From NCBI GenBank assembly GCA_964270895.1, contig OZ185439.1: DNA of 64,000 bases. One strand, written 5' to 3'. The stretch comes from Podarcis filfolensis. Its lineage: Eukaryota. Numbering within the stretch: the first letter of the stretch is position 1; each line of letters starts with the position of its first letter. This document shows positions 1 through 64,000 of the stretch, in pieces. Made by a program: the position numbers and the translations under genes. Below the pieces are notes generated by a model, which worked only from the letters and a program-made list of their open reading frames with translations, ran no database searches and had not been told where the DNA came from.

Positions 1-2138
1 ACATCCTTTCTCAGTGACTAAATATAAACATATGCATATTAGAAAACCTGCTTTGAGCTAAATTAGGTTTTATAGTTTGGGGAAGAGTGTTCAAATTTAG
101 AGCTAAGCATTCCGAAGGACTTGTTCTCCACATTTTATTTTTTATTTGAGTTTTCCTGCATTAGTTAAGAAGTTGTGTGGGCAGATTCTCTTTCACTGTA
201 TTTTCCATTGCTAAGTAACAGTTATAATGGTCTCCCACATTTAGCTAGATTTTTCTTTGCGTCAGATGGCATGAGAAAAACTCAGCAGCACCAGGAAGAA
301 AGACTTGGTTGCTTATTGCATAATGCAAAGAATTTGATAAGTACCTCCACCTTTCAAGGGGGAAAGTCCATGGCCTTTAGTTGAGAGCAAACTATTAAAC
401 TGTTAAAATAATTTGTATGGCCCAACCATTTAGATGCACAGGTGACAAGTAAACAGTTTTCAAGCACCGTGTTCAAAACACAGGGAAATGCAACCAGGGG
501 AAGCTGTACATTTAATTACTGGTAAAAACCCCACCCCCAGCACTGCTTCCTAATGCCCCCCACTTTCCTTATCCCCAAGTAGGAAAGCAGCTGGTAGAAG
601 TGATTGGTTTTTTATGGCTTACTGGGAAAGGATCAAGTACACCTTATGCCACTGTTCTGATAAATTGTGCACCTTTTATTGCATTTTGATGATAGATATA
701 GACAGACAGTTTGGTGCTTAATGGTTGCAGTGCTATACACCAGGGATTTGGAAAGTGGCTCTTTATATACCTTTGGGCTACAGCTCCCATCATCTCTGAC
801 CATTGGCCAATGTAGGTGGGGCAATGTAGGAACTCCCACAACACCTGGAGTTCTCCATTCCAGGACGTTAGTCTTTTTGAGCTCAGTGAGGCTGACTTCT
901 GAGTAGGATTGCATAGCTTGGTAAAATGTACGTGTCAATTAGATTTCACCACCAATATCAAAATTAGTAATTTTTTTTGCATTATGAAATGATATATAAA
1001 TTCTATGCAAATCTACATTATAATCCAACTTTCACTGATTGGTAAAAAAATGTAATAACTTATTATTTAATTAATCATATTCTGTCTGTATTGACCCCTT
1101 CAAGATGTTTCAGCTCTTTCTGTGCCCTGCATTAGTAGGTCAAATTCCTCTTGGAAAGCTGAATTTAACTTCCTTTCTGGACATGAAATTGATGAGCAAA
1201 GGATAAAAAGCAGCCCTCATAAACTGGTAGTAGTAGTAGTTCATTTGCTGTCTTTTGATTGGGTGAGGAAAATAAGCTGAGACTCAGCTGACATGTGGGA
1301 CGATTAGTCCTCTCCCCTGTAGAGAAGGTTACTGCAGGACATTAACCTATTCCATTTATTGGGCAGCTCTTGGGGAGAGAGAGAGAAGGAAACCTGCTAA
1401 TGCCTTTAGATTATCAAAGTACCAGCAATGGCTGATCTAAAATACAATATTTAGAAAATAGTTTGGGAGTGTACTCTTTTCAGAATAGTTACACACGTCT
1501 TTGGGCAGATAGCAGAGTTTGTTTAATTTGGAAAAGTATTATCTCTTCTAATGAAATGCTGTTATTAAAATGTATTTTCAGGCCCCCTATGGCAAATAAA
1601 TAAATCAGTGAATGATAAAGTTACCTAACATACCTTTAGTGTGTCATGGCCCCATATTCTTTTTTTCCTTATTTACTTATTATTAGAGTTTGGATGCTTG
1701 CCAGTTGACTGGTCAAATAATGTCAATTGACTGGTCAATTCATTGAGGTCAGATATTCCCTGACAGCTATGATGCTGTTGACATTTGAAGAATTGGCCTG
1801 CTGTCACAACTTAGCATAACTACATTTCAGAATCTATTTTTTAATAGTTGAAATGACTTTGATTTTTTGTTCGTTTTAAACTTGTAACTTCAGGCTGACC
1901 CTGTCAAAGATAGAAACTATCTGGGAAATTGTTCACTCACGTAATACAGATAAAAGTTTTAATAATTTGTTTTTTGAAAGGTTATAGCTTGTGCTCTGAA
2001 CTCATGCTGAGTTTCAAAGGCACACCGTGGTCAAGACCCCATGGCACATCCTGATCACAATTTTTTTGTTTTGTGACCCCTGACATCTGTTTTAACCAGT
2101 TTGGTTTCCACAATTACATGCAGTAATGTATCTTTCAG

Positions 2139-2371
2139 CTGAAGCTTGTGCAGATGTTCTGGGTCTAGCCAGAGAAGCAAGAAAGCGAAATCTTGGCCCT
2201 CTTCATCCTTCCTTTAACGTGATGAAGATTATAAGGGATGGACTTTGCAAAAATCTTCCTGAAAACACTCATCAGTTGATATCAGGGAAACTTTCCATTT
2301 CACTTACCAGAGTGTCTGATGGCAAAAATGTGATGGTATCCAACTTTAATTCCAAAGAAGAAGTCATACAG
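2139..2371 (+). CDS. PNPLA3: Patatin-like phospholipase (adiponutrin) coding exon 2; exon 1 not in window
   Basis: tttcag acceptor and gtatat donor; 233 nt; encodes [35 protein letters not shown]...[23 protein letters not shown], typical of PNPLA2/3; directly upstream of SAMM50 as in mammals. Confidence 0.93.
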
Positions 2372-2559
2372 GTATATTCTCATTTTAACCATGTTAATAA
2401 TGTTCAGAATATTTCACATTTGTCTCAACCTTATTTTTAATTTGTTTCCTCGTGTTCCTTTTTAGAACATTTGAAAATGGCTGTGTTAGAGCTTTACTTT
2501 GGGGAAATGTTCCTATTAGAAATGCAGTATGCAACTAACCTTTCTTTTCTTTTTGACAG

Positions 2560-2625
2560 GCTTTGCTTTGTAGTTCATTTGTGCCTATATATTGTGGCCT
2601 CATCCCACCTTCGTTTAGAGGGGTG
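2560..2625 (+). CDS. PNPLA3: PNPLA3 coding exon 3
   Basis: gacag/gtaagt; 66 nt; ALLCSSFVPIYCGLIPPSFRGV. Confidence 0.95.
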
Positions 2626-2978
2626 GTAAGTACCTGATCATTCTTCCATACTATAAACCAGCATGAGAAGGCTGGTGATGATGATAGAAAAGGTGGGAAG
2701 ATGTAAATCTTGCCATTCTGATGTCTGCTTTGCTGTGTGTCCTTCATATACATGGCAAAAACATAGTTCCAGGACAGCTTCATGTGAGAGATAAGAGACT
2801 GAAATGCTGTCTTTACAAAATAAGCATTACAATGTAATGTAACAGTTGTTTTAAGGAAACTAGATATTAATTCTTTAAAAATAAAATCTATTTGGGGCTT
2901 TTGTTTTTATTCTTCTTGTGCATCAATTTGAAGATGGAAGAACTAAGGAAATAGGATGCCTCTATTGGCACACAAAGA

Positions 2979-3331
2979 GGGATGCGGGTGGCGCTGTGGG
3001 TTAAACCACAGAGCCTAGGGCTTGCCGATCAGAAGGTCGGTGGTTCGAATCCCCACAACGGGGTGAGCTCCCGTTGCTCGGTCCCAGCTCCTGTCAACCT
3101 AGCAGTTCGAAAGCACGTCAAAGTGCAAGTAGATAAATAGGTACCACTCCAGCGGGAAGGTAAACGGCATTTCCGTGTGCTGCTCTGGTTCGCCAGAAGC
3201 GGCTTAGTCATCCTGGCCACATGACCCGGAAGCTGTATTCCGGCTCCCTCGGCCAATAAAGCGAGATGAGCACCGCAACCCCAGAGTCGGCCACAACTGG
3301 ACCTAATGGTCAGGGGTCCCTTTACCTTTAC
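2979..3331 (+). mobile_element. Sauria-type SINE, full length
   Basis: tRNA-like A box and B box (ggttcgaatcc 3042-3052), (acctt)n tail, 16-bp TSD ctattggcacacaaag (2962-2977 / 3332-3347). Confidence 0.93.
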
Positions 3332-6055
3332 CTATTGGCACACAAAGTATGTAGGGTGCCACATTGCATGATATTGTATGAAGCAGAAGGGTGTGCCTCC
3401 TGCCTGGCCATGTTGTCCTATTATTAGGAATCTGTGAACCATCCTTGGAAGTTCATTGTATGCAAATCTCTTTATTTGTGTACTCCATGGAGCACACATA
3501 TCTGTACATGAATATGTTACATGGTACATATGCACATAGATTTAGCAATACAGACACACAGTAGTTTGTATCTGGGCTTGGGCTTGTATGTGTTGGTTGA
3601 GAACTGTCTTGCAGAGTACCAGAAGAAGCGATCTTAAATTGAGAAGCTAATTGTTATCCTCTTAATTGTTTTAAGGTCCTTTCTTAAGCAGTGTATTTCA
3701 AGGCCTTACGTAGAACTTGAGGAATCCTATTAAAGGCTGCCTGCATCTTAGTTGAAAGGAAACATGGAGATGTTGATCTTTGCTAGTGTGGTTTTGCCCT
3801 CCTACTTTAGTAATAAGAAAAGAAAAATGATTCAGGTCAAGTATGTGCACATTCCAGATGTTTAAAAAATAGTGCTGATATTCGTGTGAAAGCTTCATGT
3901 GACATTTTTTTTTACTTCAAAATCAAAACTGCAAAGAATAACAGTCTGTGATTTAGTGATAATTTTTTTGAAAAGCCTGCTGATCTAGATTTTTTACAAG
4001 TCTTATATTCATCCATTTTTACTCTTTAAAAGCTGAAATCGTATATGAGGTGCAAAGTAGCATATTAGACTAAATCCATGGTTCAGGTTAATCTGGTTGC
4101 TTTGCCCTCGTGGCTGGACAATTATGTTACCTAAAGGGATTTAGTTGGGTGACAAACATGAGACATGCCTGCAGGCCTACTTAATTTTATGAATTGGCTT
4201 TGCCACTCAGTATTGGCATAGAAACAAAACTATAGGAGGAAGTGTGCAGATCGTGCAGAAGCCTGCAGTTCTCACACGCAATCCTGACATCTCCTTTTTG
4301 GGATCTGTTGACGTAGAGGCCTGGACACTCTAGAATTTGGCGCCCTGAGAGTTAACAAGGACAACAAAGATAGATCTAAAGTAAATTATATTGTATCAAA
4401 AGGAGAATTAGTAAATATGATAATCAGTAAACAACACGCTAACAGTAGGCTAGGTTTGCAAGAGTTTTACATGAATAAAAGAGATTGAGCAGGAAAAGAG
4501 TGTGAGAGGAGACTGTTGCCTGGATGAGGGAAGAGATTGGCTGAAAGGGTGAAGGTGGTACCAGATGGAAATTGGTGCTGCCTTGCTCTAGAGAGAGAAG
4601 GGGAGGTGGCAAGAGAAGAAGAGGTAGCTTGGAGGGGTTTGCGGAGCTTCAGGAAAGTTCTTTAGGTAAGAATCTGAAGAATCAGGTGGGATACTTTTGG
4701 GTGGCAATGGGTCGCGAGGGAAGGAGAATATGAGGTTGTTGGTATGAGACGGCCAATGAAGGAGAAAAGGGCATAGCAAGAGGAAGAAAGAGCAGGTCTG
4801 GCTAGGAAACAGGGACCGATTGGGCTGGAAAGAGGGGGGAAGTAAGAATTTGGCCAGCTGGCTAACCTGTTAGGGAAGAGAGAAGGGGGGAGGTTCTGAG
4901 AGGCTGGGGTTTGCTATAGTGAAGGTGAAGGGGCCTCTTCAGCAACAGAAAGGGAATAGAGACAGGAAAGGAGAAGGGACAGGTAGAGTCCACGGGAACC
5001 TTCCTGTGCAGTGACGTAAGGTATCTTTGAAACCTGAAAGATTCGTACCTCTTAAGGTGAAAAGCATCACCCTTTATGCTCAAGCTGGACTTAAAAATAA
5101 AAACAAGGACTGCAAATCCTGTCTTCCTGGCTATGACCAGAGGTTAAAGTTTTTAAGTGGCACCAGTCAGGAAGAAATTGTCCTAATTGTCTGATGGCTT
5201 CTAAAATGCATTTTCATTGTGCTTTCCAAGTGAGATAGGGAAAGGAGTTTAGCACATCTTTTGAGATCTTTGGCTTATTGAAATGACTTGATAAGTAATT
5301 GTGGGGAGGGGGAGGATGTGACATTTGGGGTTATCATACAGTCATTTAACAATTCTAGGAGTTTGATGTTGTTTTATTTAACTTTATAATTACAAATGAT
5401 AAAGGAGGGTGGCAGATAATTTACAGGAAAGGAGACAGCAGAGGTGTTTCCTCTCAGCTTGCTTGAAATGTGGTCTGCCTGAGTTGCTGTAATGACTGTA
5501 ATGGAGGCTCTCTCCAGGCCGCTCCTAGCCAAAACCTAACAGCTTCCTTGGGTATAGGCAACCTTAGCAAAAGCTGGATTTTTAAGGCTGATTTGTATCA
5601 AGAGTATGCCCTTTGCTCAAACTAGGGTGAACATTGGAACCTTGGTTGGGGAAGGGGCAGGGTGAGAAGGATGTGAGCCCTATGAAACACAAAAGAGAGT
5701 TGTATATTTCCTTACCTAATGTTTTCACCAGGGCTGAATTTAGCCTCTAAGTATGGTGCATGCCAAAAGAGAGCCCATAATGTTGCAGAAGCTAAGCTGC
5801 TGGGCAGCATATAATCTGGGATGTGCACCTGCACATTTTCAGACATTACTTGCAATCTTGAGGTGCACAAAGCTCTGTTGCTGTTTTGAGCAATGGCCTG
5901 TGCTGGGTCAGTACCTGCTCACATATAATACTACCACTGAAAGGTGTGGCAAGTGGAAATATTAGGCTTCCTTTCTGAAGTTGCAGAGCAAGTCAGCTAA
6001 ATTTTGCTTTAAGCAAATAGATTCCTTATCTTTCTTTCTTCTTCCCTTCCCAAAG

Positions 6056-6265
6056 CGCTACGTCGATGGTGGAATAAGTGACAACTTACCTCAGTATGAC
6101 TCAAAAAACACCATCACAATTTCACCTTTTGCTGGGGAGTGTGACATTTGTCCCAAGGGCAACTCTGCAAACTTCCATGAAATGAACTTCACCAACACCA
6201 GCATTCAGTTTAGCCTAGGGAACATCTACCGTTTAACTCAAGCACTTTTTCCTCCAGAACCCAAG
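6056..6265 (+). CDS. PNPLA3: PNPLA3 coding exon 4 (catalytic DGG motif)
   Basis: caaag/gtatgt; 210 nt; [34 protein letters not shown]...LFPPEPK. Confidence 0.95.
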
Positions 6266-6315
6266 GTATGTATATTCACTATTTTCTCTTACCCAATTGC
6301 TAGTTTGTTGGCATG

Positions 6316-6425
6316 TATGTTCCTACCATGGATGCTAGACAAATGCTAGACAGATATGTTCCTACCATGGAATGCTAGACAAATGCTAGACAGATATGTT
6401 CCTACCATGGATTGCTAGACAGATG
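6316..6425. repeat. Minisatellite, 39-40-bp unit x ~2.7
   Basis: tatgttcctaccatgga(a)tgctagacaaatgctagacaga repeated. Confidence 0.95.
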
Positions 6426-6882
6426 CACCCCTCCAAAGGTATAGTTGTGTTTAAATTTCTAATTTTTTGTATATATATAAATTTATAGCCCACCTTTCCT
6501 CCTAGAAGCTCATGGTGGCATACATGGTTTTCCCACTCCACATTTAATCTAGATATTAGAGGATGACCATGCGCTACTTGAGTGCATCTTAGGGGCACTT
6601 TTAGTAAATTCATTGAGAGCAGTTCCTACTAGCAAGGAACAATGTAAAATGGTGGTAACCCTCCTCAGTTTGCAATATTGGGGTGGGAGTTGAGCAATGA
6701 TTGGGGCAGCTTTGGTGCAGTTAAGGTTTGAGGAAGGAGGTGTGCAATGCTCTACGGTAGTGTAGAATTGTTTTCTTTCATTATGACAAAGTGCTTACTG
6801 AGCCTTTTGGTAATGTGTCAACAGAGTATTAACTGGCATGAGATGCCTTTCTGTATGTTGCTCTTTGGGAATTTTCAATATT

Positions 6883-7247
6883 CTCTATTTTTCTGTGAAC
6901 AAGATGATGCCTCCCCGCCCCCCAAAAAATTAGTCAAAAATTGGGGTTTGCCTTATACACAGATTTATATGGTAAGTCTTGAGTGAGCTGGTGGCTCATG
7001 ACAGCTCCTGAGTCACAGAGTGCTGGCCTCAGAGCTGGCTGGAGAGGTGAGGCAGTGCCCAGGCAAGGAGGGAGCATGGCCACAGTGTGAGGCGAAGTCA
7101 GGCGCAGGCTGGAGAAAAAGCTCAAGAGCTTTTTAGCCGATTTCCCACAAAACCTGAACAACTGTAAATACTGATTTCTTTATTTTGGGCTCCCAAAAGT
7201 AGGGGTTGTCTTATACATGGGGTTGTGCTATACACGGAAAAATACGG
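6883..7247. mobile_element. Tc2-like (TcMar) MITE, left end degraded
   Basis: Right TIR cacggaaaaatacgg plus TA; degenerate left TIR ctatttttctgtgaa. Confidence 0.65.
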
Positions 7248-7289
7248 TACTTCCTCCTGTTTACTAGTTTTTTGTAACCTTATTTTCAG

Positions 7290-7350
7290 GTGCTAGGAGA
7301 GATCTGTGAACAAGGCTATTCGGATGCTCTTAGATTTTTGAAAGAAAATG
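7290..7350 (+). CDS. PNPLA3: PNPLA3 coding exon 5
   Basis: tttcag/gtacgt; 61 nt; VLGEICEQGYSDALRFLKEN. Confidence 0.93.
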
Positions 7351-7454
7351 GTACGTCACTGTGATTTCAAATATATAATATGGTGAACAGAATGTCAGTC
7401 ACAATGTCATGACAGGTCTGCGCATTTTTGTATACGGACAAAAGATGCTGACTA

Positions 7455-7600
7455 TGGTTGCTCATATCTTTGTAACATCGAGTTCAGATTGCACACTCTG
7501 TGTTGGACTGTTTTCGAACAACGTTCAGAAACTTCAGCTAGTTCAAAATACAGCTGCTAATATCAGCTGGAACCCAGCATATATAGATTCCACATTGTAG
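7455..7600 (+). mobile_element. Degraded L2 fragment
   Basis: LCVGLFSNNVQKLQLVQNTAA resembles L2 YVGLP..LQLVQNAAAR. Confidence 0.6.
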
Positions 7601-9133
7601 ATGTATAGGATCATCTTCATTGACTCCCAAACTGTCCCTGAACCCAGTTCAAACTGATTATATTCTTCTACTTATTTATTAAATTTATATACTGCCTTTC
7701 ATCCATAGAGCTCAGAGCGGGTCACAGCATAAATATTTTCTCCTAAGCAGTTGGAGACTTGGATATTGGAAGGAGTCTGCCTTCCCATGTGATCCTACCT
7801 ATGAACGTAGCTTATTATCTGTGTTCACATGCTGCAGAAAGTGTGGTCCAGGGAAAATTCAGCAATGACTATATAGCATCTGAGGCAGTACAATTGTGGC
7901 TTCAACTCTACTTGTATAATAAAAGTTTGTGCCATGCAACGCGGACAGTGTTTTCTTTCAGAAGTGGGTGATGCTAGACTTGCCAGAGTCTTATCATTCT
8001 ATCTGCTTAGTATCATGTTTTCTCGATACATGATGCAGCTGCGGGTATCATGAGCCATTTTCCCCTCAAGGACTTGGAATACTAAGGTGACTTTTGGTTT
8101 ATATAACTGTGGCCATACACTTTGGGAAATGGGATAAATCTTCGTTAGAGAGCTGAGCTTGGATTTAAGTTTCTTAACTTCATTTCAGTGGGTCTACTCT
8201 AAGTGCAATGGCCTGAGCCTACTTAATTTCACAGAAATTACATTGACTTCTACAATTACAGGCAACCTTGTGGTTTGTTCTTGAGATCCAGTATTTTTTT
8301 CCTGAACACACATGGCTTAGACATTCCAACTCTTACCAAAAAGATCCAGGAGCAGCTGTAGTTTTAAAGCCCACTCAGCAACCTGGGGTCTACACTGGTA
8401 GAAATTATTGTCCTCTTGTAACACTCTTTTAAACCAGTCTTAGTAAAGAATGCCAGCATGGTAAAGTTTATGGCATGGTTCAGTGTTAAAGCCACCCCAT
8501 TGTATGTTTGGCCACGCAGAACAGACTTCTGGCCCAGTGTGCCCCCCGTCACTCATGTTCTAATTCATTCCATTCCAGATTTGTGCAAACAATAGGTTGT
8601 CTCACAAATGGAATTGGAACTCAGTTGCAGTCTGTGGTTTGTGCCATAATTTGTCTGGTGTGGATGTCATGGTTAACTATAGTTTGAGTGAGGGAATCGG
8701 AATGTTTAAGGTGAAGACTGTTCATGATAGCCAAACTATAGTTTGGTTTTTAGATTTGAAACAGGCATTTGGGGTGGGGCACAAGGAATGCAGTTTTTCC
8801 TTTGAAAATGGGCTTTGCCTGGCTAGTTTGGAGGTACAGAGGCAATGTGCCAATTCTCTACTGTTTGTCAGGGATAGGATTCCACTTATAAGAGATTTCT
8901 AGGCTGACAATGCTCATTTTCATCAGTTTTTCTACTCTTGTGTTGCCCACTTCAGACAATATATGACCTTCTTTCTTCAAGATTTGAAAGTTTATACTAG
9001 AAGACTTTTCAACTTAGGAGTAGTGCAGTTTTTATGCCCTCTTCCAACTTTGTTTTGCAATATGGTGCCTGTCATGCTCTTGAATACAAAAAGACCATCA
9101 CACCAGAAGCTGTTTTTATTCTGTCTTCCTCAG

Positions 9134-9352
9134 GTATACTGTATGATTCAGTTTTAGTTGACTTGGCCTTAACAAAGGAAAACCATCAGGAATGTGTTCA
9201 GACCCCAGATTATGCTGATAAAAAAACAGTTGCAGCAAATGAAGCAAAAAAAGAGATGCAAGATGAAGAAATGCTTATTGATCAGCTGCAATTAGCTGCC
9301 TGGCCATTGGATGGAACCATTTTTGAGAATCTACCTCCTAGACTCCGTAAAG
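9134..9352 (+). CDS. PNPLA3: PNPLA3 coding exon 6
   Basis: cctcag/gtagag; 219 nt, phase 1-1; GILYDSVLVDL...WPLDGTIFENLPPRLRK. Confidence 0.85.
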
Positions 9353-11120
9353 GTAGAGATTTAAAGTAACCTCATTTTTATTGTAAAACTAAGTTTCATT
9401 AAATTACTCCAGTAATTGGTAATGATACTGTCAATGCATACAACATTGGGTATAGTCCTGCCAGAATTCAGCACTTGTAAATCCAACGTGATTTCAGTGG
9501 GAGAACATTTAGCACATTCTTAAATTTCTCCCATTGAAATCCATGGTACTTTAAAGTGTTTGACTTGGGCTGGATCATGACCAGTGCTTTTAACTGCATC
9601 TGTAGTGCCTTGTTTCTGTAACATAGTGAATTGTATTAACTCTGGCCAGTTATTATATACTATGATAAAAGTTTGTTTTTCAGTTTATTTTTGCTAATCA
9701 TCTTTACATACTTTAATCTTATGCATAAAATAACTGAGAAACCTACTGTTGCTACTTATCAGCGGCATAGCATGGGTTGCTGGTGCCCGGGGTGGGCAAG
9801 CCACTGATGCTGCTAGAGCGTTCCCCCAAACCAGAGCCAAGTGGGGCTGCGTTGTGCCACCTGCCCGGCCGCACAGGGGGAAGCCTGGCTGGCTAATGTG
9901 GCTCTTGGGCAAATCCTCTCGACACCTGCAGAGAAGAGGGCCAGGCCAGGCTGCGCTGGGGTTACCCCTTGCCAGCCTCACTCTGCCTGCACCTGTTCAC
10001 CCTGGGCTGCTCTTCACCAAGCCGGGATCCCTACAGAAGCTGGCCCCTGCATGGGGGTACCTGGTTGCGCCCCTCAGAATTTTGCACCCGGGGCCTCAGC
10101 CCCCCAGCCCCCATGGTACTTATGACTGGACAAATAATAAACATTCAGTACAGAAGTATCTGGAATACTGTGCAAATTGATTTAGTAAAGCAGTTTAACT
10201 AAGAACTTGGGTATATATTTGTGCATCACAGAAGAGTCTTCTTTGGCCACCTTTGAATGAAAGTTATTAATGCTGGATACTAACTAAATCTTGGTGCAGA
10301 CATGGCTTTCTGGATGCACATGGAAAAAGAGTGTACCTATCAGACAAACTATAACAGAGCAAGCGGGGTGAGGAGGAGAAGGAATAAGCCAGGTGGACGA
10401 ATGCCTTTCTCTTCCTTGCTTGGCACTTGTCCCTCACTCAGCTTCCTGTCTTCCATGTTCAGAAGAGTTGGAGTTTTATTCTAAGGCTGTAAGGAAAGAA
10501 AAACAAGTAAATTGCAAGGAGAACTATCCAGTGAATAAGCTGTTGAATAGAAATCTTGGTTGAGTTGTGCTATAAGTGAGCAAGAAAATAAATGTTTTTT
10601 CAAAGCTTTTGAGGGCCAAAATGCATTGCTTTTTCTGAATTAAAATTGTGGAAGAACATATTTTTATAATACAAAAAGAGTTTGAGTGTAAAAGAGTAAA
10701 AAAATCCTGTTCTTGGAGGATCCACCCCTGCCTTTTTTCACAAGTCTGTTCTGATTGAAAGGAAGGAAACTTAGAATAATGATTCACAGAACAGTGACAC
10801 AGTGAGCAGCCACTTCTGATTGTATATCGACTGCATGAGGAATGCTAGGATAATCAGATTGTACATGAAGCAGACTTGGTGGAATTTCCTGTCCCCATTA
10901 GAAGCTGACTGAACATTACTGAAATTTATACCAGCCAGATGGTGATGAACTGGCCCGTATGTGTATAGGAGAGTACTAGGTGCATTTAGTTGAGTTCTGT
11001 CATGAGAAAGCCTGTTGTGGGTTATCTAGCATGATTCCAGGCAATGCTTCATCACTCTTGCAGAATCTAGAAGCCATTATGTTCATGTTCAGTTGAGATT
11101 AATGACTGTATAAATGACAG

Positions 11121-11253
11121 CATTGCAGGAGGCTTGTAAAGAAAAATGTGGACTGTATGCTCAGCTTTCTAAATTTCTACCAATGCGACTGATGTCCTAT
11201 GTGATGCTGCCGTATACTCTGCCAGTTGAGTCAGCATATTTTGTGGCCTTAAG
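11121..11253 (+). CDS. PNPLA3: PNPLA3 coding exon 7
   Basis: gacag/gtgagt; 133 nt; ALQEACKEKCGLYAQLSKFLPMRLMSYVMLPYTLPVESAYFVALR; phases fit both neighbouring exons. Confidence 0.92.
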
Positions 11254-11802
11254 GTGAGTGTTAAGAATGGAAGTCTGCCCTTGTTGTACTAGTGTTTTTA
11301 TATAGCACATTTTCTAAGGGCTCAAAAGCCTTACAATAATTATTTTTTTAAAAAATTCGTATGTATTCCAATTTTCTTATAAAAATTAAATCCTGCTAGA
11401 CAGGAAAGTATTATCCCTGCATTGCACATGGGAAGGAATGAATGAGTGGAATACTGCTGAGAGGTAACAATATATTTAGGTAACTTTTGTAGTCATGGCT
11501 AAAGTTTGATTGAACTGGAACTTCCAGGCTCACAGCTTAATATTATTCTTAAAACGATTAACTGAAAAATAGTAGATATATTTTCTTTTCCATGTGTGCT
11601 TTTTGGATTCAGTTTCATAAACTTGGAATGTGCATGAAGCTTACTTTTAAAACCCTGTATTTTAATTGGTGTGTATCTCCAGATTTAACTGAGAAACTGG
11701 CTGTGTAGGGAACTCTGTTCAAGGAGTTTGCAATGATAAAGGCCCTTTAAAACATAGCAGTAATATTTCCAAACCTGCTGTAGAGAAAAATTAAACACAC
11801 AC

Positions 11803-12107
11803 GCACTGTGGTGTAAACCACTGAGCCTAGGGCTTGCCGATCGGAAAGTCGGCGGTTTGAAACCCCGCGACGGGGTGAGCTCCTGTTGTTCGGTCCCAGC
11901 TCCTGCCAACCTAGCAGTTCAAAAGTATGTCAAAGTGCAAGTAGATAAATAGGTAAAGTGGCTTTAGTCATGCTGGCCACATGACCCGGAAAAACTGTCT
12001 GTGGACAAACGCCGGCTCCCTCGGCCTGTAAAGCGAGATGAGCACCACAACCCCAGAGTCGTCTGTGACTGGACTTAACTGCCAGGGGTCCGTTATCTTT
12101 ACCTTTT
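11803..12107 (+). mobile_element. Sauria-type SINE, 5'-truncated with internal deletion
   Basis: Aligns by eye to the 2979 copy; lacks ~50 bp after agataaataggta. Confidence 0.9.
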
Positions 12108-12334
12108 TATTGTGTTTAATTATAAACCACCCTGAGACCTGTGAGTATTGGGCAGTATATAAATTTAGTCAATAAAGCAAGCAAGCCAAGTTTTAGGTGG
12201 GGCAGATTAGCTGATGTCCATAAGAAGCATTAGTAGAATGGCTCTCCTGCCTCTCTGCCCAAAGTCCTTCACTCCCATATGGCATTTTCTCAAATCAGGG
12301 TTCTGCCTGAAACCCTATTATTTATTCCTTACAG

Positions 12335-12451
12335 ATTAGTAGACTGGTTTCCTGATATCCCTGATGATGTACGATGGATGCAAGGTCAGCTCTGTCAAGT
12401 TGTGGGCACAGTATATTCCAAAGCAAGGAAAAGATTACTGAGTATTCCCAG
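12335..12451 (+). CDS. PNPLA3: PNPLA3 coding exon 8
   Basis: ttacag/gtatat; 117 nt; LVDWFPDIPDDVRWMQGQLCQVVGTVYSKARKRLLSIP. Confidence 0.92.
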
Positions 12452-13507
12452 GTATATCTTATGCTGCTACATGCTTCATGCTGCACATTTGTCAGGTGCA
12501 GACATAATATTTCAAATTGCTTAATCATTGTGAGTGTGCTATGGATCTATCCACTCCCTCTCAATCATTCCATGAACACCCATTCCTTCTCTTTTTGTTG
12601 GTAGCCACGGTTTAGTGTTACGTTTGCAATGAAATTAACACTGACTGTGGTTTAAAGTAGATGTGACATTAAATGTAAGCAATTCACATGCAATTGACTT
12701 TTTAAAAATCTTTTATATGGCATAAGTAATCCATTTTATTCTGATTAACAGCTCTAGTATTAGTTTTTGTAAGCTGTACTTGCCCCTTGTTCTTGTGATT
12801 CACTTCTTCTTTTAAACAAACTTCTCTCCCTCTGCATCTCTTACTTTTTAATGTTTTAATTTACTTGTCTCCTTCTCACAACTTTAGCTCCATCTCACTA
12901 CATTAGAGTATCAATTCTCTGACGCTCATCTGTCTGCACTAAAAAGCTGTAGGAAATGATGCAGAACAAAAGGCAGGCCACAAGACAGCAGTCATGCAAG
13001 TTTCACTGCCTTTTAAAAAAAATGGGGCTACTTTTTGTATAAGAAATGTGTGGTATTTGAGGCATACCCAAGAATAGTAATTGATGTGTGCATGCAAGCA
13101 CTGTGAAATACAGGATTGCACACTCTTGGAATGATACAATTACTGGTGTCTTTTCAAAACCCTCTTTCTACCCCTGTTCTCTTCCATGGCTGTAGTATGC
13201 TTTAAGATGCCACCCACTCCCCATTTTATCCATTAGCAAAAACTTGGAATAGGTTTAGACATTTTTGCTAAGGAAATGGTAATTTGAATAAAATCACCAA
13301 ACCAGGAATGACCACAGGAAAGAATTGTTTGGCTGCTTCCTCTCCCCATCCCTACCTCTCTCCTTTGCTAGCTTAAAATGAAGAGTAGCAACGAGTCGTG
13401 AATTACATAGAAAACTATTAAAGCTAATAAATAGAAACTTAAATAGCATGAATGAAATTCTAGTTAAATCAGAGTTGTTTAATTAATTGACACAGGGTAA
13501 TCCTATA

Positions 13508-14128
13508 CAGTGGTACCTTGGTTCTCAAATTTAATCCGTTCTGGAAGTCTGTTCCAAAACCAAAGTGTTCCAAAACCAAGGCACGCTTTCCCATAGAAAG
13601 TAATGTAAAATGGATTAATCCATTCCAGACTTTTAAAAACAACCCCTAAAACGGCAATTTAACATGAATTTTGCTATCTAATGAGACCATTGATCCATAA
13701 AGTGAAAGCAGTAATCAATGTACCGTACTATAAAATAAAATAAATAAGACAGTATTGTAGATGATAAAAATAAAAATTATTATTTTTTCTTAACTACACT
13801 GATGATAGTCATTGTTTGCATGGGGGGCAATCAGTAGCTGAACTGGGTTCCATGCAGCCACAAAAATAGATTAACCGAAAAAGCCTCAAAAACACAAAAT
13901 AAATAACAAAAACAAAAGCGCCAAACTTAATCCATTCCAGAAGTCTGTTTCACTTCCAAAATGTTCAGAAACCAAGGCGCAGCTTCTGGTTGGTGCAGGC
14001 ACCCCAGAAACAATAGCTGACAACTGCATTGGATGTTCGGCTTCCAAAAAACATTCGAAAACCGGAACACTTACTTCTGGGTTTTCGGTGTTTGGGAACC
14101 AAGTTGTTTGAGAATCTAGGTACCATTG
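13508..14128. mobile_element. Tigger/pogo-like (TcMar) non-autonomous element, 621 bp
   Basis: TIRs cagtggtaccttggttctcaaa / tttgagaatctaggtaccattg; TA on both sides. Confidence 0.88.
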
Positions 14129-14294
14129 TATAAATATGTTTTCAGTGAAGATTTGTGTGTTTTTTTTTTTAAAAAAAACCTATTCAGTCATTTACTGATG
14201 ATTGGATGAGGATGGGGGGCATATTCCATCTTTATATATGATAAAAATCAAAAGTTGCTGAAGAGTCACTGAGATTTATTCTTCTTTTTTACAG

Positions 14295-14580
14295 CAAGGA
14301 AAACAGTGCATTGATTAGAAAGTGTCAGAGTGCCCCCCTGAACACAAGTCTTCACTCTTCTTACTGCCCTCCTAAAATGCCTCATTCTTCCACACACCTT
14401 GAAGAGTGGCTTTTGGATCTTCCCTACTGTGAGGACTTAGCTAAGAAAGAAGCTGCAGTGGGTATAAAGGAAAGCTTGGACTCCATGCCTCCCTTTTTTA
14501 TGAGCTCAGAAGAATCGGGAGTGGAAGTGGATTTTGACTCCTCCTCTGAGAAGAGTTTCCAGACTGCCTGTGAGGACTAG
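14295..14580 (+). CDS. PNPLA3: PNPLA3 terminal coding exon 9
   Basis: ttttttacag acceptor; phase-2 join gives SKENSALIRKCQSAPL...SFQTACED then TAG. Confidence 0.85.
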
Positions 14581-17500
14581 CTTAAGAACTGTGGCATAGA
14601 CAAAGAAATCTCAGTCTTTGAGGCATCAGTTTATCTAGCAGATTGCCAAACAGTCTTTTGGAAGACTGGCTTACACTAGATGACAAAATGCCTTTGAGGA
14701 ATCTTTCGGGGAAAGAGAAATGGGCTGTTCTGGTCCGGCTTCCTGATAATGACTAAAGGGATAAGAAGACCCTAGTGCAATAGAACATGGTTTACCCAAA
14801 CAAGATTTTCGGCAGGAAAAACGTGATTCAAGTCTTCTGATTTCTATTGGGGCAAAGCATTTTTGGCAAAACCACTTCGTTTTAAAGTATTTAACTTTTA
14901 TAATAGTCTTTTTCTTGTTTGTCTTCATATGTGGTGTTAGCACTTGAACAAAATCAAACAGAGTGTATTCAGATGACTATGGCATATAGGAATTTTTTGG
15001 AAGGCCTCTGAAGTTTTACTTGCCTTATGCATGATACTTGTTGGAATTGTTAACATCAAGTTACACTCCTTATCGTAAGGTTTCATTGTTTTTCAGAAAG
15101 ATAGTACTTAGGAGGCATTGTGTGTTCTAACAAGTGTGGTCCCCGCCCTCGCTGAGTGATTCTTTCTCCCTCATTGGGTTGGAGAAGCCGCAGATGTAGT
15201 TCAGAATTTAGTGCAATGCACATGTGCCACTCCACACCAGAGAATCCTTATGGGCTGAATTCAATCCCAATAAACAGTACTTTAACAATGTTTTACTGAA
15301 GGAATCTAATTGTAGACCATTTTCTCTTGGAGAAGGCAGGATGGTGTGGATCAATGGAAGTATCAGCTGTAGATGCCATCAAGACATGGGTTGAATGATT
15401 TACCTATGCAAATAGCCGAGAAGTTACAGTGTGATTTGTAATTAATGGAGCTTAAAAGCTTCTTATTATTTCTTGTAATCAAGCAGCACTGGAAGCTTTT
15501 GAAAACAGATTAAAATCTGAAAAATGAACTGTATATGGCTTCCCTGAAGTAATCACAGAAAACATTCTGTTCTCCGTTGCACTAAATTCAAACCATTTTA
15601 GCCCAGTCTTTACTAACAAAAAATGTGCCAATATGTTTTTTCAGTTTTATTATAGGTTAGGTCTTAAGTTGCCTAACACGTGAGAGCTGACAGTAGTGCT
15701 GAATCATGAATAAGCTATTTGTCAAATTGTTTTAATTTTAGAAGTACATGTGTTAAGATAAATAGCCTCTCTGAAATCTGGATACCATATTTGATAGTGA
15801 TGCTTTGAGTATTCCTTGCCCACCATTATTCATCACTTTAAAGTGAAAAGGATACTTATTTATGGCGCAGGATTTACATTGCATTCTCCAAAATGGTAAA
15901 TGATTAAGAAATGCTGGTCCCATAGGCTGCTGATCACCCTCCCCTGGCATGGCACTTGGAGGACTGGTCTGCAGTGATGCTGTCTTAGCATAATGGCCTA
16001 AGAGTCAATCAAATAGATTTGGGCTTTGGAGTCTATGTTAGGAATGAGGTGGCTTATATTTTGACAAAAATCAAAGCCTTCATAAGAATGGGAAGTCTTG
16101 TGTATTTATTTTAATTATTGACTATGGGCAAGTTTAATTCTGACCAAGCATTTAGCAGTCTTTCAGCTATGACTTTATACAGTGAAAAGTGAAGGAAGCG
16201 CTGTTTTTAGAAAAACAACAACAAAGCTACATTTTAAATTTTTAACATTGCAAAAACTTTCTTATTTATATCCTTGCTGGTGCTATTTCATTCAAGATAT
16301 AGACATAAATGAGTTATTTTGTGTGATCACTGATTGTATGCTTTATTTTAAAAATCTTGATTGCATTTCCAAAATGGGCCAGAATATTGTTCCAATCACT
16401 AATGTTTATATAAAGCAGCAAAATAAAGAGACAAAAATGTTTTTGATGTCTGCTGTTTATAATAGCAAACTGAATTTAAGATAATTGTGGTTGGAAGGAA
16501 GGGAGCTCAAGGAATATATTGTATTGTAAAAGCAGCAGCTTCCAAATTTTGGGGGGCCTTTGCCCTCTTGGTTCCATAAACTCATCCATGGTGCCGCTAA
16601 CCTTACCCTATAAAAAGCATTATTCAGAACAGTCATAAATTCAAAACAGTAACAGTTAATTGTACATTTGTTCAAAATCCAATTATCACTATTTAGTTTA
16701 ACTAATTCAACAAAATTATTGAACCTGATCCAATGATACCAACTTTTCAAAGACTATAAGTAATTTACATCACCAGAATCCCTCCTGCTGCCCCCCACCA
16801 CATAACCCCACCACCCACCAGTCTTTTAAAGAGGTTGTATATTTAAGCTATGGAATTACAAAAATTGAAGCCTGTATTTCTGCTTGTACCATTGTACTGA
16901 AGAGCCATTGAAGCCTCTATGAGGCTTCGGAAAATATTTAAAGATTGGTCCCTGCTGTCGCTGGCAAGACGTCCTTCTCCCTCTCCGTTCACTGAAATTC
17001 ATAGTGAACAAATATCTTAAATGATTTCTACCTCCTGTTCTTATAAATTATATATTTTGAAAATGAATAGAAAGCTTAAAATTCAATATTCCAAGGTTTG
17101 TATTTCTTCTATGGAGTGGCAATATTTTTGAGATTTATATTCTGCTACATTATTCCACAAGACAAGGACATCTTTTACATGGGAAGTATCTCTTGTAGCC
17201 TTTGCGCTCCATCTGCGGTGGTTGGAAAAGAATGTGTCTGGCAGGGATAAAGATAACAGGTGGAGATGTTGGGTGCAAAGTATGTATGTACACACCTTAA
17301 GGGATTATAGCTGTACTGCAATAGCTATCTCAAGCAGAGCCCTTGGGTCCAGAGTTCTTTTCTCAACTTCTCTAAAAGCTAAATGTTTTTATAGTAACAA
17401 TGTAAATTCAGCGAGGCTATGGTTTTCAAAAAGTTTTTTTCGGTCTGTTTGGCTGGCAACATTAAACTACAATACTTGCTATTTATGTTATATTCTATTC

Positions 17501-17631
17501 AATATGAAGAACAATTGATAATAATACTATTATTTGTTGATCACTTTGTAATGAAAGAGAAATGTCCCAAAGCAACTTAAAATAGAAACAAAATCAAAAG
17601 TCAAATTAAGAATGATGTACAATACATAGTA

Positions 17632-17873
17632 CAGTGGTACCTTGGGTTAAGTACGTAATTCATTCTGGAGATCTGTTCTTAACCTGAAACTGTTCTTAAC
17701 CTGAAGAACCACTTTAGCTAATGGGGCCTCCCGCTGACGCCGCGCCACTGGAGCACGATTTCTGTTCTCATCCTGAAGCAAAGTTCTTAACCTGAAGCAC
17801 TATTTCTGGGTTAGTGGAGTCTGTAACCTGAAGCGTATGTAACCTGAAGTGTATGTAACCCGAGGTACCACTG
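17632..17873. mobile_element. Tigger-like MITE, 242 bp
   Basis: TIR cagtggtacc(t/c)(c/t)gggtta; TA TSD; internal repeats (g/t)taacctgaag. Confidence 0.92.
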
Positions 17874-18089
17874 TATCTAAAATAATAATTGAACAATATC
17901 ATAAGGACAACCTCCTATCCTCCAAAAAGACTAACACAGCAGTAGAGGCTAGCGCAATCACCAAAGGCCTAGGTAAACAAAAAGGCCTTGCAGGTAGAAA
18001 CTTAGAATTATAGCACCAGGCATGTTTCATGGGGGCATACATTCAGCTGCACAGAGTCACTCCTGAAAAAGCCTCTTCTCGTCTATTTC

Positions 18090-18400
18090 TTCTGCATTTT
18101 TCTCAGATGAGGCACATAGAGAAGCAACACTGATTAATATTGCAGGGGCTGGACCGGTTCGTTTTAGCAGAGGCTTGGGATTCCTGAACTACGTGAGGTT
18201 TTGTAAGTCAAAACCACTCTTTTAAACTGAGCCTGGAAACTAATTGGTAGCCAGTGCAAGCAGGCCAGAATCAGTGTAATAAGCTCAGATCTTCTGGTCT
18301 CTGTAATCAAATGGCTGATTTCTACACTAGCTGTAGTTTCCAAACAGTCTTCAAAAGAAGGCCCCATGTATAACATTGCGGTAATCTAATCTACAAACAA
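18090..18400 (-). mobile_element. Degraded L2 fragment
   Basis: ITLILACLHWLPISFQAQFKRVVLTYK. Confidence 0.75.
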
Positions 18401-19258
18401 TAAGAATATAGGCCACTAAATCTAGATTATACCTGTGCAAATACGGTCAAAGCTAGGCCACAAACTCAAACCGGCAGGAGGTTTCCGTGCAACCATGTAC
18501 ACTTATGCCTCTAGCAACAGCAGTGGATCCAGGAATTAAAGAATGGCATGGTTGGGAAGGATCCCAAGGGTCATCTAGTCCACCCCCCTGCGATGCAGGA
18601 ATCTCAACCAGCTCTTACAGGACAAATGGCCAGCCAACCTCTGCTTAAAAACCTCTGCACATGTCTCTATCTCCATGCTATATACCTGCTCCTTTAGTGG
18701 TAGTGTGATCCCTTCCAGAACAGGTTGGACACCCATGCAATCTAGGAAATTGCCCCGAAACTGCCTCAGTCAGTCTTTCCCGGATGGAGCTTCAGTTTAT
18801 TGCTTCTCATCCACTCTTCTACCAAGGCGAGGCACTGATCCCCTGCCCGACTTACAGGTGTCAAGGAGGTAGAGCATAAATATACTGATGAGAGCACACG
18901 CCAAACCTCCAGTGACCCAACGTGTCTGTCTCTCCACCGTCTTTTCCTTTCCCTCTTCCCTCCTGTATTTATTTAGGGAGTAAACCTGTGGGCAGGATTT
19001 TGCTTTTTCTTCTACAAGTATATTCTGAATAGAGCTTTTTATGCACTTATGCACTGCAATTTACTATTCAGCTTGATTTGCTTTTGTTTTGAAAAATTAG
19101 TGTTTGGATTCTAAATACTCCCCACCCCACCCCCAACTGCATGCATGGCCGGCTGTTATACATGTTGATGTGGAAATAAATCCCCATGAGTTGCATGCAC
19201 TTAATCATTCATACATTTTATTTAGTAGAGAATAAATGAGGTGTTTCATAACATGGAG

Positions 19259-19611
19259 ATAAAGGTAAAGAGGCCCCTGACTATTAGGTCCAGTCGTGGC
19301 CGACTCTGGGGTTGCGGCGCTCATCTTGCTTTATTGGCCGAGGGAGCCGGCGTACAGCTTCCGGGTCATGTGGCCAGCATGACTAAGCCGCTTCTGGCGA
19401 ACCAGAGCAGCGCACGGAAACGCCGTTTACCTTCCCACCGGAGTGGTACCTATTTATCTACTTGCACTTTGACATGCTTTCGAACTGCTAGGTTGACAGG
19501 AGCAGGGACTGAGCAACGGGAGCTCACCCCGTCGCAGGGATTCGAACCGCCGACCTTCTGAGCGGCAAGTCCTAGGCTCTGTGGTTTAACCCACAGTGCC
19601 ACCCACATCCC
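19259..19611 (-). mobile_element. Sauria-type SINE, full length
   Basis: Reverse complement of the 2979 copy; 14-bp degenerate TSD. Confidence 0.93.
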
Positions 19612-21166
19612 TAACACAGAGATAAGTTGCCTTTAAAAACTATTAATGTTTTTATATATTAAGGTATGGGCTCATACCTGTTTTACACAGGTGAACAGGA
19701 ACCTATGAGGACTCTCTCAGATGAAGGATATAATGCACCCAAACTTAGAAAGCACATGCTTAAATTGAACCAAACTTTGGCTAAATAGAATCTAAAAGGG
19801 TGGCCTAAAATGTGTGCATTTTCAAGCTACACATTTTCAAATGTGTGTATTTTTGCTTTGGGCAAGATAAAGTGATGTAATACATTTAATAAACAACAAC
19901 AACAACAACAATGTACGAGTAGGTGGGACTGAAGAAAATCTTGGCTCTATACCAGGAGTCTGGAGTGTTTAGAGCCTGCTACAAAACTACAATTCCCACA
20001 ATGCTTTGCCTGAAAATTTTGGGTGGGGCACTGAGTCATCTCAGTGGCTGGTATCTGACTACAGCCTGGGTGTAAGTTTGGGAGCCTTTTGCCTTCTGCC
20101 AAGGGCCCAATCACAGGAGGATAGGAAATGTTGGGGTACACTATCACAGTCCTTCACATAACTGACGTGACTGACAGCGCCTTCTCGGTGGCTGCGCCAA
20201 GACTTTGGAACTTTGTTGGCAGTCGCCCAGAGACAATTTATTCCAACAGGCTGTTTGGGAACTGACTACTTTTAATTAAAGGTCTGGTGCTGTGCTGTTT
20301 TTAATTGTAATTATCTGCATGTTTTCATTGGATTAAAAAATAAAATGTTTTAATTCTATTCATGTTCCATTGCTTTTTTAAACGATTGTCCCATCTTTCA
20401 ACTGTTATTATTTCATCTGCAAGCTGCATTGACTCCATATCAGGGAAAACAGCGGCATATGTATGTATGAATGAATAAATAAATAAATAAGGAATTTCTG
20501 CTTGTAAGTTCCAATTGCAAAGTCCAGCATACAATTCTCTTGCCATGGAGGTGCCAGGGAATGGAGTGACCGATGGATAATAAACGTTAATTGCAACTTT
20601 ATCAGAGAAACATGGAGCTTCCTGGTACTTTTAGAACCCCAATTTCATTTTTCCCTTCGGTAGAAGTGAAATCTGTCTGTGGAATGTAGAAACACAGTGT
20701 TTTTACTTTAGGCAGCAGAAATGAGAAGGTAGCGGCACAGTAAAAAAGTGCTTGCTCTTTCTAATTTTGTGTTTTTGGGAAAGGATGGGCCTTCTTTATT
20801 ATTTTTAAGGAGTAAGGATGCAACGGAGAATTGCAACAAGCAATGCAGAGCAAGGTGGCGAGTAAGTCAGATCTTTTCTTGTACTCCTGTGGCAGCAGGA
20901 AGGAGAGGGACCCTGACCCATAGGGCGTGTGCAGAGGGTGCAATTCTCACGACAGGAGGTGCAATCCCTTCCATCGCAGGCAGCACCAGAAGACAGATCG
21001 ACACGTGTTTTTGAATCGTGCTGTAGGATGCGAAACGCGAGCGACGCATTGGGACCGCAAAGTGAAATTTTAAGTAGATTGGCCTTTGCCTGCTGCAAAC
21101 CTGCGTGTGGCATGTCTGTCTTTTGCGCTGAGGGTTCGGGGCTTGGGATCCAAACGACTCTCAGCC

Positions 21167-21261
21167 CATAACTCTCAACTTTCCCCTTCTTTTAAAAAAA
21201 GGGAAATTCCCTTATTCCGAATAGGATTCCTCGCAAGAAAAGGGGAAAGTTGACACCTATG
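21167..21261. mobile_element. hAT-type MITE, 95 bp
   Basis: 22-bp imperfect TIRs (cata..tcaactttcccctt); perfect 8-bp TSD tctcagcc. Confidence 0.85.
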
Positions 21262-21779
21262 TCTCAGCCACTCACCGCTAACCTGCAAGATGGCTCTGTG
21301 CTCTCACGGGGCACGACGCTCACAATCCTGCAAAGGCATTTAGCCTGGCAATTATAAATAAAAGCGCGATTTAAAAAACCTCTCTTTTTCAATTGGAGCT
21401 AGACAGCACAGCAGCCGCTTCTTCCGGCGACGCCAATCCGCCCAACTTCCCCGGTCAGCTCCCGCTGCCTACCTAACCCGGGGCGGAGGGCTCAGACGTA
21501 GGGTTCAGACGTGAACCCGAGTGCCCGAGAGATGGGGGCGGCGGAGGCGAAGCGCATATCGGCTCCCCGCGCATCTGCAGGAGCGAAGCAGGGTCCGCTC
21601 GGGTCCCATATCTGACGCGTGTTGGGATTCCTGCATGGCAGCGGGGTTGGTCTAGATGACCCTCGGGATCCCTGCCCACTCTTACAACTCCTGTGCGCCT
21701 GCGGATCCTGCTGCCCGAGGCAGTGGCCTCCTCTTGCCGCTAGCCAGTTCCCTCATATATCCCGGAAGCTGGCACCTAT

Positions 21780-22220
21780 TCATCTCTCTTCACTCCCCGC
21801 GTTTCTTTTATCTACGGTCTCGGCGCCCTTCCTTTCCGTGCGCCCGCCCCCTTCCGCCCCGGCCTGGCCAATCAGACTCGTTCTGCCGCCGACGCGCTTT
21901 CCTGTCATGGCCGCCGCCCCGCGCCGCAGCTTCTCCTCCTGAGGGACCGTCGCGCCGCTTCTTCCCTCGCCCGCCGCTCCCTCGCTGGCTCTCCCGCTCG
22001 CTCTGCCGCTCGGCGTCGCTGAGAGGCGGCCATGGGCACCGTCCACGCGCGGGTAAGGAGTGCCCGGCTGGCGGGCTTGGCGGGCGAGCGCGGCGACCTT
22101 GGGCGGAGGAGGGATCGGGGCCGCCAAGGTAGCGGAGACCCGCGCGCCCTTCCATGCACGCGCGCCCCAGGGCCGCGCCCCGCCGCTAGTACAACGCCCG
22201 GCCACCCTGGACAGCGTTCC
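21780..22220 (+). promoter_or_regulatory. SAMM50 CpG-island promoter
   Basis: Very GC/CpG-rich; GC boxes (cccgcccc ~21842) and CCAAT (ggccaatca ~21866) upstream of the ATG. Confidence 0.85.
22032..22052 (+). CDS. SAMM50: Sam50 (mitochondrial outer-membrane beta-barrel assembly) exon 1
   Basis: gccATGg Kozak in a CpG island; MGTVHAR; gtaagg donor; the 15 exons sum to 1410 nt = 469 aa + stop. Confidence 0.97.
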
Positions 22221-22879
22221 TCTGAGCATGTGAAGAATTCCTCCTCCTAGGATTATTGCCATTGGGTTTTTTTACGGCCGCCACCTGAAAAGGATACTGT
22301 CTATTCTGAGCATGTGCAGAACCCCCCACCCCCCTTTTTAGGGCTCTCCTTAAAAACAATACCGAACATTCCGAGCAGCGTTTTTCTGAGCATGTGCAGA
22401 GTGTGACCTTGAGAATGTGCAAAAGCGCCCGTGCTTGCATGAAGGCTGCTTTGGGTGCGCTGTGGAATCCGGTGCCTCCACTCCAGCCTGCCTGCCTGCC
22501 TTCGTTGGGTAGTGGTGGACTTTGCACATGCTCTGGTGCCTCAAGCCTTTGGAACAAGGAAGCAGGAGGGAGCGGAGGGGTTTCCCCCAGCAGACTTGGA
22601 CTGGCTTGCGTGGAGCCAGGGAGGCTCCTGCTTCCCCTAAGGAGCCTTAATCGATAATTCTCCAAGGTGGTGCTGCCTGTGATGGCGTCTCTGGTGGGAC
22701 TGCAGTGCTTTCCTTGGCAGCACAGTATTTACACACCTGTTGTGAAGGTAAAGTCTTCATGACACACCCACGTGCATCGCACTGACTTGGAGGTGGCACC
22801 TACGCTTTGCATCTTAAACATCAGGAAGATGTTTATGACAGCAAGAGCTGTTCCAGCTCCCTTGAAAGGTGGTGGTCTT

Positions 22880-23012
22880 GTTTTCCTTGGGGGTTTTTTG
22901 AAGCAAAGGTTGGATGACCCATCTGTCAGGGATGCTGTAGTTTTGATTCCTGCATTGCACAGGGTTGGACTAGAGGACCCTCGGGGTCCCTTCGAACTCT
23001 ACAATTCTATGA
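22880..23012 (+). mobile_element. CR1 or CR1-tailed SINE 3' end
   Basis: ggttggactagaggaccctcggggtcccttcgaactctacaattctatgatt; similar ends near 18540, 21625, 43830 and 46254. Confidence 0.75.
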
Positions 23013-23401
23013 TTTCTAGTACCTGTGAGCATCCTACAGTAGCATAAGTATGCAAATTAAGCATAAAGTGAAATGCAAAAATGTAGACAGAGCAATAACG
23101 AAACAGCTGCAACTGAACAGGTAATTCAAGGTCTTAGAAAAATATAACACATTTTTTTTAAAAAAATAAGTTTTGTTATTTTATGCATAGAAACATGCAA
23201 AAACCCCAAAAACTTAAAACATAAATTTTTGACCATAAAATGTAAATAAAACTCAGTTCCAGAGGCTAATAGACACAGCAAAACCCCCACAATTGCTCTA
23301 TAACGTACAGTAGAAAGATGGCAAATGTTGCTATTCTTAACGTTGCTACAGGAAAAATAAACAGCTATGTTCCACAAAGTAGCGTACTGAGATGGCAGCA
23401 T

Positions 23402-24295
23402 TTGTTGTTGTTTAGTTGTTTAGTCGTGTCCGACTCTTCGTGACCCCCTGGACCAGAGCACGCCAGGCACTCCTGTCTTCCACGGCCTCCCGCAGTTTGG
23501 TCAGGCTCATGTTTGTAGCTTCGAGAACACTGTCCAACCATCTCGTCCTCTGTCGTCCCCTTCTCCTTGTGCCCTCCATCTTTCCCAACATCAGGGTCTT
23601 TTCCAAGGAGTCTTCTCTTCTCATGAGGTGGCCAAAGTATTAGAGCCTCAGCTTCACGATCTTTCCTTCCAGTGAGCACTCAGGGCTAATTTCCTTAAGA
23701 ATGGATGCGTTTGATCTTCTTGCAGTCCATGGGACTCTCAAGAGTCTCCTCCAGCACCATAATTCAAAAGCATCAATTCTTCGGCGATCAGCTTTCTTTA
23801 TGGTCCAGCTCTCACTTCCATACATCACTACTGGGAAAACCATGTCTTTAACTATACGGACCTTTGTTGGCAAGGTGATGTCTCTGCTTTTTAAGATACT
23901 GTCTAGATTTGCCATCGCCTTTCTCCCAAGGAGCAGGCGTCTTTTAGTTTCGTGGCTGCTGTCACCATCTGCAGTGATCATGGAGCCCAAGAAAGTAAAA
24001 TCTCTCACTGCCTCCATTTCTTCCCCTTCTATTTGCCAGGAGGTGATGGGCCCAGTGGCCATGATCTTCATTTTTTTGATGTTGAGCTTCAGACCATATT
24101 TTGCGCTCTCCTCTTTCACCCTCAATAAAAGGTTCTTTAATTCCTCCTCACTTTCTGCCATCAAAGTTGTGTCATCTGCATATCTGAGGTTGTTGATATT
24201 TCTTCCGGCGATCTTAATTCCGGCTTGGGATTCATCCAGCCCAGCCATTCGCATGATGAATTCTGCATATAAGTTAAATAAGCAGGGAGACAGCA
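23402..24295 (-). mobile_element. BovB (RTE clade) LINE, 5'-truncated, in SAMM50 intron 1
   Basis: RT C-terminus NINNLRYADDTTLMAESEEEL...AFELWCWRRLLRVPWTARRSN; 3' end gagtcggacacgactaaacaactaaacaacaa. Confidence 0.95.
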
Positions 24296-24533
24296 CAGCC
24301 AGCACCATAGGTGTCTATAATGGAATGAGAGCCACACCCCAAACATAAATGACCAATGCAGGTTACGTCTAAAAGTACATACCTGCTTAAAATCTTAGTG
24401 AACGATCTTTCTTTATTAAATAACCCTTCAGAGTTCTGTGAGATACTCATTCTCTAAATAGCACTTATACTGACCAAGTGCATTGTAAAATAAAAAGGCA
24501 AACTGAAAAATGTAATACTGTGTAAGGCAATTA

Positions 24534-24670
24534 GAATCATAGCAATGTAAAGTTGGAAGGTACCCCAAGGGTTATCTAGGAATATGCAGGAATATTCAGC
24601 TGGCCTGGATGGGCTCGAACCCACAACCTTGGCATTATCAGCACTACATTCTCTCCAACTGAGCTGACTG
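24534..24670 (-). mobile_element. tRNA(Ile)-like head plus CR1-type tail SINE
   Basis: Minus strand agctcagttgg...ctgataatgccaaggttgtgggttcgagccc followed by a CR1-like 3' end. Confidence 0.7.
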
Positions 24671-24973
24671 ACAGGCTTATCTCATACAGTATACATTATG
24701 AGTGATATCCACTATTGAAACAACTGGATTTAAATAGCGTAAGCCTGCCACTTTCAGTGAGTCTACTCTGTTTATGACTTAACTGGATACCATTCCGTTA
24801 CCACTCTTTCATAATGAAACTGCATGGGAACTGGGAACACAACTGCACAAGACTGCATCCTTTTATGGTAAGGTGGATGGAATGGTAAGAGTCACTATAA
24901 ATACTTGAGGACTTGAAAGACTAAATCCAATTTAACTCAATTGATATATTTGGTGAATTTTTATCCTGTTCAG

Positions 24974-25084
24974 AGTTTGGAGCCTCTTCCAATGAGTGGG
25001 CCTGATTTTGGTGCTATAGGGGAAGAAGCTGAACTGGTTGAAGTTGAGCCAGAAACCAAACAGGAAATACTGGAAAATAAAGAT
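24974..25084 (+). CDS. SAMM50: SAMM50 exon 2
   Basis: ttcag/gtgagt; 111 nt; [37 protein letters not shown]. Confidence 0.97.
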
Positions 25085-25224
25085 GTGAGTATTGGGATAC
25101 CCCATTGTCTTTCTGTTTAACAGTGCACAGTCATTGTAACACAGTCATAATTTTAGTAGGAGCAGAATTATTACCATTTAGCAATGAATAATTTTCTTCA
25201 GGTATTAGTAAACAATTGTGTAAA

Positions 25225-25590
25225 GAAAATTCTTGGAGAACAGGTGATGTACCTGCAAACTAGAGGTGGGCAAATGTCCCCATCTTCAAAAGGGGGGGAG
25301 AGAAGACTATCAATTGGTGAGTTTGACATCAATATCAGGAAAGGTCCTAGAACAAAAAATTGAAGAGTTGGTTTGTAAGCATTTAGAAAATGATGCTGTG
25401 ATTACTAAGACTCAGCATGGGTTTCTCAAAAATAAGTCATTCCAGACAAATCTCATTTCTTTTTTTGATGGAGTTACAAGCTTGGTGAATAAGGGGAATG
25501 CTGTGGACATTGTGTATCTTGATTTCAGTAGGGCTTTTGACAAAGTCCCCTATGATATTCTTGCGAGGAAGCTGGTAAAATATGGGCTTC
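25225..25590 (+). mobile_element. CR1 LINE reverse-transcriptase internal fragment
   Basis: VSLTSISGKVLEQ...QHGFLKNKSFQTNLISFFDGVT...VDIVYLDFSRAFDKVP. Confidence 0.92.
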
Positions 25591-25813
25591 ACCCACAAAA
25601 TAATGTAAAAACCTGTTTAATAATGATGCTGTTTTTGCCACTTAAAATTCTTGACTTTGATTCATGATGAGACAATGTTCTGTGCTGTCTTGGAATTGCA
25701 GTTCAATAATTCATTGGTTATGGCACCATTATGTTTTAGTTGAGTAGAAATTCTAGTTGTCCTTGGAATGTTTCCAGGGTTAACATTTTGATGAGAACCA
25801 TCTTAATCTTTAG

Positions 25814-25915
25814 GTTGTGGTTCAACATGTGCACTTTGATGGACTTGGAAGGACTAAAGATGACATTATCATGTATGAAATTGGTGACGTATTCAAGGCT
25901 AAAGACCTCATTGAT
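25814..25915 (+). CDS. SAMM50: SAMM50 exon 3 (POTRA)
   Basis: tttag/gtaagt; 102 nt; [34 protein letters not shown]. Confidence 0.97.
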
Positions 25916-26016
25916 GTAAGTAATGAAACCCTGAACCCTCAAAAGCTTGAAAATACTATGAAGTCTAAAAATGTCAGTATCCTTGTTTAATATTACTATT
26001 ATGTTATTGTTTAGGT

Positions 26017-26152
26017 CAGGCATAGGCAAACACGGCCCTCCAGATATTTTGGGACTACAACTCCTACAATCCCTAGCTAACAGGACCAGTGGTCAGGGAT
26101 GATGGGAATTGTAGTCCTAAAACATCTGGAGGGCTGAGTTTGCCTATGCCTG
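26017..26152. mobile_element. hAT-type palindromic MITE, 136 bp
   Basis: TIR caggcataggcaaac; 8-bp TSD gtttaggt/gtttaagt. Confidence 0.9.
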
Positions 26153-26681
26153 GTTTAAGTCATTTAGCACAGGGCATCTCTTAACAATTTACAATCTAGG
26201 TTAAGAAAAAGGTTAAAAATGACATTCAAAATATAGCTACACCTCAGTACACAAAACACCAACACTAGGCAGAAAAGCTTAGCAGCAGCTGACATAAAGC
26301 CTTGACGCAGCAGGTTTATGGGCTATACAAACTGACATGCCAAAGCAATATTGCAAAACATGCTTTAACAGAAGCATGGGTATTCTTTATAAGCAGATAT
26401 TCCAGTGTATAAATATGGTGCTAAACTGCAGTCTTGCTCTTGCAGACGTAAGCCTCATGAGTTCCTTTTATTCCTTTTTGAGTTTAGTTATACATCAGTG
26501 TTATACATGTTGGGGTTGGATGCTAAACCGATTTATATGAGGTCCACTCTGTGTCTTGGAATTCCCATTTGTGTAATGAAAATGTAGAGCAGTATGTGAG
26601 ATAATGAATGTATGCATTTGGCAAATAACTGTTGAACATTTAGTCATTAAGGTGCAAAGCTAAACCTTAAATATTTTGAAG

Positions 26682-26769
26682 GTTATGAGGAAGTCCCATG
26701 AAGCTCGTGAAAAGCTCCTCCGTCTAGGAATTTTTAGACAGGTGGATGTTCTAATTGATACGTGTCAAG
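26682..26769 (+). CDS. SAMM50: SAMM50 exon 4
   Basis: tgaag/gtaatt; 88 nt; [29 protein letters not shown]. Confidence 0.97.
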
Positions 26770-27419
26770 GTAATTATCACTGAGTGTGATTTGTTTTCCT
26801 TGAGTTTTAATATAGCTTTCTAGTAGTTTAATATGCGTCATATTTAAATACTTGGAAGGAGGAAAGAGGTTAAGTAACTCTTGCAGGAGAACCATTGAAA
26901 TAAATGGGAGTTAAGTTACCTAAATCTGTTGAGTCCAGTAGGTCTACTCTAACTAAAATTGGCTATCCCTCCTTTGATAGGACAGACTATTTTATACATG
27001 TGTCCTTCTCAATAGTTCTAGTGTAGCATAAATGACTGGAATGCTTAGTTTCAATATATAGATATCAGGCAGCAAAGTATCCATCAGGGTGACATGTTGT
27101 ATTTGTTTTCATTGAGTTCTACAACTATTTGTGTAGTGCTAGCCTTGGCACTGAGCTTGCCCCCAATTAAAACATGGTGCTGGTTTGCTGCCATCTAGAC
27201 CACCCTTCCCCAGATTGGTGCCCTCCAGAGGGTTTTGACTGCAACTTCCATCAGCACCGCCTACTATGACACATAATCAGGAATAATGGGAGTTGTAGTA
27301 CAAAACCTTCGCAGGATAAATGGATAGTGAAGGTTGATACAGATTTTCCCTTATTAATCAGCTGAAATTGTGAGGGTAGAAGACCCAATACTAGAAGGAA
27401 GTACCAGGACTGGATCGGG

Positions 27420-27810
27420 ATAGCTTGACCACAGTTGTCCATGCATTGGTAACCTCACAGTTGGATTACTCCAGTGCATTCTGTGTGGGGTTCCCCTTGG
27501 GGTTGGTCTGGAGGCTGCTGGAGAATGTGGCGGCTAGGTTGCGTTTGTGGGCAGACGACTGCCAGCATAGAACACCCTGCTTGTAGGATTTGCACTAGCT
27601 GCCAAGTCTGCTGCCAGGCTGAGTTCAAGGTTTTGATGCTAACATGTAAGGCCCTATACAGCAGTATCAGGTTTTGTGGGCCTTGTGGTCTGTGGGGAAA
27701 CTTCTCCTGCAAGTTCCAAGATCTTAGAAGCCTTCTCTGCAGTAACTTGGAGCAGGGATTTTAGTGTAGCTGTCCCTGTTCTGTGGAATAGCATTCCTGT
27801 TCAGATATGA
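27420..27810 (+). mobile_element. Degraded L2 fragment
   Basis: catgcattggtaacctcacagttggattac and CCQAEFKVLMLTCKAL match the L2 3' ORF2. Confidence 0.75.
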
Positions 27811-28409
27811 CAGGCAGCACTATTTTACATTATGAAAACAATCAAAGATTCCCGCCCCCCCCGGCTTTCCCAGCTGGATGAATGGGTCCTTGCCATGAGT
27901 CTGTTCTGTATTGCTTTAGTTTTGTTTTAAATGTATCAGCTAGTTGTTGTTTTTTAAACTTTTGCTGCTGTTTTTTATTATTATACATCACCTTGGGATG
28001 ATTGTGTAGAGAGTGATTAATTAATTATGATAATAAAAATAAAGGAAATGTTATAAGAGGCTAGAGGGAAGTATGGTAAGGCACACAGATCTCTGCTCCT
28101 GTCCTGATCTGTGAGGTTTGTGCTTAAATCTTCAATTCCACTGTTAAGTGTTCATAGTTTGAACCAAACATCGTTTAGTATTATAGAAAGTCAAATGCAT
28201 GGGATGAATCTATTTGGGGTACAGTATTCGCTTCTGTGAAGGCATTTTTCTGAGTGTATTAAACTGTGAGAACTTAATTTAGGTATTACATATGTTATTT
28301 AAAGTATTTTAAGAAGCTATTTAAGAAACACTGTGTTTTAATAATTAGAAATGTCAAACTGGATTTAAAAAATTGTTTTCTTTACTGATACTTCTGTCTG
28401 TGTATTTAG

Positions 28410-28516
28410 GAGATGATGCCCTTCCAAATGGTTTAGATGTAACATTTGAAGTAACAGAACTGAGAAGATTAACTGGAAGTTATAATACTATGGTTGGCAA
28501 TAATGAAGGGAGCATG
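28410..28516 (+). CDS. SAMM50: SAMM50 exon 5
   Basis: tttag/gtatga; 107 nt; [35 protein letters not shown]. Confidence 0.97.
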
Positions 28517-29630
28517 GTATGACCTGCATAACAACCTCCTGCAATCTAAGTTGTTGTGATATGCTAGTTTATCATAAGTGATTTAAATTAATTTTGGTAA
28601 AACAGATTTCCCTCTCCAGTCATAAATACATTTATTTGGAATGAGAGTTCCATTAAAATAAATGAGATGTGTATGTGTTCATTTTTTTCTGTTTATTCTA
28701 CAGTTGTCCTAGAAATCTCTGATCTCTTGACAGCTTTTATTGTGTAGAAATATGCTGAGACTGTAAATAATTGCAATATTTTATTCCAAGCTGAAAACAC
28801 ATTTTTTTCAATTGAGTGCTTATTATAATATAATGTCATCTTGTTATGAGATTCAAAGAAGGGAGGTTTCAGTTGAAATCAGAAGCTTGTAGTCAGGAAA
28901 TTTATATGTTTTCAAAAACTGATGCTTCTATAAATTTAGAACATGATTGACAGCTCTGTGTGAAAATTACAAAAAATGCTTTAGGGTTCCAATTTGAGAA
29001 GCTTGCAATGATTTATGTGTTTTCTCATCTTTCATACATTTGACAGCAATATGAGCAATATGGTACTTTACCTATGGTGTATAATATATTTATCTGGGTT
29101 TTTTTTTTATGGAGAAGCTTGAGATAATGATAAAAGGGATATTTTAAATACTTGAAAACTGCAAAGTTTCTATGAAGGTTTCGGGAAATATGGGTTAGTA
29201 AGTCTAATATTAACTGGGTTTTAAAATTCACACTGTTTAAAATATCACAAATAGCAATGGGCTGTAGTCACAGCTTCTGCAAGGGAGCTTGCAGAAGGTG
29301 AGTTCCTCCTCCCTCACCCCAGGCTTCTCACCATTGCAGCTCTGTGGGCTGTGCTTTCTGTGACAGTAGTCATATTCTCTTCCCATGCCCCCAAATGGCT
29401 TCTGGGACATTGAGGGGGACAGATAGACCAAGATGGCACCTAGAATCTGCTCAATGCCAGAGCCCAGGTGGGGTAGGATAGTGATTAAAAAATTTAAAGG
29501 GGGCCGCAGAGCAGGTATCCTTTGCCACTGGAAACATTTGTGTGCAGCAAAAAAACTACAGAAAACAGTTAAGTGCGCAAGTGTCTTGGCAAAGTTGTAC
29601 ATGCTTCAGTGTTTATTCTGGCTCTTGCAG

Positions 29631-29761
29631 GTACTTGGACTCAAACTCCCGAATATATTTGGACGTGCCGAGAAGGTGACATTTCAGTTCTCCTATGGCA
29701 CAAAGGAAACTTCATATGGTCTCTCTTTCTTCAAACCACAGCCTGGTCACTTCGAAAGAAA
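29631..29761 (+). CDS. SAMM50: SAMM50 exon 6
   Basis: tgcag/gtaaga; 131 nt; [43 protein letters not shown]. Confidence 0.97.
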
Positions 29762-30916
29762 GTAAGATACCTTCAGAATGTAGTAAGGTTTCAGTGCTAT
29801 GTACATCTGTTTAGAAAAACCCTAGACCCTTGAAAAGGTATTGTAAGTGGTGTGCAGCAAAGGACAATAAAATCACCATTATACACCCCATTTTTTGAAA
29901 GATGAGCTACTTAAGGTAGTGACCCCAATACTCAATACGTTCACTCTCATTTGCAGTTGGTCACACTGAGAGCAGTTGGTAACAGCTTTCACTGCTATGA
30001 CCGTTAGCAAATATTTTAAGGCACGTGTCAACAGATTGGGCCATACCCAGTGCTTCAGCTCTGCTTATACAGTGGACTTAGTGTGAGCAACAGAGCTTAT
30101 TCTCCTGTCTGCTCCACCCACTCACCCCTGTGTACCCTAACTCTGGAGGCTTGGGGGATCTGGAACAAATGTTGGGGTATGTGTGTTGTGGCTGGAGAGG
30201 AAACAGAAGTTCCACATTGGATACCACCCAGTGTCTTGCAGTTTTAGAATCTATGCTTCCTTAGTTCCATCAAAAGAGTTCTTAAGGCAGTTGACATGGT
30301 AGAATTTACTCCTAAGTTTTCATTCTCTCCTATGCTTTTCCTTGAATGGGACATTTCTTGACTGCTGTAGGTCTTACCAGGCAGATGGGCATCAGATGTT
30401 GCTGGTTTTCTGGCCTCCCAGCTGCCATTGCTGTTGAAGTCATGCATAAAGTCCTTCTTCTCCCTTCTATCTGCTACTGTTGCCTTGCCAGGCTTTCAGC
30501 AGCCAGGAAAACTCCCCTCTGGTGATGTGTTCCTGAGCACCAGGCCTCAGTAGAACATGTTAATGCCCAAATTGGGTATGGGTTTTTGGAGTTATTCCCA
30601 TGGATAGAAAGTCTGTTTCACAACTTTATTATTATCATTATTAAAAATACTGTATCTAGCTTTAGCCCAGGAGATTTTTTTGAGCAAACATTTTGAGTGA
30701 CGAATTCAACTATATTTTTTACATGTATACATACAGGGCAGTGATTCCTCACACCATGTGTGCAAAGTATTACATTGGAACTAATTCTGCATTAATTAGG
30801 TTATATTTCTATGTTTTTCCATAGAAACTTTGGAGAAAGTGAGCAAGATATCTTGCTGTTTAGCTTCTATCTCTTGTTTCAGCTAATGCTAAGTCAAATA
30901 CAGTATCCTTCTGTTT

Positions 30917-30917
<1 letters not shown>

Positions 30918-30961
<44 letters not shown>

Positions 30962-31615
30962 TTATTTATACCCCGCCCATCTGGCTGGGCCTCCCCAGCC
31001 ACTCTGGGTGGCTTCCATGGAAACCAAAAATACAGTAAAATATCACACGTTAAACAGGGCTGCCTTAAGATGTCTTCTGAATGTCAGGTAGTTGTTTATC
31101 GCTTTGACATCTGCTGGAATGTCAGGTAGTTGTTTATCGCTTTGACATCTGCTGGAAGGGCGTTCCACAGGGCGGGCGCCACTACCGAGAAGGCCCTCTG
31201 CCTGGTTCCCTGTAGCTTTGCTTCTCGCAATGAGGGAACCGCCAGAAGGCCCTCGGCGCTGGACCTCAGCGTCTGGGCAGAATGATGGGGGTGGAGACGC
31301 TCCTTCAGGTATACTGGCCCGAGGCCGTTTAGGGCTTTAAAGGTCAGCACCAACACTTTGAATTGTGCTCGGAAACATACTGGGAGCCAATGTAGGTCTT
31401 TCAAGACCGGTGTTATATGGTCTCGGCGGCCGCCCCCAGTCACCAGTCTAGCTGCCGCATTCTGGATTAGTTGTAGTTTCCGAGTCACCTTCAAAGGTAG
31501 CCCCACGTAGAGTGCATTGCAGTAGTCCAAGCGGGAGATAACCAGAGCATGCACCACTCTGGCGAGACAGTCCGCAGGCAGATAGGGTCTCAGCCTACGT
31601 ACCAGATGGAGCTGG
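30918..31615 (-). mobile_element. Young L2-clade LINE 3' fragment with (TTA)n tail
   Basis: HALVISRLDYCNALYVGLP...QLIQNAAARLVT...LHWLPV...AFSVVAPALWNALP; CpG-rich; 38-bp internal tandem duplication at 31079-31156. Confidence 0.92.
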
Positions 31616-32469
31616 TTTGCAAGTAAATCTAGTCTGCACTAACAGTTGTATATCTGTCCACTCGCACAAAGATAATGAAAGGCAGCTCAGTTTGTTTCAT
31701 CCCTCCCATATGTTCTTAAGTTTTCAACAGTTTTTGTCAAATCCAAAAACAGTAAAATTTCCTGATAAAATGTTAAATTGCATTTTCTCATCAAATAGTT
31801 CTGTTCAGAAAGTTAATGTAGATGTCTTGGCTGCCAGCACTTTAAGAGACCGCTGCTGTGCAGTGCTAAGCTTGCACAGCTCCTTGTACAACTATCTGCA
31901 TTTCACTGTTAACACTGAAAGTAAATTAAGTTGATTAATGATGACATATGAGAATTATCTTCCATTTTCTGTAACCAACTTATTAATTGGTTTTTAAGCT
32001 ATTAAAGGATTTTGTACAGTAAAATTGTAAGCAATTCTTCTGTGGTTTAGCTATTTAGATCTAACTTAAGGGCTCCAGTTCTAGCTTGAAGGCATAGCTA
32101 GCGCTAGGCTCCTGTCCTGCTAGTGGTGAACCACCATTCTATCTCTGCCTTCCTGGCTCATTTAGTAAGAGACAGAGAGTGTCTGTGAGGCGTATGGTGA
32201 AATAGGATTGTTGACCATACAGCACAGAAGGTTAGTTTGGAGGTCCAGGAACTTGAACCACGAGTGCAATCTTAACATCTTTCCTTTAAGGATTTTACAA
32301 TGACAAATGTGGCAGAGCCGTACAGCCTTGTCCTGTTTGCCAAGTAAAGAGTTCTTTTTATCTGCTATAGGTAAAGTTAAGCAGTGCCATAGGTGTGATC
32401 TTATGAAACACTTGTTCTTCAGCTCCTTTCTTTGTTGTAGTAATCCAAATCTCAATGTTATGTTTCTAG

Positions 32470-32557
32470 CTTTTCTCTCAATCTATATAAAGTAACCGGA
32501 CAATTTCCTTGGAGTTCTCTTCGTGAAACTGATAGAGGAGTATCAACAGAATTCAAT
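32470..32557 (+). CDS. SAMM50: SAMM50 exon 7
   Basis: tctag/gtaggt; 88 nt; [29 protein letters not shown]. Confidence 0.97.
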
Positions 32558-33280
32558 GTAGGTAAAATAGCACTACTTGTTTATGGTTGGCTGGGGAGAG
32601 AGAAATCCACAAATTTGGTTATCTGCAGTGACAGTGCCTCTCTGTCTGGCAGCCGCCCCTCACTCAAACCAAGTTTTCTCTCTCAAGTTTTTTGAAGATT
32701 GCAGAGAACTCAGGAGGAGGAAATATTTGTGCTGGGCATGATAGACTTAACCTTTCCTTTCCCTCTTATCTTCTTGCTTCATCTTCTGCATTGCTAAAAT
32801 TGAGGTGGGGGAGCAGAAGGCGATGGAGGCAGCTTTTTAAAAATGAAGCAGATGCAGCCACTGAAACTTATCCTGCTCTGTTGTTGCTCCAGTGCTGCCT
32901 CCTGGAACTGGCAAATCCTTGCATGGATTTCAACACCCCAGCATCTCCTTTCTGTGAGAATTCACTGAGTTACCTGATGCCTGCTGCTTGCCTCGGCTCC
33001 GGTCCAGCTGAGAGCCTAGCAACTCTCTTGAAAGGAGCTAGCAGCCCAGCACCTTCCTCACAAAAAGCCAGCTCACCTGGCTAGCACCTGCCCTCAAGAG
33101 AGAAGCCAGGTGAACCTGGGAGGAGACTGTCAAAACAAAGTACCGTATTTTTCGCTCGATAACACGCACCTGACCATAACACGCACATCGTTTTTAGAGG
33201 AGGAAAACAAGGGAAAAAACATTCTGAATGAAACAGTGGATGTATCATTTTTGTGCTTCATGCTGTGGCCACAGACATGT

Positions 33281-33815
33281 GATCTGATGGTGAATTTGGG
33301 GTGACCCAATGCAAAAATCCTGAGAATCCCTGTGGATCCATGCTTTGTAACCACGTTTTTGCACCATTGCAGCCCCAGGCAACAGTGGGTGTGTGATTTT
33401 GGGGGGGGGCAGGCTGTAGCCATGGACATGTATGTGCTCTGATGGTGAATTTGGGGTGACCCAATGCAAAGATCCTGAGGATCCATGTTTTGTAACCACG
33501 TTTTTGCACCATTGCAGCCCCAGGCAACAGTGGGTGCGTGATTTGGGGGGGGGGCAGGCTGTAGCCATGGACATGCTATGTGATCTGATGGTGAATTTGG
33601 GGTGACCCAATGCAAAGATCCTGAGGATCCATGTGGATCCATGCTTTTTAACCACATTTTTGCACCATTGCAGCCCCAGGCAACAGTGCGTGTGTGATTT
33701 TTGGGGGGCAGGCTGTAGCCATGGACATGCTATGTGATCTGATGGTGAATTTGGGGTGACCCAATGCAAAGATCCTGAGGATCCATGTGGATCCATGCTT
33801 TTTAACCACATTTTA
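33281..33815. repeat. Minisatellite, ~150-bp unit x ~3.5
   Basis: Unit starts gatctgatggtgaatttggggtgacccaatg at 33281, 33436, 33582 and 33736. Confidence 0.95.
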
Positions 33816-33974
33816 AGTGGGGAAGGAAGGAAAAATACAGAATGGACAAGGAGCACGAGAGGGGTGTGCAGAGAAGCAGCTGGCTAAGAATGCAGGAGAG
33901 GGGTATAACGGGAGGGAGGAAAGGAAGGCAAAAGTTTTCCCTCACCTACCCACCCACCCAAGCCAGCCAGCTCG

Positions 33975-34025
<51 letters not shown>

Positions 34026-34040
34026 CCTCCCTCCCTCCCT
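33975..34040. repeat. (CT)n(CCCT)n microsatellite
   Basis: Direct reading. Confidence 0.97.
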
Positions 34041-34537
34041 CCTGCATGTTTTCAGCAGCACCGGAGCACAGAGACGACACTCTGCTTTCCCCTCTGCTTG
34101 CCTGGAGGGGAGGGGCTTCTTTCCCTGCTCTTTGTTCCGTTTGAGCAAACACAGCAAGGAAACAGAGGCGGGTGGGCAGTAAGACCCTGAGGCAGAATGC
34201 AGGAAAGCAGCCACTTCCTCTTTTCAGGTTTCCCTTCTCTGAGACACGCGATTTGATTTTTGCCTGATTTTTTTTGCCATTTGGCTCCAGGGACCACACA
34301 TTCGCTCAATAACACGCACAGACATTTCCCCTTCCTTTTTAGGAGAAAAAATCTGCGTGTTATAGAGGGAAAAATACGGTACCTTAGCAGCAGCTCCTAT
34401 AGTCTGAGTTGGCTCTTCTAAGACTGGCTGCATTGCCAGTAAACCCAGTGCTCCTGCTCATAAAGATATATGTGAAAGATGCTGAAAATATGTAAATGTT
34501 TTCTCATTCATAATTAAAGAAATTGTTTCTTTTACAG

Positions 34538-34666
34538 TTTCCCATATGGAAGACCAACCACACGCTAAAATGGGAGGGTGTCTGGAGGGAGCTTGGCTGT
34601 CTTGCAAGAACAGCATCATTTTCTGTCCGAGAAGAAAGTGGACATTCACTCAAGTCGTCTGTGTCT
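34538..34666 (+). CDS. SAMM50: SAMM50 exon 8
   Basis: tacag/gtaagc; 129 nt; [43 protein letters not shown]. Confidence 0.97.
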
Positions 34667-35817
34667 GTAAGCTTTTGCTATTTGGAATATGAATTTTTGA
34701 AGTATGACAAATGCTGTCGAATAGTACCACATTAATTAAGCCAAATGCAATAGTGCTGAAATAATGGTTCCTTATGACACCTGTTGTCCATTCTTGCCCA
34801 AGAGCAATAGAGATTCGAGTCTATACGGATATGAGGAAAGCTGATTTTTGTACTGAATGATATATATGTATATTTCAGATTACAGCATCTTTATCCATTT
34901 ATTCATTTATGTATACTTTTATATTTATAATTATCTGCTTATATTATTGTTATAAGGTTTCACAACATACCTAATATTTTCAGTTCATTGTTTCCTAACA
35001 TGAAGATAGACATAACTTTCTTAATAGCAGTTGGTTTTTCACATGCAAAGGGAACCTGGCTTTGCTGTCTTGCATAGTTAATAGCTGAATTGGCAATTGT
35101 ATATTTATTCACGATAAAAGCTGCAAGGTTCAATTGATCTATCAGAATGTTTACTTGACTAAAAATATGCCATTGCTAATAGGCAAATAAAGGTAAATAA
35201 AGGCAAACAAAGGTAAATAAAGATGGGGAGCATCATTCTAAGGGAGGTATCCCCCTCATTCTCTCACATAGGAGGGAACTGAATATTATAAGAGTTGCCT
35301 TTTCTTCCACATATCAATAAGTAAGTACGCCTCTCTCTCTTCACTCGCTGAGACAGAGCTAACGTTGCAGTGGCTGGTAGTATTGCTGTGATCCAGCAAA
35401 CTGCAGATGGAAGAACAAATATCTCCTTTGCAGTTTCACATGTGTATTCATACTCAGTTGCTTGTGCACAGTTGGATAACTGGCAGTTGTCGCAAGGAAT
35501 GCAGCCACTCAGTGTAAGGAATTGGATCTTGGCCATAGTTTCCACATAATGTAGTAGCTTCATGTTGAAATGCTCAGTGTGTGCTTAGTCAACAAAACTA
35601 CTTAGTAAAATTCAGAATTAAGGATGAACCTTTTATTGCTAGATAATTTTGATTATGCAGTATCATGTTAAGAGTTTAGTAGAATGTTTGCCCAAACGAG
35701 TAGTGATGAATAATTTTTTCCTCTATCTCCAATAAGATTCTATGCAATTCAGGAAAAAGGAATGTCATAGTTGACTGTTCCTACCTTATAACATTTCATA
35801 TGTGTGTTTGTTTATAG

Positions 35818-35889
35818 CACGCTATGGTAATTGATTCTCGTAACTCTTCAATCTTGCCGAGACGAGGTGCTTTGCTGAAAATAAACCAG
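35818..35889 (+). CDS. SAMM50: SAMM50 exon 9
   Basis: tatag/gtatta; 72 nt; [24 protein letters not shown]. Confidence 0.97.
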
Positions 35890-36070
35890 GTATTATCAGG
35901 TTCTGGAAAATAGCTGTGGGTGGGTGTTTTATATTTGCAATATGTATGCAAGATATGGCACTATTGGTTGAAGTCCTGTACACTTCAGCTCCCTGCACGA
36001 AGTGATTCGTGTGGAAATGTCTTTTTGTATTTATATTTCTGTCTTCAAAAGAGTCTGTTTGGTATTTTAG

Positions 36071-36157
36071 GAGTTGGCTGGCTATACCGGTGGTGATGTG
36101 AGTTTTCTGAAAGAGGACTTTGAACTTCAGTTTAATAAGAAGCTCTTGTGGGATTCA
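36071..36157 (+). CDS. SAMM50: SAMM50 exon 10
   Basis: tttag/gtaagt; 87 nt; [29 protein letters not shown]. Confidence 0.97.
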
Positions 36158-36475
36158 GTAAGTACTTTTCAGTAAGTTTACTATTGGGAGTAAACGATTC
36201 ATAACATAGTACCTTTTAAAAAACCCCAAATGAAATAAAGTATCTTTTTAAAGTTACAAATTGTTTTAAGTACAGCATTTAGCAGTTCAGTTTGGAATCA
36301 GTTCAGCCTGCATATTAGAATATAGAAAATGTGTGCATTTTCCTAACAGGGAAAATGCAGGTGTGATGATTGTCACGTAAGTTTTGGAACTTGAGGGAGT
36401 TTCAGAAGCAGTTAGTGTTGTGGTGGGGAGATTTCTTGTTCTAAGAAGCCAGTTTGAATGTGTGTTTGTGTTGGA

Positions 36476-36476
<1 letters not shown>

Positions 36477-36542
<66 letters not shown>

Positions 36543-36552
36543 AGGGAGGGAG
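36477..36552. repeat. Compound (GT)n(GA)n(GGGA)n microsatellite
   Basis: Direct reading. Confidence 0.97.
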
Positions 36553-37329
36553 AATGGCATAACCCTTTGCTCAACATTAGGCAACTCTTGGCTCCTGAGC
36601 ATAATTTGCAGTATATAGGTACAATCTAGAGAAATCCATCTATTTGTGCCCTTTTGATTTTTTAAAAGTGCAATATAGGAAACTCTAGCCTTTGTTTTAA
36701 AAGGCTCTACAATATGAAAGTGGCTCAGGGGTTGGAGCTGGGCTATGTGGAGCCACGCTGTCATTTATACCGCCCCTGGACAGCCTTTCTTGTGCATGTA
36801 TTGAAACTTATTTTCCACTGGAAATGCTAAGATGAAAAAGGGGCAACATAACAACAACTATTATTCTGGAAGTAACTGATGTTGCTTCAGAAAGTACATA
36901 TTTTTATTTTTTACAAATTCAGTAAATGTGAGCCATTTTACTCCTAAAATTCCCCCCTTTTCTTTTTCATCCTGCAGTTGAACCAACTCTGTTTATTTCC
37001 AAACTTTTAGCTAGCTATTTTTTAATTGTAGGTGGCAAATTGTTCTTCCATGTTGGGGCTGCTAACATGCAGGCAGCGACTATTAAGTTCCATACAGGTT
37101 CTTTGTTTTATTTAGTCATCTAAATAACACAACAGAATTGCTAAAGGGTCCAAAGTTACAACATAATGGGTTATTAGTGTGATTAATCTAGTTACTACTA
37201 GGGTTTCATTATTAATGAACAAGACCACAAACATGCCTCATACCTGCATTCGAGGATCCACATCTCCAACATTTATCTGCACACCTGTCATATATTTTAC
37301 TCAATCTATGATTGCCTGTCTCTTTGAAG

Positions 37330-37400
37330 GTTTTATCAACTTCTCTTTGGGGTGGAATGTTGGTTCCTATTGGAGACAAACCATCAAGTATTGCTGATAG
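37330..37400 (+). CDS. SAMM50: SAMM50 exon 11
   Basis: tgaag/gtaagt; 71 nt; [24 protein letters not shown]. Confidence 0.97.
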
Positions 37401-37785
37401 GTAAGTAATTCCACTTGCTTTCCTTTGAGTTTGCCTATTGTCTGTCTGGCATATCATATAAACTGAAATGATGCATTTCTTGCATCAAGAAATTTATTTT
37501 AAGCATTGATTTTAATGGTACTCATTTGCATGGCTTCCAAACCAAGCTACTTGGGAGCTTGCTTTAATGGCAGCATTTCCCGCATCTCAGAAAAGTTTAG
37601 CAAAGGATGGCCAAACTAGGTGTGACAGTGGCACCTCTGTATGCTTAGACAGGGATATGCCCTGATCATATTGAAAGGGTGGATGTGGAGGTGAGGAGGT
37701 GGTTAAGTACAGTTCCTTCTGCCTGCTGTAACACACCTTGTCGCCTGCCACTTCACATGTAGTAATGGTTCTCTTTTCCTTATAG

Positions 37786-37853
37786 ATTTTATCTTGGCGG
37801 ACCAACAAGTGTGCGTGGATTCAGTATGTACAGCATTGGACCACAGAGTGAAG
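37786..37853 (+). CDS. SAMM50: SAMM50 exon 12 (conserved VRGF loop)
   Basis: tatag/gtttga; 68 nt; [22 protein letters not shown]. Confidence 0.97.
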
Positions 37854-37944
37854 GTTTGAGACATTTTTAGTGGGCTGCATCATTGTCAATAATTTTACTA
37901 GGACCCAGAAAATGGGCTGAGAATACTTGAGGATGATGATAGGT

Positions 37945-38320
37945 GGTTGGTCTATCTGATTAGACGGTTTGAGCATATTACACCAATCCTGGCCCGACTG
38001 CACTGGCTGCCAGTTAGTTTCCAGGCCCAATTCAGAGTGCTGGTTTTGACCTATGAAACCTTAAGCAGCTCAGGACCGCAATACTTCAAGGGCTGCCTCT
38101 CTCCACTTGAACCCTGCAATCATTACCTGAGGCCCTTCTTCATGTGCCTCCTCTGTAAGAGATCCGGAGGGTAGCAACATGCGAATGGGCCTTTTCTGCG
38201 GTGGCTCCCCATTTGTGGAATGCTCTCCCTAAGAGAGCATTCTGGCACCTTCATTACATGTCTTTAGGTGCCAGGCAAAAACATTCCTCTTCAACCAGAC
38301 CTTGGGCTGTTTAATATTCT
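37945..38320 (+). mobile_element. Degraded L2 fragment
   Basis: RRFEHITPILARLHWLPVSFQAQFRVLVLTYETL. Confidence 0.8.
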
Positions 38321-38825
38321 ATGGCAGAGGTTCCCAAACTTATCAGACCTACCACCCCCTTTTCAGAAAAAAATTACTCAGTGTCCCCTGGAAATCTACC
38401 TTCTTTAAGTGAACAAACAGAAAGATGCATTGTCAAAATTGCGTTCTTTATGTATCTGTGTTTCTGCCTACGTCCTACAACGTAGTGAAGAAAGACGTTG
38501 TTGTAATTAGGCAGGCAAGCTTCCCAGGCCTGGGTGAAGCCAAAAAGGGGTCACCCAAGCCCTGGAAACCCCTACTCCTCCAGCTTGAACCCCAGATCCA
38601 GGGGAAGCGTTGTTGTCGTCCCACAACATTGTTCTGAAAGTTGTTCTGTGATCCATTGCCAGCAGGTGGGACCTTCAATAAAGTTTTACAGTGTGTAGTG
38701 CTTCTATGGACAGTTATGGCAAAAAAGTTGATTTAGCTTAAAGTGACAGAGGTATCCTCTTATACTGAATAGTTTTCTTGGCATTGCTGATGTAGTGAAT
38801 ATTTTGTGCTGTGCTACTCTTCTAG

Positions 38826-38972
38826 GGGATTATCTGGGAGGTGAAGCTTACTGGGCTGGAGGTCTGCATTTGTACACTCCTCTCCCTTTTCGGCCTGGCC
38901 GGGGAGGATTTGGAGATCTGTTCAGAACACACTTCTTTCTCAACGCTGGCAATCTCTGCAATCTTAATTATG
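38826..38972 (+). CDS. SAMM50: SAMM50 exon 13
   Basis: tctag/gtaaga; 147 nt; [48 protein letters not shown]. Confidence 0.97.
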
Positions 38973-39164
38973 GTAAGAAGCAAATACATTGGAGCCCCCC
39001 CCCCACCTTTTAAGGCATTTTAACTGTTTCTGCAAAAATTATGTTTTTTAAATTGAGTGTTTTAAAATATTTTACTGCCTTGTACCTGGAACAGAACTTG
39101 GGCTACTGGCCATGAAAACATTTGGTTATTGTCTCATTCTCATTGGCTTCCTTTCCATTCCCAG

Positions 39165-39306
39165 GTGAAGGTCCTAAGGCTCATCTTCGTAAACTAGCAG
39201 AGTGCATCCGGTGGTCTTATGGTGCTGGAATAGTTCTCAGGCTTGGAAACATTGCTCGATTAGAACTCAATTATTGTATCCCAATGGGAGTACAAAGTGG
39301 GGACAG
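39165..39306 (+). CDS. SAMM50: SAMM50 exon 14
   Basis: cccag/gtatgt; 142 nt; [46 protein letters not shown]. Confidence 0.97.
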
Positions 39307-39956
39307 GTATGTTCAGCTATTCTAAATTGCCTTTCCACCTAATATATGTTAAAAAAATATAAATAAGCTATTTTACAGCTTCAAAACTGTAAAATCCACT
39401 ATATGCTCCTCTCTAATCGCATACCAACATAAAAGAGCTGATAGCATATCCTCTGTTCAAGGCCCAGTGACTTGCAAAGCTATAAGATGAAAAGAATACT
39501 AGAGAGCTAAAAAAAACCCCTAGTGATTCTCTTTTCTCCCCCTCCCTGCCAAGTCATCTAAAACTAGACAGATTTGTTGCTTAATTGCTTCCCTGGAGAG
39601 AATGTCACAGGGAAAGCCTTTCTCCTTAAACTTTCTGCAGAAGCAGGATTCAGAGCGTGACTTCATCTGCCTATCATAAAAAGGGGACACTGGCTGATAT
39701 AGGGGGGGAAAGCCATGCAATGCTTTATAGGTGCATTAGAAACAGCACTTTGAGTCACACTCATACTCATATTAACATCCAGCACAGCTGAGCAACCATT
39801 GGTTTGGTCTTCTTTCTGCACCATCTGTCAACCTAGTTGTATGCTAATGATGTTAGGGACAGTCTCATGGAACACACTAGAGTAATTTGATTTTCAAGAG
39901 AACCAAGACATGTTCCTTGTTCTCTGAGAAGAGGTGCAGTTAATATATGAGATGTA

Positions 39957-40630
39957 CACCTGTGTGCAAATTAATTGAAACAAACGATGTAGTTTATTGT
40001 ACAAAACTCACATATACATGTACAAAACTCACATATACGTATATTAGTAATGGATATGACCTCCGCTATTTTTAAGCAGCATTTGAACAAGGTTTAGCAT
40101 GGAGTCTAATAGTTTCGAACAGTCACTGTTGATTTTCTGACCCTGTACCACACTTGAATCAGTGCCTGAATGAGCTTCTCCATAGTCGTACAGTCTGCAG
40201 CACGGAGGCGACTTTTGCCTATAGCCCACAAATTCTCAATGGGATTTACGTCCGGGGAATTCCCTGGCCAATCAAGTACCTGTATTTGCTGCTCTGTCAT
40301 GAATTTCTTCACCACTTTTGACGTGTGACAGGGGGCTAGGTTATGCTGCAATATCCCAGTACTGTCAGATACCTCTTTTCCAGCTCTGGAATAACTCTTT
40401 TTCGTAGAACCTCAATATCAGGCATAGGCAACCTCAGCTCTCCAGATGTTTTGGGACTACAATTCCCATCATCCCTGACCACTGGTCCTATTAGCTAAGG
40501 ACCATGGGAGTTGTAGTCCCAAAACATCTGGAAGGCCGAGGTTGCCTATGCCTGCTCAATATATTGTGGCGAGCGCATCATTCCTTCTATTTGCTGCAGG
40601 CTTCCAATACCATAATGATCCACTGACTTT
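39957..40630 (-). mobile_element. Tc1 transposon relic (right end plus DD34E transposase C-terminus), interrupted by a hAT MITE
   Basis: GIGSLQQIEGMMRSPQYIEVLRKRVIP...QHNLAPCH...WPGNSPDVNPIENLW; TA plus TIR-like cacctgtgtgcaaattaattgaaaca at 39957. Confidence 0.88.
40419..40554. mobile_element. hAT-type palindromic MITE, 136 bp
   Basis: TIR caggcataggcaac; perfect 8-bp TSD ctcaatat. Confidence 0.92.
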
Positions 40631-40648
40631 TCGTGTTTGTTTTGAGTA

Positions 40649-40890
40649 CAGTGGTACCTCAGGTTACATACGCTTCAGGTTACATACGCTTCAGGTTACA
40701 GACTCTGTTAACCCAGAAATAGTACCTCGGGTTAAGAACTTTGCTTCAGGATGAGAACAGAAATTGTGCAGTGGCGGTGCGGCAGCAGCAGGAGGCCCCA
40801 TTAGCTAAAGTGGTGCTTCGGGTTAAGAACAGTTTCAGGTTAAGAACGGACCTCCGGAATGAATTAAGTACGTAACAAGAGGTACCACTG
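40649..40890. mobile_element. Tigger-like MITE, 242 bp
   Basis: Same family as 17632, opposite orientation; TA TSD. Confidence 0.92.
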
Positions 40891-41446
40891 TACAGGATTA
40901 CGAGTAAGATAGAAAACATGCTTTGTTTCAATTAATTTGCAAAAGGGTGTAACTGATAAAAGCTCTCTTGGCCATTGCTGCCTCTTGGGAATCCAGGAGA
41001 ATTTCTAGACTGCAAATTTCTTCTCAGAAAGTGCATTTTTATCAAGGATGGACAGTTTCATTGGATTCAGCTTCCAAGTTGAAGCACAGTTTCAGAAACA
41101 GAACTACCAATGTGAATTTAGGTGGGGGAAAAATGCAATCTGGTCTCATCAGCAAATTTTAGTAGGCTCCTATTTAATTGTCAAGCTTAATGGAGAATAA
41201 AACTTCAGCATGCTCATATGCATGTTTGTTCAGAAGCAAATTACACTGTTTTAAGTGGGGCTTACTCCCAGGTACGTGCACATAGGATCATAGCTGAAAT
41301 CTATAATCTTTAATTAGTGACATAAAGCCAAGAAGTGAGACAAATATTCTGCTTAAAGGTCAGCAAAATGTAAAGCGTTATCTCAAGCTAAAATTGCATT
41401 TATTACAGTACATTGCATATCATACTAATTATTTTTGTTTTTCCAG

Positions 41447-41492
41447 AATATGTGATGGAGTTCAGTTTGGAGCTGGAATAAGATTCTTGTAA
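41447..41492 (+). CDS. SAMM50: SAMM50 terminal exon 15 (beta-signal)
   Basis: ttccag acceptor; ICDGVQFGAGIRFL then TAA. Confidence 0.97.
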
Positions 41493-41608
41493 TGTCACAG
41501 TCGTTTCATAATATCACTGGGCCAAAACGAGCCCCTGACTTCAAGAGTGGCACAAAGATGTCCCAGAGGATTTTACCGAAATATAATTATGTATGAAGGG
41601 TTTACTTC

Positions 41609-41760
41609 AATAAAGAAACTTGCTTTAAAAAGTTGCTTTATGGTGTGATGCATTCTTGATTTCTTCAAAAACTTTAAAAAATAAAAAAATCAGGACTTGG
41701 AAAACAGCAACCTGTAACTCAGTTTGAGGACTCACTTTTGCCAAGGGAGACACAAATAAA
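41609..41760 (+). terminator. Candidate SAMM50 polyadenylation signals
   Basis: AATAAA at 41609, 41680 and 41755, 120-270 nt after the stop; the site actually used cannot be determined. Confidence 0.6.
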
Positions 41761-43137
41761 ACTTGCATTTGGTATAGCTGAAGGTGTTATTAGGGCTGGT
41801 CAGTTAACTCGTCCTTTGAGAAGAATGAGTGGAGGAGCCACATCTCTGCTGTGCATGTGCTAGGAGGGGCATAATATCGTATTACTGTACTTGGGTTTGC
41901 ATCTATAATCCTACCTGGAAACAAAGCTCCATGGAAACATTGAATATGTTGATATGTTTAGATTAAAGGAGTAAAGCGGAAAGAACAACATTATCTAGGA
42001 ATGTTATAAAGAGAGAAAAATCCAAAATCTAAAGAGTGCAATGATTGTATCAAACTTAAAAAATAAGGAAGTTGTGGTGTGGTGGAGGGAAGTCGGGTGT
42101 GGTGGTGGAAAGCGATTGTGGGCAGGAAGGATTTATGTTTGTGTAAATAATAGTGCATTTCTGTGTGCTTTTGTTTGGGTAGCATGTACGTTTCTTTTGC
42201 TCCTTTTTGTATTAAAAAACCCCTCAAAAATTAAAAAAGGAAAAAGAAAGAAAGTGAGGGTTAGGGTTGGCTCACACATGCATTTCATATCACTTAGTGC
42301 CGCACAGTTGAATGTATGAATGGGCTCTTATCAAAAAGCACAGTGTTTGAGGCAGCATGAAAAGTTCTGCCCATGGCTATTTTTTTTTTTACTGCTATTC
42401 ACAAATGTGAAGAAAATGCTGGAGGCTGTTTTTAGGTACAAGTTAAACACGTTTAGGGTTTGGTATCCATATTGAAAGGGCTTGCTTTGCAGATGTGTGA
42501 TCAGAGACGGTTTTTCAGGGCGTATCAGAACATTTCTCGAGGGAAAGGCAACTGTTTAGATGACTAACAGAGCTTCTTCCTGTTCTGCTATTTTAGATCC
42601 TGACTTTGCTGCTCAGCAGTCCCTCTTCCATTAAAGAGGAACTAAATGCTTGGTGTCTCACTCATCTTCACTTGACACAAGCCCTACACTTTCTACGGTG
42701 TGGGTGACTTGCAAAGAGAAGCAACAGCTAGGCCCAGCCAGGGCTGCTCTTCAGTTACAGGAGCACCTTTGACTCTCTAAAGGCAGGGAAAGCTCGGTGC
42801 ATTGTGTCTCATCTTTATATGATGGCAAATGCACTCTTAAGCTTTTAATTATATTATCCAGTTATATAGTAAGAAAATGCTGGATCAGGCTAATGATCCA
42901 TCTAGTCCAGCATCCTGTTCTCACAGATGCTAACCAGATATCTGTATTAGTCCAGTAATGATGCACAGTATGTGCATTCTTTGATTTTAGCAATAATTGT
43001 ATAATTCCAGTTAATTTCAGTTTACTGTGACTTTTCTTCTATGCATCACCATAATTTATTTTCTGTTAAGATGATCCTGAGGCCTTGGCAGTGGTCCCAT
43101 TCAAACAGCTCAGAATAGCTAACATAGTACTAGCAGT

Positions 43138-43363
43138 TACAGATAGGTAGCCGTGTTGGTCTGCCATAGTCAAAACAAAAAAATTTTTTTTCCTTCCAGT
43201 AGCACCTTAAAGACCAACTAAGTTAGTTCTTGGTATGAGCTTTCGTGTGCATGCACACTGTGTATCTGAAGAAGTGTGCATGCACACGAAAGCTCATACC
43301 AAGAACTAACTTAGTTGGTCTTTAAGGTGCTACTGGAAGGAAAAAAAAAATTTTGTTTTGACT
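43138..43363. mobile_element. Penelope-like element remnant (inverted terminal repeats)
   Basis: ~92-bp inverted arms with a 15-bp spacer; 14-bp TSD atagtactagcagt; sequence of the reptile Penelope type (ctgaagaag...cgaaagct). Confidence 0.8.
43262..43299 (+). ncRNA. Minimal type I hammerhead ribozyme motif
   Basis: Stem I GUAU/AUAC, core CUGAAGA, extra A, stem II GUGUG-CAUG-CACAC, GAAA, palindromic stem III AGCU, CUC cleavage triplet at 43293-43295; activity not demonstrated. Confidence 0.75.
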
Positions 43364-44166
43364 ATAGTACTAGCAGTGATGGAGATGGGAGGTGATGACG
43401 ATTGAGAAGGAGAATCTTCTAAAGCTTGAACAGGAAAGAAGCAGTGCAAGGAAGGCAATACGCAGGTTTCCTCTTTGCAAGGTGGCCACTGGTATTAGAG
43501 TCACAAGCAATATACCTGGCATTAGTAGGTGGAGAAAAATGCATTGCTCACCACTGGTGATGTAACAGGTGCTGTCCAATAGGTGCCCATGGCACACATG
43601 CAACTGCGTTCCACACAACACTCTAAATCTCATTTCCCCTACCATCTTGGGAATGAGCCTCATTTTCCTAGCAATAAGACTGGTGATATCCCAGTCACTT
43701 CCTTGTCATAAGAAATTTGGATAGCTACATTTGTTGCATTCTAACGGATATTTTCCTTGTTCTGTTCACATTATCTACAGCTTTGGCAAAGGCAAGAAAC
43801 GCTATGTTGATAAGCATGCAGCTTCATGATGATTGTAGAGTTGGTAGGAATCCCAAGGGTCATCTAGTCCAACCCCCTGCAATGCAGAAACCACCACCAA
43901 CCACCATGACTGATGGCCATCCAAACTCTGCTTAAAAACCTCCAAGGAATCACACACACATATAATGTGTGTCACTGCTACATATTGTGAAATGATATTT
44001 TGCATGGGTCATACCATTACCAAACGGTGTGGGAAAAGGGTGACGCGAACACTTGTCAGGCCTCACTAGGTGGTGTTTCGATACCCTCCCCAAGTGATTA
44101 GACAACCTTAGAAGACATCTGAAGGCAGCCCTGAATAGGGAAGTTCTTTAAATGTTTTATTTAACG

Positions 44167-44557
44167 TTTCCGAGCACAATTCAAAGTGTTGGTGCTGACC
44201 TTTAAAGCCCTAAACGGCCTCGGTCCAGTATACCTGAAGGAGCGTCTCCACCCCCATCATTCTGCCCGGACGCTGAGGTCCAGCGCCGAGGGCCTTCTGG
44301 CGGTTCCCTCATTGCGAGAAGCAAAGCTACAGGGAACCAGGCAGAGGGCCTTCTCGGTAGTGGCGCCCGCCCTGTGGAACGCCCTTCCAGCAGATGTCAA
44401 AGCGATAAACAACTACCTGACATTCAGAAGACATCTGAAGGCAGCCCTGTTCAGGGAAGTTTTTAACGTGTGATATTTTACTGTATTTTTGGTTTTTATG
44501 GAAGCCGCCCAGAGTGGCTGGGGAGGCCCAGCCAGATGGGCGGGGTATAAATAATAA

Positions 44558-44610
<53 letters not shown>
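44167..44610 (+). mobile_element. Young L2-clade LINE 3' fragment with (TTA)n tail
   Basis: Nearly identical to the 31 kb copy (79 of 80 shared residues). Confidence 0.92.
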
Positions 44611-44979
44611 GTTTCTATATTTGTTGGAAGCTGCCCAGAGTGCCTGGGGCATCCCAGTCCGAGGGATGGGGTGACAACAACAACAACGACAACAGGATGT
44701 CCCTATTTTCATCGGCGACATCCTTCTGAATAGTTTTGCCACTGCGGAAGAAGAGAAACGTTGCGCGCGCGCAAGGGCAGTCCAGCATTCCTTTTGTGGG
44801 GCACTCGCTCCGTCTTTCCCCTTCTCACGGCAGACTGGCACTCGGCACATGCCCAGAAGAACCACCGACCTGGGTTTAGTTCTCTTTTCTTGTTAAAGAG
44901 AGCGGTGGTGGCCCTTCTCCAGCGAGGCACGTGCTCAGAGGCACTCCCCCTCCCGTTACTCTTTGTTACGGCGTTTGCT

Positions 44980-45620
44980 TCCCCTCGAAGGCAAGCCTTT
45001 GCCGGCGACAGAGCAGCCTCGCCCGCTCGCCCGTCCCGCCCCTCCTGCCGCCGGACCCGCCCCTCGGCCTCCCGCGCCACCGGCGGGCGCTGCGCTCTCC
45101 GGGCAGACCCTCCGGCCCCGCCGGGGATGCGCCCTTGCGCGCGCGCGCCCCGCCTCCCCTCCCGTTGCGCCCCGCGGCGGGCTGCGTGTCTCCCGGCTGC
45201 CGGCGCCGCTGCGGGCCTCCGGGCGCCCTCCCTCCGCGCCTCGCCCCCTCGCCGCCCCGGGCGCGCCCATGTCCTCCACGCCGGTGCGCTCGCCCACCCT
45301 GCGGCCGCACAGGATGAAGAAGGACGAGTCCTTCCTGGGCAAGCTCGGCGGGACGCTGGCCAGGAAGAAGAAAGCCCGAGAGGGTGAGCGGGGCGCCGGG
45401 AGGGCGGGGGGCCCGGAGGGCGACGAGGAGGAGGAGGAGGAAGACCAGGCGGCCTTCCGTGGGGGGCGGGGGGACTCGCGCAGCCCGGGCTCGTGGCATA
45501 GGATCGCGGCTGCGCGCTGCCTCTCCGCTCGGAATGCCGAGCTCCCAGCCCAGCCCGCCGCCCTCTGATGATTTCCAGTTGTCTGGAAACTTTCCTGGCG
45601 GCGCGGCTGGTTTCTCGTGG
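44980..45620 (+). promoter_or_regulatory. PARVB CpG-island promoter
   Basis: Dense CpG, GC boxes and (CG)n runs surrounding exon 1. Confidence 0.85.
45269..45383 (+). CDS. PARVB: Beta-parvin (affixin) coding exon 1
   Basis: MSSTPVRSPTLRPHRMKKDESFLGKLGGTLARKKKARE plus gtgagc donor, in a CpG island. Confidence 0.96.
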
Positions 45621-45864
45621 AGGTAGCCGGGGACAATGCAAGGGGAAGGGGCTGAGGAGAAGTTCCCCGGGAGTTCTCTTCTGTCTCCTGTAAGACGAGC
45701 GAGGCTTCCGTGGGGTGATGCGCGGGGTAGAGTTGTGCCAGATGACGGTGCCAGCTGGCGCAACGGGCTCCCCTTGGAGGAGCAGCTCAGATCTCACTTC
45801 TGCTGCAAACGGGTAGCTCTGTTTGTAAACCCCTGTATCTTCCTGCCTTTTCAATTTGGGAATA

Positions 45865-46079
45865 CAGCGGTACCTCGGGTTACATACGCTTCAGGTTACA
45901 GACTCCGCTAACCCAGAAATAGTGCTTCAGGTTAAGAACTTTGCTTCAGGATGAGAACAGAAATCGTGCAGCGGCAGCAGGAGGCCCCATTAGCTAAAGC
46001 GGTGCTTCAGGTTAAGAACAGTTTCAGGTTAAGTACGGACCTCCAGAACAAATTAAGTACTTAACCCGAGGTACCACTG
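45865..46079. mobile_element. Tigger-like MITE, 215 bp
   Basis: Same family with small internal deletions; TA TSD. Confidence 0.92.
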
Positions 46080-46939
46080 TAATGATGCCTTTCTCCCGCA
46101 CACGGTTGTTGTAAAGGTGATCAAGAAATGATATTATTGGTGATTTGCGAGGGGCGAGACAGGTCCCCACCCTTCTCTGGAGGGCTTCCATGGCTTTGAT
46201 AGGTGCACTGCAGGCAGAAATGGCAGGGGAAGCTTTTCCTTCTATGGTATCATAGAATCATAGAGTTGGGAGGGACCCCTAGGGTCATCTAGTCCAACCC
46301 CTTGCAGTGCCGGAATCTCAACACATGGTCACCCATCCAATGAAAAACTTTTTTTTATTGTTGCTGCTAAAGGCACAGATGGAAGCACATTCGGGGAAAG
46401 GAATGTGGCAACTTGGTGCTTCAAATATAGGTCATGATTAGTGGAGAGAGACAACTTATCAAAGTATGCAAGAGGTTAGCAGACTCGCACACATATAGTG
46501 TGAGGGCCTAGAATAAGGGGAGGGGGGAGGGGGGAGGGTTCCCACCCTCTCTTTAGAGGGAAGGGAAGCATTGAACAAGCCATTCCTTGAAATCCTTACA
46601 TTAGTAAATCAGAATCCTTTGACTAATTTCACATTGTAGCTGAGACGTATTTAAATGGATGTATTTCTTAACCACCCCAGAAATTGGAACAAGTGCTCAA
46701 TAAACAGCAAATATGATTTAACCTCTGCACAGACTTTGTGCAAACAAATGGGGATGGATGCTCAACAAACCGCTTGTCTGAAGGAGTCCTTGCTGGAGGA
46801 GGCAGCCGCGTTGCACAACTACAGCTCTCCTCACCATTGGACATACCTGAGGGCCAGAGATTTCCTATCCCTGAGCTAAATCTCATTGCATCTTACTACC
46901 ACCTGATGGGGATTTAAGCACGGGTTGCTTGTCAAAAAG

Positions 46940-47283
46940 ATAAAGGTAAAGGGACCCCTGACCATTAGGTCCAGTTGTGACCGACTCTGGGGTTGCAGCA
47001 CTCATCTCGCTTTATTGGCCGAGGGAGCCGGAGTACAGCTTCCGGGTCATGTGACCAGTATGACTAAGCCGCTTCTGGCGAACCAGAGCAGCGCACGGAA
47101 GCGCCGTTTACCTTCCCACTGGAGCGGTACCTATTTATCTACTTGCACTTTGACGTGCTTTCAAACTGCTAGGTTGGCAGGAGCAGGGACCGAGCAATGG
47201 GAGCTCACCCCGTCGCGGGGATTCGAACCGCCAACCTTCTGATTGGCAAGTCCTAGGCTCTGCGGTTTAACCCACAGCACCAC
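46940..47283 (-). mobile_element. Sauria-type SINE, near full length
   Basis: Reverse complement of the 2979 copy with aaaggtaaaggg tail. Confidence 0.92.
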
Positions 47284-48770
47284 TACCCTTGAGCTAAACC
47301 CAACTCCACAAAAATGGCTCTACTCTGTCTTGAAATGTGGTTCACTGCACACCAGAAACTGGATGCTAATCCACCATTGTATAGGCTAGTGGTATTTTCT
47401 CTCCACCTCCCCAGCTCCAAGGTATTTATATGCAACTTTTTTCACAAGTAAATCTGTTCTCAAAGCTGTTCACAGGGGGAAAAGTGGCTTACACCTCCCA
47501 GTCCTATTCATGTTTATTTGGAAGTTCAATGTGAAGAAACAGGGGGGCATTGGGTGTCTTTTAGGGCACATTCCCCATTCATACGAGGTAATTGTGATGC
47601 CAGCAGATCTGATAAGTGTCTTGCAGACAGAAGGTCCCAGATTCAGTCCTTGGTGTACTGGGATAGACTCCTGCCTGAAGCCCTGGAGGACTCCTGTTGG
47701 TCAGCGGGTAGAGTAGACCGTCCTGAGTTAGAAGGAGCAACTTACTTTGAGGGAAGCTGCCCAGAGTGGCTGAGGCAACCCATTCAGATGGGTAGGGAAC
47801 AAATTATTAATAAATTTCCAAGTCATAAGTTGAGTTTGTTGTTGTGAAAGTTACACAGGGTTTAGAAAAATGTTGCAATGAACACATGAGGACTAAGCTG
47901 CAGTCAACTGGCAGGAAATCCAGCAGTCACTTCCTTCAGTTGTGTCTGTTTTGATTTCTGAGCTGATCAAAAATGTTCTTGGCTTTGATGTAAAAGATTG
48001 GGGAAGTGTTACCAGCATTCTTTTGAATGGCTATTAAAACAACTCATTTTAAATGAACTTAACAGTGGAGCACTTAGGTCCTATTTAAATGTAATGCCTT
48101 GTAAGAAAACTCATCTGTTTCCTGGACTTCCTTGCCTACGCTTAGTGTTTTCGTCCCAGGGAGCGTGTGCCAGGGGAGCATGGCACCAGCATGTGAGCTT
48201 TGCAAGTAGAACAGTTGAACTTTAAGCATGGAACCAGTTTCATGGCATGCACCAAAGGCTGCCCAAGATGGCATCTGAATTAGGATATTTACCTGGGAAA
48301 AATTCTGCAGATTTTCCAGGGACGTGTTTAGGATGGCACCCTGATGGAGCCTGACCTTAAACACGTTTCCTTGGAAATTAAGTCCCACTGCGTACAGGAG
48401 GACTTACTCCATTGTAAGCATGCTGAGAACTGTAGTTTTCAAGAAGATAAACACAAGCGCATCGCTTCCCAATGTGGATCAAAGGAAGTTGCTTCCCTTC
48501 CCCCTCCCTTTCCTGCCGGACTTCCTAGCTTGCCACATTTCCTTTCATTATTAACATTTTAAAATGCAAAGGTTTGCAGCTGTTTTCTCTAGATCATCTG
48601 TTCCCAAGCTGTAAAATGATGTGCTTAGAGCTGGGGCTTAATTTGATCCAGTGCTTGCCAGCAGTGATGGAAAGACCCGCTCAAGGTTATTGGCCATTAA
48701 TCTGTTGTTCAGTTTCCCATGCAGACCAATGCTGGTGAGTCAGTTTGGCCTTTGTGCCCTTTCTGATGCC

Positions 48771-49022
48771 CTGGGCATCAGCAAACTTTTTCAGCAGGGT
48801 GCCGGTCCATTGTCCCTCAGACCTTGTGGGGGGCTGGACTATATTTTTTTGGGGGGGGGAGAATGAATTCCTATGCCCCACAAATAACCCAGAGATGCAT
48901 TCTAAATAAAAGCACACATTCTACTCATGTGAAAACACACTGATTCCTGGACCGTCCGCAAGCCGGATTGAGAAGGCGACTGGGCTGGCCCTGGCCCCTG
49001 GGCCTTAGTTTGCCTACCCATG
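48771..49022. mobile_element. hAT-type MITE (family of the 60347 copy)
   Basis: Near-identical body to 60347-60680 with degraded termini. Confidence 0.8.
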
Positions 49023-49740
49023 CACCTAGGCCGTAGAAAGGTATCAGCTGAGGGTAGGGTGAGTGATTGTATGAACACAATGGGCCTCATACACAGTTGC
49101 AGAGGAATTATTGGTCCTCAGTGGGAAGGCAGCAAATTGACCAGAGCAGTCAACACAAGATTCTTTAATGTTTGTTTCTCATGACCCACTGACTCAGGCT
49201 TGCGGGATCTACTTTGTGTTTTATTTGAAAGAACCTTATGATCCAGCAATAAGAGCCAGGTGCGGAAGATAAACACTCCGGATTAAAGAGCTGGGTGTGT
49301 TTGAGCAGCTGCTGAGCAGAGGGCTTTGCTTTGAGTGCCAGGATGGACCTGGGTCCACAGTCCTTCTGCCCACAAATCCGTTCCTTGACTTTTCTTTGTT
49401 TCAGCTGATTAATTTCCATTTGGGATTCATTTTCTTGTTGCCATTGTCAAACAATTGGGAGCCAGAAATCTTTGCCTATTTACTGTACGTTAGCCAGAGA
49501 TCTCCCAGGAGATCCCTGTCTATGGCCTCCCACTCTTGCACTAACTGTTTCCCCATGTATTACTGTGGTGTCCATGCACATGCATTTAAAATTACTGTGC
49601 CATGACCATCTTTGGAACCCTTTGTCTTTATAGAAGATCTTCCCTGATCTTTCCTTTCCAGAGAGTCCCAAGGCAGGCAATTCACACTTCAGTTGTATAC
49701 CTTAAATGTGACCTCTTGCTTGTAGAGTAAAGGTTTGTGT

Positions 49741-50282
49741 TGTTACCGGAAAAATCCGAGGGCTCCCTTGGACAAAAAGTAAAGACACCAACCAGAGTAA
49801 ATTGGAGCAAATCAGCAGCCTGTAGGCTTGGCCTTTATTGGCTGTTGCAACAGGATGCTCCCCTCACTTGCAGGTGAGAGGAAAGACACAGAAAAATGGT
49901 GTGCAAGACCTTATAAAAACTTTTGAAATTCCCATCCTCTAGGTCAAGCCCACCCCCAGAAACATCATGCATACATTACAGAAAGGAGGGGTTGAGGGAG
50001 GAGTTGTGGTGGTAACCTGAGTGTCCTGTCACCTGGCTGGTTCCCTTCTCCTCCTCCCCATGAGTCATTTTCTGAAGACAAAAGGTAGTTGCAGTTTCCT
50101 GCCCCCTGAGGGAAGATCTGATCATTGTCCTTTGTTCCAGTCCATGCTGAATCCACTCCCATATGCAAGTTCTTTGTGATCTTGATTGTCTTCTGTCTAG
50201 GACCATCAGGGTTGGCATAGCAACTGGGCAGGGCTCCTGTGGATGTGCTGGGATGGTGAAGGGATTATGGTGCCCTGTATCA
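49741..50282 (-). mobile_element. Possible solo LTR
   Basis: TG...CA ends; minus-strand TATAA (~49912) followed by AATAAA (49834-49839); no TSD found. Confidence 0.4.
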
Positions 50283-52062
50283 AATCTTCGCCATTTTGTA
50301 GTCCTTCCTTCATGGAGTAAAATAAAAGTAGAACAATGCAAATCCGATGCATGGTTGATTTTCTATGAATTTATAACAGAAGCGTAGCGCATGTAGTGTG
50401 TGAGTGTGAGTGTGTGTGAAGTTTGTACAAACTGAATGATGGGGGGCGGGTTTCCTGCTACAGTGTGAAACAGTCTAATTTGAAAGCTGAATGGAACAAC
50501 AGGTGAATGTTGTGTTGTTTATGTGAAGGTCCTTCTTGGGTTGTAAAAGTTTGCCTTGTAACCGAGCACGCACAGTCCATAATGCTGGATCCTGCTTCCT
50601 GTGAATTTATTGCTGCACTCAGCAACTGCCAAGTGTGCTGGGTTCTGCTGAGTTTGGCTGTTGTTTTGCCAGGTTGTGTTATGAGCGCAGCTTTTTGGCT
50701 AGCGGAATCTTCTCAGCTGAATTGATGCTGCTTCTTTAATTAGCTGGGAACAAAGTGGACTTCCTTAGTAAGCAGCATTGTGCTTTCTTCTTTTCTTTTG
50801 ATAGGAGTAGCTTAACCAACGAGGCTGAATTTGGGTTTAGGCTGTTGAAGTTGTTAAGCGGGGAAACACAAGGCATGCCAAAAGCAGAGAGGGAGGTGGC
50901 AATGGCAAAAGAGGAGGGTTTGCAAAGGGTGCATGTGAACAAAAGCAACTGCAGGCTTTGTTACGCTTGGATGCTGCTGCTGCTGCGGCTACATTTCTAT
51001 CACACCTTTCTTCCAAGGAGCTCAAGGGGATGCCCATAGCTTATGTCCTTTTCATTTTATCTTCACAACAGCCTGTGAGATAGGATAGAGCGATGGAGAC
51101 AGTGTCTTGTCCGATGTCACCCAGTGGACTTCATGGCTGAGTGGGGAGTTGAGTCCTGGTCTCCCAGGTCCTGGTCCAGCACTAACCACTCTACCTGAGA
51201 TTGAGAATTATGGGGTCAAATGAAAACCAATAACCTCCACTTCCAGAAACACTTTTAAAAGGCCATAAAAGGCCTGGTTAGAAAGAAACATTTTTGCCTG
51301 GTGCAGCAGAATCAAGGACCAGGGATGATGGGAGTTGTAGTCCAACATCTTCTGGATGGCCACAGCTTCTACATCTCGGATGCAAAGTAATGTTAAAGTA
51401 AAAAGTGCTTTTGAACATACAGAGTCCCTGAGACATTGCCCCCCCCACCTGACACGGTACAGCCTGATGTGGCACAGCAGAGGCCACGTTTTACCAGACC
51501 TGGTGAGAGATACCTGGCCATGAAGAGATGGCATGTAGAGAGTCTACAAAGGGGGTTGTTTTGATGAGTATTGATGAAGCATGGACAGTATTTAGTTTGA
51601 AATACAGCACTGAGGCATCTTCCATTTACAGACTTAGCAAATTGCTTGGGCTTCTCAGCACTGCAAGCTTTTGCGTAAGCATAGCAGATAGAATGCTAGA
51701 CTTGGATCGGGAGACCTGGGTTCAAATCCTTGATTAGCTATGAAGTGTATATGGTGACCTTGGGCCAGTCTCCAAATTTCTACCATATTTACCTCGTTGG
51801 CTGTTGTGAGGATAAATTGGAATAACCTTAGAAGGATATTACCCGGGATAATCCCCAACCATTAATGACAAAATTAGCATGGGTAGTTTAAGCTGTATAT
51901 TGAGAGTTTCTTTCTGTTGGACACAAAGATGTGCTGTATTTTAAGTGTGAGTGTGTGTGTATGAGAAAGGAAGCATTTTGTCTCTGGTTTCACTGAGATA
52001 ATTTTCTCCCTTCTTTTCTTTTAACCACATAGTGGAAAATTCCGCAGAAGTTCCTTGGCTAT

Positions 52063-52065
<3 letters not shown>

Positions 52066-52106
<41 letters not shown>
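52066..52106. repeat. (AC)n microsatellite
   Basis: Direct reading. Confidence 0.97.
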
Positions 52107-52110
<4 letters not shown>

Positions 52111-52976
52111 CCTCTATCTATGTTAAAATTCCACTATACTAAAGTGTGTATATTGTGGGAGAAGGCTAATACAGTAGTTCAAATGCATTTTGAAATTTCA
52201 TTGTCCTCTATCTTAATGCAACTTTGGGATTAGAAAGGCATGATTCAAAATTGGGCACGCAATTTGGAGACCTTTGGGTAAACACCTGCCTTTTACAAGT
52301 TACAATTTGAAGAGTTAAACTACGAAACCCAAAGCACAGAAAGAGACTTTCCGAAGCTTAGAGAGAAACTTTCAGAAGCTGGCTTGGGCAGAGTCTTTCT
52401 GTGGCTTCCCCTGGTTACAGTAGAATAGTGGAGAGTTAGTAAATATGCTGCAGAGACTGAACCTGGGAGCTATTCTATGTCACATTGCTAAAAACCCAAT
52501 TCAATAGAACTGGAGGAAGCCATTTATGCATGTTTACTCATAATTAAGTCTCATTGTGTTCAGTAGGGCTTCTTCGCAGGAGTGTGTTTAGGACTACACC
52601 CATCAAATGATGGTTTGCTCCACATCAAGATAGGGAGCTTTTAACCCCCCTCAAGCATAGGGAAAAGGGAATTGGGATGCTGTGAGCTCAAGGCTTGCTT
52701 CTGCTCACTTGTTTTCTGAATAGACTGGTTGTGTGTACTTCTTCCTGGCTCTTCTGTTGGGATACATCTTTCACCCTTTTGCTAAGTCCTCAACTTCACC
52801 ATCTGCTCACTTTGTCTGGAAATAATGTCTAAGCTTCACTGGGAAGACAGTTGCTGTTATGCCTGAAATAATTTTCAAACTGCTCTGCTGCATTTGGAGA
52901 ATGTACTGCAGTGGTAATTTGCTCGAAAACTCTCCTGCCAAGAAAGGAACTTGGAAAGTGTAAGAAAGTAACGGGG

Positions 52977-52998
52977 GGTGTGTGTGTGTGTGTGTGTG
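52977..52998. repeat. (GT)n microsatellite
   Basis: Direct reading. Confidence 0.95.
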
Positions 52999-53167
52999 TC
53001 CAGAACCGTGAAAGAAAATTCTACAGCTCTCTTATTTTATCCCAGGCTCAGTGAGATTTATTTTCTACATAAATTCCTACTAATGCCATTCAGACATTTG
53101 GGGATCTTGAGGAAATTAAATAACCCAGTTTACTAACTAGGGGAGCCCGTGTTTTACTGGTCTTTTC

Positions 53168-53470
53168 TTGGTTTTAGCATCTAGTCCGCTAGATGACATC
53201 GCAAGGGATTGTTGCCTTAGGAGAGTGAGAAAAATTCTCAGGGATGACTCACACCCCGGCCATCACTTCTTTAATCTTCTACCCTTGGGCAGGAGACATA
53301 GAATAATCAGCTGTACCAACAGGCTAAAAAATAGCTTCTATCCATGGGCTGTTGGGCTGCTGAACAAAAAATAACATAGCGAAATTGACTTGCGAGGTGG
53401 TGTGTTGTTTGAGAAGAGATTGAGTGTTTGGGGGTGGGACGGAGGCTCGTTTAATTTCATTATACACAGG

Positions 53471-53507
<37 letters not shown>
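53168..53507 (+). mobile_element. Rex1/Babar LINE 3' end with (ATT)n tail
   Basis: CLRRVRKILRDDSHPGHHFFNLLPLGRRHR...RLKNSFYPWAVGLLN is the characteristic Rex1 C-terminus. Confidence 0.85.
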
Positions 53508-53509
<2 letters not shown>

Positions 53510-55243
53510 AAGCTGTGCCTTCCCAGGTAACTAGCATAGCATAGCAAAACCCATGGCGCAATGCCATTGCTTTCTTTTCCAGCTGCTGTATCCTGGTGAA
53601 CATCTCTGGTGGCCTAACCATGGTTCAGCAAGGCTGTTGGATTTGGACATAACACCAAGGCATTGTTAGAAAACAAGCCATGGCTCATAAGCCAACAGCA
53701 AACCATGGCTTAACATTGTGCTTTGCTGCCAGAAAGCAAGCCATGGTTAGCCTCTTGGATGGGTTCAGGCATTCAGACAAATTACACTTTGGCGAAATCA
53801 GCCGTGGCTTATCATATGTGCAAGCCAGGCCATTATTCCCAAACTTGCCAGGCCTAGCTGGTTGCAGCTTGCTGGGGGGAAATGCACATAAACAGGAGAA
53901 GGGTGGAGCATGTTTTATCATCTTCTGCCTAGCCTTCCTGCACAGTCACTTGTGTTCCCCAAACTGTGCCTATCCTTCAGATTCTTAACAATTACCCAAG
54001 ATGTTGCAAGTAATGCATTGCAGTTGGACTGCTGCAAACTGAAGCAGGGGTGGAATCAACTTTGGTCCTTTCTCCCTGACCTTGGATTGACCATCCTTTT
54101 TAGCAGTGAGTTCTGTGGCCTTGTAATGATTTATTTCTCCTCCTTCCTTTTGCTTTTAAGCCGTTGCAGTGTAGATATGTGTTCCTTTGCAGCACATCTA
54201 GACAAAGATGTTCTGTTGGAAACATGGGGCTTTTCCAGGTTGAATGGATCTGCTGCTGTTGCTGAACTGGTGAACTTGATCAAAACAGCTTATTTATAAG
54301 AGCCACCAGCTATAATCCTTGGGGAGAACTAATCCTAACATATGCCCAGCTTGTTGGGAATATAAAAGAATAGGGAGCTGAGGGTGCTTACTGCATTCAA
54401 GATACAGAGTTAATTTGATAAAACCGGGCTGAATGTGCTTTGGGTTGTTGGCTGGTGTCATGGAGGCGCAGTTTGCTCATCACTGGCTCTTAAACAGCCC
54501 CCCCCTTGTGTTTTGGAGGTTAAGAGGGGAAAATGAAAATGGGCAAAGTGATCACTTTGTGGAGTTTTGATCTGTGGTAGTTTGTTCACAAATGGAATTC
54601 AACTCTTGATACTTCAGTCATGAGCCAATGGATTTATAAGTCTGAACGACGATAACTGTTACCACCAACGTCCGCGGCAGTTTCCAGAGTGACACCGCCA
54701 AATGAAAGGGCTCTGCCCTGAGGAGCTTACAGACTAGTAGATTTTGCCTGAGGGTTAGGCAAAGGGGGAAAGAAAGCAGCACAGGTAATAAGGATGGATA
54801 TGAGAAAGTGCCGTTGTATCAATCTAAGCCTTATTGCAGGTGGCAGATGGGGACTGAGATGTCCATGCCAAGGGCCTCATGGGAAAAGAGGGGTTTGAAG
54901 AAGGGGGGGCATGCTATTGCCAGAATGGTGCCCTCCAGCTGCTGTTGGACTCCAGCTCTCAGCCGCTGCAGGCAGCATGGCCAGCAATGTTAGGATAATA
55001 GTCTCTCAACATTTGGAGGGCACCAGGCTGACTTCCTCCCTCCCCCCACAGATATTTATTAAAGTTTTCACAATCCAATAAAAATAGTTTCTAGAACAGA
55101 TAGAATCAAAAAGATAAGAAAGAGAGGAGAGATAGAACAAGAAAGGGGAAAAGAAAGAAGGAGGAGAAGAAAGGAACAGAGAAATAAGAAACATAAAAAT
55201 GACACCAGTAATAATCATAATAAAACACAAAATTATATGTATA

Positions 55244-55485
55244 CAGTGGTACCTCGGGTTAAGTACTTAATTCGTTCTGGAGGTCTGTTCTTAACCTGAA
55301 ACTGTTCTTAAGCTGAAGCACCACTTTAGCTAATGGGGCCTCCCATTGCTGCTGTGCCACTGGAGCACAATTTCTGCTCTCATCCTGAAGCAAAGTTCTT
55401 AACCCGAGGTACTAGTTCTGGGTTAGCAGAGTCTGTAACCTGAAGTGTATGTAACCTGAAGCGTATGTAACCCGAGGTACCATTG
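55244..55485. mobile_element. Tigger-like MITE, 242 bp
   Basis: Same family; TA TSD. Confidence 0.92.
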
Positions 55486-56439
55486 TATAGCCCTCTGTCA
55501 TAATTATGCCTTGACCTTCAATCTGCATACAAAGAAGCGAGTCTTCCACTGGATGTAGCTCTTCCTGGATCTGAAAGTGCTTTGGAAGCAATGGCCAGCC
55601 AATTCGGAGACACAGAAAGGTACAAAGAAGCACAGAAACTGCACTGGGTGTTGCTCATGTACCCAAATTGCAATTTCAAGTTTCTCCAGGATGGAGGTGG
55701 TACCTGTTTCCATTCTACAAATGAAGAAAAATGAGGCAAAGGTTGTCAGTTGATGGAATTTACTGTTTGTAAAAATCTCAATTCTTCTGGTTACCTGCAA
55801 GGAGTAAAAATCTCCAGGTGACCAGACTGGGAAGCTTTTGAACATGGCAGATGAGCTGGTCCTTGCTTTCTCTCCTGTCTCCTGTCTGCCAGAAATGACT
55901 GACACATGCCAGCAGGAGGGCTGGAAAAGAACCCAACAGAGGGCTGGTTACTTTGAGGGACCTTTTTGCAAGACTGTCTTTGACACAGCCAGGAAGTTCG
56001 CTACTGCAACTCTCCAAGAGAGCCGCAACTATCCTTTATGCTCTCCTAAAAGCCGGGCAGTGCACCATTGTGGCTTCACTTAGGCGGAAGATACTGTGTC
56101 CTCTGTCCCATAATTAGCCGCTCTATTCAACATCATCATGACAGCTGCTGTTTTCCAATACTGTGAGGTTCAGACCTTGGATCAGAAATAACTGCAGCTA
56201 AAATTAAATAGCAGTTATCATCCAGCTTCCTTTTCCAAGCAGCCAGACTGCTGATGGCCATTAAGAAGAAACCTGATTGTTAGGATTTAGAAAGCGGCTG
56301 CAGCGAACTTGAAAGTGCTGCTGGCTTTGAACTTTGGGGTTTTTCGTCTGCTGTAGACAGGGAAATTGCAACTTGTTTGTCTAAGAGTATTTTGTAAGGT
56401 GTGATTAAAAGGGGGAAGGGGTTAAAAGCAATTTTTAAA

Positions 56440-56570
56440 CATAGAATGGTAGAGTTGGAAGGGACCCTGAAGATCAACTAGTCCAACCCCCTTCAATGCA
56501 GGAATATGCAGCCATCCCATATGGGGATTGAACCTGCAACCTTGGGGTTGTCAGCAGCACACTGTAGCCA
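56440..56570 (-). mobile_element. tRNA-like head plus CR1-type tail SINE
   Basis: Same organisation as the 24534 copy. Confidence 0.65.
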
Positions 56571-57079
56571 ACTTCTCATATTAATGGTATCTGAGGGCTA
56601 ATTCCCTGTGGATTCTTACTGTGCTGTTATGATAACACAAAGAGGAAGGAACCATGACAGTTGCCCCATGACGGCCATTCCTTTATCCATCTGTTATTGG
56701 AGCCTGGTGAGGTGGTGATGGCAAATAATTTTATTATCTATTCATTTTTAAAATAAAAAATATTGCCCTTCAATGTAAATATTTCCAGGGCAGCGCACAA
56801 TGTTAAAATTATTCAAAACTGATCTCCAAGAGACAATTGCTGGTGTCATCAACATCTCAACCCCCAGATGTTGTTGGACTCCAAGTCCCATCGCTTCAGA
56901 CCATGGACCAGGCTGGCTGGGGCGGAGGAAAGGAGCCGGCTCAGTTCCTAAGGGCTCCCACAGAATTCTGTGTGACATAATCAGCAGGCTGTAACCTGAA
57001 CTTGGTCCAGATGGTGCTGAACCTCCTCCTTCCACTGGGGGACACCTGGGGCAGAGAGTTGGTTGGTGCCCTTGAGTGG

Positions 57080-57440
57080 TGTAATAGTTAGAGGGTTGGA
57101 CTAGGACCTGGCAGACACGGGTTCAAATCCCCACATGGCCCCAAACCCTAAAATGTATTTTATATAATCGACTTCTTATTTTTATTTCTATTCTTTGTAT
57201 ATTGTATTGTTGTTTTATGGCTATGGCCGATGGCTGATGCAAATAAAGATTCACTCCTTCATTCCCCACATGGCCACTGGGTGACTTTGAGGGCCGCTGT
57301 CTCTCAGCCTAGCCTATCTCACAGGGTTGTTGGCGGGATTGAAGGAGAAGGGGAGCACATTGTACACCACCTTGAGCTCCTTGGAGAAAAAAGAGAGATA
57401 AATGCAGTGAATGAATGGATGGATGAATAAAAAGTAGGTT
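57080..57440 (+). mobile_element. tRNA-derived (MIR/Squam-like) SINE interrupted by a LINE tail
   Basis: B box ggttcaaatcc; body continues after a 122-bp insert flanked by a 13-bp TSD; related copy ~51690-51830. Confidence 0.65.
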
Positions 57441-60346
57441 TCTCCTACAGCAAATGGTTGATATCTCGGTGCATGTGGGTGGGGGAATAAAGGGGGTGCT
57501 ATGGCTGGGGAGCCGGGGGGGGGACTCTTGTGGTAAAGGCACAGCCTCCCCTCAGTTTTTTGCGCCCTGGGCAGCCTCCACACCCGGAAATCCCACGGAG
57601 GTAAAAGTGTGATGTGGCGCAGTTGCAGAGGCGCTCTTGCACCCCAGAGGTCTTTGCAACCCTCAGAGCCAGGCTCTCCACACGGCATAATGACAGACTT
57701 ACCTCACAAACCAGCAGCAAGAGGAGAAGGGCCTCCTCCCTCCGTTCAGGCTTGGAGAAAGTGGGGGAGGATTTGGCTGTGGTGCGGACAGCCCGTTCTT
57801 CGTGCGTTTTGCCCTGCCATGTGCTTCTCTTCCACCCTCCTCTTCCCACCCCTCACAACTGCTGCTGCCCGGCCGTCTCCTCCCATGTCACTGCGACCAA
57901 ATTAACCCAGGCTTGCAGGTCAGTTCCTGTCCATCTGCCTCCTTCCTTTTTAGACATTTGGGACTGTCCAAGGCTGGTCTGCAGCAATACGTAGCCTTAC
58001 ATTCCAAGGGGCCGGAATGGCAGGCCTGCTTTGTAAAAAACGCAAGAAAACGGGAGGTAGGAAAATGTGTGACTCTCCACTAACACCCCCCCCCCCCAAC
58101 TTCTAGAACTACCTGCATGGAAGAGGAATATTTCCTGGCGGTGAGCTTAAGTTTTCCGTCCCAGAGCAAGTGGTAATGTGATGAGGTTTGGGAGTTTTCT
58201 TCACTGGGACATTTGATGCTCTCCTTGCCAGCTTAGTGCTTAGTTCAGAAATAGAGCACAGCTCAGCAGTCTTGGCAAGTGGGATTTAAAAATAAAAAAA
58301 ATAAAATTAAGGACAGAGCATATTCTCTCTCTTTCTCTCTCCCCCACACCTGCCTGCTCTTTGTTGAATTGCAGAATGGGGAGGATCATTGGGCATGATT
58401 TATTTTTAGTTCCACATTTTAGTTTCTCTGCCAGCTTCCGAGTCCATGGGGGTGTTTGGGAAATGCAGGACATGATCTGTTCCAGAGAATGCAAATAGTT
58501 GAAGGTGGGGCGGGAGGGGAAGAGAAACCGAGGCCATTGATTTCAACAATAGAAAATGAGCTTGCGACTGTATCAAAATGCGTTGTAATATGAGCCTGAG
58601 AGCCTGCTTTGCGGTGGCGCAGTGATGCTAGATTGGCTCCGTCCGCACTCTTTGTTTGCTGGCACAACAACAACACTTCAGGTTAACTAGAGCTGTGTGT
58701 GCAAGTCTGTCCAAGTGCAGAGATATCACTGGTGTTGGACCCAGAACTAAGGCTATTTAAACGCGCATCGTCATGATGTGATGATCACGTTTGCAGCAGT
58801 TGTTGATATTATATGCGTAGGATTGCCACCTGAGCAGAAAGATCTGCTCCCATGGCTCTGGACCTGAAAAATACAGCATTCTGGCCTTCTGATGTTGGCA
58901 GAACAAGGCATAGGAGCAGGAGTTGGTTAAAGAGTTGGCAAACACCACCTTGAAATCCTTCATTGGTCTTAGTTTATAGCCATAACATTTTCCATGTATT
59001 TCCCTCCTCAAGCAGTTTTTGGGCTTGAAGCAATTGCTCCAAGGCAAAACACTTTTGAGGGAGCTAAAGTTAGACTTGCTAAGAAAACAGCATTGAAATC
59101 GGCAGAGTGGGATCGATAAAAAATGGATGTTTGCTGGGCCATTTTTGAAGTTTACAAACGTTTCGAACCCATTACTGGTTACATGCCAGGATGCAGTTTT
59201 GCTGACCAGTGCCATAAAATAATAGTTGGCAATTTTGCTTCTGTTTCTTTAGCAAAATTATGCTGTAGAAACAAGGAGCTTCATTTTATTCAGAACCCCC
59301 AGTTGCAAACTTCATCTGGCAAGCTGTTTGGAGGCCCAGTGGATTTTAAAAGGCCCGCATGCAAAGTGCAGGATTGGCTTTGTGGTCTGTGCCTCATTCT
59401 TGAGGAATCCAGATATGCTTCATATCCTGCCATAATTTGGAATGAGCTCACATTTGAGTGCAGTCATGAGGAAACCTGCTGTTAAATCATTGTATGCTCA
59501 TTCCCTGGGGACTTGGTTTTGGCGTCCAGCACAAACGTTGCGTGTCTGCTATAAGAATTATAATTCTCATCCATTCAGCATGTGGGCAAATGGAGGTGTT
59601 CCGTTATTGTTGGAGATGTTCTCTGCTCCCGAGTAATCCAACAGCAGGAAAAAGGCGGCGTTTTTGCTCTCTGCCCCCCTCCAGTGTCCAATATATGGGA
59701 GAGGAAGGTTAGAGCTGAGTGGATGTTTGAACGTAGAAATGGAAACATACAATTGTAGACTTGGAAGAGACTCCAGGGATCATTTAGTTCAACACACTGC
59801 AGTGCACCTCAGCATCCATTTTGAAACCATACCAGACCCTGCTTACCTTTGTAAATGTGCTAGCGGTTTTATTAATGCACCACTCAGAGGAATAGATTGC
59901 TCTTTACTTCTGAAATTTTAAACCAACAAACTTGCTGGACTCAGACATGGCTGTGCGCCTCATTATATGGGCCAACTAAAGTCTCTCTTGTTTTCCCATT
60001 TAAATCTCCTTATTCAGCTTGTGCTAATTAGGGCAGCAAATAATTGGTGTGAAGTACAAAGCACTGTGAACACTTGACAGCTCATGTTCTCTCTTCCCTT
60101 CCCACTCTGCAGAGCATCCTAGGAGACTTTTGCCCTCTTCACTCAGTGTTAGAAACTGAGGTATGAAAGCGAGGAGCTAAATGGAACCTGAAACCTAGGT
60201 TACGGGCGCAACAACGGAATGTCTAGGCGCACTTTTTAATAACAAGAATACAAAGCTGAAAATGAAGGAACTGAAGCTAAAGTCTTATGTTCATTTTTCA
60301 CATTATCTGGTCGTTCCCCAGCCCACCCCGCTACTACTCTTAAGAG

Positions 60347-60680
60347 CAGGGGTCAGCAAACTTTTTCAGCAGGGGGCCAGTCCACTGTCCCTCAGACCTT
60401 GTGGGGGGCTGGACTATATATATATTTTTTGTGGGGGGGGGGGGAATGAACGAATTCCTATGCCCCACAAATAACCCAGAGATGTATTTTAAATAAAAGC
60501 ACACATTCTACTCATGTAAAAACACCAGGCAGGCCCCACAAATAATCCAGAGATGCATTTTAAGTAAAAGGACACATTCTACTCATGTAAAAACACACTG
60601 ATTCCCGGGCCGTCTGTGGGCCGGATTGAGAAGGCGATTGGGCTGGATCCAGCCCCCGGGCCTTAGGTTGCCTACCCCTG
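60347..60680. mobile_element. hAT-type MITE, 334 bp
   Basis: TIR caggggtcagcaaac / gttgcctacccctg; perfect 8-bp TSD cttaagag. Confidence 0.9.
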
Positions 60681-60863
60681 CTTAAGAGGGTCTCTTCTCC
60701 AGTCTTCAGAGAGTGGGGCGGGGGGCAGAAAAAGGTCCTTTCCTTCCACTCTGCAGTTTTAATCTGAAATCTGCGCCCAGAGCTCAGAACCTGCTTGCAC
60801 TAATGAAATTCCCTGCCACAAAATGTGCCTAGAACAATGGGAATTTCGAACCCTGCCTTCACT

Positions 60864-62090
60864 TCAGCCTGAAGGTCTACAGAACTTGTAAGCCCCTTTT
60901 AAGTATGGAAAGTGGGCATTTTTGGTCAACGAGTCCCAATTTGCTGCCGTACGGGCATTAAAATCGCCACCAATTATGGCCGGGGTGTTAGGAAACTTAA
61001 CATAGCATGAGAGCAAATGCTCTTCTAGCGAGCCCCATTTAGAGCCCAATTCAAGGGAAGAACCCCCGGGTGGCAAGTAAACATTTGTAACTAGGAGCGA
61101 GATCTTTTCCCCCGCAATCAGCCCGGTGAGGGCGTAGGGAGGCAAGGCCTGTACTAGAGTAAATTTGGAATGTAGGTTGAGGGAGATGCCTATTATTAGG
61201 CCCCCTTTAGGGCGGCCTCCTTTCAGGGAGGGGCAGGCAGGGAGTTCTAGAAGCTCAAAGCCATTTAGAACAATTTTTTCTACTTCCCACGATTCTTGGA
61301 ACAAGATGATATGAAACCGATTGATATACTCCAAGAATTCTGGCTCATGTTTTTTTCCCCTCCAGCCCGCAATGTTCCAGCTGAGGACTGATGGGGGGAG
61401 TTCCTGTTGTGTTCAATTCGCTGTCATTTCAGGGAGAGAAGTGGGTCCTTTGGAGGCAGGGCAGACCCCACAAAAAAGTCAGTTATTTTACTTTGCATGG
61501 CAGGCACCTGCTGGAGGTACCTAATCTTGGAGTTGGTAGTGGGGTGTTTAGACTGGGACAACAGAGCGGGTCTCCCGCTGGCTAACCCTAGGGTGGCCAC
61601 TTCAGTAGGAGGCTCCACAGGATTTGCAGAGACTGCCCCACCGCGAGGTCTGAAGGTCGCCAATGAAACCATTTGATTTATATGTCCGGCCGGGTCTTCA
61701 GTCAAATCTGGATCATTTTTTGATGTAGGTGGAACGCTCCCCTGACCTGATGCTAGCGAAGGTACTGGGGATGCGTATGGAAAGTGGGGTTTTCAGAGTC
61801 GCTCTCACTCTGCCCTCCTGCTAAATAACTTTCTTTTAGAAGGCGCTTTCGGACTTTCAGGTGAAAATGTGGAACAGTCCAGCCTCTGCACTGATCCAGA
61901 ATGCACGGGAAGGAATTTCTTGTTTGAAGGGGCTGCCGTGCTGAAAATCAGCCTGCAGGTGGAAAGCAGGTCTGCCAGGGAGGAGGAGGTGATTTCTGAC
62001 ATGGGACGCTTTAAAATTATCCATTTCCTTACCGCCTTCTGCACACAGATCTCATGGAGATGTATGAGATACAATAGAAACAGTTAAAAG
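60864..62090 (-). mobile_element. APE-type non-LTR retrotransposon 5' fragment (ORF1 C-terminus plus ORF2 endonuclease); clade unresolved
   Basis: In frame: VLSWNIAGW...LFQESW...GRPKGG...NVYLPP...IIGGDFNART, the APE endonuclease motifs; upstream boundary approximate. Confidence 0.85.
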
Positions 62091-63406
62091 CAACTTAGAA
62101 AACTGAGCAATTTCCCTACTTCCATGTGTTTTGAGGTGTACAGTTCTGGAACAAATGATACTGTACACTACACACAAACACACACACACATATACCCTTA
62201 CTCCCTGGTGAGGACTCAAGGTAACACCGATAAAAACAAGAACTGCTCAAAACATAGAAAAACACACACACTTTCTTGTATGTTTTAATTGCCTTACTAC
62301 AGAACTAGATGTGATGACACATAGTTGTCACTAACAATGGCAAGCTATTTTTATTTGTTTGTTTGTACCTTGCCCAGGGATGCCAACTTGAATAAAATAC
62401 TGTGGGGGCCAAGGTAAGCTCCGCCCCGCATAGTTGATCCCATGATGCAGTGCACACACACCATTTGAATGGGAATGCCCATCAAAGCCCCCCAGAGTGG
62501 CTGGGGAAACCTAGCCAGATGGGTGGGGTATAAGTAAAAAAATTATTATTAAATTATTAATTTTTTTATTGTGGGGGCCAAAGCCTCCATTGTCCTTAGG
62601 AGTTGGCTCCTATTAAACCACCCATATGTAATAATTAGCTATGAAACTATGTGCTGTGATGTCCTCATGTTTTTCCCTATCCTAGTTCCAGGTGGAATCT
62701 AGATACATATACAAAAAGGTTCTAAACATCGCCATCTAGTGTCTCATTGTATATTGCAGTTAAAACACACTTAAAACATTTTATTTGCAGCTGTATAGCT
62801 GAGTCTTGTGCCGTAGGTAAGTCAACTTGGTGTTTACTAAAGAACTGCTAAATAGCACTTACTGATACTTGTCAGCTTTGACCTCACCCAAAAGGAGCTT
62901 CAACTACCTTGTGTGTTGTGTGTTGTGACATCATCTCTCCAGTGCGTCATCTGATGGCTCTGGATCATGTGAGGGGGAATGAGGCGAAGGGAGATATCAT
63001 CTCTGGCTGTGTACATACCATACATTTAAAGCACATTCGCTGCACTCCCGAATCCCAGGAATTGTCGTTTGTTAAGGGTGCTGGGAATGGTAGTTTTGTG
63101 TGTGTGGGGGGGGTACGCTACAGTTCCCAGGGTTCTTTGCAGGTGGGGGGGATGTGCTTTAAATGTCTTGTGTTTACACAGCCTCAAAAAGGCAGCTGCG
63201 GATTAGGAGGGCTGCAAAGAGCCACAAAAGAGAGAGAGAGTTTCTGTGTGTTTGTGTGTGTGAGAGCAGGGGAGCTATTCACTAAAACAATTACATTCCA
63301 GTGCAAAAATGAACCTGAGGAATGTTTGGCTCTACTTTGAATAAAAGTGAAGCAAATGGACAAACTGTGCATTTACTAATGTCTGTTGGGTTTCCCTTTT
63401 TTCCAG

Positions 63407-63496
63407 TGACTGACCTGCAAGAAGAGGGTAAAAATGCTATCAACGCGCCGATGTCCCCTGCTCTCCCTGATTTGCACCCGGAAGATACTTTACTCG
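63407..63496 (+). CDS. PARVB: Beta-parvin coding exon 2 (gene continues beyond window)
   Basis: ttttttccag/gtacag; 90 nt; VTDLQEEGKNAINAPMSPALPDLHPEDTLL, phase-compatible with exon 1. Confidence 0.96.
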
Positions 63497-64000
63497 GTAC
63501 AGTATATAAATGCTACTTGTGGATTAAGAGGTCTAAACAAAAGAGCTTCAGTTACTGTGAGGAGGAGAACAGAGGGATCAGGCTTGACATAATCCATCTG
63601 GAAGAGTGCCAGTGAAGTGCTGGAGTTTTGTGGCGCAGCTTCACTGACTTTTCCATCATTTGAGGTGGAGCCCCAGCATGCACTTCTTTCCCTCATTTTA
63701 AAATACAGCGCTGCATGGCAGTGTCTGATGAAAAAGCACTGCAGTTCCACAATCAACATGATTGACTGGAACGGGAGTGCTAGCATTGCAACCAGGAAAG
63801 CTAATGTAATGTCTGAACGCAGCCTGAGAATCGGGGGAAGCCCTGACACTACAATGTAGTGACTGGAACAGGAGGAGAGAGACAAACTGTTGTCTGGGGA
63901 GGTCACTTCCTGGTTCACGCTGGAGAAGCTATTTTAAAATGTTTCCCAAGTGGAGCAGAGTGATGCCGATGGTGAAATCCAGGATTTTAATCTGGCTTGG

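Follow-up and report, generated by a model that had tools for sequence, protein, structure and literature searches.

A minimal hammerhead motif of the Penelope-like class in a putative head-to-head retrotransposon relic between SAMM50 and PARVB of Podarcis filfolensis

The locus and its gene context

The window analysed here is a 64-kb stretch of contig OZ185439.1 of the lizard Podarcis filfolensis (assembly GCA_964270895.1), in which SAMM50 is followed by PARVB on the same strand. SAMM50 exon 1 carries MGTVHAR at 22032 (+), and the surrounding region (21600–22250) appears to be G+C-rich, judging from its many overlapping open frames. Further plus-strand exons carry Pfam Omp85 matches at 38747–39010 and 39116–39322. 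The protein ends with GAGIRFL, the stop codon lies at 41490–41492, and candidate poly(A) signals follow at 41609, 41680 and 41755. Further downstream, a CpG island (45000–45499, GC 0.80) has open frames in all six reading frames, including a plus-strand frame starting at about 45269. The product of this frame contains KKDESFLGKLGGTLARK, which we take to be the N-terminus of parvin, encoded by the presumed PARVB exon 1.

The element that is the subject of this report lies between the two genes; from the SAMM50 stop codon it is about 1.65 kb away, and the presumed PARVB ATG follows after about 1.9 kb. It contains one complete hammerhead motif, which is placed on the sense strand of both genes. 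Because the candidate poly(A) signals of SAMM50 are located well upstream, the motif would be present only in rare SAMM50 read-through RNA.

Several other repeats were observed in the window. An 84-nt hairpin in the last SAMM50 intron (40445–40528), palindromic on both strands, matches the Rfam model mir-5408 with 50.3 and 48.3 bits against a gathering score of 90, and may be a MITE-type repeat. Simple repeats occur at 30890–31090, 33900–34140 and 36440–36620; an AAT-type run is translated into poly-N and poly-I frames, and CT/GA-type runs into SLSLSL and ERERER frames.

Anatomy and uniqueness of the hammerhead motif

Direct reading of the plus strand gives one complete minimal type I hammerhead core of 38 bases at 43262–43299, composed of the following parts.

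43262–43265, plus strand: 5' strand of helix I (GTAT), forming 4 bp with 43296–43299
43266–43272, plus strand: CTGAAGA box, C3 to A9, agreeing with C3-U4-G5-A6-N7-G8-A9
43273, plus strand: extra unpaired A between A9 and position 10.1, read directly
43274–43287, plus strand: helix II and its loop (GTGTG/CATG/CACAC), 5 bp, 43274–43278 with 43283–43287
43288–43291, plus strand: GAAA, G12 to A15.1 of the core
43292–43293, plus strand: palindromic pair GC, G15.2 and C16.2
43294–43295, plus strand: TC, U16.1 (43294) and C17 (43295), agreeing with U16.1-H17
43296–43299, plus strand: 3' strand of helix I (ATAC), pairing with GTAT
3' of C43295, plus strand: cleavage position predicted from the motif

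Helices I and II flank the core in type I order and are both formed in the minimum-free-energy fold of the 38-mer, the stability of which is about that of its shuffles (z = −0.44). The first pair of helix II, G10.1-C11.1, corresponds to G43274-C43287. A closed intramolecular helix III is absent from the motif; only A15.1-G-C-U16.1 is found in its place and, since these bases leave no loop, helix III pairing is possible only with a second copy. The helix II segment with its loop reads GTGTGCATGCACAC, a perfect palindrome of 14 nt that occurs at 43245–43258 and 43274–43287. Being self-complementary, this segment could also allow two RNAs to pair through helix II, and two cofolded 38-mers reach −30.6 kcal/mol, compared with −13.6 kcal/mol for two monomers. 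The resulting structure would be a domain-swapped dimer, unlike the usual helix III dimer, and it would still have no helix III.

The uniqueness of the motif was assessed with a minimal-hammerhead descriptor of our own, comprising both boxes, an optional bulge, helix II, helix I and UH, together with a helix III term defined as an even palindrome of 0–6 nt. Across both strands of the 64-kb window, and with stems relaxed to 2–3 bp included, the descriptor matched only the motif at 43262–43299. None of 300 dinucleotide-preserving shuffles of the window matched the strict descriptor; allowing 3-bp stems raised the chance rate to 0.003 per shuffle, and the loosest setting raised it to 0.03. On the other hand, the Rfam hammerhead families gave no match at E ≤ 10 and none at gathering score when a 7-kb region and a 56-nt slice were searched; a scan of the whole window likewise returned no hammerhead family, only sub-threshold matches to miRNA hairpins. 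The failure of Rfam at the motif is attributable to the absence of a closed helix III and of loop-loop contacts, which are features that the curated models score.

Neither the descriptor nor a covariance-model search with filters off located a second full motif in the 64 kb. The only other match is a truncated half on the opposite strand. There is no second copy on the same strand within the 64 kb such as an active dimer needs, and no direct repeat of the hammerhead unit in the window; with a single complete motif, there is no dimer partner. Three probes of 20–30 nt, allowing up to 3 mismatches, recovered only the element and its own mirror half in the window. Flank- and core-anchored patterns had no match in metagenome, viral and prokaryote collections, in which reptile-like DNA is not expected, so that this result is uninformative on the size of the family. 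A family-specific descriptor was without match in metagenome or prokaryote genome collections, which we count toward the motif not being a product of chance.

A hairpin-forming insertion of 226 nt

The motif lies within an insertion of 226 nt (43138–43363) bounded by a perfect 14-bp direct repeat. The features of the insertion and its borders are as follows.

43124–43137, strand not applicable: left copy of the target-site duplication, ATAGTACTAGCAGT, 100% identical to 43364–43377
43138–43167, minus strand: one-sided tail of 28–30 nt, placed by arm alignment at the 3' end of the minus-strand copy and missing from the other copy
43138–43259, minus strand: inverted 5'-truncated copy, identified by inverted repeat, partial covariance-model match and arm alignment
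43173–43359, strand not applicable: hairpin, with arms of 87 nt each (43173–43259 and 43273–43359) that are 95% complementary
43260–43363, plus strand: 5'-truncated copy lacking the tail, identified by inverted repeat and arm alignment
43364–43377, strand not applicable: right copy of the target-site duplication, a direct repeat

The 14-bp duplication is AT-rich (64% A+T) and contains no ATT motif; the AT at 43364–43365, before the duplication, can be assigned either to the element or to the duplication. Pairing of the arms runs outward to about 43166/43365, and the 13-nt loop between them (43260–43272) contains the 5' strand of helix I and the CUGAAGA box. When both arms are read in the RNA sense, they are identical from the bulged A onward, except for the composition of one A/T run. 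The 241-nt stretch folds into a single hairpin with a minimum free energy of −165 kcal/mol (z = −25).

The two copies differ at both ends. The minus-strand copy starts only with the bulged A, and neither the 5' strand of helix I nor the CUGANGA box is included in it. What it retains is the 3' part of the hammerhead, from the bulge to C17, which was matched at 43237–43259 (−) by positions 12–39 of the covariance model with filters off. The plus-strand copy extends 13 nt further in the 5' direction and thus includes the whole hammerhead. At the other side, the 3' end points of the two copies lie 68–70 and 99 nt past the cleavage site, 29–31 nt apart, and the minus-strand copy alone carries the tail. 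The distal end is AC-rich and contains ACCAACAC on the RNA sense strand, and the small stem-loop of the tail (43138–43167) is no more stable than its shuffles.

The insertion represents an extreme truncation, in which about 100–120 nt per copy remain as a single non-coding hairpin. No open frame through the element exceeds 32 aa, and the frame starting at the ATG of loop II has only 9 codons. In Penelope-like elements (PLEs), minimal hammerheads sit in the flanking repeat (pLTR) of an element that codes for a reverse transcriptase and a GIY-YIG endonuclease; no motif of a PLE reverse transcriptase or endonuclease was detected in the 64-kb window. An exact look-up of the 97-aa ORF adjoining the element, aimed at an empty site in other assemblies, returned no record. 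The sole YADD motif of the window, at 24182 (−), lies in a fragment that by eye resembles a non-PLE reverse transcriptase. Open frames like LINE reverse transcriptases occur in SAMM50 introns at 23640–24350 (−) and 25248–25664 (+); the latter contains a HGF...QTNLISF-type stretch that by eye is like CR1/L2 or Bov-B, and neither frame looks PLE-like.

The original prediction had anticipated much of this architecture. The complete core with its 4-bp helix I, 5-bp helix II and palindromic, loopless helix III is indeed present at 43262–43299, and repeat search and folding bore out the long flanking hairpin as well as the insertion of 226 nt and its 14-bp duplication. It had further been stated that the mirror arm lacks the CUGAAGA half, leaving the plus strand as the only complete one, and the descriptor and covariance-model searches agree. 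The predicted placement ahead of PARVB exon 1, in the sense of SAMM50, is correct in both gene order and strand.

Relationship to Penelope-like elements

Minimal hammerhead ribozymes of PLEs have been described as lacking helix III and having a short helix I, with a nucleotide inserted between A9 and 10.1 (Cervera & de la Pena 2014, PMC4209133). They also share a conserved G10.1-C11.1 pair and a palindromic 15.2/16.2 dinucleotide, and they mostly occur alone in truncated elements, at times as close pairs on opposite strands; among reptiles, they have been recorded in a turtle and in snakes (PMC4209133). All of the PLE hallmarks that are not imposed by a search for the core, namely the bulge, G10.1-C11.1, the palindromic 15.2/16.2 and a helix I of 4–5 bp, are present in the motif reported here. 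It is likewise of type I, has the CUGANGA, GAAA and UH boxes and a palindromic 15.2/16.2 that requires a dimer, and stands by itself within a truncated element, with a partial copy nearby on the opposite strand (PMC4209133). It departs from the described families in helix II, which has 5 bp and a self-complementary CAUG loop, compared with 6–8 bp in those families.

The anatomy of the insertion leads in the same direction. PLE insertions are characterized by strong 5' truncation, by an adjoining inverted 5'-truncated copy and by a tail of 30–40 bp that is often found at one end (PMC8557442). The insertion between SAMM50 and PARVB resembles this canonical form (Evgen'ev & Arkhipova 2005; Craig et al. 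2021, PMC8557442) in its truncation, inverted copy, one-ended tail and duplication. Its tail of 28–30 nt, at the left end only, is slightly below the quoted 30–40 bp, and its inverted 5'-truncated neighbour is represented by the 87-nt arms, 13 nt apart.

A further comparison is with Poseidon_Ac, a PLE of Anolis carolinensis, whose protein is able to cut each of the two DNA strands and to extend it (Frangieh et al. 2024, PMC11167929). Reverse transcription of Poseidon_Ac has two internal starts about 34 nt apart, which account for the tail, and the distal one is AC-rich. Its hammerhead is located where the flanking repeat meets the ORF and has been validated through C3G/G8C rescue; ATT is preferred as the insertion target (PMC11167929). 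We aligned the Poseidon_Ac hammerhead, taken from the supplement of PMC11167929, with the motif at 43262–43299. The two agree in the core except for N7, the bulge base and 15.2/16.2, which is GC here and CG in Poseidon_Ac. Common to both are the bulge after A9, the GAAA box, a palindromic dinucleotide, UC at the cleavage site and an ATG within helix/loop II. Each of the nine stem pairs is preserved, four of them with changes on both sides, and G10.1-C11.1 is invariant. Controls in which the partner was slid by 1–3 columns were at most 62% paired, although as a covariation test with two sequences the comparison is weak, since 39 of 500 shuffles do as well.

The likeness extends beyond the ribozyme. 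The 3' end points of the Poseidon_Ac copies lie about 55 and about 89 nt past the cleavage site, compared with 68–70 and 99 nt here. Like Poseidon_Ac, the present element has an AC-rich distal end and presumably insertion products from both DNA strands. On the other hand, the stems and the downstream sequence are unlike those of Poseidon_Ac, whose hammerhead overlaps the start of its ORF, whereas the one reported here does not. These differences, together with the 9-codon frame opened by the ATG, indicate a different PLE family.

Two other kinds of hammerhead-bearing sequence deserve comparison. In the double hammerheads of ASBVd and newt satellite 2 (Forster et al. 1988, via PMC4209133 and PMC6765202), as in the present motif, helix III is unstable or absent until two copies pair; those tandem multimers, however, always have a partner, whereas only one copy exists here. 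Non-LTR retrozymes of animals (Cervera & de la Pena 2020, PMC7229834; bioRxiv 10.64898/2026.07.22.740005) are also short, non-coding, PLE-related sequences with a type I hammerhead. Retrozymes have a hammerhead in each unit and form circular RNAs, and this identity does not fit the insertion, which has no tandem direct repeats and only one full hammerhead. A MITE or DNA transposon with terminal inverted repeats is disfavoured as well, because the left 28–30 nt are unmatched on the right and the duplication is of 14 bp.

From its sequence, the motif thus appears to be one of the minimal hammerhead ribozymes ordinarily carried by Penelope-like retrotransposons, and not an invention of the host. 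The hallmarks, the anatomy of the insertion and the match to Poseidon_Ac all support the predicted assignment to the minimal, dimer-type, type I hammerheads of PLEs. For the insertion as a whole, we infer a PLE origin from its anatomy and by analogy with a different PLE family.

Origin of the insertion and rival explanations

We consider it quite probable that the motif is a PLE minimal hammerhead in a young, neutral, head-to-head relic, which is probably silent and plays no role in SAMM50 or PARVB expression. Carried near the 5' end of a PLE, the minimal type I hammerhead would have arrived inside the 226-nt insertion. A staggered double-strand break may have produced the 14-bp duplication, and the 3' ends of both cut DNA strands may have primed cDNA synthesis on one PLE RNA. 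One cDNA, primed at the distal start, would have kept the tail of about 30 nt, and the other, from the proximal start, would be tail-less. Both cDNAs presumably ended within or just beyond the hammerhead before being linked head to head. That the duplication is perfect and the arms are near-identical suggests a young insertion, and also recent PLE activity in the genome.

A competing possibility is that the palindromic repeat has nothing to do with PLEs, being for instance a foldback element or a MITE, and came to resemble a hammerhead by chance. In its favour, the palindrome itself yields helix II and part of helix I, so that the stems come cheaply; no Rfam hammerhead model matches, and a MITE-like hairpin repeat lies nearby at 40445–40528. 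The eleven fixed core bases, the bulge, the G10.1-C11.1 pair and the 15.2/16.2 pair are, however, not given by the palindrome, and the CUGAAGA box lies in the unpaired loop. None of the 300 shuffles matched, and the 14-bp duplication with its one-ended extension is a misfit for a transposon with terminal inverted repeats while it fits PLEs; we regard a chance origin as quite unlikely. A different emphasis is placed on the hairpin of about 95 bp, which could itself be the relevant RNA, as a Dicer or ADAR substrate and a source of small RNAs directed against the PLE family. This possibility is compatible with a young PLE relic, and both can hold. The near-perfect fold (−165 kcal/mol, z = −25) speaks for it, as do several sub-threshold matches to miRNA-precursor models. 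Those matches remain below the gathering scores (mir-559, 61.2 versus 95; mir-277, 38.6 versus 43; MIR1222, 44.9 versus 90), and their occurrence on both strands is what would be expected of any long palindrome. Since the arms are, in addition, far longer than those of a typical miRNA precursor, we consider a main role of the hairpin RNA unlikely.

The least probable of the readings, to which we give hardly any credence, is a host-exapted ribozyme that cuts SAMM50 read-through RNA before the PARVB promoter, with the hairpin as an on/off switch. It can point to a motif that is complete on the SAMM50 sense strand, with an intact core, and that is situated between the SAMM50 stop codon and the PARVB ATG at about 45269. 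The arguments on the opposite side are more numerous: the single copy has nothing to dimerize with, adopting the ribozyme fold costs +44.7 kcal/mol relative to the hairpin, and with three candidate poly(A) signals upstream only rare read-through RNA would be affected. Furthermore, the perfect duplication and near-identical arms mark an insertion that is young and shows no trace of selection, and PLE minimal hammerheads are inactive as monomers (PMC4209133).

Predicted activity at the locus

The hammerhead of an active PLE is believed to trim element RNA from tandem or read-through transcripts, either through the pairing of two copies into a dimer or assisted by the element protein. In vitro, single minimal hammerheads of PLEs showed no cleavage, and dimers were weak (PMC4209133; reviewed in PMC6765202). 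Cleavage by the Poseidon_Ac hammerhead required its protein, and RNA-seq reads neither began nor ended at the predicted site (PMC11167929).

In a transcript across the insertion between SAMM50 and PARVB, the 3' half of the motif would pair with the other arm to form the hairpin. The insertion RNA reaches −162.3 kcal/mol as a hairpin, compared with −117.6 kcal/mol when helices I and II are forced with an open core. In these calculations, the competition between hairpin and ribozyme fold that the original prediction foresaw favours the hairpin by 44.7 kcal/mol. Masked by the hairpin and having no partner copy, the motif would most likely be catalytically silent, and thermodynamics and the literature together indicate that the hammerhead is most likely inactive at this locus. 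This state could be altered if the RNA folds co-transcriptionally, if helicases act on it or if a PLE protein is provided in trans. The further proposal that the motif cleaves SAMM50 read-through RNA is disfavoured by the single copy, the preference for the hairpin and the inactivity of published PLE monomers, and nothing was found in support of the hairpin acting as a switch.

The biological weight of the locus is small, and its value for annotation is somewhat greater. The shortest PLE relics may be recognized by a hairpin flanked by a target-site duplication, a one-ended tail about 30 nt long and a minimal hammerhead where the hairpin folds back; they could otherwise be taken for a MITE, the precursor of a miRNA or a ribozyme of the host.

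A broader and quite improbable possibility is that head-to-head PLE insertions folding at or beside helix II are made systematically, scattering "self-masked" ribozymes genome-wide, with the palindromic helix II serving as a stop for reverse transcription or as a joining point for the cDNAs. Were this so, such insertions might yield long dsRNA that feeds small-RNA silencing of PLEs, or a ribozyme that is freed upon unwinding, and the present locus would be one example, placed between two genes on the same strand.
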